64,000 nt of DNA, taken from assembly GCF_009914755.1 (NCBI RefSeq), contig NC_060932.1. One strand, written 5' to 3'. Both the position numbers and the translations under genes were made by a program. Position 1 is the first letter of the stretch; the number at the start of each line of letters is the position of its first letter. The notes beneath the pieces are model-generated. The model did not search any database. It saw only the letters and a list, made by a program, of their open reading frames with translations, and was not told where the DNA came from. This stretch comes from the human T2T-CHM13v2.0 reference genome, Homo sapiens. Shown one piece after another: positions 1 through 64,000 of the stretch.

Positions 1-124
1 TGATTTTACCGTTCCCGGAATTTTATTTTCCTTTATCACTTAGACCCCTTCTGTGGGGATTTAATAAATAAACGTCTTTTGTAGTGTATGTTATTTCATT
101 TTATTTTTATAATTTATATGAATT

Positions 125-955
125 TTAATTTTAACTTGACAAATAAAAATTATATATATTTATGGCATACAACATGATGTTTCATACGTGTATACATTGT
201 GGAATGACAAAATCAAGCTAATTAACACACTCGTTTCCTCACATACTGATTTTAATGTGATGAGGACATGTCTAAAATCTACTCTTATAGCAATTTTCAA
301 GTATACAATACATACTTATACACTGTAGATGCCAGGCTGTTCAATAGATCTCTAGAACCATTCCTCTCTGAAATTTTGTATCATGAGACTATCATCTCTC
401 CAGTCCCTCCCTGACCCCTGCCTCGGGTAACCACCGTTCTGCTCTCTACAGCTATGAGTTGCATTGTTTGAGATTGCACATATAAGTGAGATCATGCAGT
501 ATTTGTCTTTTTGTGCTTGCTTTTTAAATCTTTATTATGTAATTATTTATTTTTTGAGACAGGGTCTCAGTCTGTCACCCAGGCTGGAGTACAGTGACAC
601 AAACACGGCTCACTCACCACGGCCTCCACCTCCCGGGGTCGAGAGTTCCTCCCGCTTCAGCCTCCTGAATAGCTAGGACTACAGGCGTCCAACGCCACAC
701 TTGGCTAATTTTTGTGTTTCTTTTAGAGATGGGGTTTCACCATGTTGCCCAGGTTCATCTCCAACTCCTGGGCTCAACGCTTCCACCTGCCTTGGCCTCC
801 CAAAGTACTGGGATTACAGGCATGAGCCACCGTGCCTGGCCTTTGCTTTCTTTCACTCAGTGTACCATCCTCTAGGCTCATTCGTGTTGCCAATGAGATG
901 ATTTCTTTCTTTTTTAAGGCTGAATTGTGTTCTATTGGGTATATGTACCGCTTTT
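125..955 (-). mobile_element. Old L1M (L1MA8/9-like) 3' end fragment, interrupted by AluJ; recurs in all six units
   Basis: 'gacaaataaaaattatatatatttatgg...aatcaagctaattaaca...aaaatctactctt..agcaattttcaagtatacaata' resembles the reverse L1MA 3' UTR. It resumes after the Alu with 'ttcttttttaaggctgaat'. Confidence 0.75.
521..841 (-). mobile_element. AluJ-like element (also ~12711-13031, 24901-25221, 37091-37414, 49284-49607, 61476-61799)
   Basis: T-rich tail, then gagacagggtctc...cccaggctggagt...cctgggctcaa...ctcccaaagtactgggattacaggcatgagccaccgtgcctggcc. The 'acagggtctc' and 'gggctcaa' features are typical of AluJ. Confidence 0.9.
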
Positions 956-960
956 CTTTT

Positions 961-1182
961 TATGTTTAATTTTTTTTGGTTTTTTGAGACAGAGTTTCGC
1001 TCGCGTCGCCCAGGCTGGAGTGCAGTGGCGTGATTTCGAGTCACTACAACCTCTGCCTCCCAGGTTGAAGTGATTCTCCTGCCTCACCTGAGATTAGAGG
1101 CATGTACCGGCATGTCCGGCTAATTTTGTGTTTCTAGTAGAGATGGGGTTTCACCATGTTGGCCAGGCTGGTCTTGAACTCC
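961..1182 (-). mobile_element. Partial AluS-like element, 5'-truncated with a small internal deletion; recurs in all six units
   Basis: tttttgagacagagtttcgctc...gcccaggctggagtgcagtggcg...tagtagagatggggtttcaccatgttggccaggctggtcttgaactcc, then it ends abruptly. Confidence 0.88.
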
Positions 1183-1209
1183 AACAATTCTAATTCAACT
1201 AATTTATTT

Positions 1210-1430
1210 TATAGAAATATTTATGTGTGAGAAACAATATTTTCAAGAGTCAAAGATTTAAAACTGCTTAATTGTACATCACTAAGTGGCTGGCTAATAA
1301 ATTATAGTACGTTCATCCTTACGGAAGAATACTTTGCAGCTAAAACAGAACGAAAGAGAGGAAACTCTTCAAAATGTTAACTGGGAATGACGTTCAAGAC
1401 TTATTGTTAAATAAAACAAATTGAGAAGAA
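1210..1430 (+). mobile_element. Ancient L1ME/L1MC-like fragment; recurs per unit
   Basis: 'ataaattatagtac...gaatactttgcagct...caagacttattgttaaat' resembles the old L1 3' region 'ataaattatggtac...gaatactatgcagct...caagatatattgttaagt'. Highly diverged. Confidence 0.5.
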
Positions 1431-3139
1431 GAGTCGTTTATTGGTACTAAATTTGTGTCAGTAAAAATGGATTCTATACGTGGGATGGTTTATAAGTATG
1501 TGGAAAAATTCTTTGATGGTTTTTCCTTGAAAAAGTGAAACCTAAATCCACTCCGTTTGGATGTGGGCCTATTTACGGTTGTTGCTTCCTAAACATAAAC
1601 TACGTTTAGGCTGATATTTCAGACAATGAAACCTTTGAGTGCCCGTAGCGGGAAGATCTCGGTTGCTGAGTGCAGGGAAGGAGGATGTAATTCCATCATA
1701 TATACTCTCTGTGCCTACCGCATTTGGAACCATGCGAGTGATACGTATTTATAAAATAACATAAACCAAGCACAAGTACGAACTTAGCAACACTATATTG
1801 AGTTAATAGAACGGTATCTTGTATTTCTTCTGTCCAGGTATACTTATAAATGCCTGCAGGGATTTCACCACCTCAGGGTGGAGAGACTGAATGCTTGTGA
1901 GGGAATTAGGATGGTGGAATATTGGTGTTACCAGGGAAGGGGGCGGGATGTTTGAAAATGCTATGTTTACTCGTTCTTGGGTTCCAATAAAGGAGAAACA
2001 GGGCACAGGAGTCGGAAGGACTAGTGGCAATAGTGATGAAAGGACCTCCTTATCATGCTGGCTATGTTAATTACCCAGGTGTAGGAAGCCATACACTGAG
2101 GCGGAAGATCGCAAGTCAGAGTGGCCGGCAGGCACAACCTCCTGGCACACCAGAGGCAGGTCTTCAATACCCACTGGTTTCCCCAACAGGCTGCGTAAGG
2201 GACCCTGAGCCACAGTGAGTTGGTCAAATGCTCCTGACAGTGTGGAGAAACCAACAGGCAAAACGTGGGTGCAAAAGTGATGAGACCCCACACTTTACAC
2301 TCGTGGTGACAATGAAGCTATTAAGTAACAGCTTCTCAACCTATGCTGTTTCCTGTTGGATGCACATAATCCATTTGCACTGCAGACAATTTTAGGATGT
2401 GGTTTACAGTAAGGAGGATGGTACCTTATGGCAAAAATCTCTCAGAAATTTATGTGTGGTTTTAAAGTCATTCCAGTCCTAGCACGTTGTGCTTTTCAGA
2501 GACGCCATAGCTGTTTTTCCCTTTGTAATATCAAAGCAGTAATATCTTCTCTGGAGGCCTGTTGGGTGAATTTAATGGAATCAAGTTAAGTAGGTGCCAG
2601 AACCGTTGCTGTTTTCCCTCCATAGCCCTGCCACCCACTGTAAAAAGGTTGATGAGATTACTTAATGATTTCCAATTAAGTTGTATTTCCAAATATCATG
2701 ATTTCCATTTTAATGTAGTTGGTATGGAGCTCTGTGAGTGTGTGCTTCTTTTATTATGGATCACGTTCAGCTTCTTTTTATTTGCCTCCTAGTCATAATA
2801 GTAAAACTCTACTCCTCTACTCCGAGGAGTCCCTACCACCCATCTCATCACTTTCCAGCCCAGCACTCTTCATGCTCATTCATTTAAAGCATTCAACATT
2901 GTGTAAATGAATCTTGGAAGGCAAAAGCTACTGAATTTAGCGAATTTGTGGAGGCATTGCCACAAATCAGCCAGGTGAAGTTTCACACAATCGAAGACTG
3001 CACAACTCCTAGAAGGCAGCACTATGCTGCAAACCCAGACGGCCACTCTTCTCACCCCTCGTCCGTTTGCTGTTCTGGATAATGAGGTTCAAAAGTCACC
3101 TAGGCAACTGCCAAAATAGCTGAAATGGAGAAAGGGCTT

Positions 3140-3622
3140 CAGGCTGGTGACTAGCAGAGGTCCACCTGACCCCCGTAAGCTGCTGAACAAGTAGGGCTGC
3201 CAGAAATGTCCCACTAGGGAATTTGGTAGAGACGAAGACATGCTCACCGGACAAGGGTTCCTCCCAGGATACGCCCGAGCGGAAGAAGCGGGCTCTGAGC
3301 CACGCCCTTTCACCCTCCTCTACCCCGCCCTGGGCTGGTGAAGGTGCGCGCCAGGATGTGGACTACTGAGCCCTGAAGAAATAAGTCCTTCCACTTTGAC
3401 CCCATGGAGGATTGCCTGTGAGGAACTTAAACGAGTCTACCAGTGTCTAGACACGGGGGCAGGTCTGTCCGGCACAGCAGCTCCCTCAAGGAGGAGAAGA
3501 GTGAGGAGAAAGGAAACTCAAGTCTCACCATTCTGTCCTGGGAGAGAAGAGGAGGATCTCATCTCTCATCTGTCCAAACAAGGCAAGGAGACTTTCTCTC
3601 ATCTTTCCAAGCAAGGCAAGGA
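3140..3622 (+). pseudogene. Decayed upstream fragment of the REXO1 retrocopy, copy 1
   Basis: Conceptual translation across stops and frameshifts gives PLGNLVETKTCSPDKGSSQDTPERKKRALSHA (3211-3306), QDVDY*ALKK*V, DPMEDCL (3398), NESTSV*T (3430), KEEKSEEKG (3488) and ISHLSKQG. These match my recollection of REXO1 (GKLVERK...SQDAPKLKKRALSHA, DVDYSALEKEV, DPMEECL, NESTSVKT, KEEKSEEKG, ISHLSKQG). The left boundary is approximate. Confidence 0.85.
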
Positions 3623-3628
3623 GACTTT
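3563..3628 (+). repeat. 2 x 33-bp tandem duplication at the REXO1-remnant/HSMAR2 junction
   Basis: ctctcatct[g/t]tccaa[a/g]caaggcaaggagacttt at 3563 and 3596. Confidence 0.9.
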
Positions 3629-4510
3629 TTATCATTAGGAAACAAAAAGAATTTAGAAGGAATGAAAGCAGCCCGTAAGGTGAATTCCTAAGGACTGCCC
3701 ATTGAAACTGACAAAATTGCCCTTGTTTGATGAGAGGAATGAGCAGAGCATTGATGTGGTGAACAAGGATCTAGTGAGACTTTCCCAGCATGTTTCTACC
3801 AAAGCTTTATCTAAGCTTCTCAGAACACTCTCCTAATAAGCAGATGTTTGGCCTTTCAGAAAGTCAACAAGCAAAATGCCTTGAGTGTCCCAAAACACTG
3901 ATGCCATGATGTGGGCTCCTGACTGGCCTCCTTTTCCTTTGACTGGACCACTGCCACCTCTTGGTAGCCATCGCTTTCATGATGCTTTGCCTTGGAGATC
4001 ATATTGGTGAAGCCATGTTCCAACTTCCGCTTACAATTTGTCAGAGGGATGCGTCAGGATCGTGATCCCTCCTGTTTAAAATTTCCACTGATAGCTCTCG
4101 TCGTAACTGCAGCTGATCTGGGCACAGTGGTTTTCACAGCCACTGCAGGATTCATCTTCCACATCTTCTCACCTCTTCTTGAAACAAGCTATACATTCGT
4201 AAAGAGTTCATTTCTTTGGGGTAGTGTCCTTACAAGCTTTTCTTAAAACGTCAATGATTTCTTCAATCTTCCACCCAAGCTTCACCATAAATTTGATGTT
4301 TCCTCTTGCTGCAATTTTCGTGGAATTCATGTTGCTCTGATGGGAGTCCTTTTCAGTGGATGTCTCATCCTTCTTAGTGCCTCAAACTAGATCTAGTTCA
4401 GAAAGGTTATCAGAAGTTAGGACAAGTTTATTTTAGTGCAAACCAGTGGAAATCCATGCATAGTTTCTTCACCACGTGCATTTTCTATGAACCTTTGGAA
4501 GACCACCTGT
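3625..4510 (-). mobile_element. HSMAR2 mariner DNA transposon remnant (5' TIR-like end present, internal deletion near 4135, 3' end missing), copy 1
   Basis: The reverse strand matches recalled HSMAR2 segments: 5' end GGTCTTCCAAAGGTTCATAGAAAATGC, ACTATGCATGGATTTC, ATCAAATTTATGGTGAAGCTTGGGTGGAAG, TGGCTACCAAGAGGTGGCAGTGGTCCAGTCAAAG and GCTCATTCCTCTCATCAAACAAGGGCAATTTTG. Confidence 0.85.
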
Positions 4511-4830
4511 GTTGAACATTGCCCAAGTCCTGGGAGAGAAGTGGGTGCGGTCCGCTTCCTGTCCTCAATTTGCCCGCAGCGGCGGAGTGCACAGAGCAGG
4601 GAAAGGCAGCCCCAGAGGGATCCCGCCCTCCAGCATGCAGCAGACTGCTGGCCCAGTCCTGGCTCCAAGGGGTGCTGTGTGGGCCCAAGCAAGTTGACCA
4701 ACCTCCCTGAACCTTAATTTAATCCTAGGTAGCCCAATTCCAGTAGCCATTATAGGACTGCCCTGCAGGGACAGTTACTTAACTCAGGAAAAGCAACCTA
4801 GCTCCAAGTTTAGCAACCGGGAGTTCCAGT

Positions 4831-4991
4831 TGATTCCATTAGCGCACCCCCTGAGGCATTCCCAAGCTGGAGTCTGGTGGAAGATGAGGCTCAGTGTGAT
4901 TGGACTGAAGCACCAACCTATCAAGGAGAAGTCCCACCCAGTCTGCCCTGTGCCTATATAAAGGCGACAAGTGGCGGCCGCAGCACTCATT
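4831..4991 (+). promoter_or_regulatory. Putative core promoter: TATA box, inverted CCAAT, DUX4-like site (also +12190, +24380, +36573, +48765)
   Basis: TATATAAAGG at 4955-4964, ATTGG at 4899-4903, Inr-like CACTCATT ~30 nt downstream of the TATA, and TGATTCCATTA at 4831-4841. The first ATG is ~60 nt further on, with A at -3. Confidence 0.7.
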
Positions 4992-4992
4992 G

Positions 4993-5406
4993 AAGCCGCC
5001 AGTTGGGAGAGGAGCAGAGCCAGGCCGGTGCTCCCGAAGGCAGCAAGATGTTGCGAGCCACAGCTCCCTGCTGGTTCCCCCCTGGATACCCAGAAGCTAA
5101 GAAGGTGGCCGAGGAGGCGGCCCTGGAGGCAAGCCGCCATTTGGGAGGGGAGCAGAGCCAGGCCGGTGCTCCCGAAGGCAGCAAGATGTTGCGAGCCACA
5201 GCTCCCTGCTGGTTCCGCCCTGGATACCCAGAAGCTAAGAAGGTGGCCGAGGAGGCGGCCCCGGAGGCAAGCCGCCATTTGGGAGCGGAGCAGAGCCCGG
5301 CCGGTGCTCCCGAAGGCAGCAAGATGTTGCGAGCCACAGCTCCCTGCTGGTTCCCACCTGGATACCCAGAAGCTAAGAAGGTGGCCGAGGAGGCGGCCCT
5401 CGAGGC
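4993..5406 (+). repeat. 3 x 138-bp (46-aa) in-frame tandem repeat at the 5' end of the gene; recurs per unit
   Basis: Units start with 'aagccgcca' at 4993, 5131 and 5269. ATGs are at 5048, 5186 and 5324. Peptide [25 protein letters not shown] occurs three times. Confidence 0.97.
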
Positions 5407-7075
5407 TCCAGAATTCCCACTGCCCTCTCATCAGCCTGCCCAGAGCTTCGGGCTCTGGGTGCCCCAGATGCACAAGCAGGCCTCAGCATTTGTGGACATC
5501 CAGGCGGAGCCCCAGAACAGGGGTCCGGCGGTGCCCCCAGCGTGGCCCAAGATGGTGACGGAGTCGTGCTACTTCCCTGCGCAGAGGGGATCGGCCTGCC
5601 GCTTGCCAGCCGCCCCAAGGCTGACAGAGAGGCCCTCGGGAGTCCGCATCTCAGCCCCCAGGAAGAGGAAGACGATCGCCCACTCTTCCAGCCCTTGCTT
5701 GGTCACAGGTTACACAGATGCCAAGAGAACCCGGGTGGCCAGCAGCAGCCAACGCTCCCGTGGCTCCAAGGTCGGCAGACAGCCAGGGAAGACGCGCAAC
5801 AGGTCAGGGATGGCATGCAAGACCACCGCCACCACCAGCTCTAAGCGAATCGTCCGTCGTGCATCCTTACCGAGTTTGAGTTTGAAGAAACCCATTATCC
5901 TCCGAAGCTCTGGGTGCCAAGTCCCCACCGTCCTCCGCCGAGGCTATCTCCAACTGTTCACCGAAGAGTGTCTCAAGTTCTGCGCCTCCAAGCAGGAGGC
6001 CGAGGAGAAGGCGCTGAACGAGGAGAAGGTGGCCTACGACTGCAGCCCCAACAAGAACAGGTACCTGAACGTGGTCCTGAACACCCTCAAGAGACTGAAG
6101 GGCCTGACCCCCAGCTCCATGCCCGGCCTCAGCAGGGCCGCCCTGTACAGCCGCCTCCAGGAGTTCCTGCTCACCCAGGACCAGCTCAAGGAGAACGGCT
6201 ACCCCTTCCCGCACCCCGAGCGGCCCGGAGGCGCCGTCCTCTTCACTGGCCAGGGGAAGGGGCCCGGCGACTCCTCCTGCAGGGTCTGCTGCCGTTGTGG
6301 CACCGAGTACCTGGTGTCCTCCTCGGGCCGCTGTGTACGCGACCAGTTGTGTTATTATCACTGGGGGCGGGTCCGCTCGAGCCAGGTGGCTGGAGGCCGG
6401 GTTAGCCAGTACACCTGCTGTGCAGCTGCTCCTGGCTCTGTGGGCTGCCAGGTGGCAAAGCAGCACGTGCGGGACGGCCGCAAGGAGAGCCTCGATGGCT
6501 TCGTGGAGACCTTCAAGAAAGAGTTGTCCAGAGACGCTTATCCAGGAATCTACGCCTTGGACTGTGAGATGTGCTACACCACGCATGGCCTAGAGCTGAC
6601 CCGCGTCACCGTGGTGGACGCCGACATGCGAGTGGTGTACGACACCTTCGTCAAGCCCGACAACGAGATCGTGGACTACAACACCAGGTTTTCCGGAGTC
6701 ACCGAGGCCGACGTCGCCAAGACGAGCATCACGTTGCCCCAAGTCCAAGCCATCCTGCTGAGCTTTTTCAGCGCCCAAACCATCCTCATCGGGCACAGCC
6801 TGGAGAGCGACCTGCTGGCCCTGAAGCTCATCCACAGCACCGTGGTGGACACGGCCGTGCTCTTCCCGCACTACCTGGGTTTCCCCTACAAGCGCTCCCT
6901 CAGGAATCTCGCGGCCGACTACCTGGCACAGATCATCCAGGACAGCCAGGACGGCCACAACTCCAGCGAGGACGCAAACGCCTGCCTGCAGCTGGTGATG
7001 TGGAAGGTCCGACAGCGCGCCCAGATCCAGCCACGCCACCGGTCCGCCTCTCCCGCCGCCCTGGCCTGTCCTTAG
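5048..7075 (+). CDS. REXO1L1: REXO1-like retrogene (exonuclease GOR), 675 aa, DEDDh 3'-5' exonuclease; copy 1
   Basis: Intronless ORF from the first ATG at 5048 (the track's 5003 start is TTG) to TAG at 7073-7075. Motifs: ExoI YALDCEM (D505/E507), Exo[10 protein letters not shown] (D588), ExoIII GHNSSED (H637/D642). A Cys/His-rich REXO1-type region (CCRCG...CYYHWG...TCC) precedes it. Family members are often annotated as pseudogenes (REXO1LxP), and the exact paralog number cannot be assigned here. Confidence 0.9.
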
Positions 7076-7201
7076 CCCCAGGCCTCTTCCAAAACCGCCA
7101 TCAGTCCCGAGAGCTCACCCTGCCCACCTCGCCGCAAAGCGAAAGAAACTGGAGCAGCCGGCGGCAGGAGAGGGCAAAAAGCCAAGAGTAACCCCAACCC
7201 C

Positions 7202-7400
7202 CCACTCCCGGTCCCCCGGAATCCCTGCCGCGGCCCCTCGGGCCTGTCCACATCCCTCTGCCCCTCCCAGACCTCTGTCCTTCCACCAATCGCCTCCCGC
7301 AGCCCCGAGCCGCCACTCCCAGTCCCCCGAGTCCCTGCCGCGCGCCCTCGCGCCTGTCCACATCCCTCTGCCCATCCGAGACCTCTGTCCTTACACCACT
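7202..7400 (+). repeat. 2 x ~111-bp diverged C-rich tandem duplication downstream of the stop
   Basis: ccactccc[g/a]gtccccc...gcctgtccacatccctctgccc...agacctctgtcctt begins at 7202 and again at 7313. Confidence 0.85.
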
Positions 7401-7526
7401 AGCCACCCCACGTGGGACTTCCATGGCTTCTGAGTACAAGGCCAGCCCCCCGGCCCACCAGCTTTCGGAATGCCTGCTTACCTCTTTTTCTGTAGAGGCA
7501 CCACAGGGAGGTGGGTGAAGCACTTC

Positions 7527-7639
7527 GGCTCTGGAGTTACAGATCTGGGTTCAAGGCCAAATTCCACCACTTACTAGGTTTGTAATATTGGACAGATAAC
7601 GTCTTTGCGCTTCTACCTTTTGGTCTTTAAAGTGTGATC
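7527..7639 (+). mobile_element. MIR, left half (split by the L1PA; right half at ~11323-11410)
   Basis: ggctctggagttacagatctgggttcaa...ccacttactag matches the MIR 5' part. The right half '...cacatagtaggtgttcaattaatgttaactat' matches the MIR 3' part. Confidence 0.75.
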
Positions 7640-11311
<3,672 letters not shown>

Positions 11312-11544
11312 AAAGTGTGATCCTAATGTCATGGTGCGGACTGAATGAAGCAGCACATGGCAAGCCTTAAAACGATCGCACATAGTAGGTGTTCAATTAA
11401 TGTTAACTATATTTCTTTTCTATAATAGTTTATAAAGGGAATTCATGAACACTATGTGATTAATCCTTGGAACAACCCAACAGGTAGGTAAATAAAGCCT
11501 AATTTTATACCTAAAGAAACCATGCGGCTTAACTTGCCCAAAAT

Positions 11545-11760
11545 AATAATGATTGTAATGAGCACTGGCTGTTGGTTTCTTATGTACTTGGTACTTTGCA
11601 CGTATTAACCCAGTCAGTCCTCCTAACAGTTGTGAGAGAGATAGCATTCTTATCCCCATTTTACAGATGAGGAACCTGAAGCCCAGGTGATAAGTAGTTT
11701 ATCCAAGGTATCATAGCTAGAAGTCGGGTGCAGGCAGTCTGGCTCCAGAGCCCCTGCTCT
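11545..11760 (-). mobile_element. MIR element; recurs per unit
   Basis: Core 'tatccccattttacagatgaggaacctgaagccc' and end 'gcagtctggctccagagccc'. Confidence 0.85.
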
Positions 11761-11979
11761 GTCCGCTGACCTAGCTGACTTCCCAAGAGTCAAAGTGGAT
11801 TCTTCCCCAAGACCAACCAATTACAATGACTGAATCAGTCAGTCAACTTCGAACTGGGCTCCAAGAGAGAACGAACCATCATGCCTCTCTAAATCCTCAT
11901 TTCTAGTTTGAATCTTCAAGGAGAGATAGACACTAAGTAGCTAGTTTTGCTGGAATGGCTGATTTTATCAATGTTTTCG

Positions 11980-12101
11980 GTGTGTGAGTGTGTGTGTGTG
12001 TATATGTATAGAACTAAATTAAACTGATAATTTGAATGCTTACACTTCCATTAGTTCAATTTGTGTATGTGAGCCCTCACACACATACATACACACACAC
12101 A
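11980..12101. repeat. Short imperfect (TG)n and (CA)n microsatellites; recur per unit
   Basis: gtgtgtgagtgtgtgtgtgtgt at ~11980-12001 and cacacacatacatacacacacaca at ~12078-12101. Confidence 0.8.
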
Positions 12102-15100
12102 AACTGTTCCAGAACAGTGACTTAGTGAAAAACTGGATTTCCACTCTGTCAGACAAATTTCGGAAAACACTGAAGTAGGGCATTTCTGATTGATTTTACC
12201 GTTCCCGGAATTTTATTTTCCTTTATCACTTAGACCCCTTCTGTGGGGATTTAATAAATAAACGTCTTTTGTAGTGTATGTTATTTCATTTTATTTTTAT
12301 AATTTATATGAATTTTAATTTTAACTTGACAAATAAAAATTATATATATTTATGGCATACAACATGATGTTTCATACGTGTATACATTGTGGAATGACAA
12401 AATCAAGCTAATTAACACACTCGTTTCCTCACATACTGATTTTAATGTGATGAGGACATGTCTAAAATCTACTCTTATAGCAATTTTCAAGTATACAATA
12501 CATACTTATACACTGTAGATGCCAGGCTGTTCAATAGATCTCTAGAACCATTCCTCTCTGAAATTTTGTATCATGAGACTATCATCTCTCCAGTCCCTCC
12601 CTGACCCCTGCCTCGGGTAACCACCGTTCTGCTCTCTACAGCTATGAGTTGCATTGTTTGAGATTGCACATATAAGTGAGATCATGCAGTATTTGTCTTT
12701 TTGTGCTTGCTTTTTAAATCTTTATTATGTAATTATTTATTTTTTGAGACAGGGTCTCAGTCTGTCACCCAGGCTGGAGTACAGTGACACAAACACGGCT
12801 CACTCACCACGGCCTCCACCTCCCGGGGTCGAGAGTTCCTCCCGCTTCAGCCTCCTGAATAGCTAGGACTACAGGCGTCCAACGCCACACTTGGCTAATT
12901 TTTGTGTTTCTTTTAGAGATGGGGTTTCACCATGTTGCCCAGGTTCATCTCCAACTCCTGGGCTCAACGCTTCCACCTGCCTTGGCCTCCCAAAGTACTG
13001 GGATTACAGGCATGAGCCACCGTGCCTGGCCTTTGCTTTCTTTCACTCAGTGTACCATCCTCTAGGCTCATTCGTGTTGCCAATGAGATGATTTCTTTCT
13101 TTTTTAAGGCTGAATTGTGTTCTATTGGGTATATGTACCGCTTTTCTTTTTATGTTTAATTTTTTTTGGTTTTTTGAGACAGAGTTTCGCTCGCGTCGCC
13201 CAGGCTGGAGTGCAGTGGCGTGATTTCGAGTCACTACAACCTCTGCCTCCCAGGTTGAAGTGATTCTCCTGCCTCACCTGAGATTAGAGGCATGTACCGG
13301 CATGTCCGGCTAATTTTGTGTTTCTAGTAGAGATGGGGTTTCACCATGTTGGCCAGGCTGGTCTTGAACTCCAACAATTCTAATTCAACTAATTTATTTT
13401 ATAGAAATATTTATGTGTGAGAAACAATATTTTCAAGAGTCAAAGATTTAAAACTGCTTAATTGTACATCACTAAGTGGCTGGCTAATAAATTATAGTAC
13501 GTTCATCCTTACGGAAGAATACTTTGCAGCTAAAACAGAACGAAAGAGAGGAAACTCTTCAAAATGTTAACTGGGAATGACGTTCAAGACTTATTGTTAA
13601 ATAAAACAAATTGAGAAGAAGAGTCGTTTATTGGTACTAAATTTGTGTCAGTAAAAATGGATTCTATACGTGGGATGGTTTATAAGTATGTGGAAAAATT
13701 CTTTGATGGTTTTTCCTTGAAAAAGTGAAACCTAAATCCACTCCGTTTGGATGTGGGCCTATTTACGGTTGTTGCTTCCTAAACATAAACTACGTTTAGG
13801 CTGATATTTCAGACAATGAAACCTTTGAGTGCCCGTAGCGGGAAGATCTCGGTTGCTGAGTGCAGGGAAGGAGGATGTAATTCCATCATATATACTCTCT
13901 GTGCCTACCGCATTTGGAACCATGCGAGTGATACGTATTTATAAAATAACATAAACCAAGCACAAGTACGAACTTAGCAACACTATATTGAGTTAATAGA
14001 ACGGTATCTTGTATTTCTTCTGTCCAGGTATACTTATAAATGCCTGCAGGGATTTCACCACCTCAGGGTGGAGAGACTCAATGCTTGTGAGGGAATTAGG
14101 ATGGTGGAATATTGGTGTTACCAGGGAAGGGGGCGGGATGTTTGAAAATGCTATGTTTACTCGTTCTTGGGTTCCAATAAAGGAGAAACAGGGCACAGGA
14201 GTCGGAAGGACTAGTGGCAATAGTGATGAAAGGACCTCCTTATCATGCTGGCTATGTTAATTACCCAGGTGTAGGAAGCCATACACTGAGGCGGAAGATC
14301 GCAAGTCAGAGTGGCCGGCAGGCACAACCTCCTGGCACACCAGAGGCAGGTCTTCAATACCCACTGGTTTCCCCAACAGGCTGCGTAAGGGACCCTGAGC
14401 CACAGTGAGTTGGTCAAATGCTCCTGACAGTGTGGAGAAACCAACAGGCAAAACGTGGGTGCAAAAGTGATGAGACCCCACACTTTACACTCGTGGTGAC
14501 AATGAAGCTATTAAGTAACAGCTTCTCAACCTATGCTGTTTCCTGTTGGATGCACATAATCCATTTGCACTGCAGACAATTTTAGGATGTGGTTTACAGT
14601 AAGGTGGATGGTACCTTATGGCAAAAATCTCTCAGAAATTTATGTGTGGTTTTAAAGTCATTCCAGTCCTAGCACGTTGTGCTTTTCAGAGACGCCATAG
14701 CTGTTTTTCCCTTTGTAATATCAAAGCAGTAATATGTTCTCTGGAGGCCTGTTGGGTGAATTTAATGGAATCAAGTTAAGTAGGTGCCAGAACCATTGCT
14801 GTTTTCCCTCCATAGCCCTGCCACCCACTGTAAAAAGGTTGATGAGATTACTTAATGATTTCCAATTAAGTTGTATTTCCAAATATCATGATTTCCATTT
14901 TAATGTAGTTGGTATGGAGCTCTGTGAGTGTGTGCTTCTTTTATTATGGATCACGTTCAGCTTCTTTTTATTTGCCTCCTAGTCATAATAGTAAAACTCT
15001 ACTCCTCTACTCCGAGGAGTCCCTACCACCCATCTCATCACTTTCCAGCCCAGCACTCTTCATGCTCATTCATTTAAAGCATTCAACATTGTGTAAATGA

Positions 15101-15329
15101 ATCTTGGAAGGCCAAAGCTACTGAATTTAGCGATTTTGTGGAGGCATTGCCACAAATCAGCCAGGTGAAGTTTCACACAATCGAAGACTGCACAACTCCT
15201 AGAAGGCAGCACTATGCTGCAAACCCAGACGGCCACTCTTCTCACCCCTCGTCCGTTTGCTGTTCTGGATAATGAGGTTCAAAAGTCACCTAGGCAACTG
15301 CCAAAATAGCTGAAATGGAGAAAGGGCTT

Positions 15330-15812
15330 CAGGCTGGTGACTAGCAGAGGTCCACCTGACCCCCGTAAGCTGCTGAACAAGTAGGGCTGCCAGAAATGTC
15401 CCACTAGGGAATTTGGTAGAGACGAAGACATGCTCACCGGACAAGGGTTCCTCCCAGGATACGCCCGAGCGGAAGAAGCGGGCTCTGAGCCACGCCCTTT
15501 CACCCTCCTCTACCCCGCCCTGGGCTGGTGAAGGTGCGCGCCAGGATGTGGACTACTGAGCCCTGAAGAAATAAGTCCTTCCACTTTGACCCCATGGAGG
15601 ATTGCCTGTGAGGAACTTAAACGAGTCCACCAGTGTCTAGACACGGGGGCAGGTCTGTCCGGCACAGCAGCTCCCTCAAGGAGGAGAAGAGTGAGGAGAA
15701 AGGAAACTCAAGTCTCACCATTCTGTCCTGGGAGAGAAGAGGAGGATCTCATCTCTCATCTGTCCAAACAAGGCAAGGAGACTTTCTCTCATCTTTCCAA
15801 GCAAGGCAAGGA
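15330..15812 (+). pseudogene. Decayed upstream REXO1 retrocopy fragment, copy 2
   Basis: Same sequence as 3140-3622 (+12190). Confidence 0.83.
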
Positions 15813-15814
15813 GA

Positions 15815-16700
15815 CTTTTTATCATTAGGAAACAAAAAGAATTTAGAAGGAATGAAAGCAGCCCGTAAGGTGAATTCCTAAGGACTGCCCATTGAAACTG
15901 ACAAAATTGCCCTTGTTTGATGAGAGGAATGAGCAGAGCATTGATGTGGTGAACAAGGATCTAGTGAGACTTTCCCAGCATGTTTCTACCAAAGCTTTAT
16001 CTAAGCTTCTCAGAACACTCTCCTAATAAGCAGATGTTTGGCCTTTCAGAAAGTCAACAAGCAAAATGCGTTGAGTGTCCCAAAACACTGATGCCATGAT
16101 GTGGGCTCCTGACTGGCCTCCTTTTCCTTTGACTGGACCACTGCCACCTCTTGGTAGCCATCGCTTTCATGATGCTTTGCCTTCGAGATCATATTGGTGA
16201 AGCCATGTTCCAACTTCCGCTTACAATTTGTCAGAGGGATGCGTCAGGATCGTGATCCCTCCTGTTTAAAATTTCCACTGATAGCTCTCGTCGTAACTGC
16301 AGCTGATCTGGGCACAGTGGTTTTCACAGCCACTGAAGGATTCATCTTCCACATCTTCTCACCTCTTCTTGAAACAAGCTATACATTCGTAAAGAGTTCA
16401 TTTCTTTGGGGTAGTGTCCTTACAAGCTTTTCTTAAAACGTCAATGATTTCTTCAATCTTCCACCCAAGCTTCACCATAAATTTGATGTTTCCTCTTGCT
16501 GCAATTTTCGTGGAATTCAAGTTGCTCTGATGGGAGTCCTTTTCAGTGGATGTCTCATCCTTCTTAGTGCCTCAAACTAGATCTAGTTCAGAAAGGTTAT
16601 CAGAAGTTAGGACAAGTTTATTTTAGTGCAAACCAGTGGAAATCCATGCATAGTTTCTTCACCATGTGCATTTTCTATGAACCTTTGGAAGACCACCTGT
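15815..16700 (-). mobile_element. HSMAR2 remnant, copy 2
   Basis: Same as copy 1 (+12190). Confidence 0.83.
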
Positions 16701-17237
16701 GTTGAACATTGCCCAAGTCCTGGGAGAGAAGTGGGTGCGGTCCGCTTCCTGTCCTCAATTTGCCCGCAGCGGCGGAGTGCACAGAGCAGGGAAAGGCAGC
16801 CCCAGAGGGATCCCGCCCTCCAGCATGCAGCAGACTGCTGGCCCAGTCCTGGCTCCAAGGGGTGCTGTGTGGGCCCAAGCAAGTTGACCAACCTCCCTGA
16901 ACCTTAATTTAATCCTAGGTAGCCCAATTCCAGTAGCCATTATAGGACTGCCCTGCAGGGACAGTTACTTAACTCAGGAAAAGCAACCTAGCTCCAAGTT
17001 TAGCAACCGGGAGTTCCAGTTGATTCCATTAGCGCACCCCCTGAGGCATTCCCAAGCTGGAGTCTGGTGGAAGATGAGGCTCAGTGTGATTGGACTGAAG
17101 CACCAACCTATCAAGGAGAAGTCCCACCCAGTCTGCCCTGTGCCTATATAAAGGCGACAAGTGGCGGCCGCAGCACTCATTGAAGCCGCCAGTTGGGAGA
17201 GGAGCAGAGCCAGGCCGGTGCTCCCGAAGGCAGCAAG

Positions 17238-19265
17238 ATGTTGCGAGCCACAGCTCCCTGCTGGTTCCCCCCTGGATACCCAGAAGCTAAGAAGGTGGCC
17301 GAGGAGGCGGCCCTGGAGGCAAGCCGCCATTTGGGAGGGGAGCAGAGCCAGGCCGGTGCTCCCGAAGGCAGCAAGATGTTGCGAGCCACAGCTCCCTGCT
17401 GGTTCCGCCCTGGATACCCAGAAGCTAAGAAGGTGGCCAAGGAGGCGGCCCCGGAGGCAAGCCGCCATTTGGGAGCGGAGCAGAGCCCGGCCGGTGCTCC
17501 CGAAGGCAGCAAGATGTTGCGAGCCACAGCTCCCTGCTGGTTCCCACCTGGATACCCAGAAGCTAAGAAGGTGGCCGAGGAGGCGGCCCTCGAGGCTCCA
17601 GAATTCCCACTGCCCTCTCATCAGCCTGCCCAGAGCTTCGGGCTCTGGGTGCCCCAGATGCACAAGCAGGCCTCAGCATTTGTGGACATCCAGGCGGAGC
17701 CCCAGAACAGGGGTCCGGCGGTGCCCCCAGCGTGGCCCAAGATGGTGACGGAGTCGTGCTACTTCCCTGCGCAGAGGGGATCGGCCTGCCGCTTGCCAGC
17801 CGCCCCAAGGCTGACAGAGAGGCCCTCGGGAGTCCGCATCTCAGCCCCCAGGAAGAGGAAGACGATCGCCCACTCTTCCAGCCCTTGCTTGGTCACAGGT
17901 TACACAGATGCCAAGAGAACCCGGGTGGCCAGCAGCAGCCAACGCTCCCGTGGCTCCAAGGTCGGCAGACAGCCAGGGAAGACGCGCAACAGGTCAGGGA
18001 TGGCATGCAAGACCACCGCCACCACCAGCTCTAAGCGAATCGTCCGTCGTGCATCCTTACCGAGTTTGAGTTTGAAGAAACCCATTATCCTCCGAAGCTC
18101 TGGGTGCCAAGTCCCCACCGTCCTCCGCCGAGGCTATCTCCAACTGTTCACCGAAGAGTGTCTCAAGTTCTGCGCCTCCAAGCAGGAGGCCGAGGAGAAG
18201 GCGCTGAACGAGGAGAAGGTGGCCTACGACTGCAGCCCCAACAAGAACAGGTACCTGAACGTGGTCCTGAACACCCTCAAGAGACTGAAGGGCCTGACCC
18301 CCAGCTCCATGCCCGGCCTCAGCAGGGCCGCCCTGTACAGCCGCCTCCAGGAGTTCCTGCTCACCCAGGACCAGCTCAAGGAGAACGGCTACCCCTTCCC
18401 GCACCCCGAGCGGCCCGGAGGCGCCGTCCTCTTCACTGGCCAGGGGAAGGGGCCCGGCGACTCCTCCTGCAGGGTCTGCTGCCGTTGTGGCACCGAGTAC
18501 CTGGTGTCCTCCTCGGGCCGCTGTGTACGCGACCAGTTGTGTTATTATCACTGGGGGCGGGTCCGCTCGAGCCAGGTGGCTGGAGGCCGGGTTAGCCAGT
18601 ACACCTGCTGTGCAGCTGCTCCTGGCTCTGTGGGCTGCCAGGTGGCAAAGCAGCACGTGCGGGACGGCCGCAAGGAGAGCCTCGATGGCTTCGTGGAGAC
18701 CTTCAAGAAAGAGTTGTCCAGAGACGCTTATCCAGGAATCTACGCCTTGGACTGTGAGATGTGCTACACCACGCATGGCCTAGAGCTGACCCGCGTCACC
18801 GTGGTGGACGCCGACATGCGAGTGGTGTACGACACCTTCGTCAAGCCCGACAACGAGATCGTGGACTACAACACCAGGTTTTCCGGAGTCACCGAGGCCG
18901 ACGTCGCCAAGACGAGCATCACGTTGCCCCAAGTCCAAGCCATCCTGCTGAGCTTTTTCAGCGCCCAAACCATCCTCATCGGGCACAGCCTGGAGAGCGA
19001 CCTGCTGGCCCTGAAGCTCATCCACAGCACCGTGGTGGACACGGCCGTGCTCTTCCCGCACTACCTGGGTTTCCCCTACAAGCGCTCCCTCAGGAATCTC
19101 GCGGCCGACTACCTGGCACAGATCATCCAGGACAGCCAGGACGGCCACAACTCCAGCGAGGACGCAAACGCCTGCCTGCAGCTGGTGATGTGGAAGGTCC
19201 GACAGCGCGCCCAGATCCAGCCACGCCACCGGTCCGCCTCTCCCGCCGCCCTGGCCTGTCCTTAG
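17238..19265 (+). CDS. REXO1L1: REXO1-like retrogene (GOR), copy 2 (E68K variant)
   Basis: Same intact 675-aa ORF. G>A at 17439 gives K68. Confidence 0.9.
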
Positions 19266-19829
19266 CCCCAGGCCTCTTCCAAAACCGCCATCAGTCCCGA
19301 GAGCTCACCCTGCCCACCTCGCCGCAAAGCGAAAGAAACTGGAGCAGCCGGCGGCAGGAGAGGGCAAAAAGCCAAGAGTAACCCCAACCCCCCACTCCCG
19401 GTCCCCCGGAATCCCTGCCGCGGCCCCTCGGGCCTGTCCACATCCCTCTGCCCCTCCCAGACCTCTGTCCTTCCACCAATCGCCTCCCGCAGCCCCGAGC
19501 CGCCACTCCCAGTCCCCCGAGTCCCTGCCGCGCGCCCTCGCGCCTGTCCACATCCCTCTGCCCATCCGAGACCTCTGTCCTTACACCACTAGCCACCCCA
19601 CGTGGGACTTCCATGGCTTCTGAGTACAAGGCCAGCCCCCCGGCCCACCAGCTTTCGGAATGCCTGCTTACCTCTTTTTCTGTAGAGGCACCACAGGGAG
19701 GTGGGTGAAGCACTTCGGCTCTGGAGTTACAGATCTGGGTTCAAGGCCAAATTCCACCACTTACTAGGTTTGTAATATTGGACAGATAACGTCTTTGCGC
19801 TTCTACCTTTTGGTCTTTAAAGTGTGATC

Positions 19830-23501
<3,672 letters not shown>

Positions 23502-26500
23502 AAAGTGTGATCCTAATGTCATGGTGCGGACTGAATGAAGCAGCACATGGCAAGCCTTAAAACGATCGCACATAGTAGGTGTTCAATTAATGTTAACTAT
23601 ATTTCTTTTCTATAATAGTTTATAAAGGGAATTCATGAACACTATGTGATTAATCCTTGGAACAACCCAACAGGTAGGTAAATAAAGCCTAATTTTATAC
23701 CTAAAGAAACCATGCGGCTTAACTTGCCCAAAATAATAATGATTGTAATGAGCACTGGCTGTTGGTTTCTTATGTACTTGGTACTTTGCACGTATTAACC
23801 CAGTCAGTCCTCCTAATAGTTGTGAGAGAGATAGCATTCTTATCCCCATTTTACAGATGAGGAACCTGAAGCCCAGGTGATAAGTAGTTTATCCAAGGTA
23901 TCATAGCTAGAAGTCGGGTGCAGGCAGTCTGGCTCCAGAGCCCCTGCTCTGTCCGCTGACCTAGCTGACTTCCCAAGAGTCAAAGTGGATTCTTCCCCAA
24001 GACCAACCAATTACAATGACTGAATCAGTCAGTCAACTTCGAACTGGGCTCCAAGAGAGAACGAACCATCATGCCTCTCTAAATCCTCATTTCTAGTTTG
24101 AATCTTCAAGGAGAGATAGACACTAAGTAGCTAGTTTTGCTGGAATGGCTGATTTTATCAATGTTTTCGGTGTGTGAGTGTGTGTGTGTGTATATGTATA
24201 GAACTAAATTAAACTGATAATTTGAATGCTTACACTTCCATTAGTTCAATTTGTGTATGTGAGCCCTCACACACATACATACACACACACAAACTGTTCC
24301 AGAACAGTGACTTAGTGAAAAACTGGATTTCCACTCTGTCAGACAAATTTCGGAAAGCACTGAAGTAGGGCATTTCTGATTGATTTTACCGTTCCCGGAA
24401 TTTTATTTTCCTTTATCACTTAGACCCCTTCTGTGGGGATTTAATAAATAAACGTCTTTTGTAGTGTATGTTATTTCATTTTATTTTTATAATTTATATG
24501 AATTTTAATTTTAACTTGACAAATAAAAATTATATATATTTATGGCATACAACATGATGTTTCATACGTGTATACATTGTGGAATGACAAAATCAAGCTA
24601 ATTAACACACTCGTTTCCTCACATACTGATTTTAATGTGATGAGGACATGTCTAAAATCTACTCTTATAGCAATTTTCAAGTATACAATACATAGTTATA
24701 CACTGTAGATGCCAGGCTGTTCAATAGATCTCTAGAACCATTCCTCTCTGAAATTTTGTATCATGAGACTATCATCTCTCCAGTCCCTCCCTGACCCCTG
24801 CCTCGGGTAACCACCGTTCTGCTCTCTACAGCTATGAGTTGCATTGTTTGAGATTGCACATATAAGTGAGATCATGCAGTATTTGTCTTTTTGTGCTTGC
24901 TTTTTAAATCTTTATTATGTAATTATTTATTTTTTGAGACAGGGTCTCAGTCTGTCACCCAGGCTGGAGTACAGTGACACAAACACGGCTCACTCACCAC
25001 GGCCTCCACCTCCCGGGGTCGAGAGTTCCTCCCGCTTCAGCCTCCTGAATAGCTAGGACTACAGGCGTCCAACGCCACACTTGGCTAATTTTTGTGTTTC
25101 TTTTAGAGATGGGGTTTCACCATGTTGCCCAGGTTCATCTCCAACTCCTGGGCTCAACGCTTCCACCTGCCTTGGCCTCCCAAAGTACTGGGATTACAGG
25201 CATGAGCCACCGTGCCTGGCCTTTGCTTTCTTTCACTCAGTGTACCATCCTCTAGGCTCATTCGTGTTGCCAATGAGATGATTTCTTTCTTTTTTAAGGC
25301 TGAATTGTGTTCTATTGGGTATATGTACCGCTTTTCTTTTTATGTTTAATTTTTTTTGGTTTTTTGAGACAGAGTTTCGCTCGCGTCGCCCAGGCTGGAG
25401 TGCAGTGGCGTGATTTCGAGTCACTACAACCTCTGCCTCCCAGGTTGAAGTGATTCTCCTGCCTCACCTGAGATTAGAGGCATGTACCGGCATGTCCGGC
25501 TAATTTTGTGTTTCTAGTAGAGATGGGGTTTCACCATGTTGGCCAGGCTGGTCTTGAACTCCAACAATTCTAATTCAACTAATTTATTTTATAGAAATAT
25601 TTATGTGTGAGAAACAATATTTTCAAGAGTCAAAGATTTAAAACTGCTTAATTGTACATCACTAAGTGGCTGGCTAATAAATTATAGTACGTTCATCCTT
25701 ACGGAAGAATACTTTGCAGCTAAAACAGAACGAAAGAGAGGAAACTCTTCAAAATGTTAACTGGGAATGACGTTCAAGACTTATTGTTAAATAAAACAAA
25801 TTGAGAAGAAGAGTCGTTTATTGGTACTAAATTTGTGTCAGTAAAAATGGATTCTATACGTGGGATGGTTTATAAGTATGTGGAAAAATTCTTTGATGGT
25901 TTTTCCTTGAAAAAGTGAAACCTAAATCCACTCCGTTTGGATGTGGGCCTATTTACGGTTGTTGCTTCCTAAACATAAACTACGTTTAGGCTGATATTTC
26001 AGACAATGAAACCTTTGAGTGCCCGTAGCGGGAAGATCTCGGTTGCTGAGTGCAGGGAAGGAGGATGTAATTCCATCATATATACTCTCTGTGCCTACCG
26101 CATTTGGAACCATGCGAGTGATACGTATTTATAAAATAACATAAACCAAGCACAAGTACGAACTTAGCAACACTATATTGAGTTAATAGAACGGTATCTT
26201 GTATTTCTTCTGTCCAGGTATACTTATAAATGCCTGCAGGGATTTCACCACCTCAGGGTGGAGAGACTGAATGCTTGTGAGGGAATTAGGATGGTGGAAT
26301 ATTGGTGTTACCAGGGAAGGGGGCGGGATGTTTGAAAATGCTATGTTTACTCGTTCTTGGGTTCCAATAAAGGAGAAACAGGGCACAGGAGTCGGAAGGA
26401 CTAGTGGCAATAGTGATGAAAGGACCTCCTTATCATGCTGGCTATGTTAATTACCCAGCTGTAGGAAGCCATACACTGAGGCGGAAGATCGCAAGTCAGA

Positions 26501-27519
26501 GTGGCCGGCAGGCACAACCTCCTGGCACACCAGAGGCAGGTCTTCAATACCCACTGGTTTCCCCAACAGGCTGCGTAAGGGACCCTGAGCCACAGTGAGT
26601 TGGTCAAATGCTCCTGACAGTGTGGAGAAACCAACAGGCAAAACGTGGGTGCAAAAGTGATGAGACCCCACACTTTACACTCGTGGTGACAATGAAGCTA
26701 TTAAGTAACAGCTTCTCAACCTATGCTGTTTCCTGTTGGATGCACATAATCCATTTGCACTGCAGACAATTTTAGGATGTGGTTTACAGTAAGGTGGATG
26801 GTACCTTATGGCAAAAATCTCTCAGAAATTTATGTGTGGTTTTAAAGTCATTCCAGTCCTAGCACGTTGTGCTTTTCAGAGACGCCATAGCTGTTTTTCC
26901 CTTTGTAATATCAAAGCAGTAATATCTTCTCTGGAGGCCTGTTGGGTGAATTTAATGGAATCAAGTTAAGTAGGTGCCAGAACCATTGCTGTTTTCCCTC
27001 CATAGCCCTGCCACCCACTGTAAAAAGGTTGATGAGATTACTTAATGATTTCCAATTAAGTTGTATTTCCAAATATCATGATTTCCATTTTAATGTAGTT
27101 GGTATGGAGCTCTGTGAGTGTGTGCTTCTTTTATTATGGATCACGTTCAGCTTCTTTTTATTTGCCTCCTAGTCATAATAGTAAAACTCTACTCCTCTAC
27201 TCCGAGGAGTCCCTACCACCCATCTCATCACTTTCCAGCCCAGCACTCTTCATGCTCATTCATTTAAAGCATTCAACATTGTGTAAATGAATCTTGGAAG
27301 GCAAAAGCTACTGAATTTAGCGAATTTGTGGAGGCATTGCCACAAATCAGCCAGGTGAAGTTTCACACAATCGAAGACTGCACAACTCCTAGAAGGCAGC
27401 ACTATGCTGCAAACCCAGACGGCCACTCTTCTCACCCCTCGTCCGTTTGCTGTTCTGGATAATGAGGTTCAAAAGTCACCTAGGCAACTGCCAAAATAGC
27501 TGAAATGGAGAAAGGGCTT

Positions 27520-28002
27520 CAGGCTGGTGACTAGCAGAGGTCCACCTGACCCCCGTAAGCTGCTGAACAAGTAGGGCTGCCAGAAATGTCCCACTAGGGA
27601 ATTTGGTAGAGACGAAGACATGCTCACCGGACAAGGGTTCCTCCCAGGATACGCCCGAGCGGAAGAAGCGGGCTCTGAGCCACGCCCTTTCACCCTCCTC
27701 TACCCCGCCCTGGGCTGGTGAAGGTGCGCGCCAGGATGTGGACTACTGAGCCCTGAAGAAATAAGTCCTTCCACTTTGACCCCATGGAGGATTGCCTGTG
27801 AGGAACTTAAACGAGTCTACCAGTGTCTAGACACGGGGGCAGGTCTGTCCGGCACAGCAGCTCCCTCAAGGAGGAGAAGAGTGAGGAGAAAGGAAACTCA
27901 AGTCTCACCATTCTGTCCTGGGAGAGAAGAGGAGGATCTCATCTCTCATCTGTCCAAACAAGGCAAGGAGACTTTCTCTCATCTTTCCAAGCAAGGCAAG
28001 GA
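27520..28002 (+). pseudogene. Decayed upstream REXO1 retrocopy fragment, copy 3
   Basis: Same sequence (+24380). Confidence 0.83.
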
Positions 28003-28004
28003 GA

Positions 28005-28890
28005 CTTTTTATCATTAGGAAACAAAAAGAATTTAGAAGGAATGAAAGCAGCCCGTAAGGTGAATTCCTAAGGACTGCCCATTGAAACTGACAAAATTGC
28101 CCTTGTTTGATGAGAGGAATGAGCAGAGCATTGATGTGGTGAACAAGGATCTAGTGAGACTTTCCCAGCATGTTTCTACCAAAGCTTTATCTAAGCTTCT
28201 CAGAACACTCTCCTAATAAGCAGATGTTTGGCCTTTCAGAAAGTCAACAAGCAAAATGCCTTGAGTGTCCCAAAACACTGATGCCATGATGTGGGCTCCT
28301 GACTGGCCTCCTTTTCCTTTGACTGGACCACTGCCACCTCTTGGTAGCCATCGCTTTCATGATGCTTTGCCTTGGAGATCATATTGGTGAAGCCATGTTC
28401 CAACTTCCGCTTACAATTTGTCAGAGGGATGCGTCAGGATCGTGATCCCTCCTGTTTAAAATTTCCACTGATAGCTCTCGTCGTAACTGCAGCTCATCTG
28501 GGCACAGTGGTTTTCACAGCCACTGAAGGATTCATCTTCCACATCTTCTCACCTCTTCTTGAAACAAGCTATACATTCGTAAAGAGTTCATTTCTTTGGG
28601 GTAGTGTCCTTACAAGCTTTTCTTAAAACGTCAATGATTTCTTCAATCTTCCACCCAAGCTTCACCATAAATTTGATGTTTCCTCTTGCTGCAATTTTCG
28701 TGGAATTCAAGTTGCTCTGACGGGAGTCCTTTTCAGTGGATGTCTCATCCTTCTTAGTGCCTCAAACTAGATCTAGTTCAGAAAGGTTATCAGAAGTTAG
28801 GACAAGTTTATTTTAGTGCAAACCAGTGGAAATCCATGCATAGTTTCTTCACCATGTGCATTTTCTATGAACCTTTGGAAGACCACCTGT
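28005..28890 (-). mobile_element. HSMAR2 remnant, copy 3
   Basis: Same as copy 1 (+24380). Confidence 0.83.
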
Positions 28891-29427
28891 GTTGAACATT
28901 GCCCAAGTCCTGGGAGAGAAGTGGGTGCGGTCCGCTTCCTGTCCTCAATTTGCCCGCAGCGGCGGAGTGCACAGAGCAGGGAAAGGCAGCCCCAGAGGGA
29001 TCCCGCCCTCCAGCATGCAGCAGACTGCTGGCCCAGTCCTGGCTCCAAGGGGTGCTGTGTGGGCCCAAGCAAGTTGACCAACCTCCCTGAACCTTAATTT
29101 AATCCTAGGTAGCCCAATTCCAGTAGCCATTATAGGACTGCCCTGCAGGGACAGTTACTTAACTCAGGAAAAGCAACCTAGCTCCAAGTTTAGCAACCGG
29201 GAGTTCCAGTTGATTCCATTAGCGCACCCCCTGAGGCATTCCCAAGCTGGAGTCTGGTGGAAGATGAGGCTCAGTGTGATTGGACTGAAGCACCAACCTA
29301 TCAAGGAGAAGTCCCACCCAGTCTGCCCTGTGCCTATATAAAGGCGACAAGTGGCGGCCGCAGCACTCATTGAAGCCGCCAGTTGGGAGAGGAGCAGAGC
29401 CAGGCCGGTGCTCCCGAAGGCAGCAAG

Positions 29428-31455
29428 ATGTTGCGAGCCACAGCTCCCTGCTGGTTCCCCCCTGGATACCCAGAAGCTAAGAAGGTGGCCGAGGAGGCGG
29501 CCCTGGAGGCAAGCCGCCATTTGGGAGGGGAGCAGAGCCAGGCCGGTGCTCCCGAAGGCAGCAAGATGTTGCGAGCCACAGCTCCCTGCTGGTTCCGCCC
29601 TGGATACCCAGAAGCTAAGAAGGTGGCCAAGGAGGCGGCCCCGGAGGCAAGCCGCCATTTGGGAGCGGAGCAGAGCCCGGCCGGTGCTCCCGAAGGCAGC
29701 AAGATGTTGCGAGCCACAGCTCCCTGCTGGTTCCCACCTGGATACCCAGAAGCTAAGAAGGTGGCCGAGGAGGCGGCCCTCGAGGCTCCAGAATTCCCAC
29801 TGCCCTCTCATCAGCCTGCCCAGAGCTTCGGGCTCTGGGTGCCCCAGATGCACAAGCAGGCCTCAGCATTTGTGGACATCCAGGCGGAGCCCCAGAACAG
29901 GGGTCCGGCGGTGCCCCCAGCGTGGCCCAAGATGGTGACGGAGTCGTGCTACTTCCCTGCGCAGAGGGGATCGGCCTGCCGCTTGCCAGCCGCCCCAAGG
30001 CTGACAGAGAGGCCCTCGGGAGTCCGCATCTCAGCCCCCAGGAAGAGGAAGACGATCGCCCACTCTTCCAGCCCTTGCTTGGTCACAGGTTACACAGATG
30101 CCAAGAGAACCCGGGTGGCCAGCAGCAGCCAACGCTCCCGTGGCTCCAAGGTCGGCAGACAGCCAGGGAAGACGCGCAACAGGTCAGGGATGGCATGCAA
30201 GACCACCGCCACCACCAGCTCTAAGCGAATCGTCCGTCGTGCATCCTTACCGAGTTTGAGTTTGAAGAAACCCATTATCCTCCGAAGCTCTGGGTGCCAA
30301 GTCCCCACCGTCCTCCGCCGAGGCTATCTCCAACTGTTCACCGAAGAGTGTCTCAAGTTCTGCGCCTCCAAGCAGGAGGCCGAGGAGAAGGCGCTGAACG
30401 AGGAGAAGGTGGCCTACGACTGCAGCCCCAACAAGAACAGGTACCTGAACGTGGTCCTGAACACCCTCAAGAGACTGAAGGGCCTGACCCCCAGCTCCAT
30501 GCCCGGCCTCAGCAGGGCCGCCCTGTACAGCCGCCTCCAGGAGTTCCTGCTCACCCAGGACCAGCTCAAGGAGAACGGCTACCCCTTCCCGCACCCCGAG
30601 CGGCCCGGAGGCGCCGTCCTCTTCACTGGCCAGGGGAAGGGGCCCGGCGACTCCTCCTGCAGGGTCTGCTGCCGTTGTGGCACCGAGTACCTGGTGTCCT
30701 CCTCGGGCCGCTGTGTACGCGACCAGTTGTGTTATTATCACTGGGGGCGGGTCCGCTCGAGCCAGGTGGCTGGAGGCCGGGTTAGCCAGTACACCTGCTG
30801 TGCAGCTGCTCCTGGCTCTGTGGGCTGCCAGGTGGCAAAGCAGCACGTGCGGGACGGCCGCAAGGAGAGCCTCGATGGCTTCGTGGAGACCTTCAAGAAA
30901 GAGTTGTCCAGAGACGCTTATCCAGGAATCTACGCCTTGGACTGTGAGATGTGCTACACCACGCATGGCCTAGAGCTGACCCGCGTCACCGTGGTGGACG
31001 CCGACATGCGAGTGGTGTACGACACCTTCGTCAAGCCCGACAACGAGATCGTGGACTACAACACCAGGTTTTCCGGAGTCACCGAGGCCGACGTCGCCAA
31101 GACGAGCATCACGTTGCCCCAAGTCCAAGCCATCCTGCTGAGCTTTTTCAGCGCCCAAACCATCCTCATCGGGCACAGCCTGGAGAGCGACCTGCTGGCC
31201 CTGAAGCTCATCCACAGCACCGTGGTGGACACGGCCGTGCTCTTCCCGCACTACCTGGGTTTCCCCTACAAGCGCTCCCTCAGGAATCTCGCGGCCGACT
31301 ACCTGGCACAGATCATCCAGGACAGCCAGGACGGCCACAACTCCAGCGAGGACGCAAACGCCTGCCTGCAGCTGGTGATGTGGAAGGTCCGACAGCGCGC
31401 CCAGATCCAGCCACGCCACCGGTCCGCCTCTCCCGCCGCCCTGGCCTGTCCTTAG
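29428..31455 (+). CDS. REXO1L1: REXO1-like retrogene (GOR), copy 3 (K68)
   Basis: Intact ORF; translation matches copy 2. Confidence 0.9.
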
Positions 31456-32019
31456 CCCCAGGCCTCTTCCAAAACCGCCATCAGTCCCGAGAGCTCACCC
31501 TGCCCACCTCGCCGCAAAGCGAAAGAAACTGGAGCAGCCGGCGGCAGGAGAGGGCAAAAAGCCAAGAGTAACCCCAACCCCCCACTCCCGGTCCCCCGGA
31601 ATCCCTGCCGCGGCCCCTCGGGCCTGTCCACATCCCTCTGCCCCTCCCAGACCTCTGTCCTTCCACCAATCGCCTCCCGCAGCCCCGAGCCGCCACTCCC
31701 AGTCCCCCGAGTCCCTGCCGCGCGCCCTCGCGCCTGTCCACATCCCTCTGCCCATCCGAGACCTCTGTCCTTACACCACTAGCCACCCCACGTGGGACTT
31801 CCATGGCTTCTGAGTACAAGGCCAGCCCCCCGGCCCACCAGCTTTCGGAATGCCTGCTTACCTCTTTTTCTGTAGAGGCACCACAGGGAGGTGGGTGAAG
31901 AACTTCGGCTCTGGAGTTACAGATCTGGGTTCAAGGCCAAATTCCACCACTTACTAGGTTTGTAATATTGGACAGATAACGTCTTTGCGCTTCTACCTTT
32001 TGGTCTTTAAAGTGTGATC

Positions 32020-35691
<3,672 letters not shown>

Positions 35692-38600
35692 AAAGTGTGA
35701 TCCTAATGTCATGGTGCGGACTGAATGAAGCAGCACATGGCAAGCCTTAAAACGATCGCACATAGTAGGTGTTCAATTAATGTTAACTATATTTCTTTTG
35801 TATAATAGTTTATAAAGGGAATTCATGAACACTATGTGATTAATCCTTGGAACAACCCAACAGGTAGGTAAATAAAGCCTAATTTTATACCTAAAGAAAC
35901 CATGCGGCTTAACTTGCCCAAAATAATAATGATTGTAATGAGCACTGGCTGTTGGTTTCTTATGTACTTGGTACTTTGCACGTATTAACCCAGTCAGTCC
36001 TCCTAATAGTTGTGAGAGAGATAGCATTCTTATCCCCATTTTACAGATGAGGAACCTGAAGCCCAGGTGATAAGTAGTTTATCCAAGGTATCATAGCTAG
36101 AAGTCGGGTGCAGGCAGTCTGGCTCCAGAGCCCCTGCTCTGTCCGCTGACCTAGCTGACTTCCCAAGAGTCAAAGTGGATTCTTCCCCAAGACCAACCAA
36201 TTACAATGACTGAATCAGTCAGTCAACTTCGAACTGGGCTCCAAGAGAGAACGAACCATCATGCCTCTCTAAATCCTCATTTCTAGTTTGAATCTTCAAG
36301 GAGAGATAGACACTAAGTAGCTAGTTTTGCTGGAATGGCTGATTTTATCAATGTTTTCGGTGTGTGAGTGTGTGTGTGTGTATATGTATAGAACTAAATT
36401 AAACTGATAATTTGAATGCTTACACTTCCATTAGTTCAATTTGTGTATGTGAGCCCTCAAACACATACATACACACACACAAACTGTTCCAGAACAGTGA
36501 CTTAGTGAAAAACTGGATTTCCACTCTGTCAGACAAATTTCGGAAAGCACTGAAGTAGGGCATTTCTGATTGATTTTACCGTTCCCGGAATTTTATTTTC
36601 CTTTATCACTTAGACCCCTTCTGTGGGGATTTAATAAATAAACGTCTTTTGTAGTGTATGTTATTTCATTTTATTTTTATAATTTATATGAATTTTAATT
36701 TTAACTTGACAAATAAAAATTATATATATTTATGGCATACAACATGATGTTTCATACGTGTATACATTGTGGAATGACAAAATCAAGCTAATTAACACAC
36801 TCGTTTCCTCACATACTGATTTTAATGTGATGAGGACATGTCTAAATTCTACTCTTATAGCAATTTTCAAGTATACAATACATAGTTATACACTGTAGAT
36901 GCCAGGCTGTTCAATAGATCTCTAGAACCATTCCTCTCTGAAATTTTGTATCATGAGACTATCATCTCTCCAGTCCCTCCCTGACCCCTGCCTCGGGTAA
37001 CCACCGTTCTGCTCTCTACAGCTATGAGTTGCATTGTTTGAGATTGCACATATAAGTGAGATCATGCAGTATTTGTCTTTTTGTGCTTGCTTTTTAAATT
37101 TTATTATGTAATTATTTATTTTTTGAGACAGGGTCTCAGTCTGTCACCCAGGCTGGAGTACAGTGACACAAACACGGCTCACTCACCCACCACGGCCTCC
37201 ACCTCCCGGGGTCGAGAGTTCCTCCCGCTTCAGCCTCCTGAATAGCTAGGACTACAGGCGTCCAACGCCACACTTGGCTAATTTTTGTGTTTCTTTTAGA
37301 GATGGGGTTTCACCATGTTGCCCAGGTTCATCTCCAACTCCTGGGCTCAACGCTTCCACCTGCCTTGGCCTCCCAAAGTACTGGGATTACAGGCATGAGC
37401 CACCGTGCCTGGCCTTTGCTTTCTTTCACTCAGTGTACCATCCTCTAGGCTCATTCGTGTTGCCAATGAGATGATTTCTTTCTTTTTTAAGGCTGAATTG
37501 TGTTCTATTGGGAATATGTACCGCTTTTCTTTTTATGTTTAATTTTTTTTGGTTTTTTGAGACAGAGTTTCGCTCGCGTCGCCCAGGCTGGAGTGCAGTG
37601 GCGTGATTTCGAGTCACTACAACCTCTGCCTCCCAGGTTGAAGTGATTCTCCTGCCTCACCTGAGATTAGAGGCATGTACCGGCATGTCCGGCTAATTTT
37701 GTGTTTCTAGTAGAGATGGGGTTTCACCATGTTGGCCAGGCTGGTCTTGAACTCCAACAATTCTAATTCAACTAATTTATTTTATAGAAATATTTATGTG
37801 TGAGAAACAATATTTTCAAGAGTCAAAGATTTAAAACTGCTTAATTGTACATCACTAAGTGGCTGGCTAATAAATTATAGTACGTTCATCCTTACGGAAG
37901 AATACTTTGCAGCTAAAACAGAACGAAAGAGAGGAAACTCTTCAAAATGTTAACTGGGAATGACGTTCAAGACTTATTGTTAAATAAAACAAATTGAGAA
38001 GAAGAGTCGTTTATTGGTACTAAATTTGTGTCAGTAAAAATGGATTCTATACGTGGGATGGTTTCTAAGTATGTGGAAAAATTCTTTGATGGTTTTTCCT
38101 TGAAAAAGTGAAACCTAAATCCACTCCGTTTGGATGTGGGCCTATTTACGGTTGTTGCTTCCTAAACATAAACTACGTTTAGGCTGATATTTCAGACAAT
38201 GAAACCTTTGAGTGCCCGTAGCGGGAAGATCTCGGTTGCTGAGTGCAGGGAAGGAGGATGTAATTCCATCATATATACTCTCTGTGCCTACCGCATTTGG
38301 AACCATGCGAGTGATACGTATTTATAAAATAACATAAACCAAGCACAAGTACGAACTTAGCAACACTATATTGAGTTAATAGAACGGTATCTTGTATTTC
38401 TTCTGTCCAGGTATACTTATAAATGCCTGCAGGGATTTCACCACCTCAGGGTGGAGAGACTGAATGCTTGTGAGGGAATTAGGATGGTGGAATATTGGTG
38501 TTACCAGGGAAGGGGGCGGGATGTTTGAAAATGCTATGTTTACTCGTTCTTGGGTTCCAATAAAGGAGAAACAGGGCACAGGAGTCGGAAGGACTAGTGG

Positions 38601-39712
38601 CAATAGTGATGAAAGGACCTCCTTATCATGCTGGCTATGTTAATTACCCAGCTGTAGGAAGCCATACACTGAGGCGGAAGATCGCAAGTCAGAGTGGCCG
38701 GCAGGCACAACCTCCTGGCACACCAGAGGCAGGTCTTCAATACCCACTGGTTTCCCCAACAGGCTGCGTAAGGGACCCTGAGCCACAGTGAGTTGGTCAA
38801 ATGCTCCTGACAGTGTGGAGAAACCAACAGGCAAAACGTGGGTGCAAAAGTGATGAGACCCCACACTTTACACTCGTGGTGACAATGAAGCTATTAAGTA
38901 ACAGCTTCTCAACCTATGCTGTTTCCTGTTGGATGCACATAATCCATTTGCACTGCAGACAATTTTAGGATGTGGTTTACAGTAAGGTGGATGGTACCTT
39001 ATGGCAAAAATCTCTCAGAAATTTATGTGTGGTTTTAAAGTCATTCCAGTCCTAGCACGTTGTGCTTTTCAGAGACGCCATAGCTGTTTTTCCCTTTGTA
39101 ATATCAAAGCAGTAATATGTTCTCTGGAGGCCTGTTGGGTGAATTTAATGGAATCAAGTTAAGTAGGTGCCAGAACCATTGCTGTTTTCCCTCCATAGCC
39201 CTGCCACCCACTGTAAAAAGGTTGATGAGATTACTTAATGATTTCCAATTAAGTTGTATTTCCAAATATCATGATTTCCATTTTAATGTAGTTGGTATGG
39301 AGCTCTGTGAGTGTGTGCTTCTTTTATTATGGATCACGTTCAGCTTCTTTTTATTTGCCTCCTAGTCATAATAGTAAAACTCTACTCCTCTACTCCGAGG
39401 AGTCCCTACCACCCATCTCATCACTTTCCAGCCCAGCACTCTTCATGCTCATTCATTTAAAGCATTCAACATTGTGTAAATGAATCTTGGAAGGCAAAAG
39501 CTACTGAATTTAGCGAATTTGTGGAGGCATTGCCACAAATCAGCCAGGTGAAGTTTCACACAATCGAAGACTGCACAACTCCTAGAAGGCAGCACTATGC
39601 TGCAAACCCAGACGGCCACTCTTCTCACCCCTCGTCCGTTTGCTGTTCTGGATAATGAGGTTCAAAAGTCACCTAGGCAACTGCCAAAATAGCTGAAATG
39701 GAGAAAGGGCTT

Positions 39713-40195
39713 CAGGCTGGTGACTAGCAGAGGTCCACCTGACCCCCGTAAGCTGCTGAACAAGTAGGGCTGCCAGAAATGTCCCACTAGGGAATTTGGT
39801 AGAGACGAAGACATGCTCACCGGACAAGGGTTCCTCCCAGGATACGCCCGAGCGGAAGAAGCGGGCTCTGAGCCACGCCCTTTCACCCTCCTCTACCCCG
39901 CCCTGGGCTGGTGAAGGTGCGCGCCAGGATGTGGACTACTGAGCCCTGAAGAAATAAGTCCTTCCACTTTGACCCCATGGAGGATTGCCTGTGAGGAACT
40001 TAAACGAGTCTACCAGTGTCTAGACACGGGGGCAGGTCTGTCCGGCACAGCAGCTCCCTCAAGGAGGAGAAGAGTGAGGAGAAAGGAAACTCAAGTCTCA
40101 CCATTCTGTCCTGGGAGAGAAGAGGAGGATCTCATCTCTCATCTGTCCAAACAAGGCAAGGAGACTTTCTCTCATCTTTCCAAGCAAGGCAAGGA
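39713..40195 (+). pseudogene. Decayed upstream REXO1 retrocopy fragment, copy 4
   Basis: Same sequence (+36573). Confidence 0.83.
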
Positions 40196-40197
40196 GA

Positions 40198-41083
40198 CTT
40201 TTTATCATTAGGAAACAAAAAGAATTTAGAAGGAATGAAAGCAGCCCGTAAGGTGAATTCCTAAGGACTGCCCATTGAAACTGACAAAATTGCCCTTGTT
40301 TGATGAGAGGAATGAGCAGAGCATTGATGTGGTGAACAAGGATCTAGTGAGACTTTCCCAGCATGTTTCTACCAAAGCTTTATCTAAGCTTCTCAGAACA
40401 CTCTCCTAATAAGCAGATGTTTGGCCTTTCAGAAAGTCAACAAGCAAAATGCCTTGAGTGTCCCAAAACACTGATGCCATGATGTGGGCTCCTGACTGGC
40501 CTCCTTTTCCTTTGACTGGACCACTGCCACCTCTTGGTAGCCATCGCTTTCATGATGCTTTGCCTTCGAGATCATATTGGTGAAGCCATGTTCCAACTTC
40601 CGCTTACAATTTGTCAGAGGGATGCGTCAGGATCGTGATCCCTCCTGTTTAAAATTTCCACTGATAGCTCTCGTCGTAACTGCAGCTGATCTGGGCACAG
40701 TGGTTTTCACAGCCACTGAAGGATTCATCTTCCACATCTTCTCACCTCTTCTTGAAACAAGCTATACATTCGTAAAGAGTTCATTTCTTTGGGGTAGTGT
40801 CCTTACAAGCTTTTCTTAAAACGTCAATGATTTCTTCAATCTTCCACCCAAGCTTCACCATAAATTTGATGTTTCCTCTTGCTGCAATTTTCGTGGAATT
40901 CATGTTGCTCTGACGGGAGTCCTTTTCAGTGGATGTCTCATCCTTCTTAGTGCCTCAAACTAGATCTAGTTCAGAAAGGTTATCAGAAGTTAGGACAAGT
41001 TTATTTTAGTGCAAACCAGTGGAAATCCATGCATAGTTTCTTCACCATGTGCATTTTCTATGAACCTTTGGAAGACCACCTGT
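40198..41083 (-). mobile_element. HSMAR2 remnant, copy 4
   Basis: Same as copy 1 (+36573). Confidence 0.83.
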
Positions 41084-41620
41084 GTTGAACATTGCCCAAG
41101 TCCTGGGAGAGAAGTGGGTGCGGTCCGCTTCCTGTCCTCAATTTGCCCGCAGCGGCGGAGTGCACAGAGCAGGGAAAGGCAGCCCCAGAGGGATCCCGCC
41201 CTCCAGCATGCAGCAGACTGCTGGCCCAGTCCTGGCTCCAAGGGGTGCTGTGTGGGCCCAAGCAAGTTGACCAACCTCCCTGAACCTTAATTTAATCCTA
41301 GGTAGCCCAATTCCAGTAGCCATTATAGGACTGCCCTGCAGGGACAGTTACTTAACTCAGGAAAAGCAACCTAGCTCCAAGTTTAGCAACCGGGAGTTCC
41401 AGTTGATTCCATTAGCGCACCCCCTGAGGCATTCCCAAGCTGGAGTCTGGTGGAAGATGAGGCTCAGTGTGATTGGACTGAAGCACCAACCTATCAAGGA
41501 GAAGTCCCACCCAGTCTGCCCTGTGCCTATATAAAGGCGACAAGTGGCGGCCGCAGCACTCATTGAAGCCGCCAGTTGGGAGAGGAGCAGAGCCAGGCCG
41601 GTGCTCCCGAAGGCAGCAAG

Positions 41621-43648
41621 ATGTTGCGAGCCACAGCTCCCTGCTGGTTCCCCCCTGGATACCCAGAAGCTAAGAAGGTGGCCGAGGAGGCGGCCCTGGA
41701 GGCAAGCCGCCATTTGGGAGGGGAGCAGAGCCAGGCCGGTGCTCCCGAAGGCAGCAAGATGTTGCGAGCCACAGCTCCCTGCTGGTTCCGCCCTGGATAC
41801 CCAGAAGCTAAGAAGGTGGCCAAGGAGGCGGCCCCGGAGGCAAGCCGCCATTTGGGAGCGGAGCAGAGCCCGGCCGGTGCTCCCGAAGGCAGCAAGATGT
41901 TGCGAGCCACAGCTCCCTGCTGGTTCCCACCTGGATACCCAGAAGCTAAGAAGGTGGCCGAGGAGGCGGCCCTCGAGGCTCCAGAATTCCCACTGCCCTC
42001 TCATCAGCCTGCCCAGAGCTTCGGGCTCTGGGTGCCCCAGATGCACAAGCAGGCCTCAGCATTTGTGGACATCCAGGCGGAGCCCCAGAACAGGGGTCCG
42101 GCGGTGCCCCCAGCGTGGCCCAAGATGGTGACGGAGTCGTGCTACTTCCCTGCGCAGAGGGGATCGGCCTGCCGCTTGCCAGCCGCCCCAAGGCTGACAG
42201 AGAGGCCCTCGGGAGTCCGCATCTCAGCCCCCAGGAAGAGGAAGACGATCGCCCACTCTTCCAGCCCTTGCTTGGTCACAGGTTACACAGATGCCAAGAG
42301 AACCCGGGTGGCCAGCAGCAGCCAACGCTCCCGTGGCTCCAAGGTCGGCAGACAGCCAGGGAAGACGCGCAACAGGTCAGGGATGGCATGCAAGACCACC
42401 GCCACCACCAGCTCTAAGCGAATCGTCCGTCGTGCATCCTTACCGAGTTTGAGTTTGAAGAAACCCATTATCCTCCGAAGCTCTGGGTGCCAAGTCCCCA
42501 CCGTCCTCCGCCGAGGCTATCTCCAACTGTTCACCGAAGAGTGTCTCAAGTTCTGCGCCTCCAAGCAGGAGGCCGAGGAGAAGGCGCTGAACGAGGAGAA
42601 GGTGGCCTACGACTGCAGCCCCAACAAGAACAGGTACCTGAACGTGGTCCTGAACACCCTCAAGAGACTGAAGGGCCTGACCCCCAGCTCCATGCCCGGC
42701 CTCAGCAGGGCCGCCCTGTACAGCCGCCTCCAGGAGTTCCTGCTCACCCAGGACCAGCTCAAGGAGAACGGCTACCCCTTCCCGCACCCCGAGCGGCCCG
42801 GAGGCGCCGTCCTCTTCACTGGCCAGGGGAAGGGGCCCGGCGACTCCTCCTGCAGGGTCTGCTGCCGTTGTGGCACCGAGTACCTGGTGTCCTCCTCGGG
42901 CCGCTGTGTACGCGACCAGTTGTGTTATTATCACTGGGGGCGGGTCCGCTCGAGCCAGGTGGCTGGAGGCCGGGTTAGCCAGTACACCTGCTGTGCAGCT
43001 GCTCCTGGCTCTGTGGGCTGCCAGGTGGCAAAGCAGCACGTGCGGGACGGCCGCAAGGAGAGCCTCGATGGCTTCGTGGAGACCTTCAAGAAAGAGTTGT
43101 CCAGAGACGCTTATCCAGGAATCTACGCCTTGGACTGTGAGATGTGCTACACCACGCATGGCCTAGAGCTGACCCGCGTCACCGTGGTGGACGCCGACAT
43201 GCGAGTGGTGTACGACACCTTCGTCAAGCCCGACAACGAGATCGTGGACTACAACACCAGGTTTTCCGGAGTCACCGAGGCCGACGTCGCCAAGACGAGC
43301 ATCACGTTGCCCCAAGTCCAAGCCATCCTGCTGAGCTTTTTCAGCGCCCAAACCATCCTCATCGGGCACAGCCTGGAGAGCGACCTGCTGGCCCTGAAGC
43401 TCATCCACAGCACCGTGGTGGACACGGCCGTGCTCTTCCCGCACTACCTGGGTTTCCCCTACAAGCGCTCCCTCAGGAATCTCGCGGCCGACTACCTGGC
43501 ACAGATCATCCAGGACAGCCAGGACGGCCACAACTCCAGCGAGGACGCAAACGCCTGCCTGCAGCTGGTGATGTGGAAGGTCCGACAGCGCGCCCAGATC
43601 CAGCCACGCCACCGGTCCGCCTCTCCCGCCGCCCTGGCCTGTCCTTAG
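41621..43648 (+). CDS. REXO1L1: REXO1-like retrogene (GOR), copy 4 (K68)
   Basis: Intact ORF; translation matches copy 2. Confidence 0.9.
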
Positions 43649-44212
43649 CCCCAGGCCTCTTCCAAAACCGCCATCAGTCCCGAGAGCTCACCCTGCCCAC
43701 CTCGCCGCAAAGCGAAAGAAACTGGAGCAGCCGGCGGCAGGAGAGGGCAAAAAGCCAAGAGTAACCCCAACCCCCCACTCCCGGTCCCCCGGAATCCCTG
43801 CCGCGGCCCCTCGGGCCTGTCCACATCCCTCTGCCCCTCCCAGACCTCTGTCCTTCCACCAATCGCCTCCCGCAGCCCCGAGCCGCCACTCCCAGTCCCC
43901 CGAGTCCCTGCCGCGCGCCCTCGCGCCTGTCCACATCCCTCTGCCCATCCGAGACCTCTGTCCTTACACCACTAGCCACCCCACGTGGGACTTCCATGGC
44001 TTCTGAGTACAAGGCCAGCCCCCCGGCCCACCAGCTTTCGGAATGCCTGCTTACCTCTTTTTCTGTAGAGGCACCACAGGGAGGTGGGTGAAGCACTTCG
44101 GCTCTGGAGTTACAGATCTGGGTTCAAGGCCAAATTCCACCACTTACTAGGTTTGTAATATTGGACAGATAACGTCTTTGCGCTTCTACCTTTTGGTCTT
44201 TAAAGTGTGATC

Positions 44213-47884
<3,672 letters not shown>

Positions 47885-50800
47885 AAAGTGTGATCCTAAT
47901 GTCATGGTGCGGACTGAATGAAGCAGCACATGGCAAGCCTTAAAACGATCGCACATAGTAGGTGTTCAATTAATGTTAACTATATTTCTTTTCTATAATA
48001 GTTTATAAAGGGAATTCATGAACACTATGTGATTAATCCTTGGAACAACCCAACAGGTAGGTAAATAAAGCCTAATTTTATACCTAAAGAAACCATGCGG
48101 CTTAACTTGCCCAAAATAATAATGATTGTAATGAGCACTGGCTGTTGGTTTCTTATGTACTTGGTACTTTGCACGTATTAACCCAGTCAGTCCTCCTAAT
48201 AGTTGTGAGAGAGATAGCATTCTTATCCCCATTTTACAGATGAGGAACCTGAAGCCCAGGTGATAAGTAGTTTATCCAAGGTATCATAGCTAGAAGTCGG
48301 GTGCAGGCAGTCTGGCTCCAGAGCCCCTGCTCTGTCCGCTGACCTAGCTGACTTCCCAAGAGTCAAAGTGGATTCTTCCCCAAGACCAACCAATTACAAT
48401 GACTGAATCAGTCAGTCAACTTCGAACTGGGCTCCAAGAGAGAACGAACCATCATGCCTCTCTAAATCCTCATTTCTAGTTTGAATCTTCAAGGAGAGAT
48501 AGACACTAAGTAGCTAGTTTTGCTGGAATGGCTGATTTTATCAATGTTTTCGGTGTGTGAGTGTGTGTGTGTGTATATGTATAGAACTAAATTAAACTGA
48601 TAATTTGAATGCTTACACTTCCATTAGTTCAATTTGTGTATGTGAGCCCTCACACACATACATACACACACACAAACTGTTCCAGAACAGTGACTTAGTG
48701 AAAAACTGGATTTCCACTCTGTCAGACAAATTTCGGAAAGCACTGAAGTAGGGCATTTCTGATTGATTTTACCGTTCCCGGAATTTTATTTTCCTTTATC
48801 ACTTAGACCCCTTCTGTGGGGATTTAATAAATAAACGTCTTTTGTAGTGTATGTTATTTCATTTTATTTTTATAATTTATATGAATTTTAATTTTAACTT
48901 GACAAATAAAAATTATATATATTTATGGCATACAACATGATGTTTCATACGTGTATACATTGTGGAATGACAAAATCAAGCTAATTAACACACTCGTTTC
49001 CTCACATACTGATTTTAATGTGATGAGGACATGTCTAAATTCTACTCTTATAGCAATTTTCAAGTATACAATACATAGTTATACACTGTAGATGCCAGGC
49101 TGTTCAATAGATCTCTAGAACCATTCCTCTCTGAAATTTTGTATCATGAGACTATCATCTCTCCAGTCCCTCCCTGACCCCTGCCTCGGGTAACCACCGT
49201 TCTGCTCTCTACAGCTATGAGTTGCATTGTTTGAGATTGCACATATAAGTGAGATCATGCAGTATTTGTCTTTTTGTGCTTGCTTTTTAAATTTTATTAT
49301 GTAATTATTTATTTTTTGAGACAGGGTCTCAGTCTGTCACCCAGGCTGGAGTACAGTGACACAAACACGGCTCACTCACCCACCACGGCCTCCACCTCCC
49401 GGGGTCGAGAGTTCCTCCCGCTTCAGCCTCCTGAATAGCTAGGACTACAGGCGTCCAACGCCACACTTGGCTAATTTTTGTGTTTCTTTTAGAGATGGGG
49501 TTTCACCATGTTGCCCAGGTTCATCTCCAACTCCTGGGCTCAACGCTTCCACCTGCCTTGGCCTCCCAAAGTACTGGGATTACAGGCATGAGCCACCGTG
49601 CCTGGCCTTTGCTTTCTTTCACTCAGTGTACCATCCTCTAGGCTCATTCGTGTTGCCAATGAGATGATTTCTTTCTTTTTTAAGGCTGAATTGTGTTCTA
49701 TTGGGAATATGTACCGCTTTTCTTTTTATGTTTAATTTTTTTTGGTTTTTTGAGACAGAGTTTCGCTCGCGTCGCCCAGGCTGGAGTGCAGTGGCGTGAT
49801 TTCGAGTCACTACAGCCTCTGCCTCCCAGGTTGAAGTGATTCTCCTGCCTCACCTGAGATTAGAGGCATGTACCGGCATGTCCGGCTAATTTTGTGTTTC
49901 TAGTAGAGATGGGGTTTCACCATGTTGGCCAGGCTGGTCTTGAACTCCAACAATTCTAATTCAACTAATTTATTTTATACAAATATTTATGTGTGAGAAA
50001 CAATATTTTCAAGAGTCAAAGATTTAAAACTGCTTAATTGTACATCACTAAGTGGCTGGCTAATAAATTATAGTACGTTCATCCTTACGGAAGAATACTT
50101 TGCAGCTAAAACAGAACGAAAGAGAGGAAACTCTTCAAAATGTTAACTGGGAATGACGTTCAAGACTTATTGTTAAATAAAACAAATTGAGAAGAAGAGT
50201 CGTTTATTGGTACTAAATTTGTGTCAGTAAAAATGGATTCTATACGTGGGATGGTTTATAAGTATGTGGAAAATTCTTTGATGGTTTTTCCTTGAAAAAG
50301 TGAAACCTAAATCCACTCCGTTTGGATGTGGGCCTATTTACGGTTGTTGCTTCCTAAACATAAACTACGTTTAGGCTGATATTTCAGACAATGAAACCTT
50401 TGAGTGCCCGTAGCGGGAAGATCTCGGTTGCTGAGTGCAGGGAAGGAGGATGTAATTCCATCATATATACTCTCTGTGCCTACCGCATTTGGAACCATGC
50501 GAGTGATACGTATTTATAAAATAACATAAACCAAGCACAAGTACGAACTTAGCAACACTATATTGAGTTAATAGAACGGTATCTTGTATTTCTTCTGTCC
50601 AGGTATACTTATAAATGCCTGCAGGGATTTCACCACCTCAGGGTGGAGAGACTCAATGCTTGTGAGGGAATTAGGATGGTGGAATATTGGTGTTACCAGG
50701 GAAGGGGGCGGGATGTTTGAAAATGCTATGTTTACTCGTTCTTGGGTTCCAATAAAGGAGAAACAGGGCACAGGAGTCGGAAGGACTAGTGGCAATAGTG

Positions 50801-51904
50801 ATGAAAGGACCTCCTTATCATGCTGGCTATGTTAATTACCCAGCTGTAGGAAGCCATACACTGAGGCGGAAGATCGCAAGTCAGAGTGGCCGGCAGGCAC
50901 AACCTCCTGGCACACCAGAGGCAGGTCTTCAATACCCACTGGTTTCCCCAACAGGCTGCGTAAGGGACCCTGAGCCACAGTGAGTTGGTCAAATGCTCCT
51001 GACAGTGTGGAGAAACCAACAGGCAAAACGTGGGTGCAAAAGTGATGAGACCCCACACTTTACACTCGTGGTGACAATGAAGCTATTAAGTAACAGCTTC
51101 TCAACCTATGCTGTTTCCTGTTGGATGCACATAATCCATTTGCACTGCAGACAATTTTAGGATGTGGTTTACAGTAAGGTGGATGGTACCTTATGGCAAA
51201 AATCTCTCAGAAATTTATGTGTGGTTTTAAAGTCATTCCAGTCCTAGCACGTTGTGCTTTTCAGAGACGCCATAGCTGTTTTTCCCTTTGTAATATCAAA
51301 GCAGTAATATGTTCTCTGGAGGCCTGTTGGGTGAATTTAATGGAATCAAGTTAAGTAGGTGCCAGAACCATTGCTGTTTTCCCTCCATAGCCCTGCCACC
51401 CACTGTAAAAAGGTTGATGAGATTACTTAATGATTTCCAATTAAGTTGTATTTCCAAATATCATGATTTCCATTTTAATGTAGTTGGTATGGAGCTCTGT
51501 GAGTGTGTGCTTCTTTTATTATGGATCACGTTCAGCTTCTTTTTATTTGCCTCCTAGTCATAATAGTAAAACTCTACTCCTCTACTCCGAGGAGTCCCTA
51601 CCACCCATCTCATCACTTTCCAGCCCAGCACTCTTCATGCTCATTCATTTAAAGCATTCAACATTGTGTAAATGAATCTTGGAAGGCAAAAGCTACTGAA
51701 TTTAGCGAATTTGTGGAGGCATTGCCACAAATCAGCCAGGTGAAGTTTCACACAATCGAAGACTGCACAACTCCTAGAAGGCAGCACTATGCTGCAAACC
51801 CAGACGGCCACTCTTCTCACCCCTCGTCCGTTTGCTGTTCTGGATAATGAGGTTCAAAAGTCACCTAGGCAACTGCCAAAATAGCTGAAATGGAGAAAGG
51901 GCTT

Positions 51905-52387
51905 CAGGCTGGTGACTAGCAGAGGTCCACCTGACCCCCGTAAGCTGCTGAACTAGTAGGGCTGCCAGAAATGTCCCACTAGGGAATTTGGTAGAGACGA
52001 AGACATGCTCACCGGACAAGGGTTCCTCCCAGGATACGCCCGAGCGGAAGAAGCGGGCTCTGAGCCACGCCCTTTCACCCTCCTCTACCCCGCCCTGGGC
52101 TGGTGAAGGTGCGCGCCAGGATGTGGACTACTGAGCCCTGAAGAAATAAGTCCTTCCACTTTGACCCCATGGAGGATTGCCTGTGAGGAACTTAAACGAG
52201 TCTACCAGTGTCTAGACACGGGGGCAGGTCTGTCCGGCACAGCAGCTCCCTCAAGGAGGAGAAGAGTGAGGAGAAAGGAAACTCAAGTCTCACCATTCTG
52301 TCCTGGGAGAGAAGAGGAGGATCTCATCTCTCATCTGTCCAAACAAGGCAAGGAGACTTTCTCTCATCTTTCCAAGCAAGGCAAGGA
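51905..52387 (+). pseudogene. Decayed upstream REXO1 retrocopy fragment, copy 5
   Basis: Same sequence (+48765). Confidence 0.83.
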
Positions 52388-52389
52388 GA

Positions 52390-53275
52390 CTTTTTATCAT
52401 TAGGAAACAAAAAGAATTTAGAAGGAATGAAAGCAGCCCGTAAGGTGAATTCCTAAGGACTGCCCATTGAAACTGACAAAATTGCCCTTGTTTGATGAGA
52501 GGAATGAGCAGAGCATTGATGTGGTGAACAAGGATCTAGTGAGACTTTCCCAGCATGTTTCTACCAAAGCTTTATCTAAGCTTCTCAGAACACTCTCCTA
52601 ATAAGCAGATGTTTGGCCTTTCAGAAAGTCAACAAGCAAAATGCCTTGAGTGTCCCAAAACACTGATGCCATGATGTGGGCTCCTGACTGGCCTCCTTTT
52701 CCTTTGACTGGACCACTGCCACCTCTTGGTAGCCATCGCTTTCATGATGCTTTGCCTTCGAGATCATATTGGTGAAGCCATGTTCCAACTGCCGCTTACA
52801 ATTTGTCAGAGGGATGCGTCAGGATCGTGATCCCTCCTGTTTAAAATTTCCACTGATAGCTCTCGTCGTAACTGCAGCTGATCTGGGCACAGTGGTTTTC
52901 ACAGCCACTGAAGGATTCATCTTCCACATCTTCTCACCTCTTCTTGAAACAAGCTATACATTCGTAAAGAGTTCATTTCTTTGGGGTAGTGTCCTTACAA
53001 GCTTTTCTTAAAACGTCAATGATTTCTTCAATCTTCCACCCAAGCTTCACCATAAATTTGATGTTTCCTCTTGCTGCAATTTTCGTGGAATTCAAGTTGC
53101 TCTGACGGGAGTCCTTTTCAGTGGATGTCTCATCCTTCTTAGTGCCTCAAACTAGATCTAGTTCAGAAAGGTTATCAGAAGTTAGGACAAGTTTATTTTA
53201 GTGCAAACCAGTGGAAATCCATGCATAGTTTCTTCACCATGTGCATTTTCTATGAACCTTTGGAAGACCACCTGT
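52390..53275 (-). mobile_element. HSMAR2 remnant, copy 5
   Basis: Same as copy 1 (+48765). Confidence 0.83.
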
Positions 53276-53812
53276 GTTGAACATTGCCCAAGTCCTGGGA
53301 GAGAAGTGGGTGCGGTCCGCTTCCTGTCCTCAATTTGCCCGCAGCGGCGGAGTGCACAGAGCAGGGAAAGGCAGCCCCAGAGGGATCCCGCCCTCCAGCA
53401 TGCAGCAGACTGCTGGCCCAGTCCTGGCTCCAAGGGGTGCTGTGTGGGCCCAAGCAAGTTGACCAACCTCCCTGAACCTTAATTTAATCCTAGGTAGCCC
53501 AATTCCAGTAGCCATTATAGGACTGCCCTGCAGGGACAGTTACTTAACTCAGGAAAAGCAACCTAGCTCCAAGTTTAGCAACCGGGAGTTCCAGTTGATT
53601 CCATTAGCGCACCCCCTGAGGCATTCCCAAGCTGGAGTCTGGTGGAAGATGAGGCTCAGTGTGATTGGACTGAAGCACCAACCTATCAAGGAGAAGTCCC
53701 ACCCAGTCTGCCCTGTGCCTATATAAAGGCGACAAGTGGCGGCCGCAGCACTCATTGAAGCCGCCAGTTGGGAGAGGAGCAGAGCCAGGCCGGTGCTCCC
53801 GAAGGCAGCAAG

Positions 53813-55840
53813 ATGTTGCGAGCCACAGCTCCCTGCTGGTTCCCCCCTGGATACCCAGAAGCTAAGAAGGTGGCCGAGGAGGCGGCCCTGGAGGCAAGCC
53901 GCCATTTGGGAGGGGAGCAGAGCCAGGCCGGTGCTCCCGAAGGCAGCAAGATGTTGCGAGCCACAGCTCCCTGCTGGTTCCGCCCTGGATACCCAGAAGC
54001 TAAGAAGGTGGCCGAGGAGGCGGCCCCGGAGGCAAGCCGCCATTTGGGAGCGGAGCAGAGCCCGGCCGGTGCTCCCGAAGGCAGCAAGATGTTGCGAGCC
54101 ACAGCTCCCTGCTGGTTCCCACCTGGATACCCAGAAGCTAAGAAGGTGGCCGAGGAGGCGGCCCTCGAGGCTCCAGAATTCCCACTGCCCTCTCATCAGC
54201 CTGCCCAGAGCTTCGGGCTCTGGGTGCCCCAGATGCACAAGCAGGCCTCAGCATTTGTGGACATCCAGGCGGAGCCCCAGAACAGGGGTCCGGCGGTGCC
54301 CCCAGCGTGGCCCAAGATGGTGACGGAGTCGTGCTACTTCCCTGCGCAGAGGGGATCGGCCTGCCGCTTGCCAGCCGCCCCAAGGCTGACAGAGAGGCCC
54401 TCGGGAGTCCGCATCTCAGCCCCCAGGAAGAGGAAGACGATCGCCCACTCTTCCAGCCCTTGCTTGGTCACAGGTTACACAGATGCCAAGAGAACCCGGG
54501 TGGCCAGCAGCAGCCAACGCTCCCGTGGCTCCAAGGTCGGCAGACAGCCAGGGAAGACGCGCAACAGGTCAGGGATGGCATGCAAGACCACCGCCACCAC
54601 CAGCTCTAAGCGAATCGTCCGTCGTGCATCCTTACCGAGTTTGAGTTTGAAGAAACCCATTATCCTCCGAAGCTCTGGGTGCCAAGTCCCCACCGTCCTC
54701 CGCCGAGGCTATCTCCAACTGTTCACCGAAGAGTGTCTCAAGTTCTGCGCCTCCAAGCAGGAGGCCGAGGAGAAGGCGCTGAACGAGGAGAAGGTGGCCT
54801 ACGACTGCAGCCCCAACAAGAACAGGTACCTGAACGTGGTCCTGAACACCCTCAAGAGACTGAAGGGCCTGACCCCCAGCTCCATGCCCGGCCTCAGCAG
54901 GGCCGCCCTGTACAGCCGCCTCCAGGAGTTCCTGCTCACCCAGGACCAGCTCAAGGAGAACGGCTACCCCTTCCCGCACCCCGAGCGGCCCGGAGGCGCC
55001 GTCCTCTTCACTGGCCAGGGGAAGGGGCCCGGCGACTCCTCCTGCAGGGTCTGCTGCCGTTGTGGCACCGAGTACCTGGTGTCCTCCTCGGGCCGCTGTG
55101 TACGCGACCAGTTGTGTTATTATCACTGGGGGCGGGTCCGCTCGAGCCAGGTGGCTGGAGGCCGGGTTAGCCAGTACACCTGCTGTGCAGCTGCTCCTGG
55201 CTCTGTGGGCTGCCAGGTGGCAAAGCAGCACGTGCGGGACGGCCGCAAGGAGAGCCTCGATGGCTTCGTGGAGACCTTCAAGAAAGAGTTGTCCAGAGAC
55301 GCTTATCCAGGAATCTACGCCTTGGACTGTGAGATGTGCTACACCACGCATGGCCTAGAGCTGACCCGCGTCACCGTGGTGGACGCCGACATGCGAGTGG
55401 TGTACGACACCTTCGTCAAGCCCGACAACGAGATCGTGGACTACAACACCAGGTTTTCCGGAGTCACCGAGGCCGACGTCGCCAAGACGAGCATCACGTT
55501 GCCCCAAGTCCAAGCCATCCTGCTGAGCTTTTTCAGCGCCCAAACCATCCTCATCGGGCACAGCCTGGAGAGCGACCTGCTGGCCCTGAAGCTCATCCAC
55601 AGCACCGTGGTGGACACGGCCGTGCTCTTCCCGCACTACCTGGGTTTCCCCTACAAGCGCTCCCTCAGGAATCTCGCGGCCGACTACCTGGCACAGATCA
55701 TCCAGGACAGCCAGGACGGCCACAACTCCAGCGAGGACGCAAACGCCTGCCTGCAGCTGGTGATGTGGAAGGTCCGACAGCGCGCCCAGATCCAGCCACG
55801 CCACCGGTCCGCCTCTCCCGCCGCCCTGGCCTGTCCTTAG
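53813..55840 (+). CDS. REXO1L1: REXO1-like retrogene (GOR), copy 5 (E68)
   Basis: Intact ORF; translation matches copy 1. Confidence 0.9.
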
Positions 55841-56404
55841 CCCCAGGCCTCTTCCAAAACCGCCATCAGTCCCGAGAGCTCACCCTGCCCACCTCGCCGC
55901 AAAGCGAAAGAAACTGGAGCAGCCGGCGTCAGGAGAGGGCAAAAAGCCAAGAGTAACCCCAACCCCCCACTCCCGGTCCCCCGGAATCCCTGCCGCGGCC
56001 CCTCGGGCCTGTCCACATCCCTCTGCCCCTCCCAGACCTCTGTCCTTCCACCAATCGCCTCCCGCAGCCCCGAGCCGCCACTCCCAGTCCCCCGAGTCCC
56101 TGCCGCGCGCCCTCGCGCCTGTCCACATCCCTCTGCCCATCCGAGACCTCTGTCCTTACACCACTAGCCACCCCACGTGGGACTTCCATGGCTTCTGAGT
56201 ACAAGGCCAGCCCCCCGGCCCACCAGCTTTCGGAATGCCTGCTTACCTCTTTTTCTGTAGAGGCACCACAGGGAGGTGGGTGAAGCACTTCGGCTCTGGA
56301 GTTACAGATCTGGGTTCAAGGCCAAATTCCACCACTTACTAGGTTTGTAATATTGGACAGATAACGTCTTTGCGCTTCTACCTTTTGGTCTTTAAAGTGT
56401 GATC

Positions 56405-60076
<3,672 letters not shown>

Positions 60077-63000
60077 AAAGTGTGATCCTAATGTCATGGT
60101 GCGGACTGAATGAAGCAGCACATGGCAAGCCTTAAAACGATCGCACATAGTAGGTGTTCAATTAATGTTAACTATATTTCTTTTGTATAATAGTTTATAA
60201 AGGGAATTCATGAACACTATGTGATTAATCCTTGGAACAACCCAACAGGTAGGTAAATAAAGCCTAATTTTATACCTAAAGAAACCATGCGGCTTAACTT
60301 GCCCAAAATAATAATGATTGTAATGAGCACTGGCTGTTGGTTTCTTATGTACTTGGTACTTTGCACGTATTAACCCAGTCAGTCCTCCTAATAGTTGTGA
60401 GAGAGATAGCATTCTTATCCCCATTTTACAGATGAGGAACCTGAAGCCCAGGTGATAAGTAGTTTATCCAAGGTATCATAGCTAGAAGTCGGGTGCAGGC
60501 AGTCTGGCTCCAGAGCCCCTGCTCTGTCCGCTGACCTAGCTGACTTCCCAAGAGTCAAAGTGGATTCTTCCCCAAGACCAACCAATTACAATGACTGAAT
60601 CAGTCAGTCAACTTCGAACTGGGCTCCAAGAGAGAACGAACCATCATGCCTCTCTAAATCCTCATTTCTAGTTTGAATCTTCAAGGAGAGATAGACACTA
60701 AGTAGCTAGTTTTGCTGGAATGGCTGATTTTATCAATGTTTTCGGTGTGTGAGTGTGTGTGTGTGTATATGTATAGAACTAAATTAAACTGATAATTTGA
60801 ATGCTTACACTTCCATTAGTTCAATTTGTGTATGTGAGCCCTCACACACATACATACACACACACAAACTGTTCCAGAACAGTGACTTAGTGAAAAACTG
60901 GATTTCCACTCTGTCAGACAAATTTCGGAAAGCACTGAAGTAGGGCATTTCTGATTGATTTTACCGTTCCCGGAATTTTATTTTCCTTTATCACTTAGAC
61001 CCCTTCTGTGGGGATTTAATAAATAAACGTCTTTTGTAGTGTATGTTATTTCATTTTATTTTTATAATTTATATGAATTTTAATTTTAACTTGACAAATA
61101 AAAATTATATATATTTATGGCATACAACATGATGTTTCATACGTGTATACATTGTGGAATGACAAAATCAAGCTAATTAACACACTCGTTTCCTCACATA
61201 CTGATTTTAATGTGATGAGGACATGTCTAAAATCTACTCTTATAGCAATTTTCAAGTATACAATACATACTTATACACTGTAGATGCCAGGCTGTTCAAT
61301 AGATCTCTAGAACCATTCCTCTCTGAAATTTTGTATCATGAGACTATCATCTCTCCAGTCCCTCCCTGACCCCTGCCTCGGGTAACCACCGTTCTGCTCT
61401 CTACAGCTATGAGTTGCATTGTTTGAGATTGCACATATAAGTGAGATCATGCAGTATTTGTCTTTTTGTGCTTGCTTTTTAAATTTTATTATGTAATTAT
61501 TTATTTTTTGAGACAGGGTCTCAGTCTGTCACCCAGGCTGGAGTACAGTGACACAAACACGGCTCACTCACCCACCACGGCCTCCACCTCCCGGGGTCGA
61601 GAGTTCCTCCCGCTTCAGCCTCCTGAATAGCTAGGACTACAGGCGTCCAACGCCACACTTGGCTAATTTTTGTGTTTCTTTTAGAGATGGGGTTTCACCA
61701 TGTTGCCCAGGTTCATCTCCAACTCCTGGGCTCAACGCTTCCACCTGCCTTGGCCTCCCAAAGTACTGGGATTACAGGCATGAGCCACCGTGCCTGGCCT
61801 TTGCTTTCTTTCACTCAGTGTACCATCCTCTAGGCTCATTCGTGTTGCCAATGAGATGATTTCTTTCTTTTTTAAGGCTGAATTGTGTTCTATTGGGAAT
61901 ATGTACCGCTTTTCTTTTTATGTTTAATTTTTTTTGGTTTTTTGAGACAGAGTTTTGCTCGCGTCGCCCAGGCTGGAGTGCAGTGGCGTGATTTCGAGTC
62001 ACTACAACCTCTGCCTCCCAGGTTGAAGTGATTCTCCTGCCTCACCTGAGATTAGAGGCATGTACCGGCATGTCCGGCTAATTTTGTGTTTCTAGTAGAG
62101 ATGGGGTTTCACCATGTTGGCCAGGCTGGTCTTGAACTCCAACAATTCTAATTCAACTAATTTATTTTATAGAAATATTTATGTGTGAGAAACAATATTT
62201 TCAAGAGTCAAAGATTTAAAACTGCTTAATTGTACATCACTAAGTGGCTGGCTAATAAATTATAGTACGTTCATCCTTACGGAAGAATACTTTGCAGCTA
62301 AAACAGAACGAAAGAGAGGAAACTCTTCAAAATGTTAACTGGGAATGACGTTCAAGACTTATTGTTAAATAAAACAAATTGAGAAGAAGAGTCGTTTATT
62401 GGTACTAAATTTGTGTCAGTAAAAATGGATTCTATACGTGGGATGCTTTATAAGTATGTGGAAAAATTCTTTGATGGTTTTTCCTTGAAAAAGTGAAACC
62501 TAAATCCACTCCGTTTGGATGTGGGCCTATTTACGGTTGTTGCTTCCTAAACATAAACTACGTTTAGGCTGATATTTCAGACAATGAAACCTTTGAGTGC
62601 CCGTAGCGGGAAGATCTCGGTTGCTGAGTGCAGGGAAGGAGGATGTAATTCCATCATATATACTCTCTGTGCCTACCGCATTTGGAACCATGCGAGTGAT
62701 ACGTATTTATAAAATAACATAAACCAAGCACAAGTACGAACTTAGCAACACTATATTGAGTTAATAGAACGGTATCTTGTATTTCTTCTGTCCAGGTATA
62801 CTTATAAATGCCTGCAGGGATTTCACCACCTCAGGGTGGAGAGACTGAATGCTTGTGAGGGAATTAGGATGGTGGAATATTGGTGTTACCAGGGAAGGGG
62901 GCGGGATGTTTGAAAATGCTATGTTTACTCGTTCTTGGGTTCCAATAAAGGAGAAACAGGGCACAGGAGTCGGAAGGACTAGTGGCAATAGTGATGAAAG

Positions 63001-64000
63001 GACCTCCTTATCATGCTGGCTATGTTAATTACCCAGGTGTAGGAAGCCATACACTGAGGCGGAAGATCGCAAGTCAGAGTGGCCGGCAGGCACAACCTCC
63101 TGGCACACCAGAGGCAGGTCTTCAATACCCACTGGTTTCCCCAACAGGCTGCGTAAGGGACCCTGAGCCACAGTGAGTTGGTCAAATGCTCCTGACAGTG
63201 TGGAGAAACCAACAGGCAAAACGTGGGTGCAAAAGTGATGAGACCCCACACTTTACACTCGTGGTGACAATGAAGCTATTAAGTAACAGCTTCTCAACCT
63301 ATGCTGTTTCCTGTTGGATGCACATAATCCATTTGCACTGCAGACAATTTTAGGATGTGGTTTACAGTAAGGTGGATGGTACCTTATGGCAAAAATCTCT
63401 CAGAAATTTATGTGTGGTTTTAAAGTCATTCCAGTCCTAGCACGTTGTGCTTTTCAGAGACGCCATAGCTGTTTTTCCCTTTGTAATATCAAAGCAGTAA
63501 TATCTTCTCTGGAGGCCTGTTGGGTGAATTTAATGGAATCAAGTTAAGTAGGTGCCAGAACCATTGCTGTTTTCCCTCCATAGCCCTGCCACCCACTGTA
63601 AAAAGGTTGATGAGATTACTTAATGATTTCCAATTAAGTTGTATTTCCAAATATCATGATTTCCATTTTAATGTAGTTGGTATGGAGCTCTGTGAGTGTG
63701 TGCTTCTTTTATTATGGATCACGTTCAGCTTCTTTTTATTTGCCTCCTAGTCATAATAGTAAAACTCTACTCCTCTACTCCGAGGAGTCCCTACCACCCA
63801 TCTCATCACTTTCCAGCCCAGCACTCTTCATGCTCATTCATTTAAAGCATTCAACATTGTGTAAATGAATCTTGGAAGGCAAAAGCTACTGAATTTAGCG
63901 AATTTGTGGAGGCATTGCCACAAATCAGCCAGGTGAAGTTTCACACAATCGAAGACTGCACAACTCCTAGAAGGCAGCACTATGCTGCAAACCCAGACGG

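What the first reader, a model, noticed from the sequence alone, without database searches (positions are those of the whole stretch)
4715..4991. DUX4-consensus site upstream of the TATA box: candidate embryonic genome activation exonuclease array
Seen: TGATTCCATTA at 4831-4841 (reverse strand TAATGGAATCA) lies ~115 bp upstream of the TATA. A near-match TAATTTAATCC is at 4715-4725, and the same 11-mer TAATGGAATCA occurs at 2573-2583. All are conserved in every copy that covers them. Established: the DUX4 motif is TAAYBBAATCA, and DUX4 activates multicopy cleavage-stage gene families (PRAMEF, TRIM43/49, MBD3L, ZSCAN4). Inference: this array could be a dosage-amplified RNA exonuclease switched on at zygotic genome activation, in germline or in FSHD muscle, and overlooked because reads multi-map.
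Basis: inference. Interest (0 to 1): 0.7.

Follow-up and report, generated by a model that had tools for sequence, protein, structure and literature searches.

The report
Amplified exonuclease retrogene, weak DUX4 site
The DUX4-like word is really there but is a variant that DUX4 left unbound at every single-copy site checked; it sits in a promoter that this multi-copy, still-intact RNA-nuclease gene (GOR/REXO1L1, labelled a pseudogene) took from an intron of its parent gene, and that promoter is likely a germline one rather than a DUX4 switch.

Summary
The motifs are at the stated places in every unit of the known 12.19-kb REXO1L1/GOR macrosatellite, but identity between copies is uninformative (P=0.94 by chance). 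TAATGGAATCA fits only the loose consensus TAAYBBAATCA. In a published DUX4 ChIP-seq table, 0 of 9 single-copy sites with this exact word lay under a peak, against 16 of 17 for two strict-consensus words; the near-match scored 0 of 2. No table or paper searched links the array to DUX4, though those data are largely blind to multi-mappers. What is really there: each unit holds a part-spliced retrocopy of REXO1 that carried along the parent's intron, and with it a promoter and a new N-terminus. The parent keeps the CCAAT and GC boxes and an open in-frame intronic ATG frame, also seen in pig and whale, but lacks both DUX-like sites and the TATA box. The 675-aa frame has all five DEDDh residues, is kept from apes to New World monkeys, and promoter plus ORF hold 1 of 64 variable columns among copies. 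So: a selected, probably germline (testis-type) retrogene misfiled as a pseudogene; direct DUX4 control about 15%.

The parts
2573..2583 (+). Distal TAATGGAATCA, outside the retrocopy; repeats at 14763, 26953, 39146, 51338, 63531
2650..2660 (-). TAATCTCATCA, one mismatch to the DUX4 consensus, 77 bases from the distal site
   Evidence: the one single-copy occurrence in the test interval was unbound
3000..3623 (+). Decayed 5' part of the retrocopy: end of REXO1's large exon spliced to the next exon (intron absent), with a short end duplication
3624..4509 (-). Mariner-type DNA transposon remnant (HSMAR2 by recall); 4187-4509 is shared with the REXO1 intron at 75-77%
   Evidence: Pfam PF01359 at 3836-3976, E 4.8e-7
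4510..4990 (+). Promoter inherited from the REXO1 intron (C19:1795760-1795300, 67% identity over aligned bases)
4715..4725 (+). TAATTTAATCC near-match (contains TAATCC); absent from the parent
   Evidence: 0 of 2 single-copy sites bound
4831..4841 (-). TAATGGAATCA, GG-centred loose DUX4 match; absent from the parent; repeats at 17021, 29211, 41404, 53596
4899..4903 (-). CCAAT box, shared with the parent (11 of 14 surrounding bases)
4930..4940 (+). GC/GT box AGTCCCACCCA, shared with the parent (10 of 11)
4955..4962 (+). TATA box TATATAAA; the parent has no TATA consensus here
4991..5404 (+). Three tandem 138-bp copies holding the ATG and the [10 protein letters not shown](P/R)PGYPE start; single in the ape and monkey proteins retrieved
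5048..7075 (+). GOR/REXO1L1 ORF, 675 aa: intron-derived N-terminus, EloA-BP1 domain, DEDDh exonuclease (D505 E507 D588 H637 D642); also 17238-19265, 29428-31455, 41621-43648, 53813-55840
7076..7394 (+). Remnant of the REXO1 3' UTR; the parent's proximal AATAAA is not kept
8537..9154 (+). LINE-1 ORF2 fragment inside each unit
   Evidence: RVT_1 E 2.1e-15

Best explanation
Each 12.19-kb unit carries an intact retrocopy of REXO1 whose promoter and first 60 codons come from an intron of the parent gene, and it is likely transcribed in the germline (testis type) from its CCAAT, GC and TATA boxes to give a predicted short 3'-5' exonuclease, while the TAATGGAATCA word is probably too weak to make it a DUX4 target. 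Shown: origin from REXO1 exons plus retained intron; shared CCAAT and GC boxes; open frame with catalytic residues; low variation among copies; non-binding of this word elsewhere. Inferred: a long REXO1 RNA spliced into the mariner remnant was retroposed in an early primate, carrying an internal promoter; AT-ward drift (and perhaps selection) produced the TATA and the homeodomain-like words; methylation silences it in soma; tandem amplification raises dose.
For: Retrocopy anatomy. Promoter homology, with CCAAT (11 of 14) and GC box (10 of 11) kept but the DUX word (4 of 11 by MAFFT, 7 of 11 by a second aligner), near-match (5 of 11) and TATA (2 of 8) not. Promoter differences lean to A/T in GOR, 74 vs 34. 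Human parent intron has a Kozak ATG and open frame into the next exon; an unnamed-source protein P0015 joins this N-terminus to a core identical to pig REXO1; a fin whale REXO1 model includes it. DEDHD in 44 of 44 aligned proteins; exonuclease domain 90-92% identical in four New World monkeys, 83% in a titi copy; dN/dS vs parent 0.21 in that domain, bootstrap 0.11-0.34. 1 of 64 variable columns in 4510-7075, 21% of the length, P=4e-6; 7 vs 32 variable columns in equal 1500-base CDS and flank stretches of 20 copies. Word unbound 0 of 9. REXO1 is described as enriched in spermatids or testis (bioRxiv 2025.10.17.683089, one passage). Gene region methylated in CHM13 (PMC8099727).
Against: No expression data for the array in testis or embryo were seen; the testis step rests on one passage about the parent gene, not the isoform or the array. 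RT-PCR found the transcript in cancer lines and after X-rays in HEK293 (PMC4422118), which fits DUX4-independent derepression but also other readings. No AATAAA between the stop and 8059. Low variation could be gene conversion rather than selection. Homeodomain-type words are in excess of shuffles and two sit in the promoter that the parent lacks; the ancestral state could not be polarised. Protein evidence is one peptide-spectrum match (PMC7320927). Nuclease activity is untested.
Confidence: 0.58

Rival explanations
1. Direct DUX4 target switched on at embryonic genome activation: after retroposition the promoter gained two DUX-like sites and a TATA box, and weak sites act together across 70 or more copies.
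For: Loose consensus 113 bases before the TATA (2 of 2000 shuffles) and 4 TAATNNNATCA per unit; both promoter words absent from the parent; a related word TAATTCAATCC was active, and paired sites were synergistic, in PMC4730607 (spacing results not read); the word occurs 37,680 times in the genome vs 1,248 for its reversal and is in an HSat2A1 probe (PMC11622622), and HSATII is DUX4-bound; existing tables are largely blind to such arrays.
Against: 0 of 9, 0 of 2 and 0 of 1 single-copy occurrences of the three words under peaks vs 16 of 17 strict sites (Fisher P=3e-6 for the first); one central G already cut reporter induction to 2.4-fold vs about 8-fold; no strict site in the unit; the HSATII preprint attributes binding to close and consensus matches without naming this word in the passages read; no REXO1L in four DUX4/8-cell supplement sets.
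Confidence: 0.15
2. Expressed in cleavage-stage embryos but through other factors (demethylation, NF-Y on CCAAT, KLF/SP on the GC box, K50 or other paired-type homeodomain proteins on TAATCC), so at most an indirect DUX4 target.
For: TAATCC at 4720, CCAAT, GC box and TATA in 250 bases; same architecture as recalled multicopy cleavage-stage genes; FAM90A1 and PRAMEF1 are in DUX4-induced lists.
Against: TAATCC is not above chance (225 of 2000 shuffles); absent from 8-cell and 8CLC marker lists, though those lists may omit pseudogenes.
Confidence: 0.17
3. A non-functional pseudogene array kept uniform by gene conversion; all motifs are chance.
For: Called a pseudogene in print; no gene annotated in this window; no nearby canonical poly(A) signal; copy number varies 53-326 among people.
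Against: Frame and catalytic residues kept across apes and New World monkeys with domain-graded conservation; variation drops over promoter and ORF only.
Confidence: 0.1

Closest known systems
REXO1L1/GOR 8q21.2 VNTR (PMC8099727, PMC4063668, PMC2588610)
   Same: This is that locus: 12.19-kb unit, about 71 copies in CHM13, neocentromere site, large copy-number range in apes.
   Different: Papers read call it a pseudogene or of unknown function; the passages read do not describe its intron-derived promoter, retained frame across simians or any DUX4 link.
REXO1 (EloA-BP1), DEDDh 3'-5' exonucleases (SDN1, ISG20, PAN2)
   Same: EloA-BP1 and RNase_T domains, all five catalytic residues.
   Different: Lacks about the first 600 residues of REXO1; starts with an intron-encoded peptide, tripled in human; 83% identical to parent in the nuclease domain.
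Multicopy DUX4 targets (PRAMEF, TRIM43/49, MBD3L, ZSCAN4)
   Same: Clustered near-identical copies, TATA promoter, poor mappability (partly recalled).
   Different: No strict TAAYYYAATCA site in the unit; no binding or induction evidence found.
Retrogenes that inherit a parental promoter (recalled class)
   Same: Spliced exon junctions plus parental non-coding DNA serving as promoter.
   Different: The promoter is an internal intronic one, and the copy was then amplified as a macrosatellite.

Membership tests
Direct DUX4 target gene | Match to the loose consensus TAAYBBAATCA near the start site | tested here: met
Direct DUX4 target gene | Match to the ChIP-seq consensus TAAT[T/C][T/C]AATCA (PMC4730607) | tested here: not met
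   0 hits of TAAYYYAATCA in the window
Direct DUX4 target gene | The word is one that DUX4 occupies in chromatin | tested here: not met
   0 of 9 single-copy sites under peaks vs 16 of 17; small sample, myoblasts
Direct DUX4 target gene | ChIP peak at the locus itself | tested here: inconclusive
   No chr8 peak with coordinates starting 8656, 8657, 8679 or 8680; this covers only part of the hg19 array, the hg19 position is derived from recalled offsets, and multi-mappers were removed
Direct DUX4 target gene | RNA induced by DUX4 or at the 8-cell stage | tested here: inconclusive
   Name absent from supplements searched; tables cut, filtered or blind to multicopy genes
Direct DUX4 target gene | Motif-dependent reporter activation | not testable with these tools
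   needs bench work
DEDDh exonuclease | D-x-E, D, H-x4-D residues in an RNase_T domain | tested here: met
DEDDh exonuclease | Measured nuclease activity | not testable with these tools
   none
Retrogene of REXO1 | Parental introns precisely absent | tested here: met
   consecutive window stretches match separate chr19 exons; exact exon junction
Retrogene of REXO1 | Open frame under purifying selection | tested here: met
   no primate DNA, so no lineage dN/dS
Retrogene of REXO1 | Poly(A) remnant and target-site duplication | not tested
   ends are decayed; homology traced to 3000 and 7394 only
Retrogene of REXO1 | Expression in a normal tissue | not testable with these tools
   only cell-line RT-PCR and one peptide in print

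The most novel reading that the evidence does not exclude
REXO1 hides an internal germline isoform that mammals have retroposed more than once; in simians the copy rewired its inherited promoter by gaining a TATA box and paired DUX-type sites, and the 50-300-copy array now delivers a burst of a short exonuclease at embryonic genome activation and in DUX4-positive muscle or tumours, unseen because reads multi-map and the gene is labelled a pseudogene.
Probability: 0.15. Interest if true: 0.75.

Novelty: new member of a known kind. Interest (0 to 1): 0.42.

Why it matters
One of the highest-copy human genes is filed as a pseudogene, yet looks intact and selected, with a traceable promoter. That gives a defined start site, isoform and catalytic mutant to test, and points to an internal REXO1 isoform. 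If DUX4 control held, a copy-number-variable nuclease would become a candidate for RNA clearance in embryos and a modifier in FSHD. The result also warns that the loose DUX4 consensus admits a GG-centred word that was unbound wherever it could be checked.

Tried and rejected
Conservation of the motif among copies as evidence: rejected. Motif-plus-TATA spacing as a signature: 1,369 genome matches, with overlaps, vs 814 control, many in repeats, so not specific. Searching for other human retrocopies with the parent's intron: only the parent matched, and the search missed even the array, so it is insensitive. One versus several origins of the short forms in primates, rodents, hare and bats: groupings differed between trees; one clade had support 50, neither shown nor rejected (6 of 44 rows left out). 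Literature: ten searches listed no paper tying REXO1L to DUX4 or embryos or describing its retro-origin; only listings were seen for most hits. Three wanted papers were not held under four ids; the eLife data table was not held; one search was a wrong id; one search hit a figure file. Pfam and PDB found nothing for two of three mariner pieces and PDB nothing for the third. No fold or complex job was run.

Full report
Locus. The window is five and a quarter units of a 12,190-12,193-base tandem repeat, the REXO1L1/GOR array of 8q21.2: about 71 units in CHM13, 53-326 copies among people, a 3-kb methylated stretch over the gene (PMC8099727, passages), up to about 860 copies in a gorilla (PMC4063668, passages). 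Each of the five units that cover it has a 675-aa frame, though no gene is annotated in the window.

Observation. All three words are at the stated coordinates, 113 bases separate the proximal one from TATATAAA, and all 71 genomic copies of its flanking 28-mer keep it. Shuffles give the loose consensus 0.116 times per unit against 2 seen (3 of 500), and TAATNNNATCA 0.34 against 4 (0 of 500); these are post hoc. Invariance among copies is expected, P=0.94.

Is it a DUX4 site? TAAYBBAATCA is in print (3 papers, listing only), but the ChIP-seq consensus is TAAT[T/C][T/C]AATCA, and one central G lowered reporter induction to 2.4-fold from about 8-fold (PMC4730607, parts 2 and 3 of 5). The window has no strict match. 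I tested the exact word on data. Part 10 of 400 of Table S1 of PMC3836709 lists 126 DUX4 peaks on hg19 chr1:67.52-71.43 Mb. Genome pattern searches gave every occurrence of six words in the matching CHM13 interval. The assembly offset (587-589 kb) was taken from strict sites and checked by sequence on 6 of 6 neighbouring peaks. Under a peak: TAATCTAATCA 9 of 9, TAATCCAATCA 7 of 8, TAATGTAATCA 4 of 6, TAATGGAATCA 0 of 9 (nearest peaks 1.1-25 kb away), TAATTTAATCC 0 of 2, TAATCTCATCA 0 of 1 (one search read against by hand). Limits: small numbers (upper 95% bound 28%), strict sites also served as anchors, one GG site had an anchor on one side only, and the data are over-expression in myoblasts.

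Direct evidence at the locus. None found. REXO1L is absent from supplements of PMC10553841 (3 files, one cut), PMC8901440 (4 files), PMC8990217 (5 files, one cut) and 12 of 19 files of PMC3836709; no chr8 peak began with four tested coordinate prefixes. This is weak: multi-mappers were removed, and TRIM43 has reads in 1 of 27 embryo cells in one of these tables. Supplements not seen (eLife table; bioRxiv files; Jagannathan 2016) could bear on this.

What the promoter is. REXO1 on chr19 was fetched. Consecutive stretches of the unit match separate REXO1 exons, with an exact junction at 3482/3483: a retrocopy, cut at about 3000. After the second matched exon the sequence runs into a mariner remnant (PF01359; HSMAR2 by recall) and then follows the parent's intron without a break from 4187 through the promoter into the next exon. 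That the source RNA was spliced into the mariner is inferred; that part of the parent is now Alu-like sequence (recognised by recall). The promoter is 67% identical to the intron. The parent shares the CCAAT region (11 of 14) and GC box (10 of 11) but not the DUX word (4 of 11; 7 of 11 in another alignment), the near-match (5 of 11) or the TATA (2 of 8). Differences lean to A/T in GOR, 74 to 34, so drift could explain gain here or loss in the GC-rich parent; no outgroup DNA was available.

The protein. GOR's start, [12 protein letters not shown], matches an open frame in the human REXO1 intron with a strong ATG context, in frame with the next exon. P0015, from an unnamed source, joins such an N-terminus to a core identical to pig REXO1, and a fin whale REXO1 model includes it. 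This points to an internal short isoform of REXO1; intron retention is the alternative. Short proteins with this start occur in apes, New World monkeys, three strepsirrhines, hare, beaver, squirrel and Myotis (120 of 197 hits listed). Simian GOR is one clade (support 100); whether the others share its origin is unresolved. All 44 aligned proteins keep D, E, D, H, D. dN/dS against the parent is 0.40 overall and 0.21 in the nuclease domain. Among five copies only 1 of 64 variable columns lies in promoter plus ORF (P=4e-6), and 20 best-matching copies show 7 vs 32 in unselected CDS and flank; 20 of 20 read open for 671 codons, a set biased to near-identical copies.

Mechanism. Most likely a retrogene driven by its inherited CCAAT/GC core plus TATA, silent when methylated and active in germ cells, giving many copies of a shortened 3'-5' exonuclease. 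The testis step is inferred from retrogene biology (recalled) and one passage calling REXO1 spermatid- or testis-enriched. Transcripts were reported in cancer lines and irradiated HEK293 (PMC4422118, passages) and one peptide match in melanoma (PMC7320927). PMC2588610 (passages) adds array size only.

Verdict. Observation confirmed; DUX4 control unlikely but not excluded (0.15); the intron-derived promoter and retained function of a 'pseudogene' array were not found in ten searches and are the part worth following. Interest 0.42.

Noticed in passing
L024:5284-5104 (C19:1795284-1795104, minus): Open in-frame ATG frame in a human REXO1 intron, with CCAAT and GC boxes upstream: candidate internal promoter and short isoform, echoed in pig-like P0015 and whale P0121.
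   Followed up: partly
window 4991-5404; P0121: The WFPPG peptide is tandemly multiplied in human GOR (3 times, one copy with R for P) and, separately, in the fin whale REXO1 model (5 times). PPG[Y/H] resembles GYF-domain ligands (recalled, untested).
   Followed up: no
window 4510-7075: Promoter plus ORF is about 15-fold less variable among copies than the rest of the unit (1 vs 63 variable columns): selection or focused gene conversion.
   Followed up: partly
window 2573-2720 and 1688-1698: Cluster of homeodomain-type words (TAATGGAATCA, TAATCTCATCA, TAATTCCATCA) outside the retrocopy; origin of this DNA not identified.
   Followed up: partly
window 4982-4992: CAGCACTCATT near the predicted start also occurs at the start of the PRAMEF1 5' UTR listed; probably chance.
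   Followed up: no
window 5048-55840: Five intact 675-aa frames of the same length as the annotated LOC124906706-9 models are unannotated in this window.
   Followed up: yes
G000 C8:86095611-86109312 and 86800986-86897838: Unit spacings of 6,837 bases and of about 12,051 bases (138 shorter) appear elsewhere in the array: partial units and probably units with two N-terminal repeats.
   Followed up: no
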